Shown here in pieces: positions 1-64,000 of a stretch of DNA of 64,000 bases. The stretch covers positions 32,001 through 96,000 of the forward strand of contig JBEGVH010000030.1 in NCBI GenBank assembly GCA_041178425.1, given 5' to 3'. The translations under genes were made by a program, and so were the position numbers. The DNA is from Pseudomonadota bacterium. GTDB taxonomy: Bacteria > Bdellovibrionota > Bdellovibrionia > Bdellovibrionales > Bdellovibrionaceae. Numbering within the stretch: position 1 is the stretch's first letter; the number at the start of each line of letters is the position of its first letter. The notes under the pieces were generated by a model, which was not told where the DNA came from, did no database searches, and was given only the letters and a program-made list of their open reading frames with translations.

Positions 1-1
1 T

Positions 2-220
2 GTGCTCGATTCGGGCCCAGGCGTACCGCTTGAAATGAGAGAAAAACTCTTTCAGCCTTTTGTCACCTCCAAAGGGGCGAGTGACGGCGTCGGTCTTGGC
101 TTAAATATAGTAAAGCAGATCATTGAGAGTCACGGCGGGATGGTAGGGTATGAGCCTCGCAACGAGGGGGGATCTAAGTTTTGGCTATGGATTCCTGTAG
201 CCAAAGAATCGCTGGAATAG
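2..220 (+). CDS. Sensor histidine kinase, C-terminal HATPase_c fragment (truncated by window edge)
   Basis: DSGPGV (G1), LFQPFVTSK (F) and GVGLGL (G2) boxes. Confidence 0.9.
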   Translation: MLDSGPGVPLEMREKLFQPFVTSKGASDGVGLGLNIVKQIIESHGGMVGYEPRNEGGSKFWLWIPVAKESLE

Positions 221-295
221 AAAAAGTATTTCAATTGTCATGAACCACCAAAGATTTCAATTCGACAATTCCTAAAATTAGTATTAGATAGGGCC

Positions 296-853
296 ATGCG
301 TATTATTTCTGGAAAATACAAAGGCCAACAGCTGAATCATTTTTCCGCCGACCATATTCGGCCTACCACTGACAGGGTCAAAGAGACCCTATTTAATATT
401 ATACAGAATGACCTTCCTGGGGCCAGAGTTCTCGACCTCTTTGCCGGCACTGGTAATTTAGGGCTCGAAGCCCTCTCACGCGGGGCCGCGGAGGTTCTGT
501 TTGTCGAGAGTCACCCTAAGAGCCTAGAGATCATTCGCAAAAATATTGAAAAACTTAAGGTTACAGAAACGCACTCTATCTGGAATAAAGACGTTTTGCG
601 GTTTCTCGAAAACCCGCCCGAAAAAACTTTCGACATCATTTTTGCCGACCCTCCATTTACAAAGCAAATGGCTGACGAAGTGATGACCTTTGCTAGCCAA
701 AGTTCGGTTTTTGCGGAGCATACTATTATGGCCATTGAATCGGCAAAACGTGAAAAACTCGCAGACACCTATGGTGATTTAGTTCGTAGTGATCAACGTG
801 TCTTTGGAGATAAAATTCTAAGTTTTTTTACGAAAACGCGTGTTATAGAATAA
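296..853 (+). CDS. rsmD: 16S rRNA m2G966 methyltransferase RsmD
   Basis: MRIISGKYKG, RPTTDRVKETLFN, LDLFAGTGNLGLEALSRGA, DPPF; upstream of coaD. Confidence 0.95.
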   Translation: MRIISGKYKGQQLNHFSADHIRPTTDRVKETLFNIIQNDLPGARVLDLFAGTGNLGLEALSRGAAEVLFVESHPKSLEIIRKNIEKLKVTETHSIWNKDVLRFLENPPEKTFDIIFADPPFTKQMADEVMTFASQSSVFAEHTIMAIESAKREKLADTYGDLVRSDQRVFGDKILSFFTKTRVIE

Positions 854-861
854 TCCCATCC

Positions 862-890
862 TTGACACTTTAGTCAGCGCCAAGGACAAT
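862..890 (+). promoter_or_regulatory. Sigma70-type promoter for coaD, probably giving a leaderless mRNA
   Basis: TTGACA-N17-GACAAT ending 7 nt before ATG 898; no Shine-Dalgarno (SD). Confidence 0.55.
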
Positions 891-897
891 CGCCTCT

Positions 898-1380
898 ATG
901 AAAATTGCTGTCTACCCGGGTAGTTTTGATCCGATCACCATTGGTCATCTCGACATCATTCAGCGCCTAAGCCCCCTGTATGATGAGGTGGTCGTACTTG
1001 TTTCGCACTCTCCAAATAAGAGTTACCTTTTTTCTTCTCAAGAAAGAAAAGAGATGCTCGAAACAAGCTTAAGTCACCTCAAGAACATTAGAGTCGATAT
1101 TCACGAAGGTCTCACCGTCGACTATTTAAGAAAAATAAATGCAAAAGTCATCGTTCGAGGTCTCCGTGCCGTTGTGGACTTTGAATACGAAATGGCAATG
1201 GCCAGCATGAATAAAAAACTAGCCCCAGAAATCGAAACCGTACTCATTTTTGCAAGCCCCGATTGCTACTATATTTCAAGCCGAGCCATAAAAGAGATTG
1301 CTCGCTTCGGCGGAAACCTCGACGGCCTGGTTCCAAGTCATGTTCATCAACGATTGCTCAATATGCTTCACATCAAGTAA
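898..1380 (+). CDS. coaD: Phosphopantetheine adenylyltransferase
   Basis: YPGSFDPITIGHLDII, RGLRAVVDFEYE, ISS. Confidence 0.97.
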   Translation: MKIAVYPGSFDPITIGHLDIIQRLSPLYDEVVVLVSHSPNKSYLFSSQERKEMLETSLSHLKNIRVDIHEGLTVDYLRKINAKVIVRGLRAVVDFEYEMAMASMNKKLAPEIETVLIFASPDCYYISSRAIKEIARFGGNLDGLVPSHVHQRLLNMLHIK

Positions 1381-1394
1381 CGCGAGGAGAAAAA

Positions 1395-2591
1395 ATGTTA
1401 TCTAAAAGAGCCTTATCAATGAAACCCTCACCAACCTTACAACTGGTGGCAAAGGCCAAAGAACTTTCCTCGAAGGGTCACGACGTTATCGCTCTCTCTG
1501 TTGGTGAGCCCGACTGGCATACGTTTGAGGCCGCAGCTACAGCGGGTATCGGCGCCATCAAAGAGGGTTTTTCAAAATACACGCCTGCTAATGGAATTCT
1601 CGAATTGCGAGAAGCGATCTGCGAGCAGATAAAAAAAGAGCATGGCTTTGAGTATTCTCCGAATCAGGTCACTGTTGGCACCGGCGCTAAATTTATTTTA
1701 TTTGCGGCTTTCCAAATGCTTTGCAACGCCGACGACGAAGTCATTATTCCGTCACCTTACTGGGTTAGCTATCCTGTTATGGTTGAATTGGCCGAAGGCA
1801 AAAGCGTCATCGTCGACTGTGGTCCCGAAACTAATTTTAAGCTAACGCCAGCTCTCCTTGAAAAAGCGATCACGCCAAAAACAAAAGCTTTCTGCTTTGC
1901 CTCGCCAAGCAATCCAACGGGAATTGCCTACACCAAAGAAGAACTCAAAGGGATCGCCGACGTTTTAAAGAAGCACCCTCAAGTAGTCATTATTTCTGAT
2001 GACATCTATAATCACCTTATGTTCGGAGCGTGCAAAGTAGCTCCTCATCTTCTAGACGTCGCACCTGAGTTGAAAGATCGAGTTCTTATCGTTAATGGGG
2101 TCTCTAAGTCTTATGCCATGACGGGCTGGAGAATTGGTTGGGCTCTTGGTCCTGCTTCCCTAATTAAGTGCATGGCCGACTACCAATCTCAATCGACGTC
2201 TTCTGCAAGTAGCATCTCGCAAAGAGCGGCTCTAGCAGCCATCAAAAATAGTGACTCCGATGTTCAAAAAGCAAACGAGATGCTTAAAATTCGTCTTGAA
2301 CAAGCCATGGAGCATTTAAAATCGGTTCCATTAATCAAGGCTATCCGGCCAGATGGAGCTTTTTACCTTTGGCTCGACATTTCTCAAACAATTGGTAAAA
2401 AATTTGAGGGCCAAGTTATTCAGAGTTCAAGAGACTTTGCCGCCCTTCTTCTCGAAAAGTACTACGTTGCCGCAGTTCCCGGGGTAGAATTTGGGGTTGA
2501 GGGATTTATGCGGATTAGCTTTGCTATTGAAGCAGAAAGAATGGTTGAAGCTATTAAACGCATGAAAGATATGATCGCAAAATTGAGTTAG
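1395..2591 (+). CDS. PLP-dependent class I/II aminotransferase (aspartate aminotransferase-like)
   Basis: LSVGEPD, SPSNPTG, SDDIY, SKSYAMTGWRIG; start placed at ATG 1395 behind GAGGAG. Confidence 0.92.
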   Translation: MLSKRALSMKPSPTLQLVAKAKELSSKGHDVIALSVGEPDWHTFEAAATAGIGAIKEGFSKYTPANGILELREAICEQIKKEHGFEYSPNQVTVGTGAKFILFAAFQMLCNADDEVIIPSPYWVSYPVMVELAEGKSVIVDCGPETNFKLTPALLEKAITPKTKAFCFASPSNPTGIAYTKEELKGIADVLKKHPQVVIISDDIYNHLMFGACKVAPHLLDVAPELKDRVLIVNGVSKSYAMTGWRIGWALGPASLIKCMADYQSQSTSSASSISQRAALAAIKNSDSDVQKANEMLKIRLEQAMEHLKSVPLIKAIRPDGAFYLWLDISQTIGKKFEGQVIQSSRDFAALLLEKYYVAAVPGVEFGVEGFMRISFAIEAERMVEAIKRMKDMIAKLS

Positions 2592-2607
2592 TTACTTTTA
2601 ATAAATT

Positions 2608-2643
2608 CCCCCCTCAGGCGACCTCGCCTGAGAGGGCGGCTTT
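2608..2643 (+). terminator. GC-rich hairpin after the aminotransferase (possible terminator)
   Basis: CTCAGGCG-acct-CGCCTGAG stem; only a short U-run follows. Confidence 0.45.
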
Positions 2644-2756
2644 ACCAGACTAAAGCCTTGATCTCAGGCCACCTCCAGCTCAACCGCTAAAAGTTTTATA
2701 CCTCTAATGCCATTTATACGACTTGTAAGGGCTTATCTTGGTGTTATTATTTAGTA

Positions 2757-3446
2757 ATGATGATGCCAATAAAAATTTTATTCGGACTTGTAATCGTAGC
2801 TCTTGGGTTTTCACTTTGTTTTTTAACTGCAAAGAACTCTTTTAACGGCGAAGAGTATATCTCTGCAAAGAGACTCATGACCAGACTTAGTAGAGATGTT
2901 GCTGCCACCAGAAGAGATTATGGCATGGCCGAAAACTTACTCATTTCGACCTCTCCTTTAAAGTCAATCAGCCAAGCCCGCCTGATAAAGTCTGGAAACT
3001 ATTATCAGCTATCGATTGGGCACTTCAGTACCAAGAATAAAAACGGCGAACCTGTTTTTGCGTGTCAGGTTTACGACCAAGTTACCGTCCACTACGAATC
3101 TGCCCTTAATAACAAACAAAGTGCCCAACGGACCCCCCAAAGTCTCTCTTTCGAACTGCCCTGCAAAATGTCCGACGAAGATATTCGCCGAATCGCACCT
3201 ATCAATTTTGCACCCACGGAGATACTTAAAGAAACTCCCTCGGATGGTACGTTCCCTTTTTCGAACCATGGCGAATTTCTTGTGCGCTTACAAAACATAG
3301 AAGATCAATGGGCGACCGAATGGAATTTTAAATCAATACAATTTAAAGATAGTCGATCTCAAGTTCCGCCCATCGAAGTATTAGGGAGCGAGGTTCGACC
3401 TATCGAACGCGAACGGCTCGATATGGAATGGCCAGAAACAAAGTAA
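2757..3446 (+). CDS. Hypothetical exported or membrane-anchored protein
   Basis: 229-aa ORF, N-terminal hydrophobic helix, two Cys; extended -10 TGTTATTAT 6 nt before the ATG. Confidence 0.7.
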   Translation: MMMPIKILFGLVIVALGFSLCFLTAKNSFNGEEYISAKRLMTRLSRDVAATRRDYGMAENLLISTSPLKSISQARLIKSGNYYQLSIGHFSTKNKNGEPVFACQVYDQVTVHYESALNNKQSAQRTPQSLSFELPCKMSDEDIRRIAPINFAPTEILKETPSDGTFPFSNHGEFLVRLQNIEDQWATEWNFKSIQFKDSRSQVPPIEVLGSEVRPIERERLDMEWPETK

Positions 3447-3459
3447 CGGTTACATTTAA

Positions 3460-3936
3460 GTGAATATTGTTAAGATCGAAAACAAAAAACATTTTGCCGT
3501 GCTTGGACATCTGACTCAGGCTTATGAAGCGGAGTTTTCGAAGATCACACAAAAACTCCCTAATCAAGATGGTGTTTTTGAACCCGACACGCTGATTGAT
3601 GAGAATCACGAGGGTTATCTTCTTTTTAACGACGACCAAATTCCAATTGGCTTTTGCATCAAAGGAACTGTTGGGACCTGCCATGATATTTCGGAGTTCT
3701 ATATAATTCCGGCCCTTCGCAAAAATGGCTGGGGAAAACGCTTTGCTTTTGCGATTTTCAATAAATACCGCGGCCCCTGGCAAGTACGACAAATAATGGG
3801 CGCCGATCGGGCCCGTAAGTTTTGGCAAAGTTCAATTCAAGATTACACGAGTGGCCAGTTCGAAGAGGTGCTCTCATCTGATCCTGACTGGGGACAAGTT
3901 TTTCTCCAAACTTTTGAAAACAAAAAAGTTGTATAA
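3460..3936 (+). CDS. GNAT family N-acetyltransferase
   Basis: EFYIIPALRKNGWGK acetyl-CoA motif; WQVRQ...ARKFW. Confidence 0.85.
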   Translation: MNIVKIENKKHFAVLGHLTQAYEAEFSKITQKLPNQDGVFEPDTLIDENHEGYLLFNDDQIPIGFCIKGTVGTCHDISEFYIIPALRKNGWGKRFAFAIFNKYRGPWQVRQIMGADRARKFWQSSIQDYTSGQFEEVLSSDPDWGQVFLQTFENKKVV

Positions 3937-4039
3937 CCGATATTATCAATTGGGCTGACCTTTTCTGCTCTACTGACGACAAGTTAGACACCAATATCAC
4001 TAGTAAGAGCCGAGTGCTCTTATTTCTGTGGCATTCGCA

Positions 4040-4055
4040 AGGCACTGTGCTTGCA
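4040..4055 (+). promoter_or_regulatory. Sigma54 -24/-12 promoter upstream of the CP ATP-grasp gene
   Basis: AGGCACTGTGCTTGCA: GG-N10-GC with GGCAC and TTGCA. Confidence 0.7.
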
Positions 4056-4104
4056 GACTCTTTGATAACTTGTTCGTAAATCCGACGTTTTCGAGGAGTC
4101 GCTC

Positions 4105-5805
4105 TTGAATATTTTCTCAAAAAAAATGATCCCTCAAATCCTCTTGCAAGCCATCACCCTCATGGGCCTTATCACTCCCCTTGCGGTCAATGCTACAGGT
4201 TTAGGTTACGACGAGATTTTTGAGAAAAACGGCAATGTACGACCTCAATACCAACAAATTTATGACCTTTACCTAAAAAGATATTCTTCTCATGAGCCCT
4301 CCTATTTAAAAGACACCCGCGCCGCTTTTCAGGGTGATAATGCCCTTGACCCTATGCCTCGCCTTCTCACAACAGAGGAGTATGAAACTCTACGAGCGGG
4401 CGTACACCAGAGAGCACAAGCGATTCTGGCCTTTCTGAAAAGCTATCACTCGGGCCGCAATAGCTTTGCTCAGGCTGGTGTTATACCCGTAGACCTCGTT
4501 GATAAAATTGCCGCCCGCAGTGGCGATATCGGCTTTAAAGAGAAAGTAAATCCAAAAACAATCGCTTTTCTTTACGGCCCCGATGTTATTCGAGATCAAA
4601 ACGGGGAATGGAGAGTCATCGAAGACAATTTAGGATTTATTGGAGGCACTGGTGACCTCAACCTCGCTCAAGAATTAATGTTTAAATCTTACCCAGAGCT
4701 CGCAGAAGACTTTAAAGCTCGCCGGTCTGATCGCTTTTACGAAACGGTTGCCGAATCTTACAAAAAGCGAGCGGAGTCTTACGGTGGCAGAACGATCCTC
4801 TACATGATTCCAACGTACTCGGCTGACAACGAAGACCAACGCATTTCAAAAATTTTCGCCAGCAAGGGCATTGAAACCATCACTCCCCAGTCGATTCAGC
4901 GATTGGATATTCGCGATGACGGTGTTTACCTGAAAATGCCTTACACCAACGCGCCCGCAGAATTTGAGAAAGTTGGTTTTATCGTTTTAAATGCTGAACA
5001 TGCCTGGGTCGATCCTCAACATAAAGCTTCTCGCGTGCGTAACCTTATGGAAGCAGCGTCTAACCTTTTGCGAGAAAAGAAAACCTCTCCCATTTTAAAA
5101 GAACGTCTTGGCGTGCTCCTGTCACAGACTGATCCGCGAACTCATCTCCCTGATTTGAAAAAGTTGGAGTCACTCCTTTTGAAGGCGGGTTACGAAGAAG
5201 ACAAGGTCGTAAAAAAACAAAACCGAGGTCTCCTCGATGCAGCACTCGCAAATAAGGTGGGCCTTAGTTATACTCCTGGTGTTGATTTTGTTGGTGATAA
5301 AGAAATGTATTTGTACATCGAAGATTTAATTAGATTTTATTTACATGAAGAGCCTATTTTAAAAAATATCGAAACCGACAAGTTTAGTGTGGGATCGAGC
5401 ACTGAAGTGGATACGAAAAAATTTGAGATGGTGTTTAGTAATCTTGATTCGTACGTGATAAAAAAAGTAGATGGTAGAGGTGGTGATAGCGTTTGGGTTG
5501 GGCCCAAGATCACCGAAAATGAAATTCCTGCCCTCAAAACTGCCATCGAGACGAATCCAGACGTTTATATTTACCAAAAATACACGCCCCTTTCGACAGC
5601 TAATAATAATATCGTTGATCTGCGGGTGATTGCCGATGTGAGCAACCAGGGCATTATCGTTACCGAAACTCCCTGGGGCCGTGGTCTTCCCAAAAACGGT
5701 AACGGCAAAGTTAATATCTCCGATCAAGGGCGCGAAATATCAGTGGTTGTGGTGGATAAAATCCCCTCCTATGAGGCCATGAAGTGCTCACAATTAAAAT
5801 ACTAA
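4105..5805 (+). CDS. Circularly permuted type 2 ATP-grasp protein with predicted signal peptide
   Basis: YDEIF..G.VRP.Y, DPMPRLL, GPDVIRD.NGEWRVIEDN, DKEMY.YIEDLIRFYLHEEPILKNIET, VIKKVDGRGG, VDLR; TTG start behind GAGGAG. Confidence 0.85.
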   Translation: MNIFSKKMIPQILLQAITLMGLITPLAVNATGLGYDEIFEKNGNVRPQYQQIYDLYLKRYSSHEPSYLKDTRAAFQGDNALDPMPRLLTTEEYETLRAGVHQRAQAILAFLKSYHSGRNSFAQAGVIPVDLVDKIAARSGDIGFKEKVNPKTIAFLYGPDVIRDQNGEWRVIEDNLGFIGGTGDLNLAQELMFKSYPELAEDFKARRSDRFYETVAESYKKRAESYGGRTILYMIPTYSADNEDQRISKIFASKGIETITPQSIQRLDIRDDGVYLKMPYTNAPAEFEKVGFIVLNAEHAWVDPQHKASRVRNLMEAASNLLREKKTSPILKERLGVLLSQTDPRTHLPDLKKLESLLLKAGYEEDKVVKKQNRGLLDAALANKVGLSYTPGVDFVGDKEMYLYIEDLIRFYLHEEPILKNIETDKFSVGSSTEVDTKKFEMVFSNLDSYVIKKVDGRGGDSVWVGPKITENEIPALKTAIETNPDVYIYQKYTPLSTANNNIVDLRVIADVSNQGIIVTETPWGRGLPKNGNGKVNISDQGREISVVVVDKIPSYEAMKCSQLKY

Positions 5806-5813
5806 AAAAGAAG

Positions 5814-5830
5814 TTGGCAAAATAAATGCT
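5814..5830 (+). promoter_or_regulatory. Candidate sigma54 promoter upstream of the thioredoxin-TPR gene
   Basis: TTGGCAAAATAAATGCT: GG-N10-GC, about 32 nt before the ATG. Confidence 0.45.
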
Positions 5831-5861
5831 AAAACGCTAGAAAGTCTGCGGAGGACTTTCT

Positions 5862-7544
5862 ATGCGTATCTGGGTTAGCTTTTGGCTTGTTATACTATCC
5901 CTTTCTACTGGATCTGCCGCTCTGAAGTCGGAGGGAAAAACTCACCTTCAGGTTTTGCAGGGGCAAAAGTCAGCCTCTATTAAGGTCGACAAGGGCTTTC
6001 ATTTTAATCTTGAGGCACCCAAATATCTCTTAAACAACCAAAATAAAATAGCCCCCTCAGCGGCAACAGAAGCCAAGCTTGAATTCAAATGGGCCGAAGA
6101 TCTTAAACCAAACGCAAAAATACATTATTACGTTTGTGATGATGCTAAAACGGTTTGCGAACCCCATAGCCACACACTGAATCCTCAGATTTTAGAAAAC
6201 AAAAAAACTGCTCAAGGCGCTGATAAAAGCACCCTTGCCTCAACAAAGGTCACCCGTGATAACGAAGGCTTTATTCTCAACAATTTTGAGGTAGCAAAAC
6301 GTCAAGCAGCAAAAAAGAACACTCTTCTTTTGATTGATTTTACAGCGAGCTGGTGTCCGGCTTGCATTCGACTGATTCACGAAACCTTTGCCGCCAACTC
6401 CTTTAAAAAAATATCACAAAAGTATGTTTTGTTAAAAGTGGACGTCGACCTCGAAGAAAACCAAGAATTACTTGAACAATTCTCTATTCATGCCTTTCCG
6501 AGCCTGGTGCTTGTTGATGCCAAGGGTGATGAGATCGAACGTTTTCTCGACTATATTCCATCTGAAACCTTAGTTCCAGCCCTAGAAAAATTGGCGACGG
6601 GTCGTCTCGAGTCTCTTAAACAACTCAAAGCCAAAGCAACCAAAGGAAACGTGGCTGCCCGAACTTCACTTGGCATCAATGCCTTTAAGGCGCAAAAAAC
6701 AAGTGAGTGTCTCGATTGGCTAGAGCCACTCTCTATAAAACCTATTGAGTATTATTTTTGCTCCATAGAAAAAGCTCAAGAAGACGCTTCAAATAGCAAT
6801 TCCGAAAACACAACAGCCCTAGAAGTAGCCCTTCAAAAAGCTTTGGAGGCATTTCCTCAGTCTTTTTACAGTATCGATTGGAGGCTACAGCTCGCGGAGA
6901 TCCGTAAAAAACAGCCAAAAAAACAAGATTACGAAAAACTACTCGCCGAAGCCAAACAGCTTGGGCGCGACTGGCTAGATAATCCAACTAAACTCCAAAA
7001 TGCCAATAAAAATGGTGAACTCCTTGAACTGCAGGGGCTGGTACTACCAGAGGTGCATTTTGTGCTTGGAAAAATCGCAGAAGATCTCGGCGATAAAAAA
7101 GAGGCCCAAAAAGAATATGAACACTCTGTTGAACTAACAATGAGCCTCAACCCCTCTGCTAAGAATCCCACCATTGTTCTTTACCTAGTTCAGTACTTGA
7201 AGAAGATTCACTCTTATGAAAAACCCCTTGAATGGTTAAAAAAGCTCGAAGAAGGCTATCCTCAGGAATTTACCTATCTTCATCGTCAGGCGTCTCTCCT
7301 CAACGAAAACAAAAAATTTCAAGAAGCTCTCCCTTTGGCCGAAAAAGCACACGCCCTTGCCTATGGAAAAAACCAAGTACGAACTGGGCTTCTTCTCGCC
7401 AAAGTTCAGACTGAGCTTAATAATAAGAAAGAGGCGCAAACTATTTTGCAAAATCTTTTAAAGACGTCGGCGGTGCAAGCGCCAGGTAGCACGCAAAGTC
7501 GAGAAAAGATCATGCGTGCCCTGAAAGAATTCGGTGCGAACTAA
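5862..7544 (+). CDS. Exported thioredoxin-family protein with N-terminal DsbD-alpha-like domain and C-terminal TPR-like helices
   Basis: Signal peptide, YYVCDDAKTVC, IDFTASWCPAC, AFPS cis-Pro, helical repeats. Confidence 0.8.
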   Translation: MRIWVSFWLVILSLSTGSAALKSEGKTHLQVLQGQKSASIKVDKGFHFNLEAPKYLLNNQNKIAPSAATEAKLEFKWAEDLKPNAKIHYYVCDDAKTVCEPHSHTLNPQILENKKTAQGADKSTLASTKVTRDNEGFILNNFEVAKRQAAKKNTLLLIDFTASWCPACIRLIHETFAANSFKKISQKYVLLKVDVDLEENQELLEQFSIHAFPSLVLVDAKGDEIERFLDYIPSETLVPALEKLATGRLESLKQLKAKATKGNVAARTSLGINAFKAQKTSECLDWLEPLSIKPIEYYFCSIEKAQEDASNSNSENTTALEVALQKALEAFPQSFYSIDWRLQLAEIRKKQPKKQDYEKLLAEAKQLGRDWLDNPTKLQNANKNGELLELQGLVLPEVHFVLGKIAEDLGDKKEAQKEYEHSVELTMSLNPSAKNPTIVLYLVQYLKKIHSYEKPLEWLKKLEEGYPQEFTYLHRQASLLNENKKFQEALPLAEKAHALAYGKNQVRTGLLLAKVQTELNNKKEAQTILQNLLKTSAVQAPGSTQSREKIMRALKEFGAN

Positions 7545-9607
7545 AAATTAATATTCCAATTCAGAGTGGCCGTAAGGGTGTACTTATTGTAGGTCGAGGC
7601 CTCGAGTGTTGAAGTATTAGTTTCGTAACCAGCCGCTAAGATACCTTGCAGTTTTTCTGTGAGTGGCGAACTCAAACTAGTACTAAAATTGAGGTTCGAG
7701 TCTTTTCTATTTGCCGAACTTCTTGAGTAATCGCTGCTAGAGGCCATCAGCATGCTGGTCCAACTGCTCTTTTGTAAAACCGGCTTCAGATACCCTAATA
7801 CGAGTTCGAATTTTCCAAAGGCATTGTCATCGGCGGGAGATTGGTTACTGAGATAACTCCAGTTAAACAGTAAGGCAGTGGTCTTTTTTTGATCCATAAA
7901 CCATATATTGTTGTTTCCTAAGAGCACTTTAGTTGCATCGGCAGTTCCCACACTCTGTAATTTTGAATCTTCTCCCCGCCAGTCTAGTCGAATAATTGAA
8001 ATCAAGTCATTATTAACAACAAATGTTTGTTCGGTGGTAACAACACTGCTCCCCATGGTCATTTCTCTTGTCCCCACACCATCGGCGTTCAAGTACAGAC
8101 TTTCATAGCCCGGAGAGACTGAAAAAATGTAGGGCTTGCCGAAGAGCTTACCCTTCCATTTGTAGGGAATCTTAGCCGCGAGAATCTGTGGATCGGCAAA
8201 TTGAAGAGTCGCATTGGGTTTAAATTTACTATCAACGCTATACATATCTGTATAGCTCACTGCTGCTTCAAGTTCATGACGGTCATTGAAGATCAAGCGA
8301 TACTCTAGGTTCGCATTGAGAAGGCCGCGAAAGCCCGCCTTGTCGGTGGCTGGGGCGCTAGCCGCATTAGAGACTAACAGAATATTGGAGTCGTACATCA
8401 AACCAGTAGTGACCGTTGCCGTGAAGCGTTTTTCGAGCATGGCTAAGTATTGCTCAATCGAAGCAATCTGTTCGATATAAGCTTCAGCCTGAGCGTCGAG
8501 TTGAGTGTCATCGGAAGTGTCGATTGTTTTTTCGAAAGCAGCTTTCGAGGCTTTGTAGTTTTCACGAGAAAAATGAATAACACCAGTAAAAAAACTCGCC
8601 GAAGGCCCGAGAGCTTTGTCGGGGGACGACGTGACCGCTTCAAACTCTTTGAGAGCAGCGTTGTATTCTTTAAGCTTCATGTAACAGAGCCCCTGATAAA
8701 AGGACTTTTCATGAGGATTGACGTTTTTATCGTTGGCGAGTTTAAAGGCAACAAGGGCCTCATTGTATTTTTGATTCTTATAAAGAGTCGCCCCGTATTG
8801 AAAGTAATAAGTTGTTTCGGAGGGATCGAGCTCAATACTCTTTCTAAAATTGGCTTCTGCTTCGACAAACCTCTGCCCTTGAAAATCCTTGAGCGCTAGA
8901 GCTGATAATTCTTTGGCTTTTTTTATCCTAGCCAGGCGCTCTTCAGCACTGAGGCGTTCTTGTTCTTTTTTGAGTTCTTCTTGACGAAGGCGCGCCTCTT
9001 CTTCTTTTTTAAGTCGGTTAGCTTCTTGTTCCTGGGCTAAGCGAGCGAGTCGTTCTTGCTCAGCAGCCACGGCCGCTTTTCGGGCGGCCTCAATGGCCAC
9101 AGGATCCACCACAGCTTTTGCTGCCCCTTTTTTAGATTGAGAGGCTAAAAAGGCTTCTTGCTCCGTTACATAAACAGTCATTATTTGCTTCTTCTTTAAC
9201 CGACGCAAAAGGTAAGGCTTCTTTAATAGAAAACCACCGTTGATGAGGGCGTCTATCGACTGTAAAGATTCTTTTTCGGCAATCTCTTGAGAGGGAATAA
9301 AAACATCTGCATCGAGAGACTCACCGTTACTGGAACGTAAAAAAAACTGGCCTGTAAAGGTTCCACTGTCTTCTTTTTCTTCGGTTAAAATCAACTTAAC
9401 TGTTTGATGACTTTGCCGATCTCTGAGCAATAAAATTCCTGAGTCTTTTTCGCTCGAAGACTTATTCCACGGTGCAAATTTGAATTCCACTTTTAATGGC
9501 AAGTTTGGGCTTTGTTTCGATTCTGTTTGGGCCCATGCCCCTGGCGACTGAACCAATGCAAGAGACGTTATTAAGTTAAGAGCTTGTTTTTTTGTAACGA
9601 ATGGCAT
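7541..9607 (-). CDS. TPR-containing predicted outer-membrane beta-barrel protein
   Basis: Signal peptide, coiled coil, TPRs, YDSNI strand start, amphipathic strands, terminal Phe (LNWNINF). Confidence 0.8.
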   Translation of the reverse strand: MPFVTKKQALNLITSLALVQSPGAWAQTESKQSPNLPLKVEFKFAPWNKSSSEKDSGILLLRDRQSHQTVKLILTEEKEDSGTFTGQFFLRSSNGESLDADVFIPSQEIAEKESLQSIDALINGGFLLKKPYLLRRLKKKQIMTVYVTEQEAFLASQSKKGAAKAVVDPVAIEAARKAAVAAEQERLARLAQEQEANRLKKEEEARLRQEELKKEQERLSAEERLARIKKAKELSALALKDFQGQRFVEAEANFRKSIELDPSETTYYFQYGATLYKNQKYNEALVAFKLANDKNVNPHEKSFYQGLCYMKLKEYNAALKEFEAVTSSPDKALGPSASFFTGVIHFSRENYKASKAAFEKTIDTSDDTQLDAQAEAYIEQIASIEQYLAMLEKRFTATVTTGLMYDSNILLVSNAASAPATDKAGFRGLLNANLEYRLIFNDRHELEAAVSYTDMYSVDSKFKPNATLQFADPQILAAKIPYKWKGKLFGKPYIFSVSPGYESLYLNADGVGTREMTMGSSVVTTEQTFVVNNDLISIIRLDWRGEDSKLQSVGTADATKVLLGNNNIWFMDQKKTTALLFNWSYLSNQSPADDNAFGKFELVLGYLKPVLQKSSWTSMLMASSSDYSRSSANRKDSNLNFSTSLSSPLTEKLQGILAAGYETNTSTLEASTYNKYTLTATLNWNINF

Positions 9608-9724
9608 TGAGCTAGACCCCTTAAGAAGGATTTGAGTTTAAATTCTCCCTCTTAAAAGTATGCCTGTATTCTTAAAAAGATTTAGCTCTCTCGAAGAGAA
9701 CTAGACCTCAAACAATCAAGACCA

Positions 9725-9745
9725 AAGTGGGGCTAGGCCCCACTT
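9725..9745 (-). terminator. Hairpin immediately after the FecR-domain gene
   Basis: AAGTGGGGC-tag-GCCCCACTT perfect 9-bp stem; short U-run on the minus strand. Confidence 0.5.
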
Positions 9746-9747
9746 GT

Positions 9748-11310
9748 TTATTGGGCCCGCTTGAGAAAAATATTGAGCTTGGTATTAGTGTTGTTGTTAC
9801 GAATAATTTGGTTTACCTGGTTGATGACCTGCTGGGTGGCTTGAGTTGCGGGGGGCGCAACAACAACCGTTGGCGGCACCACAATGACCGGTTGGGATGT
9901 GGGATTTACAACTCCTTGTGAGACCGAAGGCGCAAGATCGGTTCTGTCTAACATGAGCGTTGGAGCTGTTGGCGCAACGGGGGGCGGTGCCGATGGGGCG
10001 GAGGCTGTGGCGGCCCCAGCAGTTGTGGATGCTGGCGTTCTCTGGTTGTTATTATTAGACGACTTAGAATCATTACTCGGGGCAGGGGCATTGGCCGTGT
10101 TTTTTCCTGCCTCCGACGGAGTCTCCGTTTTTACATTCGAAGGAGGTTCCTTTGCGGCCACAGCCTTATCGGGCTCGCGGCGAGGAGCATCCTTCTTTTC
10201 GGGAGCTTCTGGTTTTTTAGCTTCTTCTCGTTTCGCCACATCTTCTTTTTTAGCAGGCTCTTCCCTCTTTGCTACTTCGTCTTTTTTGGCTGGTTCGTCT
10301 TTTTTGGCCGTTTCCTCTTTCTTCACCGGCTCCTCTTTTTTAGAAGACTCTTCAGACTTTGCCTGCTCCGTATTTTTGGCATCGTCTTTTTTGGGATCAC
10401 TCTCTTTTTTTGCTTCTTTTTTGTCTTCTACCTCAGACCGTTCAGCCTTTTTATCTTCTTTTTTATCGTCAGACTTTTTCTCGTCTTTTTTATCTTCTTT
10501 TCGCTCATCTTTTTTGTCTTCAGACTTGCTTTCGTCTTTTTTCTGGTCGTCGGCTTTAGCCTCGTCTTTCTTTTCTTCTTTCTTGTCTTCCTTCTTGTCT
10601 TCTTTCTTTTCCTCTTGGGCCTGACCAGTCGAGTTTGATGCTGAGGTATCGGTCGCAGTCTCCGCTTTGGTTTCATTATTCAACTGCTTCATCTCGTCTT
10701 TCGGAACAGCCGCCGGCACTGAAGGCGGTGCGCCTTGAACGGCGGTTGTCATTTGCCCAGGATTCACAAAGACAGGGTTCATGATTTGCCCCTGAGGCCC
10801 TGGTGTACCAACAGCCACTTGCCCTTCGAAAGTAATAATCTTGGTTTCTTTTTTGCCCGGAGTGTAGCCAGTTAAGAAATCGGTACCACGAACGCCGGCG
10901 ACGGCCGTTGGAGTTTTGATATTAAATTTGTTTTTTTCGCCGTCATACTTTTGCTCTACTGTGGCTCGAACTTTTCCGTAGGCGATGTCGAGAGTCACTT
11001 GCTTATCGCCTTTTGCTGGGTCGTAAATATATTTTTCTAGAATTAACTTTGTATCGGGCGAGATATTAATAATGTTTTTATCGGCCATCACTATTTTTGC
11101 GCGAGCGTCTTTTCCTGCAACGATAGTATCCGACGGCACCACTTTTTTACCTATTTTAGCCTTTTCGGTGAGTCCACTTTTTGAGGTGATCTGTACATCG
11201 CCTTTGACCACCGTGAACGTTCCCGACGTATCTGCAAAAGCTGCTGGAACCAACAATACCACAAAAAATGCAATAGTAAAAAATTGGATTAAACTAGTTC
11301 GACCGGCCAT
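9748..11310 (-). CDS. Exported FecR-domain protein with a long charged low-complexity linker
   Basis: Signal peptide; FNIKTPTAVAGVRGTDF and ITFEGQV FecR motifs; K/E/D repeats; ATG 11310 behind GGAG. Confidence 0.85.
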   Translation of the reverse strand: MAGRTSLIQFFTIAFFVVLLVPAAFADTSGTFTVVKGDVQITSKSGLTEKAKIGKKVVPSDTIVAGKDARAKIVMADKNIINISPDTKLILEKYIYDPAKGDKQVTLDIAYGKVRATVEQKYDGEKNKFNIKTPTAVAGVRGTDFLTGYTPGKKETKIITFEGQVAVGTPGPQGQIMNPVFVNPGQMTTAVQGAPPSVPAAVPKDEMKQLNNETKAETATDTSASNSTGQAQEEKKEDKKEDKKEEKKDEAKADDQKKDESKSEDKKDERKEDKKDEKKSDDKKEDKKAERSEVEDKKEAKKESDPKKDDAKNTEQAKSEESSKKEEPVKKEETAKKDEPAKKDEVAKREEPAKKEDVAKREEAKKPEAPEKKDAPRREPDKAVAAKEPPSNVKTETPSEAGKNTANAPAPSNDSKSSNNNNQRTPASTTAGAATASAPSAPPPVAPTAPTLMLDRTDLAPSVSQGVVNPTSQPVIVVPPTVVVAPPATQATQQVINQVNQIIRNNNTNTKLNIFLKRAQ

Positions 11311-11342
11311 TAAATTCTCCAATCAGAGTAACTTCACTGCAC

Positions 11343-11372
11343 TACTTATCGGCCTTTTGGAGTTAAAAAATA
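11343..11372 (-). promoter_or_regulatory. FliA (sigma28)-type promoter for the FecR gene
   Basis: Perfect GCCGATAA -10 on the minus strand (11346-11353); weak -35. Confidence 0.6.
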
Positions 11373-11497
11373 AGTGAAAAAGCAGCGAAAAGATTAGAAA
11401 TAGTTCAATGCTTTGGCCACCAGACAATCGACAATAATAGCCAATTCTCAAACTGAGACTATGACTTAACCCAAATCGTTTAAAAGTAATATAGGCG

Positions 11498-14275
11498 CTA
11501 CTTTGTCTTCATCACAAAAACACCATCCCAATTATCGGGAGGAGGATCGGTCATAAACTCAAGGCAACGTTCCACGTAGAGTTTAGAGACCGGATCTTCG
11601 GGCTCGACATCGAGTGCTCGTTGAAAGTGTGCGAGAGCTTCATTGAAATTCTTTTGATGATAAAGCCCATAGCCCGAATTGAAATGCACGATCATGTCTC
11701 GTTTTGCGGCACTAGGGGGCCCTTCACTGATGAGTTCATAAATTTTAATGGGCTGCAGTTTTCCTTTAACCCTCACCCAATCAACCTCTCGGCATGTAAA
11801 CTCGCTCTTAACATCTTCGTGCGTGAATTCGCTGATGATAATGCGGGTTCCATACTCTTTGTTGATACCCTCGAGGCGCGAACCAAGATTCACACCATCA
11901 CCCATCACGGTGTAGCTTCGCACAATGTCGGAACCCATATTGCCCACCGACATATCAGAGGTGTTGATACCAATGCCGATATCGATCAACGGATACCCAC
12001 GCTTCTTAAAATCCTCTTGAATGTCTTTGAGTTTTTGAATGCTCTGCAAGGCACAACGACAAGCGTACTTTGCATGATCATCGTAGGCGACAGGAGCACC
12101 AAAAAAAGCCATGATCGCATCGCCCATGTATTTATCGAGCGTGCCTTTGTTGTTAAACACAATGTAGGTCATTGGTGTGAGATACTCGGTAAGCACATTG
12201 GCCAGCATCTGCGGGTCGAGTTTTTCCGAAATAGTGGTAAAGCCCCGTACGTCAGAGAACATCACCGACATTCTCTGTTTTTTTCCACCCAACTGAACAT
12301 TTTCTGGATCTTTAAGAATTTCCTCGACGATGGCCGGAGAGACGTATTTAGAAAAGGTTGCTTTGAGATACTTCTTTTTACGCTCCTCGAAGAAATATTT
12401 TACAAAGGTCGTCGTTACATAAATTATAGTTACCTCAATCACCAAAAAAGCGGAGGCTGCAACAATCCCCTTTTGAAAAAGAAACACTTTATCTACAAAC
12501 AAGATGGCCAGCATCAAAACTAAAGTGGTTATCATGCCCGAGATCGCACCCAGGTGATTGATCAAATACGAACTAAGAAAACCCAAGAGCAAAAGTGCAA
12601 TAATCATCACCGGAAACTCTTTGGCCTCAGCTCGCAAAAAGTTTTGCGATAGCAAGTTGCCAAGAACGTTGACGTGAGTTTCAACCCCAGGAAAGTTTTC
12701 TTCAAAGGGGGTCACGCGCAGGTCATACACTCCCACAGCCGTGGCGCCCACCACAAAAATGCGATCTTTAATAAACTCAGAACGATCCACAAGTTTTTCT
12801 TCTATACGGTATTTCTGGGTCTTTGGATCGAGCGTTTGCTGATATATTTTTATCTTGGGCCTGCTATGAAAGAGCTCCGAGGCCGGCAGATGGGGGTAAG
12901 ACATCTGTGCGCCCGTGTAGTTGATGTAAATGCGTCCACGGTGATCCACCGGAATACTAAATTTAACCTGGTCTGTTTCTGGATCTTTAATTTCTAGTTT
13001 GCTCACGGCGAACTGGCGATTTTCAAAAGAGCCAAAAAGATCAGAGCGGTCTTTGTCGAGCGTCAAGTAGGCCTGATAGCCCGTCGAGATCAAATAGGTT
13101 TGCAAAGCCAACGACGGAATCAAGTCTTCTTGTCGTGCCCCAGCTCGATAAAAAAGCGGAGACCTGCGAATAGTTCCATCGGCATCAAGAAAGGCCGCAA
13201 ACATACCAAAGTGAGCAGACGCCTTAGTAAGTAAAGGAATATCAACAGTCCAACGCCCCGTCTGCATAATGGGATTAATAAAGATATAGCCTCTAAGTTT
13301 GTCGAGTTCTCCACGGAGTGTGGTATTTGCTAACACTTTGTTTTCTTCGAAGAGTTTGGGCCAGCTTTTTTCCCAGTAGTCAAAAAAACGATCGGCCTTG
13401 GGATTCAGCCATGTTGAACAATAATGCCGAAGAGCTTTTTCTTTGGCCGCTGTCACTTGAGCTTGCTCTATGGTGTTGAGTTTTGACTGAGAGTTTTTGA
13501 AGAGTTCTTTTTCGATAAAGCGCTGGCGCTCTTCGGCCTCGATCTTTTCAAAGAGCGGCTGAAAAAAACGATCAAAAGGAGTGTTTTCAAAGACAAAGCT
13601 GCTTTTGGAATTATGATAAAACTCATTAAAGATAAAGGGCGGCCACTCTTCGGCCTCACGAATCACGTAACCTTGGCTTCTCTTAAAGGCCTCGGTGTAG
13701 CAAAGATTTTGATAGGGATCGAGCACTTCTGACAAGCCATCATAGAAAGCTCCCATGACGAGTTTTTCTCGATGCTTATTGAGAACATCGGCAAACACCT
13801 GATCGGGGTTGAGTTGAGCTTTGATTTCTTGCGCGACCCTGCTCGAAAGAGCACTTTTTTGCTCCATCGATTCAACCACCTTGATGGCTTTTTCTTCTTG
13901 AGGCTCAGAAAAAACCATATCGAAGGCAAGATTTTTGGCCCCTTGTTGCATGAGTGTATCGACCAATTGGCCCATGGTTTCTCGACTCCAAGGCCAGCGA
14001 CCCACTTGATTAAGGCTCGCATCGTCGATAGCCAGCACAGCCACCTTCTCTTTGCCCTCCATCTGACCCCGTAAGCGCAATCGAAAGTCGAGTGTTTTTT
14101 GATCAACAAACTCAAGCACCTTAAAGGTCAGACTATGCTCGCCGTCTTCAATGCTGAGATCATACTTTTCGGTGTAATAGTTAAAAACGGAGTAAGTAAA
14201 TAAAAGGGTTGCAACCACCCCAACCGTCGTTGTGCTTTGCAACCACTCATAAAACCGATTCGATTTTTTTTCCAT
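11498..14275 (-). CDS. CHASE2-domain class III adenylate cyclase with C-terminal TPR
   Basis: IDDASL..GRWPWSR, AFDMVFSE, 3 TM helices, FSDVRGFT, LDKYMGDAIMA, YTVMGDGVNLGSRLEG; Lys/Thr specificity residues suggest ATP. Confidence 0.92.
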   Translation of the reverse strand: MEKKSNRFYEWLQSTTTVGVVATLLFTYSVFNYYTEKYDLSIEDGEHSLTFKVLEFVDQKTLDFRLRLRGQMEGKEKVAVLAIDDASLNQVGRWPWSRETMGQLVDTLMQQGAKNLAFDMVFSEPQEEKAIKVVESMEQKSALSSRVAQEIKAQLNPDQVFADVLNKHREKLVMGAFYDGLSEVLDPYQNLCYTEAFKRSQGYVIREAEEWPPFIFNEFYHNSKSSFVFENTPFDRFFQPLFEKIEAEERQRFIEKELFKNSQSKLNTIEQAQVTAAKEKALRHYCSTWLNPKADRFFDYWEKSWPKLFEENKVLANTTLRGELDKLRGYIFINPIMQTGRWTVDIPLLTKASAHFGMFAAFLDADGTIRRSPLFYRAGARQEDLIPSLALQTYLISTGYQAYLTLDKDRSDLFGSFENRQFAVSKLEIKDPETDQVKFSIPVDHRGRIYINYTGAQMSYPHLPASELFHSRPKIKIYQQTLDPKTQKYRIEEKLVDRSEFIKDRIFVVGATAVGVYDLRVTPFEENFPGVETHVNVLGNLLSQNFLRAEAKEFPVMIIALLLLGFLSSYLINHLGAISGMITTLVLMLAILFVDKVFLFQKGIVAASAFLVIEVTIIYVTTTFVKYFFEERKKKYLKATFSKYVSPAIVEEILKDPENVQLGGKKQRMSVMFSDVRGFTTISEKLDPQMLANVLTEYLTPMTYIVFNNKGTLDKYMGDAIMAFFGAPVAYDDHAKYACRCALQSIQKLKDIQEDFKKRGYPLIDIGIGINTSDMSVGNMGSDIVRSYTVMGDGVNLGSRLEGINKEYGTRIIISEFTHEDVKSEFTCREVDWVRVKGKLQPIKIYELISEGPPSAAKRDMIVHFNSGYGLYHQKNFNEALAHFQRALDVEPEDPVSKLYVERCLEFMTDPPPDNWDGVFVMKTK

Positions 14276-14310
14276 TTGCGCTACCTAGTTGCTAAATCCA
14301 TGTTGTTTTT

Positions 14311-17300
14311 TTAGAGCCCACGACCACTAAAGTAATTAGAATTCTCCGATTCTATCGTCGAAGGTAAACTGGAAGCTCCTTTAGTGGAGTTATTAGTGGC
14401 ATCGATTATAACTCCGCGAATGGCTCCTGAAAATCCCTTGCCGATTGAAAAACTATCAATAGGAGTCATCGTCGTAGGTATTGGAATAGAACCACTCTTC
14501 ATCGACGTTTCGCTATCAACCTTTAACACCCATGTATGTTGGGTGTTGTACGCGTCAATATTTCTCTTGAGCGTCAGCGTCTTCCATGTCGGCGTCGATG
14601 GAGGATCAAACTCGCTACTGGCAATACCTCCCGGGCCAAGCAGAACAAGCTTGTTCGAATAAGTCTTCATCAAGCGCACAGACATTTTACCAATATCCTC
14701 AGGCAATGGCACTTTATCAGCGAGCTGGCCGTTGCCAAATTGCCCTTTTAGATTGCTACCCCAACATTTAACCTCTTTCATATTTGTGCCAGTTATTACG
14801 ATGTCAGATATCGCACAGGTGTGATTGGCCCCTGCTGTCAAGAAGGAGTAGGTATTTCCACTGTCAACATAGCGTGGAACAGATTCACCTGAATTATAGG
14901 TTAAGTCTCCGCGCTGGCCATTGGAGTTCCCTCCCCAACAAACGAGCTTATTATCACTGGCGATGGCACACGCATGATTGTCGCCCAAAGAAACCGTTTT
15001 AAAAGTGGTTGGTGTGCCACCCCCAGAGGACAATTGTGTCGGAGTCGTCTTATTTGTGGTGCCGCTTCCATCTCCTAATTTTCCTTGTTGGTTATTACCC
15101 CAACATTTGATGTTTCCAGGCGAAGGGACTGTTTGGCTTGGCATACCGATAATTCCACAGGTAAAATCGGGGCCTAGAGAAATTTGATAATAGGTCGTAC
15201 CAGTTTGAATTATGGTCGGTGAATTCTTTTGAACGGTCGTACCATCACCCAATTGCCCGTCGTTATTTTTGCCCCAGCATTTTAGCACGCCATTGGTTGT
15301 GATTCCACAAGTATGGGAGTCGCCAAGCGCTATTTTTGAATAAGAAGTTCCCGAATCAATAATGGTCGGTGAAGTCTTTTGAGCGGTCGTAGTATCACCC
15401 AATTGCCCCGAGCCATTATCTCCCCAGCATTTTAATACATTAGCGGTAGTAATCGCGCAGGTGTGCGATTGTCCAACGCTCACAGAAGTGTAAGAATCCG
15501 AACCAGTCACTTTCACCAACGAGGAGCCTCCGCTACCAGCGCTACCAGCGCTACCAGCGCTACCAGTGCCTAACTGACCATGACTGTTGAGGCCCCAGCA
15601 GTATAATTCACCTGATGGAGTGGAGCTAGTTATACCACACGAATGAGAGACCCCAGTGGCAATAAGGCTAAATGTTTTGGTATCGTCAAAAGATCGAGGA
15701 ATAGTCACCAGTTGGGTGGAAGAACCCGCTGGGTTAGAGCTTCCGAGTTGTAAACTGCTATTGTCGCCCCAACACCGACCATTACCTCCACTGGTAATTC
15801 CACAGGTGTAATCAGTTCCCGCACTCAAATAAGTGAAGGATTCAGGCGTTGCCGTTTTTAAACTCAACAATGTTGAATCTTGAATTCCATTTAATTTAAA
15901 TCTCAAAGACACGGCCAGCTCATCAATAGCCTTAATGGCCGTGCCCGTTGGGTTAGAAAACATTCCCCCCAATGGCATTCCTGTCATTGCAACACCATCC
16001 GCTTTGGGATCTGCGGTGGAAGTGAAAGCCGACAAAAAAGAAATCGGATTGAGGTAATACCCATCAGGGACCGTCGGCATGGGCCAAGTGGAATCGGCAG
16101 AGTAATTGGTTGCTGAACTCAAAAAGTCTGAGGTGGCTACTACTTTCAAAGTGGAGGGCCTATTTGGAACAAGGGCTGTCGCCGAGCTTATCGATAAATA
16201 GAATGAACTTTCGTTGCGCAACCGAAGAGCCTGCGCCTCAATGATCACCACTGTCGTAGTTGCTCCTGGTGAACCATTGTCCTTCATCATTAAATTTGCG
16301 GGGCTTAGTCCGTTCGTCATGGCGATTGAGCTTTGTGATGTTCCATTACATCCGTTGGTGAAACTATAGTTTATAGCACTTCCATCGTAATTTTTAGCAG
16401 TTAAAGTCACAGAATCATTAAAGCTTGTCATTACCGTGTTACTGTTATCTTTGGCTTTCAATTGCACTGGCACACATGCACCATAGACAACGGGCTGACC
16501 ATTATTAACAACGATCTCCAAAAAATTAGCGGCGGCGTGGGCATTAACAAAAAGTTTGACTGGCTCAATGCGAGAACTGTCAGGTGGAGTCAAGGTGATC
16601 ATACGATTGGAACTGATCGTTCCGGTCGATGTTGTTTTTATATATATTTTCTTCCTATAGGAATTTGCAGAAAATTCCACGCTACTCAACTTGTTGGGGC
16701 TTGAGCAGCTATCGTATAAACCAAAGCTAGCGTCACCAGAGGATAGCGACGTTTCCGGAAAATTCGCAATATCCGAAACGCTGAGGTTCAGAAAAATAGA
16801 GGTGTTGCCAATAGCACCAATTGTTCGCGTGCTCTTATTCATCGCAAAGATTTCAACTTCCTCACACTGGTTAGGACCCAACCAATAATCTTTTCGACCC
16901 AACGCTAAGTGATCGATAGTACCAGCAGAAGACGAAATGTTGACCTGCAAATTTTTAGAAATCGTGCCTCCAAAACTTGTACTGGATACACTGATTGTGC
17001 CACCCCCAGCATTTGTCGATCGCACCCATAATCGGGCCATCTTTGATCCCGAGGCAATCGATACCGTCAATGATGGCGTTCCTGTTCCTGGAGCAGCACA
17101 CTGCGATTCCTCACTGTAAAGCGAAAAAGGGGCCGTTGCGGACGCCACAGACGCAGCATTGTAGGTAATGGAACTAGCCGTCACGTTAAAGCTGCGTACA
17201 ACCGAATTTGAGATATTGTGATCAACAACCTCGCCTTCTTCGTTCACTAACCTGAGATCAATTGCCTGGCATTGGCTAGTGCCCATACTTCCGGGGAAAG

Positions 17301-18873
17301 TGGGATTAATAACAAAGTTATTAGCAACCTTAACGACCGGTGGAGTTACCGGCGTGCCTGGCGACACTGGTGCCGACCCGTCGCCTGACGAATCAAGTTG
17401 CGTCGCATACCCCGCTGGAAACGCTTCCCCTCCCCTTTGCGGACAAAAAACTAACATCGGAACTTGATCAATCGTGGGCACTGGAGGCGCAGGAATATCC
17501 TCTGAGTAGCCGAGTTTACCATTTGTCAGTCTAATCATCGAAAGGGGCTTGAACCCAAAACTTCCTTTGGCGATCTCACCGCACTTTGGTTTGCCATCAT
17601 CGTAGAAATCACTTCTATAAGATGAATCGATTTTATCCATCCGGTAGTAAACGCCAATGGTATCAAAAAGTGTCGGGATACCAGGCACCAAATTGAATGT
17701 TGCAGTGATCATAGTAGTTGTGTTTGGTTTGATTTGAACCGGCGAGCTGCCATAAGTCAGATCCGTCGGAAAACGAAAAACTCCCGACACACCTAAAATA
17801 GCATCTTCATCACCCCAGTAATCTAAAAGCTTCGGTCTGAACGGCAAAACCGTGTCATAGGCTTTTGACAAATCAGTGACTGCACATTGCACAACGCTCG
17901 AAGCTCGCTGGGCGGTCACAAGGCCCGTTGATGGCCCAACGCTGCCAGGCTTCCATTCGATTGGCGTCGCTTTGGAGGAGTCTGTGTATAAATTGCTATA
18001 AGTATTGGTATTAGAATTAGAATCAGTATCAGAAACAGAATTAAAACCAGTAAAACAAACCTTAAATTCATTGTTCACACCAGGACCAAATAAACCCAAA
18101 ACCGTAGAGTACGCCCCCTGAGAATCACCGCCGCCCCCACCGCTGTAAAACCTAGTTAAGGCAGGGATGTTGATCTTCATAATTTTATTGTCATTATAAC
18201 TAAAGGAATTGAGCGTGTAGTTGCTTAACAGTGTTTTTTCACTACCCGCCATCACGAGCTCAAAAGGCACCTCTTCCAGCGCAAGCTCCGAAAACCAACC
18301 GTTGACGATAGAGCCTCTCTTAATCACCACCGGATAGCTTGCTCCCTGTGGTTTAAAGCGAAGTTCTGTAATACCTGTGGGCCCGTAGCTCTCGCGCTCT
18401 AAATAACGGCCAGCAACCCGACCAGCATTGATATTACCGCTGCCCACCGAACGCATCGGTAACTCCACATTCACATCGCCGCCGTTGAGATCTTTTTTGA
18501 CTTCGCCGTAAAGAAACTCCCCCTCACTCGAATCAGGATCAATGTAAACCGCTAGAACCTGAATCACTCGCTCGGGCCCCGAAGGCACTTGCACGCTATA
18601 GTTGAGGGGTAACTCAGCCGGAGTGCTGCCATCTCCTTTATCCGCATCGTAAGATTGGGCAATGGGCACGGCGATTCCGCTTCCTCGAACGTTAATGAAC
18701 AAGTGCCCAAGCATACCCACCGTTGAAAGGCCATTGACGGCTTTGGTGGAGAACTCCATTTTTTGTGGCACCGAGATAGATAACTGAGAAACCTCTCGAT
18801 CAGGTCGAGAGCAAGCCACCAGAACCAGGAGAAGGAGTGCACCTAAGAATCTCTGAAAATTCAACGTCTTCAC
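14311..18873 (-). CDS. Large surface lipoprotein with Ig-like regions, RCC1 beta-propeller and LamG-like C-terminal fold
   Basis: GTG start behind GAGG, lipobox LVAC, about 7 repeats of [HY]TC[AG]I...CWG.N..GQLG. Confidence 0.85.
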   Translation of the reverse strand: MKTLNFQRFLGALLLLVLVACSRPDREVSQLSISVPQKMEFSTKAVNGLSTVGMLGHLFINVRGSGIAVPIAQSYDADKGDGSTPAELPLNYSVQVPSGPERVIQVLAVYIDPDSSEGEFLYGEVKKDLNGGDVNVELPMRSVGSGNINAGRVAGRYLERESYGPTGITELRFKPQGASYPVVIKRGSIVNGWFSELALEEVPFELVMAGSEKTLLSNYTLNSFSYNDNKIMKINIPALTRFYSGGGGGDSQGAYSTVLGLFGPGVNNEFKVCFTGFNSVSDTDSNSNTNTYSNLYTDSSKATPIEWKPGSVGPSTGLVTAQRASSVVQCAVTDLSKAYDTVLPFRPKLLDYWGDEDAILGVSGVFRFPTDLTYGSSPVQIKPNTTTMITATFNLVPGIPTLFDTIGVYYRMDKIDSSYRSDFYDDGKPKCGEIAKGSFGFKPLSMIRLTNGKLGYSEDIPAPPVPTIDQVPMLVFCPQRGGEAFPAGYATQLDSSGDGSAPVSPGTPVTPPVVKVANNFVINPTFPGSMGTSQCQAIDLRLVNEEGEVVDHNISNSVVRSFNVTASSITYNAASVASATAPFSLYSEESQCAAPGTGTPSLTVSIASGSKMARLWVRSTNAGGGTISVSSTSFGGTISKNLQVNISSSAGTIDHLALGRKDYWLGPNQCEEVEIFAMNKSTRTIGAIGNTSIFLNLSVSDIANFPETSLSSGDASFGLYDSCSSPNKLSSVEFSANSYRKKIYIKTTSTGTISSNRMITLTPPDSSRIEPVKLFVNAHAAANFLEIVVNNGQPVVYGACVPVQLKAKDNSNTVMTSFNDSVTLTAKNYDGSAINYSFTNGCNGTSQSSIAMTNGLSPANLMMKDNGSPGATTTVVIIEAQALRLRNESSFYLSISSATALVPNRPSTLKVVATSDFLSSATNYSADSTWPMPTVPDGYYLNPISFLSAFTSTADPKADGVAMTGMPLGGMFSNPTGTAIKAIDELAVSLRFKLNGIQDSTLLSLKTATPESFTYLSAGTDYTCGITSGGNGRCWGDNSSLQLGSSNPAGSSTQLVTIPRSFDDTKTFSLIATGVSHSCGITSSTPSGELYCWGLNSHGQLGTGSAGSAGSAGSGGSSLVKVTGSDSYTSVSVGQSHTCAITTANVLKCWGDNGSGQLGDTTTAQKTSPTIIDSGTSYSKIALGDSHTCGITTNGVLKCWGKNNDGQLGDGTTVQKNSPTIIQTGTTYYQISLGPDFTCGIIGMPSQTVPSPGNIKCWGNNQQGKLGDGSGTTNKTTPTQLSSGGGTPTTFKTVSLGDNHACAIASDNKLVCWGGNSNGQRGDLTYNSGESVPRYVDSGNTYSFLTAGANHTCAISDIVITGTNMKEVKCWGSNLKGQFGNGQLADKVPLPEDIGKMSVRLMKTYSNKLVLLGPGGIASSEFDPPSTPTWKTLTLKRNIDAYNTQHTWVLKVDSETSMKSGSIPIPTTMTPIDSFSIGKGFSGAIRGVIIDATNNSTKGASSLPSTIESENSNYFSGRGL
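15531..15566. repeat. In-frame 9-bp tandem repeat, 4 copies (GSA linker)
   Basis: CGCTACCAG x4. Confidence 0.95.
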
Positions 18874-18890
18874 AAAATACCTCGCCGAAT

Positions 18891-18920
18891 TACTTATCGG
18901 CCAATTAGCGCGGAAATAGA
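18891..18920 (-). promoter_or_regulatory. FliA (sigma28)-type promoter for the RCC1 lipoprotein-cyclase operon
   Basis: GCCGATAA on the minus strand (18894-18901), 20 nt before the GTG; 12-bp identity with the site at 11343-11354. Confidence 0.6.
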
Positions 18921-19200
18921 GAGCCCTCATCAAACATTTAGTGTTCGTTACCGGCACTGTCGCATTTAAAGACGTTTCAAAACTTCAGATGAAGAGTTCA
19001 GAACTTTTTGTAGATACTGTGAACGAATATTTTGTAGAAAAGTGATTGCTCACTTTTAGATTTTTTATTTTGAATAATCAAAATGAGACAGTAAAAATTT
19101 TCCACGAGAATTTTTGTGCGAATTTTTTGTGATCCGGATTATTTGTGAGAAAAACAAAAATTATGTAACGCAAAAAAATTACTATTTAAATACCAAGACT

Positions 19201-19235
19201 AAAAAAAAAAGCGCCTCTTTTAAAGAGGCGCTTTT
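19201..19235 (-). terminator. Intrinsic terminator of pepA (bidirectional architecture)
   Basis: A10-GCGCCTCTTT-t-AAAGAGGCGC-TTTT. Confidence 0.9.
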
Positions 19236-19265
19236 CATGTTTTTGAACTGTTCTTAGGATCGACC

Positions 19266-20777
19266 TTATTCGTACTGTTTTGCGAGTTCAACAAAGGTAC
19301 GAATCATCACACCACTAGCTCCTTTTTTAGGAGCGTAGTTAAGGCGATTGCCAACAGCCCAACCAGTGCCCGCGATATCGAAGTGAGCCCAAGGGATTCC
19401 TTTTTCAACAAATTGCTCTAAAAACGCAGCGGCGGTGGCACTACCAGCTCCTCGGCTAGCGGCCAAGTTAGAAAGGTCGGCAAAGGTACCTTTCATATCT
19501 TTGGTGTGAAAGTCACACAAAGGCATGTGCCAAACCCACTCACCAGTTGTTTTAGCAGCGTCTTCGATTTTGTTTTTTAGTTCGTTGTGCTTGGTGAAAT
19601 AACCCGTGTGCGTATTGCCAAGAGCAACAACCATCGCGCCCGTTAGTGTGGCCGCATCAACGATAGCTTGAGGCTTCAACTCAGAGGCAATGCAAAGTGC
19701 ATCTGAAAGAATCAAGCGACCTTCGGCATCGGTGTTATTCACTTCGAAAGTTTTTCCGTTACGAGCGCGAACAATATCACCAGGCTTAATGGCTTTGCCA
19801 TTTGACATGTTTTCGGTCGAAGGAACGAGCGCAACAACATTCACTTTTAATTTGAGTTTCGCGATGGCTAAGATGGTTCCGATCACATTGGCACCACCAC
19901 ACATATCGTACTTCATTTCTTCCATACCAGCTGATGGTTTAATGCTGATTCCGCCTGTATCAAAAGTGAGACCTTTACCCACAAAAACCACTGGCTTTTG
20001 GTTTGCCTTGCCGCCTTTGTATTCCATCATGATGAAGCGTGGGTCTTCATCGCTTCCTTGCGCTACACAAAGCAAACCACCCATACGCTCTTTTTTAATG
20101 CGCGCTTTATCCCAAACAGTGACTTTAATTTTCGTGTTCTTCGCCGCTTTTTTAGCTTCTTCTGCGAGGATTGTTGGCGTCATTAAATTGCCGGGCATAT
20201 CTCCCAAACGGCGTGAAAAACAAACGGCTTCAACCAAAACTTTCGCTGACTCCAGCGCCTCTTTGTGGGCTTTGCCAACAGAGCCTAGGGCAAGCAGCAC
20301 CTTGGTTTCTTTGGATTTATCTTTTTTTGCCGACATCAACTCGTCAAAACGATAAGCCGCAAGACCGATGCCCTCAGCAAGAGCTTGAACGTGATCATGA
20401 GTAATCGTTTCGGCAAGGCCTGCCAAATCAACAACGGCGCCATGAAGTTTATTGCTAGCTAGTGCAGCCTCGAGAGTTCCACCGCAGGTACGAAGAGCTT
20501 CGTGATCGTCTGATTGCATGGCGCCAACACCTAAAAACAAAACATGTTTAAAGCCACCGCAAGCATTGTTTCTGAGAAACACGCATTCACCAGCCGCTCC
20601 CGTTATTACTTTGTCGGCAATGGCTTCTGCGAAGCTTTGCTTTAATTCTTTGGGCAGTGTGCTGCAAACAGGCAGAGAATGAGAGTCTTTGCCCTCAGAC
20701 TTTGGTTGAGTTGTAAACAAAACTAGTGTAGAAGCGTCTGTGGAAGCCTTGAGGCCTTGTTGAAGTTCGATTTTCAT
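19266..20777 (-). CDS. pepA: Leucyl aminopeptidase (M17)
   Basis: GKGLTFDTGG, MKYDMCG, NTDAEGRL, DAATLTGA, WAHFDIAG. Confidence 0.96.
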   Translation of the reverse strand: MKIELQQGLKASTDASTLVLFTTQPKSEGKDSHSLPVCSTLPKELKQSFAEAIADKVITGAAGECVFLRNNACGGFKHVLFLGVGAMQSDDHEALRTCGGTLEAALASNKLHGAVVDLAGLAETITHDHVQALAEGIGLAAYRFDELMSAKKDKSKETKVLLALGSVGKAHKEALESAKVLVEAVCFSRRLGDMPGNLMTPTILAEEAKKAAKNTKIKVTVWDKARIKKERMGGLLCVAQGSDEDPRFIMMEYKGGKANQKPVVFVGKGLTFDTGGISIKPSAGMEEMKYDMCGGANVIGTILAIAKLKLKVNVVALVPSTENMSNGKAIKPGDIVRARNGKTFEVNNTDAEGRLILSDALCIASELKPQAIVDAATLTGAMVVALGNTHTGYFTKHNELKNKIEDAAKTTGEWVWHMPLCDFHTKDMKGTFADLSNLAASRGAGSATAAAFLEQFVEKGIPWAHFDIAGTGWAVGNRLNYAPKKGASGVMIRTFVELAKQYE

Positions 20778-20994
20778 ATTTGCTCCTTTGCTTTAATGCT
20801 GCGCCCCATGAGAGGCCAACTGAAAATTCTAGCGGTGAAACCTGTGTAGGGGAAATTAAGGCCGGAACCCCGAAAAAGGCAAGACCAAGGGCCAATTACC
20901 TTCAAAAAGGAACAAGGCAGCAAAAAACCGGCGCGCGCTCTCTTCGTTAGTCCTGTTTCAATGCGGGAGGGTTAGCTAAATTCCATTTGTTTTC

Positions 20995-21021
20995 TAAAGT
21001 CTTTGGGATAAAAACCGAAGA
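20995..21021 (+). promoter_or_regulatory. Candidate FliA-type promoter upstream of clpP
   Basis: TAAA-N15-ACCGAAGA. Confidence 0.35.
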
Positions 21022-21104
21022 GTGATTGCGGCTTTACCTTTGAATTTTTGTATCCGACGGAAACTCTAGCAAAAGCCAAAATTGCAACTAACAAGGGAGC
21101 TTCA

Positions 21105-21716
21105 GTGGCACTCATTCCTTACGTCATCGAACAGACAGCTCGTGGTGAAAGAAGCTACGACATCTATTCACGCCTACTCAAGGATCGCATCATCATTCTC
21201 GGCAGTGCCGTAACCGATGATGTGGCGAATAGCATTATGGCGCAAATCCTCTTTCTCGAGGTGGATAACCCAGAGAAAGACATCCATCTTTACATTAACT
21301 CTCCCGGTGGTAGCGTCAGTGCGGGTCTGGGCATCTATGATCTTATGCAGTTCGTAAAGTGCGATGTGGCCACTTATTGTATTGGAATGGCCGCCAGCAT
21401 GGGCTCTCTCCTTTTAGCGGCAGGCACCCAAGGCAAGCGCTACATTATGCCAAATTCTCGAGTCATGATTCACCAGCCTCTCATTCAAGGGGGCCTCAGT
21501 GGTCAGGCGAGCGATATCGAGATTCAAGCCAGAGAAATGATTAGAACCAAAGAAAAACTCACTCGCATCTATGAAACTCATACCCAAAAGCCATTTGATG
21601 TTCTCACGAAGGCTATGGATCGCGATAATTTTATGACCGCTGAAGAAGCTAAAGAGTTTGGTCTTGTTGATCATGTTGTTGATTTTAGAAAAGCCACAAA
21701 GCGAGGTACCCCATGA
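21105..21716 (+). CDS. clpP: ATP-dependent Clp protease proteolytic subunit
   Basis: [36 protein letters not shown] behind GGGAG. Confidence 0.97.
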
Positions 21717-22999
21717 AAGGTAACGAAACCTTCGGAACACTCCGCTGCAGTTTCTGCGGCAAGAGCCAACGCGAAGTAAAAAAGCTCATTGCTGGGCCTG
21801 GGGTGTACATTTGTGACGAATGTATTGACCTCTGTAACGACATCATCGTTGAGGAGAAAGACCGCGAAGACACAACAAAAGGCGGCCTTCGGGTTCCGCG
21901 CCCGTCTGAAATTAAGGGATACCTCGATGACTATGTGATTGGCCAAGATTATGCCAAAAAAGCTCTCGCCGTGGCGGTTCATAACCACTACAAGCGAATT
22001 AATAGTGCCGGAAAATCTAAAAAAGAAGATGTCGAACTTCAAAAGAGTAACATCCTTTTAATTGGTCCAACCGGCTCTGGAAAAACTCTCCTTGCGCAAA
22101 CGATTGCCAAAGTTCTCAACGTTCCCTTCGCAATGGCCGACGCCACGACATTGACTGAAGCTGGGTATGTGGGTGAAGACGTTGAAAACGTTGTGCTCAA
22201 CCTACTCCAAGCGGCTGACTATGATGTTGAAAAAGCTAAAAGAGGGGTGATTTACATCGATGAGATCGACAAAATCTCGCGAAAATCAGAAAACCCTTCA
22301 ATCACGCGCGACGTGAGCGGCGAAGGTGTTCAACAGGCTCTCTTGAAAATTCTCGAAGGAACGGTGGCGAATCTTCCGCCTAAAGGGGGCCGTAAGCACC
22401 CTCAACAAGAATTTATCCAAGTCGATACATCGAATATCTTGTTTATTTGCGGTGGGGCCTTTGTTGGTCTCGATAAGATTATCGATAACCGTATCTCAAA
22501 CAAAACCATGGGTATCGGTGCTGATATTCGTACACAATCCGAAAAAGATCATGCGAAAGAAAACATCCTGCGCAAGCTCGAGCCCGATGATTTAGCTAAG
22601 TTTGGATTGATTCCTGAGTTTATCGGACGTCTTCCAGTTCTTTCGGTGCTCGATCCTTTAGAGGAAGACGCACTGATCGACATTCTTTCTGGCCCAAAAA
22701 ATGCCATCACCAAACAATACCAACGCCTCTTTAGCTACGAAGGTGTTGATTTAAAGTTTACTGATGGTGCTTTGAGAGCTGTGGCTCAACAGGCCCTCAA
22801 AAGAAAAACTGGAGCTCGTGGACTCCGCGGCGTTCTTGAAACAGCGATGCTCGACATTATGTATGACATTCCTTCCAAGCCCAACGTCAAGGAGTGCGTC
22901 ATCGATGAGAATGTGATTAATTCAGGAGCAGCTCCTAAAATCACTTTCCGAAGTGCTGATGAAGAACCCAAAAAAGAGGAGTCTGAAAGCGCGTCTTAA
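21713..22999 (+). CDS. clpX: Clp protease ATPase subunit ClpX
   Basis: CSFCGK zinc finger, [29 protein letters not shown]. Confidence 0.98.
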
Positions 23000-23077
23000 G
23001 GCCTATTTAGAGGCGGAGAATTGTGAAGTTACCTAATAACTCCGCCCTCAGCTCATAGTTAATTCGTTTATAAAGAG

Positions 23078-23113
23078 GAGCCAAAAAGTTTTTGTTACTT
23101 TTTGGCTCTTTTT
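23078..23113 (+). terminator. Intrinsic terminator or attenuator between clpX and lon
   Basis: GAGCCAAAAAGT...ACTTTTTGGCTC followed by TTTTT. Confidence 0.75.
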
Positions 23114-23167
23114 CTTAGACAATGAGGAAGGAGAACTCATATTCCCCTCACGCGCTAAGGAGTTTTT

Positions 23168-25621
23168 ATGAGCGAGACAAATAAAAAAAATAACCTGCTC
23201 CCCCTGTTACCCCTTCGGGATCTAATTATTTTCCCCCACATGATGATGCCTCTGTTTGTTGGAAGAGAAAAAAGCATCAGTGCCCTCGAAGAGGCCATGA
23301 GCAAGCAAACAGATATTGTTTTAGCGGCCCAGAGAGACGCTAAAACCAACAACCCAGACCCTAAAGATATCTACGATATCGGAACGGTTGGCACCATTAT
23401 TCAACTTTTACGACTTCCCGATGGAACCGTGAAGGTTTTGGTCGAAGGCAAGCGCCGAGTTCTCATTAAAACCTACCAATCCACGGAGCCCTTCTTTCGC
23501 GTTGAGGTAGAGCCCATCGAAGAAGCTGTGGGCAGTAAGCTTGAGGCCCAAGCTCTTGTTAGGTCTGTGAAGGGCACCTTCGAAACCTATGTTAAGCTCA
23601 ATAAGCGAATTCCACCTGAAATTCTCATGCGGGTGTCTACGATTGAAAGCGAAGGCGAACTGGCCGACATCATCGTTGCTCAGCTCAACCTGAAGATCGA
23701 AGAAAAGCAAAAAGTTCTCGAAATCTTCGATCCTGCTAAGCGACTTGAACACCTACTAAACCTCATGACGGGCGAAATCGAAATTCTTGAGGTTGAACGC
23801 AAAATCCGCAGCCGTGTTAAAAAGCAAATGGAGAAGTCGCAGAAAGAGTATTATTTGAATGAGCAAATGCAGGCCATTCAAAAAGAACTCGGCGAAAAAG
23901 ACGACTATCAGGCTGAGCTTCAAGAACTCGAAGAAAAAACTAAAGCCAAAAAAATGAGTAAAGAGGCAAAAGATAAAGTTAATAAGGAGATCAAGAAGTT
24001 AAAAATGATGTCTCCGATGAGCGCCGAGGCGACTGTTGTTAGAAACTACATCGACTGGGTTCTTTCTTTGCCTTGGTTTGAGTATTCAGAGGACCGCCAC
24101 GATGTTAGAGAAGCTGAAAGAATTCTTGATCATGATCACTGGGGTCTTGAAAAGGTAAAAGAAAGAATCACTGAGTTTCTTTCAGTTCTATCTCTATCTA
24201 AAAATTTAAAAGGGCCAATTCTTTGCCTTGTTGGACCTCCCGGGGTTGGTAAAACCTCTTTAGCCCGCTCGATTGCCCAAGCCCTCAACCGCCCTTTTGC
24301 CCGCATTTCACTGGGTGGTGTACGCGATGAGGCTGAGATCCGTGGTCATCGAAAAACCTATGTAGGTGCGATGCCTGGCAAAATCTTGCAAGCTCTTCGA
24401 AAGGTCGACCGTGGCAACCCTCTCGTGTTGCTCGACGAAATCGATAAAATGGCCTCTGATTTCCGCGGTGATCCGGCGTCGGCCATGCTCGAGGTTCTTG
24501 ATCCGGAACAAAACCATACCTTTCAAGATCATTACTTAGAACTGGATTATGATTTATCGAAGGTTATGTTCATTGCAACGGCGAACACTCTTCACTCGGT
24601 CCCTCGCCCGCTCTTGGATCGTATGGAGATCATTAGCCTTGAAGGTTATACCGAAACTGAAAAGTTCCACATTGCCAAGAACTACCTGGTGCCGAAGCAA
24701 ATCGAAGCTCACGGACTTAAAGACCGCAAAGTGGAGTTTCAAGATCAAACCATCAGAAATGTCATTCGCTTTTACACCAGAGAAGCAGGCGTTCGTAATC
24801 TTGAACGACAATTTGCCAACGTCAGCAGAAAAGTGGCACGTGATATCGTCAAGGCCGACATGGTTGCCGAAGGTAAAAAAGGCAAAAAACAATCTGCCTC
24901 TATCCAAAAATATATTGTGACCCCTAAAAAACTCGTCGAGCTTTTGGGGCCGCACAAATATAAGTTTGGAATCATCGAAGAAAAGAATGAGATTGGCCTC
25001 ACCAATGGAATGGCGTGGACTGAAGTGGGCGGAGACCTCCTTGCTGTCGAAGTGAGTGTTGTTCCGGGACGAGGTAAATTCACCATCACGGGTCAACTCG
25101 GCGATGTCATGAAGGAATCTTGTACTGCAGCGATGAGCTATGTTCGTTCGCGCGGCCCTCTTTTTGATCTCGATAAAGAGTACTTCCAAAATATCGACGT
25201 GCACATCCACTTGCCAGAGGGCGCCGTTCCCAAAGATGGTCCTTCAGCAGGTATTGCTTTAACCACAAGTATTGTTTCAGCCATCACTAAAATTCCTGTA
25301 AAACGCATGGTTGCAATGACAGGCGAGATTTCTCTGCGAGGAAAGGTGCTTCCGATTGGCGGCCTTAAAGAGAAAGTATTAGCCGCTCATCGCGGTGGTA
25401 TCAAAATTGTGATTTGCCCTAAAGAAAACGAAAAAGATCTTAAGGATATTCCAAAAGAAATTCTTAAAGATTTAAAAGTTATCTTGGTGGATCATGTTGA
25501 TCAAGTTTTGGTCAACGCCCTTGATATCAAAAATGCCAAAGAAGTTTTCAAAAGCCGCGGCGGTGCCGACAGTGGCTTAAAAGCACAATACACAGGGCAA
25601 TCAGTCCACACGACTCACTAA
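23168..25621 (+). CDS. lon: Lon protease
   Basis: [35 protein letters not shown]. Confidence 0.98.
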
Positions 25622-25640
25622 AAAAAATCGATAAACCCTT

Positions 25641-25680
25641 AAAACGCCTCTGAAAAGCTCATTCAGAGGCGTTTTTTTTT
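25641..25680 (+). terminator. Intrinsic terminator of lon
   Basis: AAAACGCCTCTGAA-loop-TTCAGAGGCG-T9. Confidence 0.92.
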
Positions 25681-25845
25681 GAGTTTTCTTCGATTCCTCT
25701 TTTGCTTTTTCGCCCAACGAGCGCCCCCTGAATAATTTGCCACAAGGTGCCAGATTGCCCATTTAGGGAAGTCTTCATTTGGCATCCAACCCAATATGAT
25801 GCTTGAATAGAGCGCTCAACGAGATGCTTAACTTTTGGGAATTCA

Positions 25846-25873
25846 TTGACGTTTCAGTAAGAATCTGTAAAAC
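25846..25873 (+). promoter_or_regulatory. Candidate sigma70 promoter for the TPR-wHTH gene
   Basis: TTGACG-N16-TAAAAC. Confidence 0.4.
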
Positions 25874-25915
25874 CTGATTCCCTCACTGAGAGAATTTGTG
25901 ACTTTTAGAGGAACC

Positions 25916-27013
25916 ATGGGCGAAACACAACACACCTTCGAAATAGGACGGTTATATTTTGATCGGGGTGATTTCCATTTGGCTATTCCTCAGCTTAAAG
26001 AAGCGGCACATATCTATTTTACTAACCGTGATTTCAGTGAATATCTTAAATGCCAAAATCTTCTGTTACGTATGTATGCAGAAAGAGAAAATTTCGACGA
26101 AATTAACTCTACCAAAGAAATTCTCCAAGACCTCGTACTCAAAGAGGGCTTTGAGCTGAACGCAAAAACCTATTACACCTTGGCTTTATGTGCTTCTTAT
26201 AAAGGCCAACACGAAACAGCTCTTGAATACTTACAAAAATCGCTCTCGATCGCTCTCGCTACCGATAATAAACTCGACATGTGCTATGCCATTTGTGGCC
26301 TTGCGATTTGCTACAACATGCTTGGGCGACACACTGATGCGCTTCGAGAGATTTACAATCTTCAAGTTTTCTTTCAGGTGATTGATTTGCCTGACCTGAA
26401 AATGTCAGCACAAATTGTTAACGGAAAAATCTTTCGTAGCCTCAAAAAACACGATGAAGCTCTCGTTATTTTTTGGTCTTGCTACGAAGTTTTAAAAAGC
26501 TCTAAGAGCCTCCTTTACTATATTAATATTCTCTATGAATTAGGTCTCACTTATCTTGAGTTGGGCGATAAAAACCTAGCAAAGACCTATTTGCAGTTGG
26601 CCATTAAGTCTGTGGATCCTGATAATATGCGATTCGTTTATCGAAACTTAAAAGAATTGTTGGCAAAAATTGGTGTCAACGAAACTCAAGACTACGACTT
26701 GATCTTTGACAGTGAGCACAACACAGTCATTGAAAATAAAATCGGCAAAGTGGATTTTAAAAATCAGTTTATTTTGCTCGATTTATTAAAGCTCTTTTTA
26801 ATGAATCCAGGGCAAATCTTTTCTAAAGAAACACTCGTCGAAGAGATTTGGCACCAACCCTACGATCCAGCCGTTCACGATAATAAAATATATGTAACGA
26901 TTAAACGTCTTAGAAAAATGATCGAGCCAGACTTTGATAAACCAAAGTATATCTTTCGCTCTAAAAATGGCTACTTTTTGAATAAGACCGTTAAAGTTTT
27001 AATGGATCAATGA
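25916..27013 (+). CDS. TPR-repeat transcriptional regulator with C-terminal OmpR/PhoB-type winged helix
   Basis: TPR helices; PGQIFSKETLVEEIW...IYVTIKRLRKMIE...GY; ATG behind GAGGA. Confidence 0.85.
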   Translation: MGETQHTFEIGRLYFDRGDFHLAIPQLKEAAHIYFTNRDFSEYLKCQNLLLRMYAERENFDEINSTKEILQDLVLKEGFELNAKTYYTLALCASYKGQHETALEYLQKSLSIALATDNKLDMCYAICGLAICYNMLGRHTDALREIYNLQVFFQVIDLPDLKMSAQIVNGKIFRSLKKHDEALVIFWSCYEVLKSSKSLLYYINILYELGLTYLELGDKNLAKTYLQLAIKSVDPDNMRFVYRNLKELLAKIGVNETQDYDLIFDSEHNTVIENKIGKVDFKNQFILLDLLKLFLMNPGQIFSKETLVEEIWHQPYDPAVHDNKIYVTIKRLRKMIEPDFDKPKYIFRSKNGYFLNKTVKVLMDQ

Positions 27014-27026
27014 CATTGAGGAAATT

Positions 27027-27590
27027 ATGAAGAAACTATTTATAGTCACTCTGTTTTTAAATTTGATGATTTCTTTTGTGCCGATTCTTAGCAGCGTATC
27101 GCATGCCCAGGTGAACCCATGGCCATGGGCGAAGCCACTCCCCTTTCCGTGGGATAGCATTGAAGGCACATGGTCTGAGTCAAACACACTCTACGCTCTT
27201 TCCTTCAAGGTAGTTTCTAATAGCTGGGGTTCTCGTCACATTCGAATCAAGCAAATCGACCCGTATAACAACCGCGTGATTGCCCAAGGGGTTGGATACG
27301 AAAATTCTGAAGGCATCGTAGTTGCGGGAATGACCGGTGGTCAGAAACAGCAATTTTTACTTACCATTCGACTTCTTCAGCGAGTTCACTGCTGGGATAA
27401 GCGAAATGTCACCGGTGTGACCATGGAAACTTATGATCACAAACTGATTAGCCACTTTGAAATTCACAAAATAAAAGAAATACCCTTGACTACTCTGAAC
27501 CATCAAGACTATACCAGGTCCCAGCCCGAAACGGTTAACTTTGAACCTACTTGCTGGTGGGATGAAGAGGCCAAACGGAATACTCTATAG
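27027..27590 (+). CDS. Hypothetical exported protein with a PWPW...PFPW motif
   Basis: Signal peptide ending SHA, SD GAGGA, beta-rich body. Confidence 0.75.
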   Translation: MKKLFIVTLFLNLMISFVPILSSVSHAQVNPWPWAKPLPFPWDSIEGTWSESNTLYALSFKVVSNSWGSRHIRIKQIDPYNNRVIAQGVGYENSEGIVVAGMTGGQKQQFLLTIRLLQRVHCWDKRNVTGVTMETYDHKLISHFEIHKIKEIPLTTLNHQDYTRSQPETVNFEPTCWWDEEAKRNTL

Positions 27591-27664
27591 GGAGTTAGCT
27601 CAGTTGGTAGAGCGCCACCCTTACAAGGTGGATGTCGCAGGTTCGAATCCTGTACTCCCTACCA
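27589..27664 (+). tRNA. tRNA-Val (anticodon TAC)
   Basis: Acceptor AGGGAGT/ACTCCCT, D arm GCTC/GAGC, anticodon stem CCACC/GGTGG with CT-TAC-AA loop, TTCGAAT T-loop, encoded CCA; 76 nt. Confidence 0.98.
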
Positions 27665-27675
27665 AATACAAAATT

Positions 27676-27705
27676 AAAAACCCAGTGGAAACACTGGGTT
27701 TTTTT
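27676..27705. terminator. Bidirectional intrinsic terminator between tRNA-Val and rpoN
   Basis: AAAAA-CCCAGTG-gaaa-CACTGGG-T7. Confidence 0.92.
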
Positions 27706-27734
27706 ATTTCTAGATCTTTAAATCTGATCCTTCT

Positions 27735-29171
27735 CTAGAAAGCTTTCTTACGACGACTCGATGGTAAAATACGTAGAAGATCACGGTATTTTGCGACGGT
27801 TCGACGAGCAATAACAAGACCATCTTTTTTGAGCAAATCCACGATTTGTTGATCTGATAGAGGCTTCTTTGCGTCTTCTTTTGCTACTAGATCTTTAATT
27901 TTTAGCTTCACCGCTTCGCTTGCCAAAGCGTCTCCATCCGAACTGCTAATGCCTGAGTTAAAGAAATATTTGAGCTCAAAAATTCCCTGCGGAGTATGAA
28001 CGTATTTACTCGTGGTAACTCTCGACACCGTTGATTCGTGCATACCAATATCGTTGGCGATGTCTCGCAAAATCATTGGCTTTAGAAACGCTGGCCCCTT
28101 ATCAAAGAAATCTCTCTGATGCTTTACCAGACTCTCCGTCACTTTAAAGATTGTGCGGTTTCGCTGGTGGATCGATTTAATCAACCAAATCGCCGACCTA
28201 AGCTTATCTTGAATATAGTCTTGAGCTTTAGGGTCTTTTTGACTACCAATCGCGCCCTTCATAACGTTCTTATAAAGATTAGAGACCCGCAAACGCGGCA
28301 AACCATCATCATTGAGAGACACCAGATAATCGTCTCCGACTTTGTAGACGTAGACGTCAGGGGTGACATAGTGAGTGTCGTGAATAGCATAACCACGACC
28401 TGGCTTAGGCTCCATATTATAAATGATCTTACACATATCGTGAACGTCTTCGACCGTGAGGTTCATTGACTTGGCGATGGCGTCATAGTGCTTCTTCTCA
28501 AGATCTTTTACGTGATTCGAAATCAAATAAACAAGGTCATTGGTATCTTCTTCAAGGTGACGAGCCTGAATTAAAAGACACTCCTTGAGATCTCGAGCGC
28601 CTACTCCCGGCGGGTCAAACTCCTGAATGAAGGGCAAAACGTCATTGAGTTCTTCGACGGGAATTTTTTCATCTTCGGCAATTTGCTCAAAGGGTGTTTT
28701 AATATAACCATCGTCATCAATGTAATTGACGAGAATCACGGCTACTTTTTCTTCTTCGTCATTGAACCCCGCCATTTTTACCTGCCACATGAGGTAATCA
28801 TAGAGTGTCTGCTGGGCAGTAATGACGTTTTCGTAGTTCATTATTTCTTCAGAACCCATATTGCTTTGTTGCTGAATGGGTTTTGAATTGGCTTCGTAGT
28901 AGTTATCCCAATTAAAGTCTTCTTCTCGATTGAGATCGTTCTCTGATTGCTCTTGAACTTTTTCGACCTCACCCGCCGCTTCTTTTACGGCCTTTACATC
29001 CTCTTCTTTGAGCTCAACAACTTCTTCTAAAATAGGATTTTCTTCGAGTTCTTTACGAACAGCTGTTTCAAGTTCCATACGAGACAGTTGAAGCAACTTA
29101 ATGGCTTGTTGTAGCTGAGGAGTCATTCTCAGCGTCTGTTGCATTGATAACGTTTGCCCGAGCTTAGCCAT
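27735..29171 (-). CDS. rpoN: RNA polymerase sigma-54 factor
   Basis: MTPQLQQAIKLLQLS, HESTVSR, RpoN box ARRTVAKYR. Confidence 0.98.
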   Translation of the reverse strand: MAKLGQTLSMQQTLRMTPQLQQAIKLLQLSRMELETAVRKELEENPILEEVVELKEEDVKAVKEAAGEVEKVQEQSENDLNREEDFNWDNYYEANSKPIQQQSNMGSEEIMNYENVITAQQTLYDYLMWQVKMAGFNDEEEKVAVILVNYIDDDGYIKTPFEQIAEDEKIPVEELNDVLPFIQEFDPPGVGARDLKECLLIQARHLEEDTNDLVYLISNHVKDLEKKHYDAIAKSMNLTVEDVHDMCKIIYNMEPKPGRGYAIHDTHYVTPDVYVYKVGDDYLVSLNDDGLPRLRVSNLYKNVMKGAIGSQKDPKAQDYIQDKLRSAIWLIKSIHQRNRTIFKVTESLVKHQRDFFDKGPAFLKPMILRDIANDIGMHESTVSRVTTSKYVHTPQGIFELKYFFNSGISSSDGDALASEAVKLKIKDLVAKEDAKKPLSDQQIVDLLKKDGLVIARRTVAKYRDLLRILPSSRRKKAF

Positions 29172-29183
29172 GTATGCCCTTTC

Positions 29184-29906
29184 TCAAAGCTTAAAGTTTT
29201 CGCCCAGATAATACTTTCTGGCGAATTCACTTTCAGTCACGGTAACAGGTGTACCTTCTACTTGAATCTTACCATCTTTTAACAAATATGCATAATCACA
29301 AATTCCGAGGGTCTCACGAACGTTGTGGTCGGTGATGAGAATTCCAATATTTCTAGACTTAAGTGTACGTATAATATTTTGAATGTCGTTAACCGCAATG
29401 GGATCAATACCGGCAAAAGGTTCGTCAAGTAGCAAAAACTTAGGCGCTCCGGCGAGCGCACGAGCGATTTCTACACGACGTCGCTCACCACCCGACAGAG
29501 AGTAAGCTAGACTCATTCGTATATGATCAATACTAAAGTCGTTGAGGAGTTCTTCAAGTCGCTCGTGTCTACGAGCACCAGTATAGCCTTGGGCCTCTAA
29601 AGCCACGAGAATATTTTCTTCGACGGTAAGCTTACGAAAGATACTAGGTTCTTGAGCAAGATAACTCAAACCCCGCCTTGCCCTCTTGTACATAGGAAAA
29701 CTAGTGAGATCCTCTTCATCGAGTATGATCTGACCTTGGTCTGGGCTTACAATTCCAACCACCATATAAAAACTGGTTGTTTTACCAGCTCCGTTCGGTC
29801 CTAATAACCCGACCACTTGACCCGACTCCACCTTAAAATTAACGTCGGTGACCACCTGTCTCTTTTTGTAAGCTTTCGCCAAATGGGCGGCTGTCAACAA
29901 ACTCAC
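29184..29906 (-). CDS. lptB: LPS export ABC ATPase LptB
   Basis: [51 protein letters not shown]; upstream of rpoN. Confidence 0.97.
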
Positions 29907-30868
29907 TTTATCTCCTTGTCTTCTTCAACCCGTGCTCGAATATTTTCAATGCGAACTTTTTTTCCGCCGTCGAGAAAGGTGATTTGCTCTCCCTTAATTT
30001 CATCCGCTCCCTGAATAACCCGAGGAGAACCTCGAAAAACGTAACGATCCTCAGAAACATCAATCTGGAGATTTTCGGCTGTGGCTTTTTTCTCAACATC
30101 TGAAACCTGCACTCCCCCATTTACTACAATCGCTTTAGGAACATCGGTTCCGCTCTTGTAGGCAAATAGCGCTTCAGGCCCTTGAACAGAGAAGGTGTCA
30201 TAATCCATATTTACTGTGTTGTAGAAACGTACCATATTTGAACGACCACTGAGTTGAGCTTTTTGACTACGAATCTTCAAAATCTTTCCGTTAGAAAGCT
30301 GTCTTTCAGCAACGACTGCACTTTCAATATTCATTAAACTATTTTCGAGAAAAGTCGTTATACCGACTCCTCGGAGCTTTAAACGTTGCCCCGATTGATC
30401 TTTGGGCCCACCAAGACTCAAGGCTTCTGGAGCACTCAGAACCTTTGATTTAGAGCGATAATGTAGTGCCGGTGTGGCTAATTCATAACCGTTAGTAGAT
30501 TGGGTCGAGACGTTTCCCACCACATCGATGTCTTTGGAGCCAACATCAATCTGCCCTCGTTCGCCCTGAACAACATAGGAATCACCCGTCGAAGCATAGA
30601 AGATGACTTTTACTTTTTGGAGGTTCCAAACACCTTGGCCAATAAAACCTTCGGCGGCCTCAGCAAAAAGCTCCCACTCCTTTGATGAACCAAGGCCCTC
30701 AACCAAATGAACCCGTTCCATTTTTTGATCGGCCCGATGCTCAATCATTTCTCGTTTAGGCGTAGTCGTTTCTTTTTTTTCAAGAAACTGTGCTCCAATA
30801 AGGAGAACCTCAACAAAGAAGGCAAGGATCAGTAAATAAAATGTGATTTTTTGTAAAACTATAGCCAT
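29903..30868 (-). CDS. lptC: LPS export protein LptC, apparently fused to an LptA/OstA-like domain
   Basis: N-terminal TM, beta-jellyroll pattern, LptA-like tail [21 protein letters not shown]; upstream of lptB. Confidence 0.75.
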
Positions 30869-30947
30869 CGCATTTACGTCCTCCCCTCGGCTTTATTTTC
30901 CGAAGGGATTCAGTAAATTGCAATGCTCCTTGCGGAGCGGTTAGCAC

Positions 30948-31538
30948 CTATTTTTTGTCTTGTGGGCGTTGAAGGACAGCAAAATTGATTTCGCCCGCAC
31001 CTGCCTCGGTGAGGGTAAAAAGGATCTTTTTAACAGTTAGAAAATCGGTTTCTTTGTCGGCTTGAACCGTAATTTTCTTCCAAGGCTCAAGAACCTGCTG
31101 CTCAGCCATTTCTTCGGGCTTCAAAGCTGTTCTAACATCTTTTAAAACACCTTCTTTATCAGCCTTAAGTTTTGCCTCAGCTAGAGATTTTTGCGCCTCT
31201 ACGAAGAGCGACTGAATCATCCAGTCTTTCTGGGCCTTGATCGCTTCTACCTTTTCAGTGATTGGCCGGTCATCAATAAGCACGCCAGAAGCTGAAACTG
31301 TAACGATAATAGATGGCTTTAACTCTTTTATGACCTCAGCTTTTGGAAGGATTAGATCCTTAGGAATATTAACAACGAGCCCTTCCGTATTGTAGTTCTG
31401 AAGAAGGAATATAACGAGAACCGTGAACATATCAACCATTGCTGTCAAAGATAGCAGGGCGGTCACTTCACGCTTCCCTTTTTTGCGACTAAGAAGCCTA
31501 TGATTTCTAAATTTTTCGCCGGGAGCATAAATAGCCAT
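30948..31538 (-). CDS. ExbD/TolR family protein (AglS-like)
   Basis: LSLTAMVDMFTVLVIFLL TM with conserved Asp; QADKET. Confidence 0.9.
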   Translation of the reverse strand: MAIYAPGEKFRNHRLLSRKKGKREVTALLSLTAMVDMFTVLVIFLLQNYNTEGLVVNIPKDLILPKAEVIKELKPSIIVTVSASGVLIDDRPITEKVEAIKAQKDWMIQSLFVEAQKSLAEAKLKADKEGVLKDVRTALKPEEMAEQQVLEPWKKITVQADKETDFLTVKKILFTLTEAGAGEINFAVLQRPQDKK

Positions 31539-32005
31539 TAGATACCTCCTGAAGCGACGCTGATTTTAGGAAAACCAGACTTCAACATAATATCCATTCC
31601 GGTGATCAGATGGTCAAACGCCAATAAGTCGTCCATTGCAACCATTGCATCAAGCTTGTCAGGAAATAACAACTTTGCCTGATCCAACATTTCTTTTAAA
31701 GCCACCGTATCAAAAGCTTCACCCTGACGAGCAATAAGTTTCTGATCTCGGCCAATGGTTACAAAATATCCGTCTTGACGAATATCAACTCGAACAACTT
31801 TATCCATGTCTGGAGTCAATGGAACCGACTGGTCTCCAGACTTTTTGGAGTAGAGAGAACTACCAATTTGAATCATCGAAACTTGAGTCCAAACTGCCGT
31901 AATCAGCAAGAATGTAATGAGAACGCTCATCAGATCGATAAATGGAACGAGATTAAGTTCTAAACTCGTTCGTCGTCCCGATCCGCCGCTTTCTATGTGA
32001 GCCAT
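31538..32005 (-). CDS. ExbD/TolR family protein (AglQ-like)
   Basis: ELNLVPFIDLMSVLITFLLITAVW. Confidence 0.9.
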   Translation of the reverse strand: MAHIESGGSGRRTSLELNLVPFIDLMSVLITFLLITAVWTQVSMIQIGSSLYSKKSGDQSVPLTPDMDKVVRVDIRQDGYFVTIGRDQKLIARQGEAFDTVALKEMLDQAKLLFPDKLDAMVAMDDLLAFDHLITGMDIMLKSGFPKISVASGGI

Positions 32006-32040
32006 AAAAACCTCAAGTTAACTTTCTCAATAAGTTAGAT

Positions 32041-32706
32041 TTAGTCTCTAATTTTATCTCGGTTTGCCGCAACTAAATTCAACATTTGCATTGAACTTTC
32101 CATCAACTCATTCTCAGCTCGCTGAATCTGCATCTGATAATAGGCGTATGCAACAATACAAATGATCGAAACCATAAGACCGAAAGCAGTACAGTTGAGG
32201 GCGTGGGCAATACCGCTTGAAAGTTCCGCTGCTTTTGTTGCGTTGTCTGCGTTGGCCACCGCACCGAATGATCTGATCATCCCTACGATTGTTCCTAAAA
32301 GACCGGCAAGAACCGATACGTTACCAAAAACGGCAAGAAATGGAGTCCAGCCTTCGAGCTTAGGAGTCTCTCTTAAAACCGATGCATCCATGGCGACTTG
32401 AACTTCCTCGTCGGGGCGTTTGTTCAATACCGCAACCAAACCCGCCTTAATCGTGTTGGTCATTGGCGCCGGTCGCGCATCACAAAAAGCAAGGGCTTGC
32501 TTCAAATCGCCCTTAAGAATCATTCCAAAAATATTTTCGTTGAATTCTCGGCGATTGATTCGCGCTGAATTTAACGCCAACCAACGCTCCACAATCAGCA
32601 TGATTGAAAAAAGCCCAATCAATGCAATGACGTACATGATGGGTCCGCCGGCCTCAAAAGCCCGTTGAATAAACGGCAAGTTATCGATTTGTTGTTGTGG
32701 GTTCAC
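32041..32706 (-). CDS. MotA/TolQ/ExbB proton channel protein (AglR-like)
   Basis: GLLGTIVGMIRSF, GIAHALNCTAFGL. Confidence 0.92.
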   Translation of the reverse strand: MNPQQQIDNLPFIQRAFEAGGPIMYVIALIGLFSIMLIVERWLALNSARINRREFNENIFGMILKGDLKQALAFCDARPAPMTNTIKAGLVAVLNKRPDEEVQVAMDASVLRETPKLEGWTPFLAVFGNVSVLAGLLGTIVGMIRSFGAVANADNATKAAELSSGIAHALNCTAFGLMVSIICIVAYAYYQMQIQRAENELMESSMQMLNLVAANRDKIRD

Positions 32707-32725
32707 ATAGCCTCCTTAACTTAAA

Positions 32726-34744
32726 CTATTCTTTGTTTTGAAATGTAAATGGGAACAAAACTTCAGCAACGCTGTTAGGTGGTGGATCAGGAAACTGCCA
32801 CGTCACTAACTCGTTTTTAAGACAATTTTCAACGGCAGAATCACCCATCGTTGAATTATCAACGCTTGCAGAAACGACCCGGCCTCCCTCGCCAATTTCG
32901 AATCTCACGACCACACGGCCGCCAAGCTCTTTCTTGAACCGAAGTTCTTTTTCATAGCAGCGTCTAATGACAGCATGTTTACTACGAATCACTCTTAAAA
33001 CAGCATTACGATCAATGGTTCCAACGAAGCTAGCACCTAGGCCACCAACATCAACAGACACTCCGCCTTTGGTTCCCAGTCCGCTACCAACTCCACCATA
33101 ACCAGAGTTGCCACTTCCACGACCATTAGTGATACCACCACTGATACCCTCGGTCGCAACGCCTTTACCGCCAGCACCAGTGTCTTTAAAAGCAGAACCT
33201 AAATCATCACCGGGACGATTCTTCGCAAAACCTGCCGTGCCCGTCGCCTGATTCGCATCACCAATAATTCCACCGGCACCCTGAACGGCTTGGGCTAATT
33301 TACTTCGCGCTCCGCCACCACCAAAGGTGCTCGTTAAACCAACGGTACTCAAATCAACTGGCTTCTGCGTCTGGCTTGCGTTCGCTCCAGCCTGCTCCCC
33401 TAACTTCACGCCGCCACCTTGTTGAAGCGAAGTGAAATTCTTTTTGGCATTTACGTTTTTATTAGGAGCTGCTTCTGCGGCTTTACTTCCTGCATTGCCA
33501 GAAGCACCAGAACTCGCCGATTTATCGGTGTTTTGAGTTTTAGAAGGAGCCGTTGCCGCTTTTGTTGTTTCACCCAAAACAACTTTTTGCTTCTCTTTGG
33601 GAGGAGTTTCGATTTTAACCGGCGGAGGAGTGGGTGGTTTAGGCATCACCGGCTCCGCTTTAGGCTTCACCGTTGGGTAAACAAATTTAGTCACAGAAAT
33701 AATTTGTGGTTCTTCTTCTTCCTTTGGCACTTCAATTGGGGCGTGAATAGCGTTATAAAGAGCTAACAAACCCACCAAGGCTGCCGCCGACAAGACACTC
33801 GAAATCTCGCCTGTTGTGAAAGGAAGAAATGGCAAAAGAGTCGGCTTTTGAGTTGCCGGAACATAGCGAAAATAAATATTGATGAGGTTCGGAACCAAAC
33901 TCAGTCTAAAGCCTTCGCCTTGCTCGAGACGAAGAACATCGTTTCCGCCAGAACCAGAGGTCAAACGACCTTTCTGTTTGATAGCCGTAAAATCTTGAAC
34001 ACCACTCTCGAGAAGTAGGTCTCCATCCATTCCACTTCGAAGGTTGATTGCAGCCACTCCGGCCTGAAAGTCAACAACCACGTAGTTGCCAATAAAGAGG
34101 CCCGCCGGAAGTGGAATATCGATTTTTTCACCAGAGCCCACAGTCACAGCCTTGTTACCTCTGAAATGGTAGGTCTCTATGATTCGCTCTTTCCATCCAA
34201 CACTGACTTCTAAAACGGATCCCTTGCTAGGTTTGATAACCAGGTTTGCTTCAGGCTCTGCGCTCGGCGGCGCGAAAGTTCCAGCAAGGTCGGGCTTCGG
34301 AAGACTTGCTTCTTTTTGATTAGACGCCTTGTCCACTTTAACCACTGAAGGGCTCACTGGGCTCACAGTACGAGGCGGAGGACTCACTTTTGGGGTAGCA
34401 ACCACCGTTACATTTGTCACCTCAGGTGGCGCTACAATCGGTTTTGGAGCTCCAACACTAAATTGCAAACGAAAGGGGCCGATGTTGAAGTCTTCACCAG
34501 ACTCTAAAACCTCATCTAGAATTTGCTTATCGCCCTTAAAAGTTCCTTGGGTCGATCCGAGGTCGCAAATATAAAAGGTTTCATTACGTTTTTCGATTAA
34601 GGCATGAATAGGAGAAACCTGCGAGTCATCGAGATGAAGATTCACTTCGGCTTGATTACCAATAACGATCTGATCGAGCTGAAATTGCTTCACCTCGACA
34701 ATATGATCTCCCTTAAAAACTCTTAAAATAATTGGCAGATTCAA
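32726..34744 (-). CDS. GltG/PglI (AgmX/PglI C-terminal) family: FHA - TM - Pro/Gly-rich linker - TonB-C domain
   Basis: VSPIHA...DLGSTQGT FHA; IRRCYEKEL...GRVVVRFEIG...WQFP.P...FPFTF. Confidence 0.88.
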   Translation of the reverse strand: MNLPIILRVFKGDHIVEVKQFQLDQIVIGNQAEVNLHLDDSQVSPIHALIEKRNETFYICDLGSTQGTFKGDKQILDEVLESGEDFNIGPFRLQFSVGAPKPIVAPPEVTNVTVVATPKVSPPPRTVSPVSPSVVKVDKASNQKEASLPKPDLAGTFAPPSAEPEANLVIKPSKGSVLEVSVGWKERIIETYHFRGNKAVTVGSGEKIDIPLPAGLFIGNYVVVDFQAGVAAINLRSGMDGDLLLESGVQDFTAIKQKGRLTSGSGGNDVLRLEQGEGFRLSLVPNLINIYFRYVPATQKPTLLPFLPFTTGEISSVLSAAALVGLLALYNAIHAPIEVPKEEEEPQIISVTKFVYPTVKPKAEPVMPKPPTPPPVKIETPPKEKQKVVLGETTKAATAPSKTQNTDKSASSGASGNAGSKAAEAAPNKNVNAKKNFTSLQQGGGVKLGEQAGANASQTQKPVDLSTVGLTSTFGGGGARSKLAQAVQGAGGIIGDANQATGTAGFAKNRPGDDLGSAFKDTGAGGKGVATEGISGGITNGRGSGNSGYGGVGSGLGTKGGVSVDVGGLGASFVGTIDRNAVLRVIRSKHAVIRRCYEKELRFKKELGGRVVVRFEIGEGGRVVSASVDNSTMGDSAVENCLKNELVTWQFPDPPPNSVAEVLFPFTFQNKE

Positions 34745-35022
34745 TTGTTACTCCCAGAGCCTCTTAGCATTTCTCCGCTCTCCACCATTTCAGGTAAAAA
34801 GTGTTCACGAAGTCGAATCAATTTCTTAAAGTTAAAATTCTTTCTCTGAAGGAGGTACATAAGCTCAGGCTTCTGAATACCACCCTCAATCAATTCATCT
34901 TCGAAATTGAGAGTATGCTTTTTCTTGGGCTCCTCATTACTCGTTTGTGCATTAACCGTACTCGCTCCAAAAACAAACGTTAGTCCTACCAAAACAAAAA
35001 TGATTTGCAAAGTTACTCTCAT
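34741..35022 (-). CDS. GltF/CglF-like small exported protein
   Basis: Signal peptide; LNFEDELIEGGIQKPE...FKKLIRLREHF; ATG behind GAGGTGG. Confidence 0.8.
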   Translation of the reverse strand: MRVTLQIIFVLVGLTFVFGASTVNAQTSNEEPKKKHTLNFEDELIEGGIQKPELMYLLQRKNFNFKKLIRLREHFLPEMVESGEMLRGSGSNN

Positions 35023-35041
35023 TTTAACCACCTCAAATGCC

Positions 35042-35932
35042 CTACCGGTTTTTACTTTCTTCAGATGCACTGCCGCTAATTGTCTCTTCCATCTTTAAAA
35101 TGGCACTTTTCTTATTTGCCGGCATTCCAAGAAAACGAATTTTATCAAGCATTTCATTCGCTTCCTTGTAGTCCTTCTTTACATAGGTCAAATACAAGGC
35201 GTAATTGAAAGACACAGCAAAATCCGAACCACCCTCTTTGAGAGCCTGTTTAAATATATCTTGTGTATCGCTATCGTTGTCGGCCAATAGAGCCGCGCCA
35301 TAGTTATTGAGGAGTGACACATCTTTAATTCCTCCCTCATAGGCAATCTCGAGATATTTTTTTGCTTTGGAATAATCTTTTCCACCCGCCAAGATGGCAC
35401 CCAAATTAGCCGCCGCAATGGGGTAGTTGGATTTAACGGCTAGGGCTTTACGGTAAAATTCCGTGGCTTGTCGTCGCTCGCCCAACTGACCATAAATCAC
35501 ACCCATATTATTAAGGGCAGCAATGTTTTTGGGTTCTTTATCTAAGATGTTCTTGAGTATCATTTTTGCCAGAGGAGTTCTTCCCTTCGACAAATGAAAA
35601 AGCGCCAACGAATTGAGTGCTTTTGAATCATTTTGATCTTGTGAAAGCACCGCTGCGATAGCCTTCTCAACCGATGCGTCTTGCCCCGAAGTCAAAGCCA
35701 TTTGTACACCGTCGTAGAGCTCATTTTTTGATGGAACGACATCGACAATTGGCGAAGAAGACGATTTTGCCGTGCTTCCAGGTTCGCCGACGACCGATTC
35801 CACGGAGGGAGCTTCAGCCCCTGAAGAGCCACGCTGCCCACTCGTTGTTTTTTGTTTGTTTCCACCGCTCGAGCAACCGACGAGAAGGTGAACCAATAAC
35901 AAAGAACTAATTCCTAATAAGTACTGTTTCAT
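35042..35932 (-). CDS. TPR lipoprotein (GltE/AglT-like)
   Basis: Lipobox LVGC, TPRs (AALNNMGVIY, AAANLGAI), position in the cluster. Confidence 0.82.
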   Translation of the reverse strand: MKQYLLGISSLLLVHLLVGCSSGGNKQKTTSGQRGSSGAEAPSVESVVGEPGSTAKSSSSPIVDVVPSKNELYDGVQMALTSGQDASVEKAIAAVLSQDQNDSKALNSLALFHLSKGRTPLAKMILKNILDKEPKNIAALNNMGVIYGQLGERRQATEFYRKALAVKSNYPIAAANLGAILAGGKDYSKAKKYLEIAYEGGIKDVSLLNNYGAALLADNDSDTQDIFKQALKEGGSDFAVSFNYALYLTYVKKDYKEANEMLDKIRFLGMPANKKSAILKMEETISGSASEESKNR

Positions 35933-38900
35933 TTGAACCCCATCCAATCTTGATAGGTTTTAGGCATAGCCTCTTGGCCAATATCCAATATAAAATTAGG
36001 ATCCATAGCTCTTACAGCCTCAATCGACGCAAAATAAGCAGAAGTGTAAGCTTCAAGCTCGCGGCCTTTTGCGATGGCTCCGCGATAGCTCTCAAGCGCC
36101 TTCGATGAAAATGGTTTAGCCATTTCACCAACAGCACTCATATATTGCTGCCTGGTTGCCTCGTCTTTGGTGACTTCGGGTGGGACCGGTGCCCCCATGA
36201 GTGCCGAATTCATATGAGCATTCGTGCGCCCTAGTAATTCTAACGCCCCAACCACCTCTTCAGCGCTGTCGTATTTGACAATTTCAGCAAGGCCTTGATT
36301 CAACTTATTTACTAATTCCAATTTTTGCTCCGCCACTTTTTTCATTTTAGCGGTATTTGCTGGAAACTTTAAAGCTGTTAGATTCGAGTACAACTGTTCA
36401 ATATTTTGAAGCTTCACTTTAGCCGCAAAGCGAGCGCCTGGTCCTTTGAGTCTGGGCACTAAACTTTGTTGCACCTGCACAACCTTTGTACGCCAATTAG
36501 TAGCTTCGCCTTTACTATTTAATCGAGAAAAGCTCTCTGCTGTATTGAAGTGAGACTCAACAATCAGATCGGGAACCTTTCCGATTTTGATATACTCTTT
36601 GTAATAGCCAATGGCTTTACTGTACTGCTTGTTTCGAAATGAAAGGTCGGCCATTCGGTAATAAATGTCGGGTTTCTCTACCGCCGAGGCTGTTTTTAGA
36701 TAAGTTTCATAATTCTTAATCGCCTTACTAACATCATTGAGCCCATCGTAAAGAATGGCTGCATTGTAATAGTAATCCTGAGACTCTTTTGTTCCAGGAT
36801 TTTTGTCGCCGGCAATCACATAGGCCAATGCCGCCCGCTGATACATTCCCAAATCTTGATACATTTTAGGTAGCAACCGAATGGCTTTAGCGTGCAAAGG
36901 AGGAGCTTCTTTGGTCTTATTTCTCAAAACCGCTTCGAGTGAAACCACCGACGGCATAATGCGCCCTGCTCGTTGGTAGTTAACACCAGCATTAAACTGA
37001 GCTTTCAAAACAAGTGCTGACTTAGGAAACTTTTTTGCAAAATCCTCATACCTTTTTGCGCTTCCAATGTAGTCTTTTTTTGCCTCTGTATCCTCACACG
37101 CCTTGAAGCTCGCTCGTTCGAGAATGTTTCTGATCTGACCGGCCGAGGCACTTTGAGAGAGCTCTTCGTTGGCAAGAAGTTCATTCCCTACACGCTCTAA
37201 TCCAACGAAATCTTTTCGAAGGTTATACATATCGAGCAGAAGATTCGAAGCATATTCAGCCTGCTTTGACTTCGGGTGGAGTTTAACCACCTCACGAAAT
37301 ACCCTTTCAGCCTCTGGGAAATGGTTCGAAAGGTAATAGAGTCTTCCGATTTTGAATCGAAGCTCAACATTCTTATCACCTTTTTGAAAATTCTTGAGAT
37401 ACCACTCTCCGTTTTCGATAAACTGCTTAACCCGTGGATCTAACTCCAGCGCTGTCGTTGATTGACCCACTCTCGCCTGCATTTGCTGCTCAGTGGGAAG
37501 ATTTTTTTCAAGACCTAAAACCATGTTGATGGCTGCTTTTGGACCATATTTGCTCTGAGGAGCATTCTTTGCTACCCAAGCGTATTGCTGAGCCGCTTCG
37601 CCGTATCTCTCCATATCGTACAATAACTCACCATAAAAGAACATCATGTCGGGATAGTTAGGCGAATCCTGAAACTCAGCCAGGTACAGCTTGTATCCAT
37701 CGGCCGCTTTCTGTTGGTCTACTTTGCCGTGAGATTTTTGCGCAGACTGATGGTGCTGAAGCGTGTAGGTTTTCAAGAAATTTTCAAGTGTTTTATAGCT
37801 CGAATCCATGAGGGCCTTATTTTCGCGATTGTCTTTTCGCCAATCTGATTTGGGGCCATATTGCTTAACAAAGGTGTAGAGCTCCTCACGAAACTTCTCT
37901 GTGTTAACCAAATTGAGATAGTTGTTCACAATCTGATACTGATAATCAAAAGCCTTTGTGTTGGATCGATCCAAAGCAATTAACTGTTTAAACAGCATAG
38001 TTCCTTTGTCTTTTTCGCCTTTGTCGCTGTAGTAATAAGCTAACTTCTCAACTTCTTTGGGAGCGTTCGCCTCACCAAGAATTCGACTAAAATAATTTAA
38101 GGCTTGGTTAGCATCACCGCCCTCGACATAAAAAACAACGAGGTCGCGTCGAGCTTCATCATCGAGCTTTGCGATCTTTACCTTCTTTTTGGCCGACTCG
38201 GCACCCAAGCGAATGAGGACTTCAAGATAGCGAAGGCCCTCTTTGCTTTGTCCAAGACGATGATAGCACCAGGCCGCCTTGTAGAGCGAAATTCCAAAGA
38301 GGCGAGACGACTTATTGACTATTACCTTCTTATAAGAATCAAGGGCCGTTTCAAATTTATCTAAATCAAAATAATATTCGCCGATAGAAAAGTGAGCTTC
38401 GCCTACATACTGGCTTTTTGGATACTCGCTCGCCAATCGAGCGTAGTAACCAGCACCCTTCTTAAAATCGTCCATTGCAATATAGTTAAAACCTAAAAAG
38501 TAAAGGGCCTGATCCATTTTTGGATCAGTTTTGAAGTCTCTTATAAAATACTCATAAAGCTGAATCGACTTCTTGTTATAGTCGTTGGCCATCCCCAAAT
38601 CGACCGTTGGCTTGATGGAGATTTTCTTTTGATTAAAGAGGGCTAGCTTTTCTTCATACTCATCTTGTCGTCGAGCACGAATATAATCTGCTTTCTCAAC
38701 GTATAGTTCGGCCAATCGTAGCCATAACTCGCCTCGGTTTGGACTATTCTTCATTTTTTGAGTAATTTTGAAGAGTTCCTGAATTTGACGATCGGTGATC
38801 TTCTCTAACTCAACGCGATCCTTACCATATTTTTCAACATTAATAACTTCCTGAGACTGCGTTGGTTTGATCGAATTAAAATTAACCCGTTCGCGCTGTT

Positions 38901-39078
38901 GCTGAACCTGCGGCGCTAGGGTGGGCAGAGCTAAAGCCTCTTTCGACATCACTGGGGCCGAACTTCCCCCTGTTTTTCTCAATTTTTGGAACATGTCTCC
39001 GATGGTTTCTTCAGCATAGGCAGACAGCGAAATTCCTAAAACAGTAAAAGTAGCAATAAATATTTTTTTAGTTTTCAC
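35929..39078 (-). CDS. Large periplasmic TPR protein (GltD/AgmU-like)
   Basis: Signal peptide, ELWLRLAELY, many TPRs; GTG start. Confidence 0.85.
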   Translation of the reverse strand: MKTKKIFIATFTVLGISLSAYAEETIGDMFQKLRKTGGSSAPVMSKEALALPTLAPQVQQQRERVNFNSIKPTQSQEVINVEKYGKDRVELEKITDRQIQELFKITQKMKNSPNRGELWLRLAELYVEKADYIRARRQDEYEEKLALFNQKKISIKPTVDLGMANDYNKKSIQLYEYFIRDFKTDPKMDQALYFLGFNYIAMDDFKKGAGYYARLASEYPKSQYVGEAHFSIGEYYFDLDKFETALDSYKKVIVNKSSRLFGISLYKAAWCYHRLGQSKEGLRYLEVLIRLGAESAKKKVKIAKLDDEARRDLVVFYVEGGDANQALNYFSRILGEANAPKEVEKLAYYYSDKGEKDKGTMLFKQLIALDRSNTKAFDYQYQIVNNYLNLVNTEKFREELYTFVKQYGPKSDWRKDNRENKALMDSSYKTLENFLKTYTLQHHQSAQKSHGKVDQQKAADGYKLYLAEFQDSPNYPDMMFFYGELLYDMERYGEAAQQYAWVAKNAPQSKYGPKAAINMVLGLEKNLPTEQQMQARVGQSTTALELDPRVKQFIENGEWYLKNFQKGDKNVELRFKIGRLYYLSNHFPEAERVFREVVKLHPKSKQAEYASNLLLDMYNLRKDFVGLERVGNELLANEELSQSASAGQIRNILERASFKACEDTEAKKDYIGSAKRYEDFAKKFPKSALVLKAQFNAGVNYQRAGRIMPSVVSLEAVLRNKTKEAPPLHAKAIRLLPKMYQDLGMYQRAALAYVIAGDKNPGTKESQDYYYNAAILYDGLNDVSKAIKNYETYLKTASAVEKPDIYYRMADLSFRNKQYSKAIGYYKEYIKIGKVPDLIVESHFNTAESFSRLNSKGEATNWRTKVVQVQQSLVPRLKGPGARFAAKVKLQNIEQLYSNLTALKFPANTAKMKKVAEQKLELVNKLNQGLAEIVKYDSAEEVVGALELLGRTNAHMNSALMGAPVPPEVTKDEATRQQYMSAVGEMAKPFSSKALESYRGAIAKGRELEAYTSAYFASIEAVRAMDPNFILDIGQEAMPKTYQDWMGFK

Positions 39079-40633
39079 AGCTTTGCTTTCCAACATAGAA
39101 GTAATTTCCTATTTCATCGAGCCAGAATTCGCCTGTAAATGGCCAGTATTCATAGCCGTTTTTCACGTAGTAATTGCGGTCGTTAGAATCATCCACTCGA
39201 ACTTGATTTCTCGGAGACTCTGTCATTTTCTTTTGCAGCAGATCTTTTTGCAGACCAATCATCTCGTAGCGAAGGTAAGAGACTTGTTCATCGAGATCTC
39301 TGAGCTCTCCCTTAATGTAAAGAAGATGGATTCTCGTTTTGATTCCGATCAGCTTTTGCGCGGTTTTAATACGACCAATGAGTAGTTTTGTGGTGTACTT
39401 GCCTAGAGGAGACTCGAGGTAACCAAGGGGCATTGCTTCCATTTTCTTCTTTTCTTCGTAGAGATGTCTTAAATAGTCGAGTCCACGATCGATATCGGGC
39501 TTACCGATGATATAGCGTACAACTTTATACGGAATTCGTCCTTCGGCCATCTTACGACTGTTTTGAAGGTTCTTTTTATTGAGTAAACCTCGCTCCACTT
39601 CATCGAAATAAGCGCGAGGATCGTTTGTCGTTCTCAAGAAATCAACGATTTGCTTTTGAATACTTCCATAAGAAGTCTCAAAGAGATTCACGACTTTATT
39701 TACCTCTTCATATTTACAGATATAAAGGTAAACAATCGCTCTCAGCACCAGCGATTCAGGCACATAAAAATCATCGTAGTAACTCGAATGTAGCGATTGA
39801 AAATTGCCCAGAGCCGATCGAAAGCGCCCGTCTCTTAAGTCTGCCCACGAAGATTCAAAGAGGGCACTGTGCCAAAGGGTATGGTCACGAGGCACTTTAC
39901 GATAGAGATCTAAACTCTTTTCCCACTCTTTCTTTTGATAGTAGGTCCGGGCAAGCGCCATGAGAACCGCCACTCGAGTGTCGTTAGTGATTTTTCTTTT
40001 TTTGGCAGTGAGTAGTGCCTCAAATTTTCCAATGGCCGCATCGAGATCTCGCAACGTCGCAAAGCTTGTTCCTGCCATGTACTGAGCCATATCGGAGTAT
40101 TGGCTGTCGGGACTTACTCGATCAAAGGCCTGAATGGCTCCTTTGTAGTCTTTATTTCGAAACTTGATTTCACCCATTCGAAAGAAAAGCATGTCTTTTT
40201 CTTGGGCCGGAAAATCAGTCACTTTCATTTTTGAAATGGCATAATTCAAGATTGTTTCGTCGCCCAACTGATCGGCCGCTATCGAGAGAAGCTGCAGGCC
40301 TCGCTTAGTAAAACGATCATCATTAATGATAACCACATTAGCGAATTGCCAAGCTGCCACCTGCGGAAACTTTAAATCCATAAAGATTTTGCCGAGAGTC
40401 AGATACAACAAGGCTCGGTAGGGTTTCACCTCTGGGCGGGTGCGCATGGCAAAAAGAGCAGTTGCCGCAGGAATCATTTTTCTTTTCTCATACATGTCGA
40501 GCGCCGACTTGAGTGGCGCATAGCGAATTCCTGAGTAATTAACTTCTACATTTTGAGCGTGAACCCGAGGTGTTGCCACCAAAAAAGCAGCAGCCAACGA
40601 CCAACAGAGAACCGGTATTGATAGATTTTTCAT
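39068..40633 (-). CDS. TPR protein (GltC-like)
   Basis: ALFESSW, ALGNFQSLHS, C-terminal YEYWPFTGEFWLDEIGNY. Confidence 0.85.
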   Translation of the reverse strand: MKNLSIPVLCWSLAAAFLVATPRVHAQNVEVNYSGIRYAPLKSALDMYEKRKMIPAATALFAMRTRPEVKPYRALLYLTLGKIFMDLKFPQVAAWQFANVVIINDDRFTKRGLQLLSIAADQLGDETILNYAISKMKVTDFPAQEKDMLFFRMGEIKFRNKDYKGAIQAFDRVSPDSQYSDMAQYMAGTSFATLRDLDAAIGKFEALLTAKKRKITNDTRVAVLMALARTYYQKKEWEKSLDLYRKVPRDHTLWHSALFESSWADLRDGRFRSALGNFQSLHSSYYDDFYVPESLVLRAIVYLYICKYEEVNKVVNLFETSYGSIQKQIVDFLRTTNDPRAYFDEVERGLLNKKNLQNSRKMAEGRIPYKVVRYIIGKPDIDRGLDYLRHLYEEKKKMEAMPLGYLESPLGKYTTKLLIGRIKTAQKLIGIKTRIHLLYIKGELRDLDEQVSYLRYEMIGLQKDLLQKKMTESPRNQVRVDDSNDRNYYVKNGYEYWPFTGEFWLDEIGNYFYVGKQSCEN

Positions 40634-41460
40634 CGGTATGTTGCTCCTGGAAAGAGAATTAAGACTCCAATGCCGAGGTAAAGATCGCTGATGGTTCTTT
40701 TTTTGCCAGTATCGTTGAGCGCTCCGGTTGTGCTCACTTCAGGAACTTTTGCAGTATACTGAACATTGCTAAAGTCCCAACGCCAAGCAAGGCTCTTTGA
40801 AAGGGCAAAGATTTCTCCCGCGCCCAAGTGAACACTTGGAGCGGCTTTGTCGATATAAGAGGTTTCGGTAACCCCGCCACCCACAGAAACATAGAGATCA
40901 TAAGGAATGATTCTCTTGTCCATAAAAGTCATCTTGCCGTAAAAGGGAACAAACAATAAAGAAGCCCCCATATACCCATTACTACTGAGCATCGTTTTGG
41001 TAGTAATATTGTATTTCGAAGAGAGATCGGAAGTAACTAGTCGATCTGAAACTTTGTGGCGCCAGTAGTTTAGCTCCAAGCCAATCGTTTCGGTGAAGAA
41101 AAAATTCAGTCGCGCATTGACACCATAGGTATCAAAGAACGGATTGTTTGTTAGAAAGTTTAAGCCCCCATAAAGTTGAAAGCGATAGCTCTTTGGAAGA
41201 AACTTTTTCTGAATAATACTGATATCAGAAAAATTTGATAATTTTGGAAGCTCTTGAAAAGTGACGGGTTTGTTATCTTCGGAACGTCTCTCGGTTTCTG
41301 AAGGAGCCGTCTGATTGGCCTGTTCCTCGCCACGACGACTCATTTCTGACTCGATGGAATCAAGATCTATATCTGCCTCAGGTGCAGCCAATGCACAAAC
41401 CCCAACCAATGAGGTCATTAATACTGAACTGTTGATTAGCCGTTTCAATCCATGAAACAT
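40630..41460 (-). CDS. Outer-membrane beta-barrel protein (GltA/GltB-like)
   Basis: IQKKFLPK, NNPFF, PFYGK, amphipathic strands. Confidence 0.82.
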   Translation of the reverse strand: MFHGLKRLINSSVLMTSLVGVCALAAPEADIDLDSIESEMSRRGEEQANQTAPSETERRSEDNKPVTFQELPKLSNFSDISIIQKKFLPKSYRFQLYGGLNFLTNNPFFDTYGVNARLNFFFTETIGLELNYWRHKVSDRLVTSDLSSKYNITTKTMLSSNGYMGASLLFVPFYGKMTFMDKRIIPYDLYVSVGGGVTETSYIDKAAPSVHLGAGEIFALSKSLAWRWDFSNVQYTAKVPEVSTTGALNDTGKKRTISDLYLGIGVLILFPGATYR

Positions 41461-41532
41461 GTCACTCCCCTAACCTTCTTTTAGAACCCGGTTTCAACAC
41501 CATCAAATAGGGTACCCAAATTTTATTTACCC

Positions 41533-42273
41533 CTAAAACAAAAAGACAAGACCTCCGGTGATGTGAGTCAGCAGATAGTTTGTCGTTTCAAAATCAGAAA
41601 TTTTTAAATTGCCCGATTTTAAATCATTAATGGAATCGTTTTGAGATTTACCGCTGGGTTTATAAATCGGGTTGGGGCCAGTGAAGCGCACCATCTTTAA
41701 GTCAAATCGAAGCGCTAGATTTTTAGAAAAATAAAAGCGTTGTCCCAAACCAAAATCAAGAGCCATTTGCGATAGTCCATCGTACATGACTGTACCCAAG
41801 CCAACGAGACCATAAATATGGGTATTAACCACGAGATTTTTCAAAATGCTCAGTTTACCGTAAAAACCCGTGAACTGGTAACTCGCAAGCATATAACTCT
41901 TGGGCCCAAAAGCATTGGTTAGATCGAGCTGAACAGCATCTTTGAGGGCTTTCGCATAAACCCCTGTTCCTGAGCCCATCATGCCATAACTCACGTTGAC
42001 CCCATGAAATTCGTCAAAATGGTAAGTGCCCAGTAAGCCAAATTGCATTTGATTAAAAATGGCCTCATCAGACACTGAACCCAAAAAGCCACCCAATTCA
42101 AATTTATTTGCCACAACGACATTGCGATTTCTCACACTATTAGGAACATCAAACCGAGGGAGAACACTCTCTTTTGCCAATTCCTCTTCGGGAAAAGCCA
42201 TTGTTTGCGCCAATCCACTGATTGAACCGCTAAAGATTGCCATGAAAGTGAGGAGTCCATAAAACGATCGCAT
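41533..42273 (-). CDS. Outer-membrane beta-barrel protein (GltA/GltB-like)
   Basis: Signal peptide, FYGKLS, GLGQRFYF, terminal Phe. Confidence 0.82.
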   Translation of the reverse strand: MRSFYGLLTFMAIFSGSISGLAQTMAFPEEELAKESVLPRFDVPNSVRNRNVVVANKFELGGFLGSVSDEAIFNQMQFGLLGTYHFDEFHGVNVSYGMMGSGTGVYAKALKDAVQLDLTNAFGPKSYMLASYQFTGFYGKLSILKNLVVNTHIYGLVGLGTVMYDGLSQMALDFGLGQRFYFSKNLALRFDLKMVRFTGPNPIYKPSGKSQNDSINDLKSGNLKISDFETTNYLLTHITGGLVFLF

Positions 42274-42791
42274 TAATTCACCCCATTACTAAAATAACCA
42301 TGCTTTATAACCTGATCACAAACCTCACGAGCAGCCCCAAGGCCTCCGGGCCTCTCCGTAATGAAATCTACGATGGCCTTCACTTCAGCGACTGCTTCAG
42401 GCACGGTGGCCGAAAAACCTACTTCTTTTAAAAGTGGAATATCGTAGATATCGTCGCCTATATAAGCCATCTCGGAGGGATTTATCTGAGACTCTTTTTG
42501 TAGCTGAACAAAGGCCGGTTCTTTGTCTAAAAAGCCTTCATAGAAATAGGTTATTCCTAAGGATTTCGCTCTCGCTGCGATGTCTTTAGATTTTGAACCC
42601 GTGATGATCGCCGTTTGATAGCCGAGCTTTTGCATCTCTTTAATGCCCACACCATCTCTAATAGAGAAGAAGCGCTTCCACTCCCCATCGGAATCTAAAA
42701 AAATACGTGAATCTGTTAATACGCCATCAACATCAAAAATAAGTAATTTAATTTTGTTTAGTTTTCGAATATGTTCCATTCCGATTTTCAT
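42273..42791 (-). CDS. kdsC: KDO 8-phosphate phosphatase (HAD family); alternative start at ATG 42779
   Basis: FDVDGVLTD, RDGVGI, IITG, YIGDDIYD, GGLGAAREVC. Confidence 0.92.
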   Translation of the reverse strand: MKIGMEHIRKLNKIKLLIFDVDGVLTDSRIFLDSDGEWKRFFSIRDGVGIKEMQKLGYQTAIITGSKSKDIAARAKSLGITYFYEGFLDKEPAFVQLQKESQINPSEMAYIGDDIYDIPLLKEVGFSATVPEAVAEVKAIVDFITERPGGLGAAREVCDQVIKHGYFSNGVN

Positions 42792-42817
42792 TCTATCGAA
42801 AGCCCCTCCTTTAACAA
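42790..42817 (-). promoter_or_regulatory. Candidate sigma70 promoter for the kdsC-glt-agl-lpt operon
   Basis: TTGTTA-N16-TAGAAT on the minus strand. Confidence 0.4.
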
Positions 42818-42923
42818 CTCAGGGCTTAGATAGAGGACGGAAACTCGACCTAGGACTCGCCTAGAAGATTGAGTTTTTTTAACTCCCCTCTCGCTCACTT
42901 GTTAAATTTGCATAAAAAATAAA

Positions 42924-43070
42924 CACGGCAGTGCGTCTCCCTAGACCTGCGTCCCCGAATCGCGCCGTCATCACGAGAACAGGTATTGGCCCGACTAAAG
43001 TCTGGCAACGTATTGATATGACGGTTAAATTTCTCTAGGGCGCGACGGGAATCAAAATTGGAGTGCCGTG
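42924..43070 (+). ncRNA. Candidate structured RNA: rod with central bubble (6S-like or cis-regulatory)
   Basis: Nested helices CACGGCA/TGCCGTG, CGTC/GACG, CCCTAGA/TCTAGGG, GCCGTCAT/ATGACGGT, apical GAC-taaa-GTC; G-U pairs favour the plus strand. Confidence 0.5.
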
Positions 43071-43189
43071 GGATATGAGAAATTTCTACCTTCATATTAA
43101 AATTCAATTGCTCAAAGCTCTGACATTCGGCAAACCCTGGCCCTGAAGGTTCTACAACCAATTAACAATTTTAAGCATTAGGGGGTCTT

Positions 43190-43612
43190 ATGCTAAAGAA
43201 CATACTTTTAGGCACAGTACTTTCATTGGCTTGTTTGTCTGCATTTGCAGGAACTGATGAATTAGATCAGGACAAAGCAAATCAAACAATTCAAGGAACA
43301 GTTGTTTTGAGAGTTGATCAGCGCAATGGTGAAATGTCGATGGCGTCTGTTGACGAAGTCGTTTCTTCAGAAACTGCTGCTCAAGGTCTTATCAACGAAA
43401 AATTCACAGCAGTTCCACAAGAGAAAGTTCGTGGCGAACTTGACCGTGAAGCTGGCGCATCTAGCTGGTACTGGTACTACCCAGGCTACTCTTATGGGTA
43501 CGGTTACAACTACGGTTACTACTACTACGGTAACTGCTACAACCCTTGGTATTCTTACGGATACGGTTACTACAACTATTACTACTACAACCGCTACAGC
43601 TGGTGGTGGTAA
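43190..43612 (+). CDS. Secreted precursor-like protein with a Tyr/Trp/Gly-rich C-terminal 48-aa core
   Basis: SD AGGGGG, signal peptide ending AFA, acidic pro-region, ELDREAGASS, then WYWYYPGYSYGYGY...YSWWW. Confidence 0.85.
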   Translation: MLKNILLGTVLSLACLSAFAGTDELDQDKANQTIQGTVVLRVDQRNGEMSMASVDEVVSSETAAQGLINEKFTAVPQEKVRGELDREAGASSWYWYYPGYSYGYGYNYGYYYYGNCYNPWYSYGYGYYNYYYYNRYSWWW

Positions 43613-43733
43613 GATCTAGAGCTGATCGCCTGGCAACAGGCATCAGCAAGGTTTTGGTACTCGTTAATCACTCGGCACATCTGACAAAATCAGTGCTGCC
43701 GAGTCTAATTCTAGATCTATCTTCACTGTTTTT
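43612..43733 (+). promoter_or_regulatory. Intercistronic three-way-junction RNA followed by a U-run
   Basis: Closing stem AGATCTAGA/TCTAGATCT; hairpin GCTGAT-c-GCCTG-gcaa-CAGGC-ATCAGC; hairpin ACTCGGCA...CTGA-caaaa-TCAG...TGCCGAGT. Confidence 0.6.
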
Positions 43734-43796
43734 ATCATCTTGGCTGACATCTTTGTTTTTAATGTGGGTTCTCTAAAGCCTGAGGAGAATGAGTTT

Positions 43797-45380
43797 ATGA
43801 TGATGAAACAATTTTTTTACATGATTGTGGCTCTTTTGATCACCAGTATCACTCAGGCCATCACGATTAAAAATCTGCCCGAAATTCAAAAAGCACTTAA
43901 TGTAAAGGCTTGGCAATCAAAGCCTTTAAAAAAGAAAATCAAAGTGGCCGTTCTTGATAAAGGATTTTACGGCTACGAAAAAGAACTCGGCAAAGGAATT
44001 CCCAAAGACACTCAATATATTCCCGGCCCTGTCGAAGCTCCCAAAGATTCAAAAGTTGAACATGGCTTGGTCATGGCTCAATTAGTGACTTCGATGATGA
44101 AAACTCCCGAACTTTATCTCTATAACGTTTATGGATATTCTAACCTCAAGGCGGCGATCGAAGATTTGACTGCCAAAGATATCGACCTTGTACTCTATTC
44201 AGAAGTTTGGGAATTCGGTGGTAACCGCGACGGCAAAGGTTTTATCAATGCTCTGGTGGACAAAGCCGTCGACAAAGGCGTGACATGGATCAATGCCGCT
44301 GGCAACTTTGGACTCACTTCTTATGTTGCTAAAATTGAGTCCGACGATGACGATTGGGTTAAACTTCCTGATCAGAACCAAAGCTTAAAAATTCAATGTA
44401 ATAAAAAAGATGATGAAAAATGCCAACTCAGAGCTGTTCTGAGCTGGAACGACTTTAAAGATGACCCCGAGGTTGGCTCTGACAAAGACTTGGATTTTGC
44501 CCTTACCGATGACCTTCTCAATGTTTTGGAGTCGAGCTCTCTAAAACAAACCAGCGACAAAGAAGAGAAAAAAGCCGGTTACTCCAGCTACCCAAGAGAA
44601 ACCATCATAAAAGAGATTGGCAAGGGAACTTATTTTCTTAGGGTGAAAAACCGTTCTGGTAACTTCGACTCCGACGATGAACTCATGATCACTGTCGATG
44701 GCGATGGTCTTTCAATGCCTAGCCACTCGCGTGGAAAATCGGTTCTGAACCCTGCCGATAACTCTGGAGTCATTACCGTGGGTGCTCTCGACTCTGACCG
44801 CTCATCTTTCAATGATAAACTCAAAAAACCCGACCTCTTAGCGATGTCGTCGGTAAAAACATCTGTTGGCGAATTCCGCGGGAGCTCCAATTCAGCAGCC
44901 CTCGTGGCCGGTGCTATTGGCCTTGTTAAATCAAGAGCTCCTCAAAAAGATTTCGAAGGCATCATCGAAGAGGCCAAACTCAATGGCTGGGCTGATCACA
45001 AGCGTGGCCTTCCCATTAATTGGCTTGGATTTAATTCTCCTCGTGGAAACTGTTTTGTAGCAGACAAAATAAAAGAAGAACTCCCATCGCAAATTAATGA
45101 CGTTATTAATGTTGGGGGAATCTTTGTGCAAACAACGGCTGGTAGCCGTTTAATGACGCCTTATGATCCGATTCACCTCGACGAATCAATTCAGAGAATT
45201 CAGCCTAATGATTTTATACTGACGACCCCCGAAGGTTATAAACTAGCCGAGCGTTATTCGCCCTATATACCGAACGGTTGGGTCGAGGTTTTTCAAACCC
45301 CCCAAGGAATGAGCCTGTGTGATTTACCCATGCAACCTCTAGGAAAAATCTTTCGACTCAAGTCACCCACTAAAGACTAA
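43797..45380 (+). CDS. Secreted S8 (subtilisin-family) serine peptidase
   Basis: Signal peptide; VAVLDKG (Asp), EHG (His), INAAGN (oxyanion Asn), ITVGA, KPDLLA, FRGSSNSAALVAG (Ser); SD GAGGAG. Confidence 0.88.
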   Translation: MMMKQFFYMIVALLITSITQAITIKNLPEIQKALNVKAWQSKPLKKKIKVAVLDKGFYGYEKELGKGIPKDTQYIPGPVEAPKDSKVEHGLVMAQLVTSMMKTPELYLYNVYGYSNLKAAIEDLTAKDIDLVLYSEVWEFGGNRDGKGFINALVDKAVDKGVTWINAAGNFGLTSYVAKIESDDDDWVKLPDQNQSLKIQCNKKDDEKCQLRAVLSWNDFKDDPEVGSDKDLDFALTDDLLNVLESSSLKQTSDKEEKKAGYSSYPRETIIKEIGKGTYFLRVKNRSGNFDSDDELMITVDGDGLSMPSHSRGKSVLNPADNSGVITVGALDSDRSSFNDKLKKPDLLAMSSVKTSVGEFRGSSNSAALVAGAIGLVKSRAPQKDFEGIIEEAKLNGWADHKRGLPINWLGFNSPRGNCFVADKIKEELPSQINDVINVGGIFVQTTAGSRLMTPYDPIHLDESIQRIQPNDFILTTPEGYKLAERYSPYIPNGWVEVFQTPQGMSLCDLPMQPLGKIFRLKSPTKD

Positions 45381-45384
45381 ACGC

Positions 45385-45416
45385 AAAAAGGCGTTCCCCT
45401 AGAGAACGCCTTTTTT
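45385..45416. terminator. Bidirectional intrinsic terminator between the S8 gene and kdsD
   Basis: AAAAAGGCGTTC-loop-GAACGCCTTTTTT. Confidence 0.9.
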
Positions 45417-45473
45417 ATTTGTGGGCCTATTTCATTGAACGAACGATAGCCATTCCGTTTTACAGGTTTTGAT

Positions 45474-46448
45474 TTATCTGACTTTATTTTTTAGCAAATC
45501 CTGAAGATGAATGAGTCCTACGGGCTGCCGAGGATTTCCTGATTGGGCATCAACAACAAAGAGCATCTGAATACGAAACTCTTCCATAATGAACAATGCT
45601 TTTTCGGCCATTTCTTCTGCATCAATCGTTTTTGGATTGAGGGTCATGATATCCCTGGCAACACCCTCAAGTGGATTTTGAGATCTTTCTAGCCGCCGAC
45701 GTAAATCACCATCAGTAATAACACCCACGAGCTCTGCGCTCTCATTAGTGACACCTGCGGTTCCGCGGACCTCTTTGGCTGTCATCACTGACACCACCTG
45801 AAGCATTGGAGTCTCTAACTTAACCACTGGCAAAGAATCTCCAGCGTGCATCACATCGCGAACTCTTAAAAGCTTTCGCCCGAGAGATCCACCAGGATGG
45901 TATTCAGCAAAGTCTTCAGACTTGAAACCACGCTTTAACAGCACCGCCATGGCCAAGGCATCACTCATTGCTAAGGCTGCCGTGGTGCTGGCTGTCGGCG
46001 CTAGATTTAATGGACAGGCCTCTGTGCTAATCGAACAATCGAGAATGATTTGTGAAGATCGGCCCAACCGACTCTCATGAGAACCGGTAAAGGCAATCAC
46101 CTTGAGGCCTTTTCTAGCTGCATAATTTAATATGGCATTGAGTTCGTCTGCTTCACCACGATAACTGAAAACAACTATCACATCATCCGAACTAACAAGA
46201 CCTAGATCGCCGTGACTGCTCTCAGCAGGGTGGAGAAACACGGAGGGAGTTCCCGTGCTAGAAAAAGTGCTCGCTAGTTTGCGAGCGATAATTCCGCTCT
46301 TTCCGATGCCAGTGGTAACGACTTTACCCTGACAGCCAAAAATGACCTCGACGGCTTCTAAAAATTTATCATCAATACGAGGCCCAAGGGCAGCCACGGC
46401 CTGAGCTTCGATCGCCAAGACCTTTCTGGCTTCTTCTTTTAAATTCAT
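45474..46448 (-). CDS. kdsD: Arabinose-5-phosphate isomerase (KpsF/GutQ family, SIS plus CBS domains)
   Basis: TGIGKSG, STGTP, HGDLG, LAPTASTT, HPGGSLG, ITDGDLRR; alternative start at 46460. Confidence 0.93.
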   Translation of the reverse strand: MNLKEEARKVLAIEAQAVAALGPRIDDKFLEAVEVIFGCQGKVVTTGIGKSGIIARKLASTFSSTGTPSVFLHPAESSHGDLGLVSSDDVIVVFSYRGEADELNAILNYAARKGLKVIAFTGSHESRLGRSSQIILDCSISTEACPLNLAPTASTTAALAMSDALAMAVLLKRGFKSEDFAEYHPGGSLGRKLLRVRDVMHAGDSLPVVKLETPMLQVVSVMTAKEVRGTAGVTNESAELVGVITDGDLRRRLERSQNPLEGVARDIMTLNPKTIDAEEMAEKALFIMEEFRIQMLFVVDAQSGNPRQPVGLIHLQDLLKNKVR

Positions 46449-46449
46449 C

Positions 46450-48246
<1,797 letters not shown>

Positions 48247-48975
48247 TTAACCTCTCAGAAATGGTTCCACCTTCAAAACATCTTCGGGTGTGTCCACGCC
48301 AATACAATTATAATTTACTTTAATGGTTTGGATCTTAGCGCCTAACCAAAGAGCACGCAATTGTTCTAAGCTCTCTGCTCGCTCTAAAAGTGCTGGTGCC
48401 GTCTCGCAAAAAAGTTTCAGAAAGCTTTTTTTGTAGACATAAAGCCCAAGATGTTGCCAACAAGCTTCAATTTTGCTCTCAGGAGCCATGCGCGTGTAGG
48501 GTATGGGAAGTCGACTAAAATAAAGGGCCTCATCTTTACGATTGACCACTGCCTTGACAATATTGGGGTTGGTAAGATCTTCCATTGCCAGAGGCTTCAC
48601 TAGAGTGGCCATCTCAGCGTCTGATTTCCAAAACCCATTCACCAAATCATCGATAATTTCCCCTTTTAAAAGGGGCTCATCACCCTGAATATTAACAACA
48701 GCTTCGCCGTCTACATTTTGACTAGCCGCCCAAACGCGATCCGACCCAGAAGGCAAATCGGGGGATGTCATTACAACATCGACGCCTAATTTTTTTGCCA
48801 AGGCCGCGATCCCTTCGTGATCGGTGGCCACAACTAAGTCTGTCAGTGTTTTTGCTTGCTTTGCCCCTCGGATAACCCACTCGAGAAGAGGGCGCCCTGC
48901 GATAGTATGAAGAGGTTTTCCTGGAAAGCGCGTAGACGCAAACCGAGCAGGAATGACGCCAATAACCTTTTTCAT
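48247..48975 (-). CDS. kdsB: CMP-KDO synthetase
   Basis: IPARFASTRFPGKPL, SGSDR, VNIQGDEP, LYFSR, ESLEQLRAL, GVDTPED. Confidence 0.97.
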   Translation of the reverse strand: MKKVIGVIPARFASTRFPGKPLHTIAGRPLLEWVIRGAKQAKTLTDLVVATDHEGIAALAKKLGVDVVMTSPDLPSGSDRVWAASQNVDGEAVVNIQGDEPLLKGEIIDDLVNGFWKSDAEMATLVKPLAMEDLTNPNIVKAVVNRKDEALYFSRLPIPYTRMAPESKIEACWQHLGLYVYKKSFLKLFCETAPALLERAESLEQLRALWLGAKIQTIKVNYNCIGVDTPEDVLKVEPFLRG

Positions 48976-49592
48976 ATTTTTTTTCGTTCCTCTAAGTAAG
49001 GTTGCACGTAGTTTCGATAAATGGCCTCATCGAGTTCACGAATACCCTTGCCGTTGGAAGCGGAAATTAAGAAGTAAGGGGTTCCCTGCAGACTTTTTTC
49101 GAGTGCCTTGAGGTGAGTGTGGCGCTCGCTTTGATTTACTTTATCAATTTTGTTAGCAACAACAACAAGAGGACGACCAATAAGGGCCGCATAACGCTTT
49201 AGCATTTCCTCGTCTTCACTCCATTTGCGACGAATATCCATAATTAACAAAAGACATACAACATCGGCCCTTATCGAAAAGTAACTTTCAACGATGGCTC
49301 GGTAGTCGTCCACTTCACTATGACCGCGTGAAGCATAACCGTAACCGGGCATATCAACGAGTCGATAGCCACCTAGATCATAAAAATTTAGCAATCGAGT
49401 CTTACCTGGAGCCTGACTCACATGAGCCAGTTGCAGCCCCGTCCAGGCATTAACAAGAGATGATTTACCGGCATTCGAACGCCCCGTAAGGGCGATCTCA
49501 GGAACCCCACCTTCGGGGAGATCTTTTGGGTAAAAGGCACTTTTCAGATATTTCGCATTTTTTAGGGCTTTATTCTTATTTTTTGAATCCAT
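48972..49592 (-). CDS. engB: Ribosome biogenesis GTPase YihA/YsxC/EngB
   Basis: GRSNAGKSS, PGKTR, VDMPGYGYA, NKID. Confidence 0.95.
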   Translation of the reverse strand: MDSKNKNKALKNAKYLKSAFYPKDLPEGGVPEIALTGRSNAGKSSLVNAWTGLQLAHVSQAPGKTRLLNFYDLGGYRLVDMPGYGYASRGHSEVDDYRAIVESYFSIRADVVCLLLIMDIRRKWSEDEEMLKRYAALIGRPLVVVANKIDKVNQSERHTHLKALEKSLQGTPYFLISASNGKGIRELDEAIYRNYVQPYLEERKKI

Positions 49593-49669
49593 CTGTTTCT
49601 TTTCTCGGATTAGCGTCTCAAAAACAAGATTTTCCGATCAATTCGGCCAAAATTATTTGATTTCTGCAA

Positions 49670-49685
49670 CGGCACAGCCTTTGCC
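49670..49685 (+). promoter_or_regulatory. Sigma54 -24/-12 promoter of the FHA enhancer-binding protein gene
   Basis: CGGCACAGCCTTTGCC: GG-N10-GC, 28 nt before the ATG, SD AGGAGG. Confidence 0.7.
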
Positions 49686-49713
49686 CTAGTGCCTGATACG
49701 CCAGGAGGATTTC

Positions 49714-51000
49714 ATGCAAGGTGTGAATTATTTTTTAAGAGCTAACAAAGTTGGGAACCAGCAGGTTCACGAACTATTCCTACCCGTGATCACCATCGGT
49801 TCAGCCCCTACTTCGAGCATTGTTTTAGACTCGGGAGCCGCTGATTTTCGCCACTGCCGTATTGAAAAAAGGGATTCAAATCAATTCACCATTCGCGATC
49901 TGCGCTCAAGTACTGGCACCTTTGTCAATGGAGCTAAAATAATGGAGGCCTTTCTTTACCATGGGGATATCATTAGGATAAACCAATCAACCTTTGAGTT
50001 TGTCGCAGATGAGTTACCTCTAGTATCAAACTCTAATCTAACCCTCAAAAGCAAAAACCAGAAATGGAACCAGAGTCTAACGACTGTGCCAAGTTTAGCC
50101 AAAACCAATTTACCCGTCTTGATCCTTGGCCCCTCGGGGTCAGGAAAAGAACTGATTGCCAGATCTGTTCATCAACACTCGTATCTTTCTAAAGGGCCCT
50201 TCGTGAGCGTCAACTGCAGTGCCCTCTCAGAAAATCTTGTTGAAAGCGAACTTTTTGGACACATTAGAGGGAGCTTCACCGGTGCTATCAATGATCGAAA
50301 AGGAGCTTTTGAGAGTGCTCGAGGAGGTACTCTATTTCTGGATGAGATCGGCGATCTCCCTTATAGTCTTCAAGCCAAACTCCTTCGGGCCATAGAAAAC
50401 AATGAAGTCAGGGCTGTTGGCTCCGATCAGATCATCAAAACCAATGTTCGCATCATCGCGGCTACTCACCAAAATGTTCAGCAAAAAATAATTGAACGAA
50501 CCTTTCGCGCGGATCTGTTCTATCGACTCAATGTCATCACTATCAATGTGCCTTCTCTGTTGGATCGAATGGAAGATTTCGAGGAGATCTTTTATCAACT
50601 TTGTAAAGAGGCACGAGTAAGATTTAGCATTTCGGCCCTTGAGTTCTTAAAAAGACAACCTTGGCCAGGAAATATTCGTGAATTGAAGAACGTTATTTCG
50701 CGGGCCTCTGCCATTTACCCAAGTACAACCATCCAACAAGAAATGCTGTTTGGCCTTGTTGATAGCTCACCCTACGATGCAGGAAACCAAAAAACGATCA
50801 CTCAACAAATAAAAACAAAATCGAATTTGGTTAAAGAGATGGAGCGACAAATGATTCTGAGTCGGTTGATCGCCAACCATGGAAATCAGAGGCAGACGGC
50901 GATTGACCTAGGGATCCCCAAAAGCACTCTTTATGATCGAATAAAAAGCTATAAGATTGATATTGGCAAAGTGATAAGCGAAAACACTACGGCTTTATAA
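49714..51000 (+). CDS. Sigma54-dependent enhancer-binding protein with N-terminal FHA and C-terminal Fis HTH
   Basis: [51 protein letters not shown]. Confidence 0.95.
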
Positions 51001-51973
51001 AAAAGTTTCTAATTCCTATACGGTTAACGACCCCCTCATTGAGTTTCGCATTGAGGGCGGTCTTGATGTCGTTCTTCAAATCCGCCATCCCATCCGCTGT
51101 ATCTAGTTCGTCGTAACGATGATCTTCGATCACTCTCTGAACCAAATCAATGAGTTCGCTCTCGCGCATCTTTATCTCAACCACGACATCACCAGAGTTC
51201 CCCTCGATAATAAATTCGAAGAAACCCATTGGATTCTCGCGGTCTCGATTTTTTCTTTTTAGATTAGCTACGATCGGCTGCATCTGAAACGAATAGGCTT
51301 TTAAGCGAGGAGAATGGTAAAAAGGCTCTACGTGATCACCATCTTCGTACTTTGCCGCCCACTCTCCCAACTGATCCATCGATCCATAGAAATAAAAGGT
51401 ATCTCGGTGAAGAACCTTATTTTTAACGATCATCAAATAAAAATAAGAAATCACAGACAATAACGTCATCGAGACAACAAACGCGATTTTTCTTTTTTTC
51501 GACCACAGCTTGAATACACCCACTAGGTGCTTAATGAAAGCTACAATTTTTTTAACGACTTTAGATATGGCCTTGGGGGTCTCTGTAAAAAACCAAATGA
51601 GGAGATACTTAAAATGAATTAAGCCAAATCCCAATCCGTAGGTAAAAGCGCCAAGCCATCGCTTAGGGTAGTACCTGATTTTTTCTTTAAATTTTGTCGG
51701 TTTTTCTACGGTGTGAACATTGAGATCTAAGGGTGAAATCTCAATTTTTAGCTCGGCGAAATCGGCCTTTGATTCTTCGAGATGCTTAATAAGTTCAGCA
51801 TTTTTTTTGTCAAAAATTGCTTCGATGTCCTTACTTGAAACATCCTTGATGCTCTCTAAAAACGATTCGTCGGGTGGAGGCAACTCCACCTTTTCGACGG
51901 GTTCATGGTCACTTGCATGAACGGGCTCATGCTCATGATTGGTTTTCTGTTCTTCTTTTCCAGCCTCTGCCAA
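50987..51973 (-). CDS. FliL-like membrane protein with long acidic N-terminus
   Basis: TM helices then IVANL...ELIDLVQRV...[20 protein letters not shown]...FFIKP; TTG behind GGGAG. Confidence 0.7.
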
Positions 51974-51993
51974 AAAAATCTCCCACTTTCAAT

Positions 51994-52022
51994 AGTTTGG
52001 GTCTGTTCTGGGTGGGTGTCAA
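51994..52022 (-). promoter_or_regulatory. Candidate sigma70 promoter for the FliL-like gene
   Basis: TTGACA-N17-CAAACT on the minus strand. Confidence 0.5.
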
Positions 52023-52109
52023 ATGACGCCTTCAGAGCTACTTTTAGATGCGACATAGGTCCTCACTGGTCTTTAGCATAATGGTCTTTTGTCAGATACC
52101 AAGAAACTC

Positions 52110-52136
52110 TACAGATTTTTAAAAAAAGTCCGATAA
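52110..52136 (+). promoter_or_regulatory. FliA-type promoter for the lipoprotein gene
   Basis: TACA-N15-TCCGATAA. Confidence 0.55.
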
Positions 52137-52185
52137 AAGACTGAAGCCTCCTCGCTCTCGAGGACAAATAAAAGGAGTTTAGCGT

Positions 52186-52836
52186 ATGAGAAAAGGGATT
52201 TTTCTCCTTGTCGCCTTCATATATCTATCCGGTTGTGGACACATGGCTCGCTCCACCCAAAGTGGTTATTACTCAAGCCAAGACTCAAATGAATTTGCAA
52301 GAACCCCTCAAAGCGAGCAGTTCACTCAAGCCAATCTTACCAGGATCCTTGCTGAACAAGGCATGACGGTGGACGACCTTAAAACCGATGAGGGCTTCGT
52401 TAAAGTTCAAAATGCGCTCGAAATTAAAAAACTAGAAGCGCGTATGACCACAGAGCGAGAAAAGAAACAGTATTATAAAACTCTTCCTTGGCTCAAAGAT
52501 GAAAACGAACAGGTCGAATTTTTAAGGCAAGGTGGTTATTTTGCTCGGCAAGCATGGATTCGAAAAAGAGGAATCGGAAAAAGATCCACAGAAATAGACA
52601 AAGCCCAAGAAGATATGGTTGCAACCAAAGATATCTCGGTGGGAATGCCCAACGAATTAGTTCGTCGGAGCTGGGGAGCCCCTGATTCCATTGATGTTGC
52701 CGGTAACCCCATTTACGGTAACGAACGATGGCGATATAAGAGATACACTCCTTCGCCTGACGGTTACCGTCTTCAAAGCCGCATCATCTATTTTGAGTCA
52801 GGAAAGGTCGTTGGCTGGGAACAAGTTGACCACTAA
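52186..52836 (+). CDS. Lipoprotein with C-terminal SmpA/BamE-like domain
   Basis: Lipobox LSGC; ISVGM..ELVRRSWGAP...ERWRY...IYFESGKVVGW. Confidence 0.75.
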   Translation: MRKGIFLLVAFIYLSGCGHMARSTQSGYYSSQDSNEFARTPQSEQFTQANLTRILAEQGMTVDDLKTDEGFVKVQNALEIKKLEARMTTEREKKQYYKTLPWLKDENEQVEFLRQGGYFARQAWIRKRGIGKRSTEIDKAQEDMVATKDISVGMPNELVRRSWGAPDSIDVAGNPIYGNERWRYKRYTPSPDGYRLQSRIIYFESGKVVGWEQVDH

Positions 52837-52907
52837 ATAGGCTACATAAAATAAGATCACACCAATAACTATTGATTCCCGTTCGTTTTCATGGTGAACG
52901 TTCCATC

Positions 52908-54743
52908 GTGACACTCTTACAACTCGTGCAAGGCACTAAGCAATTTGGCTCGAAGCTTCTCTTTGACGGAGCCACCTTTTCTATTAATGAGGGTGAACAT
53001 GTCGGCGTTATTGGCCCCAATGGTGCTGGTAAAACTACTCTTTTTAAAATTTTGGTAGGCAGAGAATCTCTCGACTCTGGTCAAATCGTTAAAACCAATG
53101 GACTTCGTTTAGGATACCTCGAGCAAGAGTCTGATTGGGCTCACCTTGATTTAACCCCCGAAGAGTATTTTAATTCGCGGACTGGTCACGGCTGGCCTAT
53201 TTGGGAAATCAAACAATGGGCTTACCGCCTTGGACTCACAGAAACTATGTTTTCAAAGCGCTTTCGTGAATTTTCTGGTGGATTCCGAATGCGATTCAAA
53301 CTCCTCGACCTCATCAGCCAAGACCCACATTTGATGCTTCTCGATGAACCCACAAACTTTCTCGATCTAGAAACACTTCTTGTTCTTGAGACTTTTTTGC
53401 AAGACTTTAAAGGTGCGTTTCTTTTAATTTCACACGATCGTGAGTTTCTTAAACAAGTAGCCGATCACACACTCGAAGTAGAAGCGGGTGATATTCAGAA
53501 GTTCCCAGGTACCATTGATGATTATTTTGAAACCAAAGAGCAACTGAGAGAAAATCTTGAAAAGCAACAGGCCAATCTCGAGGTTCGACGAAAACACTTG
53601 CAGGACTTCATCGATCGATTCAGAGCGAAAGCAACCAAAGCCAAACAAGCCCAGTCACGGGTTAAAAGACTCGAAAAAATGGAGTCTATCGAAGTTAAAC
53701 CACTCCCTGTGAGAGCTCAAATTCCCATTCCTCCGCCCTCACCCACTGGAAAAGAAATTGTTGCGATTTCAGGTGCCAAAATCGGTTATTCAAAAGAACA
53801 GGCCATTTTGCAAGGAGTGAACCTTCAGCTTCGTCGAGGCGACCACCTCGGGATTGTTGGAGTCAATGGAGCCGGAAAATCTACTTTATTAAAAACGCTT
53901 GCCGGACAGCTTCCTCTTTTTGAAGGTGAATTCAACTTAGGATATCAGGTCAGTTGGAGTTACTACGCCCAGCATTCGGCGGATCAGTTAGGTCTTCAAG
54001 ATACCGTGATGGAAGCTCTCATTAAGGCCGCGCACCCTTCTGTTACCCAACAAGAAGTTTTAAATCTTGCCGGTGCACTCCTTTTTTCGGGTGAAGCCGT
54101 AAACAAAAAAATTCATATCCTTTCAGGGGGAGAAAAATCAAGAGTCGCTCTTGGTCAGGTCTTACTAAAGAAAAGCCCCCTCCTCCTTCTTGATGAACCA
54201 ACCAACCATTTAGACTTTGATACTGTTGAGGCGCTCACTCAGGCTCTTTCCACTTTCGAGGGAAGTCTTGTGGTTGTGAGCCACGACCGATCTTTTATTC
54301 GCCGGGTGGCGAGCAAAATTCTCGAAATTCGCAATGGCCGAGTACAATTCTATCCAGGAACTTATGACGAATATGTTTGGAGCTTGGAGAAAGGCGTTCT
54401 TGCTGAAATTCTGACGGCAAACTCTGGTGGGACCGAGAAAACCGAAACTCCAAATAATCCCAAAGGCACCACAAGCGAGAAAACCGTCTCCTCTTATGAA
54501 GAGCGAAAACGGCTCGAGAGCGAACGCAAAAAAATCGAAAAAGAGTCTCTACGTTTAGAAAAGCTGATGAATGAACTCACCGAGCAGCAGTCTCAACTGA
54601 ATCATCAGTTGAGTTCTGCTCCCTCGTCTGAGATAGCGACCCTTTCAACCCAGCTCACCGATGTCAGCCAAAAACTGGTGGAGGCTGAAGAAAGTTATCT
54701 TTTGGCTCTCGAAAAGCTCGATACTATTCTAAAATCAAAGTGA
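52908..54743 (+). CDS. ABC-F family ATPase
   Basis: Two ABC domains ([16 protein letters not shown]), LLDEPTN twice, SHDR twice, interdomain linker, no TM, coiled-coil tail. Confidence 0.93.
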   Translation: MTLLQLVQGTKQFGSKLLFDGATFSINEGEHVGVIGPNGAGKTTLFKILVGRESLDSGQIVKTNGLRLGYLEQESDWAHLDLTPEEYFNSRTGHGWPIWEIKQWAYRLGLTETMFSKRFREFSGGFRMRFKLLDLISQDPHLMLLDEPTNFLDLETLLVLETFLQDFKGAFLLISHDREFLKQVADHTLEVEAGDIQKFPGTIDDYFETKEQLRENLEKQQANLEVRRKHLQDFIDRFRAKATKAKQAQSRVKRLEKMESIEVKPLPVRAQIPIPPPSPTGKEIVAISGAKIGYSKEQAILQGVNLQLRRGDHLGIVGVNGAGKSTLLKTLAGQLPLFEGEFNLGYQVSWSYYAQHSADQLGLQDTVMEALIKAAHPSVTQQEVLNLAGALLFSGEAVNKKIHILSGGEKSRVALGQVLLKKSPLLLLDEPTNHLDFDTVEALTQALSTFEGSLVVVSHDRSFIRRVASKILEIRNGRVQFYPGTYDEYVWSLEKGVLAEILTANSGGTEKTETPNNPKGTTSEKTVSSYEERKRLESERKKIEKESLRLEKLMNELTEQQSQLNHQLSSAPSSEIATLSTQLTDVSQKLVEAEESYLLALEKLDTILKSK

Positions 54744-54762
54744 TCGCCGCAAAAGCGGCTTA

Positions 54763-57324
54763 TCAATGGGCGGCATCCCAATTAGAGCCGATACCACCAT
54801 TCACTTTGAGCGGCACTTTTAATTGAACAACAGTTTCCATTCGCTCAACGAGGATGGCCATCAAGTCTGAGGCTTTTTCTTGATCACACTCAAAAAGCAA
54901 TTCATCGTGCACTTGGAGAAGCATCGTGGCCTCATTGACATCAGCTACCGCCAACATAGCTTTTTTCACAATATCACTCGCCGCACTTTGAACCGGAGCA
55001 TTGATAGCCGCGCGCTCTCCGAACTTTCTCACCATAGCATTGTTCGCTTTCAACTCGCGAAGAATTCTCTTGCGACCAAAAATATTTGTCACAAAGCCAT
55101 GCTTCTTAGCTTCAGCGATGGTGTGTTCCATGTAGTCCTGAACGCGATGAAACCTAGTAAAGTAGCGTTTAATGATATCTTGGGCTTCGGTGCGACTGAT
55201 GCCAAGGTTTTCTGCGAGGCCGTAGGCCCCTTGACCGTAGGCAATACCGAAGTTGATGGCCTTTGCTGTTCTTCTCATATCAGAAGTTACATCTTTTATC
55301 GCCACCTCAAAAACTTCGCTCGCCGTGGCCGCATGGATGTCTTGCCCCTCAGAAAATGCCCTACAGAGTCCTGGATCATCAGACAAGTGCGCTAAAACTC
55401 TCAACTCAATCTGCGAATAATCTAGCGACAACAATCGTCGCCCGGAAGGGGCGATAAATGCTTGGCGTATCGCATGTCCGCGAGGCGTTCTAATAGGAAT
55501 ATTCTGTAAATTCGGTTGTGTCGAAGACAGCCGGCCTGTCGTTGTGAGAGCTTGATTAAAATGAGTGTGTATACGATGAGTTCCCGGATCGACAAGAACA
55601 GGAAGCGCATCAACATAGGTCGATTTGAGCTTTGATAACTCCCTGAATTCCAATACCAGAGGCACCATAGGATGAACCTCTTTGAGCTTATCTAAAACCT
55701 CATTATCTGTTGAATAACCAGTTTTTGTTTTTTTACCAGCCGGAAGGCCCAACTTTTCAAAGAGAATGTTAGCCAATTGCTTTGGCGAAGCAATATTAAA
55801 CGAGCTCCCTGCCAATTCGCAAATTTTCTGCTCTAGCTTTTGAATTTCTAGTGCTAGCCCATCACTTTGCTCCAGCAACATTGAAAGATTAAGGAGTATG
55901 CCTGCTTGTTCCATGCCTAGAAGTATGGGTGCAATGGGCAACTCAATCTCGTTGAGTAGCTGATGAAACTGATTGTGCTCAATCTCTAATAACAGCTTGT
56001 GATGAAGCTCCTTATGAAAGGCATATTCTTCTGAGGGAGTACAAAAAGGAGGAACATTCTTGAGTAAAAATTCCGAAACGGTCTCAGCAAAAGTACCCAC
56101 CTGATCAGTCTTTATGAGATAGGCCGCCAACTGGGAATCCCAGGCGATTCGTGGCTTTAAAATTCCCATATCACGCCAGAACGATTTGAGATCAAATCCG
56201 GAATACTCAAGATTCTTCTCTGAAAGTATTTGGCCCCAATCCTTTAAATCGGAGTTAAAGATCCAAATATTTTCCTCATGCACCAGGTAATGGGCTCGGT
56301 CATTACTAAAACACCACACCTTACTTTGGGCAGGCAATAACTGACTGAGTTCAACCTTATTCGGTGTTAATTCGTTGAGTTTCGGAACCGGCTCAGAACT
56401 CACACTTTGAGAACCAAGGGTCGGAGCCTCGAGCGGTATACCAAGTTCATCATGAGTTGGAGTGTCTATGAGCTTTTGATTTAATAAGGTTTTTTCAAAA
56501 GTTTTAAAATTTAATTCTCGAAGCAAACTTCCAAGTTCATCCTGTTTTGGCTGACCGGGTTTAAGGGCCTCTAAATTATCTGCCAATGGAACATTAGTTA
56601 CGATAGTCACCAAATGTTGAGACAAATACGCCATCTCTTTATTCGTGAGAAGCTTTTCACGAAGACTTGCGCTTTTGATAGAATCAATATTCTGATAAAT
56701 CCCATCAAGAGTGCCAAAATCTCCGAGCAATTTTTCGGCGGTTTTTGGACCAATCCCCGCAACTCCCGGAACATTATCTGAAGCATCACCAATAAGTGCT
56801 AAGTAATCGATGAATTGATCAGGACGAATTCCCCATTTTGCCTTTACGCCATCAACATCAATTCGTGCGTCTTTCATCGTATCCAAGAGAATCACTCCAG
56901 GTCGCACTAATTGACCGAAGTCTTTATCTCCACTCACGATGACCACCTGACAATGGTGTTTGTGCCCCATCTCTGCGAGCGTGCCTATGAGATCATCGGC
57001 CTCATAACCCTGAACCTCGAAGGCCGGAATACTCATCGCCTCAACTAATTTTTTAATATAAGGAATCTGTGGAATGAGATCGGGAGGAGTTTCGGTCCGA
57101 TGAGCTTTATACTCGGGATAAATCTCTTTTCGAAAAGAGGGCGTTGGCAAGTCGTAGCAAAAAGCCAAATAATCGGGCTTTTCGTCTTTGAGAAGCTTCA
57201 CAATCATCGAAGTAAAACCATAAATCGCGTTGGTCGGCATTCCCGATGGCGACGTTAGGGACCGAACGGCGTAAAAGGCACGAAAAAACATTGAACTAAC
57301 ATCAACCAAATAGAGTTTTTTCAT
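54763..57324 (-). CDS. polA: DNA polymerase I
   Basis: 5'-3' exonuclease (YEADD, SGDKD, GDASDNVPGV); TGRLSS, DYSQIELR, AKAINFGIAYG, VHDE. Confidence 0.98.
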   Translation of the reverse strand: MKKLYLVDVSSMFFRAFYAVRSLTSPSGMPTNAIYGFTSMIVKLLKDEKPDYLAFCYDLPTPSFRKEIYPEYKAHRTETPPDLIPQIPYIKKLVEAMSIPAFEVQGYEADDLIGTLAEMGHKHHCQVVIVSGDKDFGQLVRPGVILLDTMKDARIDVDGVKAKWGIRPDQFIDYLALIGDASDNVPGVAGIGPKTAEKLLGDFGTLDGIYQNIDSIKSASLREKLLTNKEMAYLSQHLVTIVTNVPLADNLEALKPGQPKQDELGSLLRELNFKTFEKTLLNQKLIDTPTHDELGIPLEAPTLGSQSVSSEPVPKLNELTPNKVELSQLLPAQSKVWCFSNDRAHYLVHEENIWIFNSDLKDWGQILSEKNLEYSGFDLKSFWRDMGILKPRIAWDSQLAAYLIKTDQVGTFAETVSEFLLKNVPPFCTPSEEYAFHKELHHKLLLEIEHNQFHQLLNEIELPIAPILLGMEQAGILLNLSMLLEQSDGLALEIQKLEQKICELAGSSFNIASPKQLANILFEKLGLPAGKKTKTGYSTDNEVLDKLKEVHPMVPLVLEFRELSKLKSTYVDALPVLVDPGTHRIHTHFNQALTTTGRLSSTQPNLQNIPIRTPRGHAIRQAFIAPSGRRLLSLDYSQIELRVLAHLSDDPGLCRAFSEGQDIHAATASEVFEVAIKDVTSDMRRTAKAINFGIAYGQGAYGLAENLGISRTEAQDIIKRYFTRFHRVQDYMEHTIAEAKKHGFVTNIFGRKRILRELKANNAMVRKFGERAAINAPVQSAASDIVKKAMLAVADVNEATMLLQVHDELLFECDQEKASDLMAILVERMETVVQLKVPLKVNGGIGSNWDAAH

Positions 57325-57413
57325 AGTAAATCCTGAAGAAATTTAATTAAAACCAACCCTAATTCGCCCTTCATTCCCTAGCAAGCGGAAAATAAGGCTG
57401 CCGTGACGAACTG

Positions 57414-60400
57414 TTACAGATTTGGAGCAAGCCATCGACGATTGAACTCTCGCTCAGAATGACTTTGTTCGCCAAAACTAGTGAGCTGATCTTCGCCTAT
57501 TCTGCCAACATGAAAGTATTTTGCCTTGGGATGAGAAAAGTAAAATCCACTCACAGAGCTAGGAGGATAGATAGCACAAGACTCAGTGAGCGTTGCACCA
57601 ATAGAAGATTCCACCTGAAGAAGCTTCCATATTTTTTGTTTATGGCGATGATCTGGGCAGGCAGGATAACCTGGCGCCGGACGAATGCCCCGATATTTCT
57701 CACTAATCAAATCGTCGTTGGAGAGGTTTTCTCCTACTCCATAGCCCCAATGCTCACGCGCCTTCTTGTGCATATACTCCGTTGCCGCCTCCGCCAAGCG
57801 ATCACCAAGCGCTTTTACCATGAGAGCTTTATAAGTATCGCCTTCTCGTTCGTAGGTCTTGGCTAGGTCTTCTACTTCAGCGCCGACCGTCACCGCAAAT
57901 GCACCAAGAAAATCAATTTTTTCGCTCTCAGCAGGAACAATAAAATCAGCCAGACTGTAACAGATTTCTTTTTCTTTTTGTTGCCTTAAAAAAGTAAACT
58001 CTTCAATCGATGGTTCTTTAGTTTTATCCCAAAGATAAATTGTTTCCCGGTTTGAATACGCTTTCCAGAACCCGAGGACTGCTTTTGGTTTAAAGAGCTC
58101 GCCATCAGCAATTTCATTGAGAAGCACCAGGGCCTCCTCATGCAGTTTTTTTGCTTCTGCTCCACGATCTGGATGTTGAAGCAAATAGGGATAGACCCCT
58201 TTTAGTTCCCATGCCCAAAAAAATGGAGACCAATCGATATAGGGAATTAACGACTTCACCGATAGATCTTCGTACCTTTTGATGCCTAAAAAATCAGGCG
58301 TAGGAGGCAAATAAGAAACATCATCACCTATAAAGCGGCGGTCTCGGGCTTGTTCAATAGTTAACAAAGGCTCTGCCTCGAGTTTTGATTTTTCAAACGA
58401 CTCTCTAATGAGATTTTGGCGGGCCTTCAAATTTTCGATATATTCTTTTCGAGTGTCGATCTTACTGAGCTGATTACAAACATCCACCACAAGCGATGCA
58501 TCGGCGACGTGAACAACAGGCCCCGAATAATGTGGAGCAATTTTAACGGCCGTATGCACTGAACTGGTTGTGGCTCCGCCTATTAAGAGGGGAATTTTTA
58601 AATTACTTTTTTCTAATTGTGAAGCATTGTGAATCATCTCTTCGAGCGAGGGCGTAATCAAACCGCTCAGTCCAATAAAGTCAGCCTCGTTCTTTTGAGC
58701 CTCAGCAATAATTTTATCCCAAGAAACCATCACACCAAGATCAATTACGCGGTAACCGTTACAGGCGAGAACAACCGAAACAATGTTTTTACCAATATCG
58801 TGAACATCACCTTTCACAGTCGCAATTAGAAAAGTTCCCTGCTTTTGTTGTGCACTCTCGGCCTTGGCTTTTTCCATGAGGGGCTCCAACACCCCAACGG
58901 CTTTTTTCATGACTCTTGCTGTTTTTACCACTTGAGGTAAAAACATTTTACCCGCCCCGAACAAGGCCCCAACGGCCTTCATTCCTTCCATCAATGGGCC
59001 TTCGATCACACTCAATGGGGTCTTATATTTTTCGAGGGCCTCCAACACATCCTCATTGATGTGGGCATCGATTCCCTTAATGAGAGCCAAACGTAATCGT
59101 TCTTCAACAGCAGCAAAGCGCCATTGACTTGATTCTTCAGGAGCAGAATCTTTTTTCTCTAACGGCCTATGGGTCTGCGCCCATGCCAATAAGTCTTCGG
59201 TGGCACGAGGTGAACGATTAAGGACTAAATTCTCGATTTTATTTCGCAGCTCGGAATCGAGTTGATCGTAGATACCGAGCATTCCAGCATTGACGATCCC
59301 CATATCTAGTCCATTTTGGATGCCATAATAGAGAAACACACAGTGCATGGCCTCGCGAATATGATTTTGCCCGCGAAACGAAAAAGAAACGTTGGAAATT
59401 CCACCACTAGTGAGAGCGCCCGGGCAACAGCTCTTAATTTGTGCCACGGCCTCAATAAAATTCAGAGCGTAGTTGTTGTGCTCTTCAATTCCAGTGCCGA
59501 TGGTGAGAACATTGGGATCAAAAATTAAATCGCAAGGATCAAAACCCAATTCATCGACCCAGATTTTGTAAACACGTTCGCAAATGGAGACTTTGTGCTC
59601 AAGCTCTACCGCTTGGCCTTGCTCATCAAAGGCCATAACAACGGCCGCAGCACCAAATTTTTGCAAGATGCGAGCCTGTTTTTTAAAGGCCTCAACACCC
59701 TCCTTTAAACTGAGACTGTTGACGATCCCTTTACCTTGCAAACATTTAAGGCCCGTCTCAAGAACAGACCATTTTGAGCTGTCGATCATTATTGGAACCC
59801 TTGTGATATCGGGCTCTGCGGCAACAAGTTTTAAAAATCTCTCCATCGAGGCCTCACTATCGATAAGGCCTTCGTCAAAATTAATATCGATAATGTTGGC
59901 GCCATTCAGAACCTGTTGCCGAGCCACCTCAATGGCAGCCTCAAAGTTCCCCTCTTTAATATATCGGGCAAAAACGGGCGATCCCGTCACATTCGTGCGC
60001 TCACCCACCATCAGAAAAGTTTTGTCGCCATAAGAGCTGATATTCAATGACTCAAGCCCTGCCAATCTCGTCTGACTTGCAAGCAAAGGAATAGCTCTTG
60101 GCACTACAGGGGCTAATTCTTCAACAATTCTTTTGATATGTGGAGGCGTTGTACCACAACAACCACCTACGATATTGAGCCAACCCTCTTTGGCAAAATC
60201 CAACAGAGTTGTGGCAAGCATCTCCGGCGTTTCATCGTAACCGGTAGGGCTCAAAGGATTAGGTAAACCAGCGTTTGGATAACAGCTCACATAGCAATCG
60301 GCAATTTTTGAGAGCTCCGCTAAAAAGGGCCGCATTTCTTTTGCACCCAAAGCACAATTCATTCCCACCGCAAGTGGCTTTGCATGCCGTACGCTATTCC

Positions 60401-61091
60401 AAAAAGCTTCGACGGTTTGCCCTGAAAGAGTTCGCCCGGATTGATCAGTGATGGTGACAGACAAAATTAGATCTTTATGGATGCCAGTGTCTTCTTCGAA
60501 TTTTTTAATCGCATAGATACAGGCCTTCATATTTAAGGTATCAAAACTTGTTTCAGGCAGCAGAAGATCAACTCCGCCCGCTACGAGCGCCGCCACTTGG
60601 TCGTAATAGTTTTTAACCATTTCATCAAAGCTGACCTCACGAAAACCGGGATCAGTCACCTTGGGCGAAAGCGACAGCGTCTTATTTGTTGGCCCAATGG
60701 CTCCCGCCACAAAGCAAGGGCGGGAGTGACTCTTCTGATACTCAAGCACCGCCTCCTTCGCCAATCGTGCTGAATTAAAATTCATCTCATAGACATGGTC
60801 TTGCAAACCGTAATCCGATTGGGAAATAACAGTTCCATTAAAACTATTAGTCTCAATAATATCAGCTCCAGCTTCGAGATAACGGCGATGAATTTCTTTT
60901 ATGAGCTCTGGGCGGGTGATACAGAGAAGATCATTGTTACCCTTGAGATCGCTGGGGTGATTCGCGAAGCGATCTCCTCGATAATCGGATTCCTTTAACT
61001 GATAGGTTTGCACCATGGTACCAAAAGCACCATCAAGAAAAACGATGCGGTTTTTGAGAAGTTCTCGGAGACCTGAATTTTTAGAGTTCAT
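57414..61091 (-). CDS. metH: Cobalamin-dependent methionine synthase
   Basis: GADIIETN, GGCCGT, GERTNVTGS, GDVHDIGKN, RPAPGYPACP. Confidence 0.98.
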   Translation of the reverse strand: MNSKNSGLRELLKNRIVFLDGAFGTMVQTYQLKESDYRGDRFANHPSDLKGNNDLLCITRPELIKEIHRRYLEAGADIIETNSFNGTVISQSDYGLQDHVYEMNFNSARLAKEAVLEYQKSHSRPCFVAGAIGPTNKTLSLSPKVTDPGFREVSFDEMVKNYYDQVAALVAGGVDLLLPETSFDTLNMKACIYAIKKFEEDTGIHKDLILSVTITDQSGRTLSGQTVEAFWNSVRHAKPLAVGMNCALGAKEMRPFLAELSKIADCYVSCYPNAGLPNPLSPTGYDETPEMLATTLLDFAKEGWLNIVGGCCGTTPPHIKRIVEELAPVVPRAIPLLASQTRLAGLESLNISSYGDKTFLMVGERTNVTGSPVFARYIKEGNFEAAIEVARQQVLNGANIIDINFDEGLIDSEASMERFLKLVAAEPDITRVPIMIDSSKWSVLETGLKCLQGKGIVNSLSLKEGVEAFKKQARILQKFGAAAVVMAFDEQGQAVELEHKVSICERVYKIWVDELGFDPCDLIFDPNVLTIGTGIEEHNNYALNFIEAVAQIKSCCPGALTSGGISNVSFSFRGQNHIREAMHCVFLYYGIQNGLDMGIVNAGMLGIYDQLDSELRNKIENLVLNRSPRATEDLLAWAQTHRPLEKKDSAPEESSQWRFAAVEERLRLALIKGIDAHINEDVLEALEKYKTPLSVIEGPLMEGMKAVGALFGAGKMFLPQVVKTARVMKKAVGVLEPLMEKAKAESAQQKQGTFLIATVKGDVHDIGKNIVSVVLACNGYRVIDLGVMVSWDKIIAEAQKNEADFIGLSGLITPSLEEMIHNASQLEKSNLKIPLLIGGATTSSVHTAVKIAPHYSGPVVHVADASLVVDVCNQLSKIDTRKEYIENLKARQNLIRESFEKSKLEAEPLLTIEQARDRRFIGDDVSYLPPTPDFLGIKRYEDLSVKSLIPYIDWSPFFWAWELKGVYPYLLQHPDRGAEAKKLHEEALVLLNEIADGELFKPKAVLGFWKAYSNRETIYLWDKTKEPSIEEFTFLRQQKEKEICYSLADFIVPAESEKIDFLGAFAVTVGAEVEDLAKTYEREGDTYKALMVKALGDRLAEAATEYMHKKAREHWGYGVGENLSNDDLISEKYRGIRPAPGYPACPDHRHKQKIWKLLQVESSIGATLTESCAIYPPSSVSGFYFSHPKAKYFHVGRIGEDQLTSFGEQSHSEREFNRRWLAPNL

Positions 61092-61093
61092 TT

Positions 61094-62041
61094 TTAAAGA
61101 CCTAACTTTTTTATCACTTCAACAACGTGCTTAGCATCATTCATAACGTAAAAATGCAGAACAGGAGCCCCCGCCTCTAAGAGTTCTCGGCACTGTTTGA
61201 GACAATGGCGTTGTCCGATCTCCAAAGTGTGCCGAGGATTCGCCAAAATTTCTTCGGTGAGATCAACTGGAAGGTCGACATTAAATGTTTTTGGAATTCT
61301 CTTTAGCTGAGCGGGAGAATGCAAGAGTTTAAGGCCCGGCACAATGGGAACACTAATACCTGCTTCATCACAAGCTTTCTTGAAGCTTAAATAGTGTCTT
61401 GTTTCAAAAAACATTTGAGTCACAATATATTGAGCTCCTCGATCAACCTTCTCTTTGAGGTACATAATGTCCGTAGATAAATTAGGAGCTTCGATATGTT
61501 TCTCTGGATACCCTGCAACTCCCACGCAGAAATCGATGGGATTGGAGCTCTCCAGATCTTGCAAGTACTTACCTCGTCGCAAGTCAGCTAGCTGCTCTAC
61601 TAAATCGGCCGCATAATTGTTTGCCGATCGATCGGCTGAAATTCTTTTGACGTAATTGGGAGAATCACCACGAAGAGCAAGAACATTTTCAACCCCTAGA
61701 TATTGAAGCTCAATCAAAGCGTCTTCTGTTTCTTCTTTTGTAAAACCCTGGCACAAAATGTGCGCAACAGTGTCAATTTTGAATCGATTTTGAATAACTC
61801 CACAAATACCGATTGTGCCCGGTCGTTTGCGCGAGATACGGCGCTGAAAAATACCATCTCCTTGATCAAAGAGGTCAGCATGCGAGGCGTGGGCCGTTAC
61901 ATCGATCCAAGAGGGGTTGAGTGGAAGCAAGTCTTCCACAATGTCTATGATGTCTTTCACCGTTTTTCCACGCGCAGGAGGAACAATTTCAAAACTCAAG
62001 AGTGGACGCTTTGATTGGTTTAAATGCTCGATGACCTTCAT
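61094..62041 (-). CDS. metF: 5,10-methylenetetrahydrofolate reductase
   Basis: SFEIVPP, VLALRGD, VAGYPEKH, VTQMFF, LHFYVMN; upstream of metH. Confidence 0.93.
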   Translation of the reverse strand: MKVIEHLNQSKRPLLSFEIVPPARGKTVKDIIDIVEDLLPLNPSWIDVTAHASHADLFDQGDGIFQRRISRKRPGTIGICGVIQNRFKIDTVAHILCQGFTKEETEDALIELQYLGVENVLALRGDSPNYVKRISADRSANNYAADLVEQLADLRRGKYLQDLESSNPIDFCVGVAGYPEKHIEAPNLSTDIMYLKEKVDRGAQYIVTQMFFETRHYLSFKKACDEAGISVPIVPGLKLLHSPAQLKRIPKTFNVDLPVDLTEEILANPRHTLEIGQRHCLKQCRELLEAGAPVLHFYVMNDAKHVVEVIKKLGL

Positions 62042-62045
62042 TCAT

Positions 62046-62088
62046 AGACCTCTTCTCTTGGGCGGTTCTACCCAAGAATAACGGGTCT
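62046..62088 (-). promoter_or_regulatory. Hairpin overlapping the metF ribosome-binding site
   Basis: Minus strand AGACC...TCTTGGG-loop-CCCAAGA-gaaga-GGTCT; SD AAGAGG lies in the 3' arm. Confidence 0.45.
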
Positions 62089-62138
62089 GTAACCAAAAAT
62101 TGAAGCATTTTCCAATGTTCAGAAAACGCCTCTTATGG

Positions 62139-62810
62139 TCAATCCATTGGTGGAGGGGGGGGAGGTGGTGGCTGAAAGCCAGGGTCTATGTCATCAAATC
62201 CACCACCCTCGGGCATTGGAGGAGGCGGCGGTGGCGGTGGAATATCATCACCGAAATCAGGAATCTCTTCAACAGGGGGCGGGATATAGGGAGGAATAGC
62301 TCCTCCACCATAGCCGCCACCGAATCCTCCACCCGTAGAGGAGGCTTTGCTGCCAAGAAGCTTTCTTTTATTATAGGGAACGCGATTCGCTTCGGAATTT
62401 TCCAGCCCATATTCCCTAATTTCAAACGCCAGCGCTTTTTTATCCCTGGCAAAATTTTTCTTTTGTAGACGTTCAACCGTGGCAGCCTTCTCTTGGCTCA
62501 TTCGCCATTCCCACTTTTGCAAAAGATACTCATCGTAGGCAGGAGTGTCTTCGGGCTTCACTCTTTTTTGACTGGCTTTCTGTTTGAGAAACTCTTCTAA
62601 TTCTTTTTCTCTTTGCTGCTTGGCTTTTTTTCTGTCGTCGAGCAATTGATTGAGGCCATTATCTCGCTGATCCTCATACCTTTCTTGAATGAGCTCGAAC
62701 TCATCGAAGGACTTTATTTTTTCCCGTAGAGATTGGGCATCGGTCACTTCTTGCCCCAATGCCAATCGACTCGTTAAAATCGTGAAACAAAGCCAAAACA
62801 CCAACTTCAT
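62139..62810 (-). CDS. Hypothetical exported coiled-coil protein with acidic polyproline tail
   Basis: Signal peptide, charged helix, Gly linker, two P8 runs. Confidence 0.75.
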   Translation of the reverse strand: MKLVFWLCFTILTSRLALGQEVTDAQSLREKIKSFDEFELIQERYEDQRDNGLNQLLDDRKKAKQQREKELEEFLKQKASQKRVKPEDTPAYDEYLLQKWEWRMSQEKAATVERLQKKNFARDKKALAFEIREYGLENSEANRVPYNKRKLLGSKASSTGGGFGGGYGGGAIPPYIPPPVEEIPDFGDDIPPPPPPPPMPEGGGFDDIDPGFQPPPPPPPPMD

Positions 62811-62923
62811 AATAACTCATAATTTATCATCAATTGGCGCTTATCGTCGAGTCCATAACCGTATAAAACTTCGACAAAACCTACAACTTAGCCTGGACTT
62901 TTATCTATTTGTGGCCCAAGGGC

Positions 62924-62950
62924 TAAATACGACATATTTAGTTCCGATAC
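62924..62950 (+). promoter_or_regulatory. FliA-type promoter for the PAS-Hpt kinase gene
   Basis: TAAA-N15-TCCGATAC followed by SD AGGAG. Confidence 0.65.
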
Positions 62951-62972
62951 TTATCATAGGAGACCTAAGAAC

Positions 62973-64000
62973 ATGGATTACAGCGTATTTGACATGCTTC
63001 TAGAGCCTGTATTCGTATTGAACGAAAAAGGTGCTGTTTTATACTTGAACTCGGCAGCGTCTCAGATGACGGGCTTATCAGAAAGAAAGTTTTTGAAAGC
63101 TTCTCACTTTCTCGATGTAGTAAAGTTGAGCGCTGAATTGCCCGAACTGATGAAGCTAAAAAATTCCTCTGAGGCTATCCCCTACCGCGAGCTCGACTTC
63201 GCCGTCGAAAACGGAAAAAATGGAAGAGTGCAAATTGGTCTCGTTCCAAAAAAAGACCACGAGACTATTCACTGGATTATGTACTTTCGTGACGTGACCC
63301 TTGAGAACACCTTGCACCAAAAATACAAAGGGGAACTAGAGCAAAAAGAGATTTACACTCGACAACTGGAGCAGGCGCACAAGGAGCTGGGAAAGTATTC
63401 AGAGGGACTCGAAAAAATGGTCGATGAGCGCACTCGCGAACTGCAAAATTTGAATACAACGATGAGGGCTCTCCTTGATTCTCTTGATCAAGGCTTTTTT
63501 ATTTTTGATAAAAACGGACAGTGCCTTAATGTTTATTCCAAATCCTGTGAGTTCCTCTTGGGAGAAACTCCTGCTGACCTTCCTTTTTGGGAAGCTATCA
63601 AGGCCGACAAACAAGATTATGGACTCATCAAAAAATGGATTGCTAACATCTTTTCCCAAGCTCTTCCATTTAGCTCTCTCGTTCCACTCGGACCCGAAAA
63701 AGTCAATTCTTCGCAGGCGAGAAGTATTTCACTCAATTATTATCCCATTATCGATAGCAATCAGACCATCGAAGCCGTGGTGGTGGTAGCCACAGATCGC
63801 ACCGATTTGGTCGCTGCGGAAAAGGCCGCCGAAAGAGAAAAAGCGTACAGTCAAATGATCATCAATGTGATCAGACGAAAAAAAGAAATCACTCGCTTTA
63901 TTTTTGATGTGCAAAAACTCTTGGGAGAATTAAGCGAATCCATTGAGAATCATTACAAATTTCAGATCCAAACAGCTCTCCGCTGTCTTCATACTATCAA
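62973..64000 (+). CDS. PAS-PAS-Hpt (CheA-like) sensor kinase, truncated by window edge; absent from the ORF track
   Basis: Manual translation: MDYSVFDMLLEPVFVLN...YLNSAA, FRDVT, LEKMVDERTREL, LLDSLDQGFFIFD, ATDRT, RCLHTI (start of the Hpt His motif); no stop before the edge. Confidence 0.85.
   Translation, partial: MDYSVFDMLLEPVFVLNEKGAVLYLNSAASQMTGLSERKFLKASHFLDVVKLSAELPELMKLKNSSEAIPYRELDFAVENGKNGRVQIGLVPKKDHETIHWIMYFRDVTLENTLHQKYKGELEQKEIYTRQLEQAHKELGKYSEGLEKMVDERTRELQNLNTTMRALLDSLDQGFFIFDKNGQCLNVYSKSCEFLLGETPADLPFWEAIKADKQDYGLIKKWIANIFSQALPFSSLVPLGPEKVNSSQARSISLNYYPIIDSNQTIEAVVVVATDRTDLVAAEKAAEREKAYSQMIINVIRRKKEITRFIFDVQKLLGELSESIENHYKFQIQTALRCLHTI

Follow-up and report, generated by a model that had tools for sequence, protein, structure and literature searches.

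The window, that is, the whole 64,000-nucleotide stretch of Bdellovibrionaceae DNA that was analysed, carries two adjacent genes on its forward strand, one for a small secreted precursor and one for a secreted subtilase of the S8 family, with a structured spacer between them (Table 1). The precursor gene has an AGGGGG ribosome-binding site 6 nt upstream and a stop codon at 43610-43612. Translation of 43190-43612 reproduced the architecture that an earlier sequence-only reading had given for the 140-residue protein (Sec-type signal, acidic pro-region and 48-residue core). That reading had also placed a terminator after the pair, and a hairpin followed by a T-run was indeed found there.

Table 1. 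Features of the gene pair (positions in the window)
Feature	Position	Strand	Description or basis
Small secreted precursor gene	43190-43612	+	140 aa; ORF and translation, homologue family, TAC/AAC bias
Predicted signal peptide, residues 1-20	43190-43249	+	sequence pattern; cleavage between AFA and G
Acidic pro-domain, residues 21-82	43250-43435	+	predicted beta-beta-alpha-beta (AF2)
First E-L-D motif, residues 24-26	43259-43267	+	just past predicted signal cleavage
Hinge E83-L-D-R-E-A-G-A-S-S-W93	43436-43468	+	proposed recognition and cleavage site
Tyr/Trp-rich tail, residues 93-140	43466-43609	+	composition; PGYSYGYGY, PWYSYGYGY, conserved YGYYNYYYY block
Structured intergenic RNA	43613-43796	+	two hairpins enclosed by AGAUCUAGA/UCUAGAUCU, without T-run
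Secreted S8 subtilase gene	43797-45380	+	527 aa, no propeptide; PF00082
Catalytic Asp54 codon	43956-43958	+	invariant in alignment A2; aligns with subtilisin Asp region
Catalytic His89 codon	44061-44063	+	invariant in alignment A2; aligns with subtilisin
Beta-rich insert of ~135 residues (182-318) in subtilase fold	44340-44750	+	subtilisin alignment broken between 181 and 319
Catalytic Ser364 codon, in G-S-S-N-S-A-A	44886-44888	+	invariant in alignment A2; aligns with subtilisin GTSMA region
Intrinsic-terminator-like hairpin and T-run closing the pair	45385-45415	+	12-pair stem, 5 G-C pairs

In the precursor alignment (A1), A20 is nearly invariant and E24, L25 and D26 are each at least 90% conserved; 132 of 164 members have an ELD-like motif within their first 45 residues. 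Residues 21-92 comprise 14 acidic and 7 basic residues and terminate in ELDREAGASS, and the pro-region contains, family-wide, 0.6% Tyr and neither Trp nor Cys. The AF2 model of the precursor (pTM 0.66) is best read in blocks, with pLDDT values of 85-93 for residues 31-80 of the pro-domain and 79-91 for predicted beta strands in residues 111-140; tail strands and pro-domain form one compact body.

The tail is of a quite different composition (23 Tyr, 7 Gly, 6 Trp, 5 Asn, 3 Ser, 2 Pro, 1 Cys and 1 Arg, without Asp or Glu), and both this composition and the internal duplication (PGYSYGYGY and PWYSYGYGY) were found as previously described. Y117, Y123, Y128 and Y130 are invariant in A1, and P119 is nearly so. 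Throughout the family the tail consists of ~42% Tyr, ranges from 39 to 132 residues and is nearly devoid of charged or aliphatic residues. Its Tyr codons are TAC in 20 of 23 cases, as compared to 42% in the long ORFs of the genome (binomial p ~1e-5), and its Asn codons are AAC in 5 of 5 (39% in the long ORFs). This codon bias, together with hundreds of homologues showing position-specific conservation, argues that the tail is not a chance ORF.

The precursor family is unnamed and comprises 393 cluster representatives. No Pfam or NCBIfam model fits the precursor, and among 42 members searched against Pfam no family was matched by more than one member at E <=1; I9 was not among the matches, and the curli CsgA, Fap and TasA families were matched by none of the 42 at the same threshold. 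Searches with the precursor fold gave no match in the PDB with Foldseek (E <=0.001) and a top Z of 3.6 in a wide structural search against 48,161 chains (VIA). The ESM Atlas contained nothing at or above 0.9, and its single-sequence model was poor (pTM 0.41); PDB sequences gave no match below E 1.2.

Conservation in the small protein is highest in the hinge between pro-region and tail. E-L-D-x7-W recurs at fixed spacing in 164 of 194 family members, with E present in 163 of these 164, L in 154, D in 164 and W in 158, so that the junction between GASS and W, at which cleavage had been proposed, is kept. In the AF2 model the hinge falls in a segment of lower confidence (block pLDDT 63-66), flanked by better-modelled parts. 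An ELD after the signal peptide was also considered as a general sorting motif in this genome and rejected, as only the precursor fits (1 of 5,379 ORFs scanned).

For the second gene, assignment to a secreted S8 peptidase, as already suggested, is supported by a PF00082 match (E 2.9e-11, 43.7 bits against a cutoff of 21.8) and by a signal-peptide-like N-terminus. We take ATG 43797 as the probable start, rather than TTG 43740 of the ORF list, because this choice yields the signal-peptide-like N-terminus with AGGAG upstream and a length of 527 residues, shared with a database protein that is 99% identical. D54, H89, N170 and S364 are invariant in an alignment of 43 sequences (A2). Mature subtilisin BPN' (1-275) aligns to residues 20-525 of the S8 model with Z 27 and an rmsd of 2.6 over 239 residues. 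Based on the order of the Asp-His-Ser triad, the oxyanion Asn and the modelled subtilisin fold, the predicted protein is a member of the S8 family. It is not of the classical BPN' type, though: residues 1-3 of mature subtilisin fall on model residues 20-25, with only ~33 residues between the predicted signal cleavage and Asp54. The enzyme thus begins where mature subtilisin begins, and the usual N-terminal I9 propeptide is missing. Besides the insert, which is modelled with beta strands at 196-301, there are extra C-terminal parts. The closest solved folds are clostridial Csp subtilases (Foldseek E 5e-11 to 1e-9, TM ~0.4, 11-14% identity), and two more specific subtilase models scored far below their cutoffs (mycosin, TIGR03921, 24 bits versus 278.75; QhpE, NF049966, 15.4 bits versus 165).

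The two genes are linked well beyond the window. Among 80 loci collected through the S8 alignment, 70 have a precursor family member directly upstream on the same strand; the 10 others include 5 contig-edge cases and 3 with divergent analogues. In a set of 201 genomes of the phylum, 38 encode the small protein and all 38 also encode the S8 enzyme, with the pair within 3 kb in 35 (divergent and convergent arrangements included). The linkage of the homologues to the S8 gene therefore holds. Some genomes have extra precursor copies without an S8 gene of their own, 2 of the 3 examined retaining the ELD hinge.

Clustering of flanking ORFs across the 80 loci showed no third recurrent gene beside the S8 gene (80/80) and the precursor, in line with the earlier statement that no modifying enzyme or transporter is adjacent; no immunity or export gene is conserved around the pair in these loci either. 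The next commonest neighbour is a TrmO/TsaA-like gene on the opposite strand (25 of 80 loci). This gene and a 2OG-Fe(II) oxygenase were considered as modifying enzymes and discarded, being present in 23-25 of 80 loci, on the opposite strand and in one lineage only. The kds (LPS) neighbourhood was likewise dropped as a functional link, with kdsC or kdsD flanking 4 of 80 loci, all in close relatives of the window.

The spacer between the genes folds with an MFE of -61.1 kcal/mol (z -3.12), and none of 200 shuffled sequences folded equally well; a structured spacer is present in 33 of 43 related loci. Both genes of one B. bacteriovorus locus are covered at >=99% identity by contigs from two soil RNA libraries; contigs are no proof of transcription. 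In all four sequencing runs the contigs break in or near the intergenic spacer; at most, this is a weak hint.

Profile match, size and synteny identify Bd0450 (annotated as "hypothetical protein") and Bd0449 ("putative protease") of Bdellovibrio bacteriovorus as the predicted orthologues of the window pair. Genome G189 encodes a 132-residue family member and a 525-residue S8 enzyme at the coordinates given for Bd0450 and Bd0449 in a published table, beside the TsaA/TrmO-like Bd0451. The Bd0450 hinge reads ELDQDGGASSW, and the B. bacteriovorus S8 enzyme is about 48-50% identical to that of the window. The flanking genes differ from those of the window and include no kds genes, and the B. bacteriovorus spacer (strain locus L055) contains a 25-bp perfect inverted repeat. 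Bd2269, a subtilase published as "prey-lytic", was considered as the orthologue and rejected, since coordinates and synteny point to Bd0449.

According to published tables, Bd0450 and Bd0449 are growth-phase transcripts, with RPKM values of 197.9 and 66.1, respectively (~3x). Prey entry brings no induction of either at 30 min (fold changes 0.9-1.3), and Bd0449 is up 2.0-2.8 fold in prey-free host-independent growth. The Bd0449 protein was quantified with 20 peptides in a published proteome, peaking at T3h of predation, and was detected by mass spectrometry in the supernatant of host-independent cultures. A role in prey attachment, one of the functions proposed in the sequence-only reading, fits poorly with this timing. 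Bd0450 is found in none of the proteome tables searched, despite mRNA levels above those of Bd0449; this weakly fits a processed or insoluble protein and may simply reflect a small number of tryptic peptides. Neither locus tag is listed in the Tn-seq supplements of PMC6561027, where tags may differ. In the literature searched, we found no functional study of Bd0449 or Bd0450, and no description in print of this gene pair.

Several known systems resemble the pair in part. The layout had been likened to LanP- and PatA/G-type peptide maturation, and this stands as an analogy only: a precursor beside a subtilase is shared, whereas Sec export of the precursor and the lack of a conserved modification enzyme are not. 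As with LanP/NisP and the lanthipeptides, an S8 gene stands beside a small precursor gene, an N-terminal leader would be removed and a C-terminal peptide freed. In contrast to these systems, the precursor starts with a Sec-type signal, neither a modification enzyme nor a transporter is conserved, the "core" has 39-132 residues with 42% Tyr, and the protease is without a propeptide. With no co-encoded modification enzyme, and with a signal-peptide-like segment in place of a Sec-less leader that leaves through a dedicated transporter, the pair falls outside the RiPP definition that covers LanP and PatA/G. In Bacillus, the S8 proteases subtilisin, Epr and Vpr act outside the cell on Phr proteins, pre-pro-peptides exported by Sec, and set their C-terminal part free. 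Sec export and S8 release of the C-terminal part, the latter as proposed here, would be common to both, but Phr products are pentapeptides without a Tyr-rich tail, and their partners are Rap genes instead of the protease. The Csp subtilases (CspB, CspC, CspA) have a large insert within the catalytic domain, and the model of the window enzyme shows an insert too. Specific processing is the function of CspB, which keeps its own prodomain, unlike the window enzyme, and acts on a substrate other than the one proposed here.

The oocyst wall of Eimeria, which is built with the help of dityrosine cross-linking enzymes, provides the nearest match to the proposed logic, as a functional analogy only. 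No gene for such an enzyme is linked to the window pair. GAM56 is described as a Tyr-rich precursor that serine proteases cut into Tyr-rich peptides, which enter a resistant wall, with S8 genes raised in expression at the same gametocyte stage (PMC3770453). That system is eukaryotic, and its protease and precursor genes are not known to be paired, in contrast to those described here.

The best reading of these observations, which we hold with somewhat less than even confidence, is protease-triggered release of a self-assembling Tyr-rich peptide by a self-contained two-gene module. The secreted, propeptide-less S8 enzyme would likely cut the small protein within the E-L-D-x7-W hinge, at a bond for which S92-W93 is one guess. 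The cut would free the 48-residue Tyr/Trp tail from the acidic carrier domain, which is predicted to keep it soluble. Judging by its composition, the freed tail may then self-assemble into a beta-rich or cross-linked extracytoplasmic material, and we would place this assembly in late growth and progeny formation, not at prey entry. The structured spacer and the RPKM of Bd0450 above that of Bd0449 are hints at the stoichiometry of the two products.

A conserved exposed loop encoded beside a protease gene fits the reactive-site loop of an inhibitor equally well. Accordingly, the main rival regards the small protein as a trans-acting inhibitor or folding chaperone of the S8 enzyme, a stand-in for the missing propeptide, whose ELD...SSW hinge would occupy the active-site cleft as a substrate does, silencing the enzyme in the periplasm until export. 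Such a role suits an S8 enzyme without the usual I9 propeptide, the strict gene pairing, the modelled compact body with its exposed loop and a pro-region (72 residues) of about the size of the subtilisin propeptide (77 residues, entry title 1spb); more mRNA from the small gene would suit a stoichiometric inhibitor as well. The compact body, moreover, could mean that the small protein works intact, and two other points count against the release reading: Ser at P1 would be unusual for a subtilisin, and a further ELD motif, located at the N-terminus of the mature protein, is left unaccounted for. Nevertheless, we consider inhibition or chaperoning unlikely, since neither I9 nor another inhibitor family was matched in Pfam by the 42 members, the fold search stayed at Z 3.6, extra precursor copies occur away from any S8 gene, and Bd0450 is missing from proteome tables that list Bd0449 with 20 peptides. 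A tail with 42% Tyr and a length of 39 to 132 residues also speaks against it, and we know of no inhibitor scaffold that resembles such a tail.

The remaining alternatives are less probable. Cleavage might proceed as in the release reading but yield a bioactive peptide, either membrane-active or directed against outer-membrane assembly in the prey. The host organisms do prey on Gram-negative bacteria, the pre-pro-peptide and protease layout is like that of antimicrobial peptide maturation, and the strictly alternating Y-x-Y suits amphipathic beta strands. Outer-membrane proteins end in an aromatic residue, as do 134 of 164 family members. Such an activity is nonetheless quite improbable, because prey entry does not induce the orthologues, Bd0449 rises in prey-free growth, the tail is almost without cationic or aliphatic residues, 23 of 164 members end in Arg and no immunity or export gene is conserved. 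About as improbable, in our judgement, is an uncut adaptor whose sticky tail would anchor the small protein and the bound S8 enzyme to a surface (such as the envelope of the predator or the wall of the prey): Bd0449 occurs free in the culture supernatant, and a mere tether needs no invariant hinge at fixed spacing. The conserved pairing agrees with this, the insert and extra C-terminal parts of the enzyme could bind a partner, and the tail resembles adhesive proteins, which are rich in Tyr, Gly, Asn and Trp. Finally, not all operon neighbours are partners, and gene order is shared among kin genomes, so the genes might be neighbours by descent only, with unrelated functions. This is hardly credible for a linkage that outlasts changes of flank (kds context in 4 of 80 loci) and of orientation, with the S8 enzyme in all 38 genomes that have the small protein.

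Under the release reading, the product might be a new extracellular material of the predator, a peptide of 40-130 residues and ~42% Tyr that polymerises after release by the subtilase (through cross-beta structure or Tyr cross-links) and, while progeny form within the prey, serves as a coat or seal. We regard this as rather doubtful; if true, predatory bacteria would have their own equivalent of the pathway by which coccidia build the oocyst wall. In Bdellovibrio, which is under study as a living antibiotic, large parts of the secreted machinery have yet to be characterised. Of the genomes sampled in the phylum, a fifth to a third keep the pair (38 and 61 of 201); the model strain expresses it, and its small size allows direct testing. 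A tail that is released and assembles would represent a new class of protease-triggered bacterial material or peptide, and would be among the most Tyr-rich natural sequences with a defined maturation enzyme. A small protein that acts instead in trans, as inhibitor or chaperone, would illustrate how an S8 enzyme can dispense with its propeptide. Either outcome would be new biology for the S8 family.

Translation and residue counts confirmed the three-part architecture proposed in the sequence-only reading for the small protein upstream of the S8 (subtilisin-type) peptidase, including its Tyr/Trp-rich repeat tail. Residues 1-20 follow a signal-peptide-like pattern ending in AFA, before a G. The acidic pro-region (residues 21-92) contains 14 D/E versus 7 K/R and ends in ELDREAGASS. 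The tail (residues 93-140) consists of 23 Tyr, 7 Gly, 6 Trp, 5 Asn, 3 Ser, 2 Pro, 1 Cys and 1 Arg, with no acidic residue and with a duplicated unit (PGYSYGYGY/PWYSYGYGY). The S8 gene was indeed found to come next, with a terminator-like hairpin after it. The ATG listed in the table is the likely S8 start, because a database protein of 527 aa is 99% identical.

Features of the window around the gene pair
Feature	Coordinates	Strand	Remarks
kdsC-like HAD phosphatase	42273-42791		
Small protein (precursor)	43190-43612	+	140 aa; ORF translation
S8 peptidase	43797 (likely ATG start)		527 aa with own signal peptide; starts 184 nt after the small-protein gene
Terminator-like hairpin with T-run	45385-45415		
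kdsD-like SIS+CBS isomerase	45474-46460		
CTP synthase-like ORF	46450-48243		named by eye from translation
kdsB-like ORF	48247-48975		named by eye from translation

The tail is genuine coding sequence. Tyrosine is encoded by TAC in 20 of 23 cases, versus 42% across 1,362 long ORFs of the genome (p ~1e-5), and all five asparagines by AAC (versus 39% in the long ORFs). Overlapping ORFs of 101, 62 and 76 aa in other frames or on the other strand (window 43314-43649) are by-products of the TAC-rich repeats and not genes. A scan of the window's own genome found the precursor to be the sole ORF combining the tail with the hinge, the motif E83-LDREAGASS-W93 (generally E-L-D-x7-W) that joins pro-region and tail. 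Two small lipoprotein-like ORFs of 140 and 219 aa in this genome, outside the window (C9 from ~10082 and C10 from ~175646, both on the + strand), have Gly/Tyr/Asn-rich tails and lack the ELD hinge, and so represent another type of secreted low-complexity protein.

The small protein has no match among Pfam or NCBIfam models, and any given Pfam family was matched by at most one of 42 family members. All 56 homologues from a word-indexed search, from Bdellovibrionales and Pseudobdellovibrionaceae, are annotated as "hypothetical". A profile search against 1.84 billion cluster representatives returned 393 at E <=0.001, 237 at <=1e-10 and 33 at <=1e-30; the best 150 of the 393 are 129-244 aa long. 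Judged from sequence, this is a real family, so far without a name.

The family alignment has W93, Y117, Y123, Y128 and Y130 invariant, and P119 and a YGYYNYYYY block nearly so. Because conservation is position-specific, the tail is more than mere low complexity. Among 194 family proteins (the 56 homologues and newly listed cluster representatives), 164 have the hinge with D and W separated by exactly seven residues (E in 163, L in 154, D in 164 and W in 158 of these carriers). Their tails have a median length of 48 residues (range 39-132) and contain 41.7% Tyr, 11.9% Gly, 9.5% Asn and 8.4% Trp, with D, E, K, L, I and M nearly absent. Exactly one Cys is present in 108 tails, and the C-terminal residue is W in 88, Y in 34, R in 23 and F in 12. 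The pro-regions of the same proteins contain 0.6% Tyr and neither Trp nor Cys.

The two genes occur together. Of 61 relatives, 16 had a small-protein match at E <=2.4e-9, 23 had one at E <=1, and 25 had an S8 match. All 21 fetched loci gave a tblastn match to the precursor (two, L002 and L020, weak and chance-like), and 15 also had S8 within the 1.5-kb flanks; of the four remaining real loci, one reaches the end of its contig and the other three are extra copies. Three further genomes have divergent family members upstream of S8 that the protein search had missed. Scanning with the S8 alignment (one genome per species) yielded 80 S8 loci, in 70 of which the family HMM detected a same-strand small-protein gene immediately upstream. 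Of the ten HMM misses, five have too little upstream sequence, three have divergent analogues, and in two (L110, L118) neither a small protein nor an analogue was seen upstream. Across 201 genomes of the phylum, all 38 with the small protein are among the 61 with S8. The pair lies on one contig, at most 3 kb apart, in 35 of the 38; of the remaining three genomes, two have S8 at a contig edge.

The divergent analogues, each upstream of a related S8, are at L126:4148-4717, L124:269-865 and L116:1755-2594, in high-GC records labelled Planctomycetales (L126) and Alcaligenaceae (L124) and in a record labelled uncultured proteobacterium (L116). Their hinges are ELD-type in L126 and L116 and a related acidic sequence, MDRESPTQAC, in L124. 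The tails are rich in Gly and aromatic residues, as in GYGGLGYGG repeats, and not Tyr-dominated. Within one family of the phylum, the genes remain neighbours but are divergent or convergent. There (L128:1841-2401, L131:248-517), the strand opposite to S8 carries the Tyr-rich gene, and a small Cys-containing ORF ending in WQW or WIW, kept in two genomes, immediately precedes the S8 gene. In another lineage, the Tyr-rich gene is immediately followed by an additional S8 gene of more canonical type (L117:2858-4222, on the contig of G113:C3; 455 aa, PF00082 E 9e-28, catalytic domain from ~residue 174); the propeptide-less clade S8 is a further 2 kb on, so that the additional S8 lies between the pair.

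Clustering of all flank ORFs from the 80 loci revealed no third conserved gene. The next commonest neighbour is a TrmO/TsaA-like gene (25 of 80, other strand), and only four loci, all from close relatives, share the kds genes that flank the window's pair. In the window, the pair lies on the opposite strand to a surrounding LPS-core/KDO gene set (39068-42791 and 45474-48975); further genes upstream encode a TPR protein and two proteins with signal peptides (246 and 276 aa) that match no Pfam family.

The 184-nt spacer has a folding energy of -61.1 kcal/mol (z -3.12), and z was below -2 in 33 of 43 related loci with spacers of at least 40 nt, using mononucleotide shuffles, a lenient control. A structured spacer could reduce read-through into the protease gene. 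The spacer of a B. bacteriovorus strain (L055:4790-4990) contains a perfect stem of 25 bp (-106 kcal/mol, z -6.6), perhaps an inserted repeat element and not a regulatory hairpin.

In the S8 clade alignment (43 sequences), D54, H89, N170, S364 and four Cys are invariant. A profile search of PDB sequences aligned residues 44-181 with subtilisin 24-160 and 319-402 with 162-252, the gap indicating an insert of ~135 residues. The AlphaFold2 model (pLDDT 89.5, pTM 0.89) aligns at residues 20-525 with mature subtilisin BPN' 1-275 (Z 27, rmsd 2.6, 239 residues). The post-signal start thus coincides with the start of mature subtilisin, so that S8 lacks a propeptide. The closest folds by Foldseek are clostridial Csp subtilases (E 5e-11 to 1e-9), though at a TM of only ~0.4.

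The small-protein model (42 aligned sequences; pLDDT 75, pTM 0.66) scores 85-93 in the pro-domain (residues 31-80) and 79-91 in the beta strands of the tail (111-140), but only 54-66 across hinge and tail start (81-110). Fold searches found no matching solved fold; because their alignments span residues 35-140, the model suggests that pro-domain and tail form a single compact body.

Published data, taken from parts of the cited papers and supplements, cover the B. bacteriovorus orthologues. The coordinates of Bd0450, Bd0449 and Bd0451 (PMC3627812, supplement 2) correspond in genome G189 to a 132-aa family member, a 525-aa S8 and a TrmO/TsaA-like gene. From attack phase to 3-h growth phase, RPKM rises from 0.77 to 66.1 for Bd0449 and from 0.76 to 197.9 for Bd0450; both are flagged GP specific, a flag common to many housekeeping genes in the examined part of the table (PMC3627812). 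Microarrays detected no change 30 min after prey entry (Bd0449 0.92-0.98 fold, Bd0450 1.24-1.31 fold), and Bd0449 was up 2.0-2.8 fold in host-independent growth (t-test 0.003; PMC2797640). In the proteome, Bd0449 (20 unique peptides, "Peak3h" cluster) has values of 5.94 in attack phase, 6.80 at its 3-h peak and 4.24 at 7 h; Bd0450 was not found in the searched part of the supplements (PMC12546842). Bd0449 (57.2 kDa) was also identified by mass spectrometry among proteases in host-independent culture supernatant (Table 2, PMC3898049). The pair is therefore expressed, the protease exits or is released from the cell, and the timing is late growth rather than attack.

In the model, ordered parts flank a poorly ordered loop that carries the conserved linear motif of the hinge. 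Such an arrangement has the look of a recognition or cleavage site, and equally resembles an inhibitor's reactive loop. The main rival reading is that the small protein acts in trans as inhibitor or chaperone, in place of the missing propeptide; it is a serious one because S8 has no propeptide. The extreme composition and variable length of the tail, the extra copies unlinked to S8, and the lack of Bd0450 in the searched proteome tables argue weakly against this. A second ELD-like motif, present after the signal peptide in 132 of the 164 proteins, is accounted for by none of the readings.

Full-text literature searches found no paper on a tyrosine-rich protein in Bdellovibrio, no relevant paper for tyrosine-rich, subtilisin-like and precursor peptide combined, a sole mention of Bd0449 (in a table) and none of Bd0450. 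The logic of a Sec-exported pro-protein with an S8 enzyme is already known; no description of the product class, the hinge motif or the propeptide-less Csp-like protease clade was found in the literature searched. Functionally, the closest parallel that turned up is oocyst-wall formation in Eimeria: GAM56 is no longer processed into tyrosine-rich wall peptides when serine proteases are inhibited, and S8 genes show raised expression at the same stage (PMC3770453). Together, the pair best fits a dedicated protease and its substrate: S8 would cleave the small protein at its hinge, releasing the tail from the carrier, and the freed tail may then self-associate, as proposed because it lacks charge and alternates Tyr with small residues on the opposite face.
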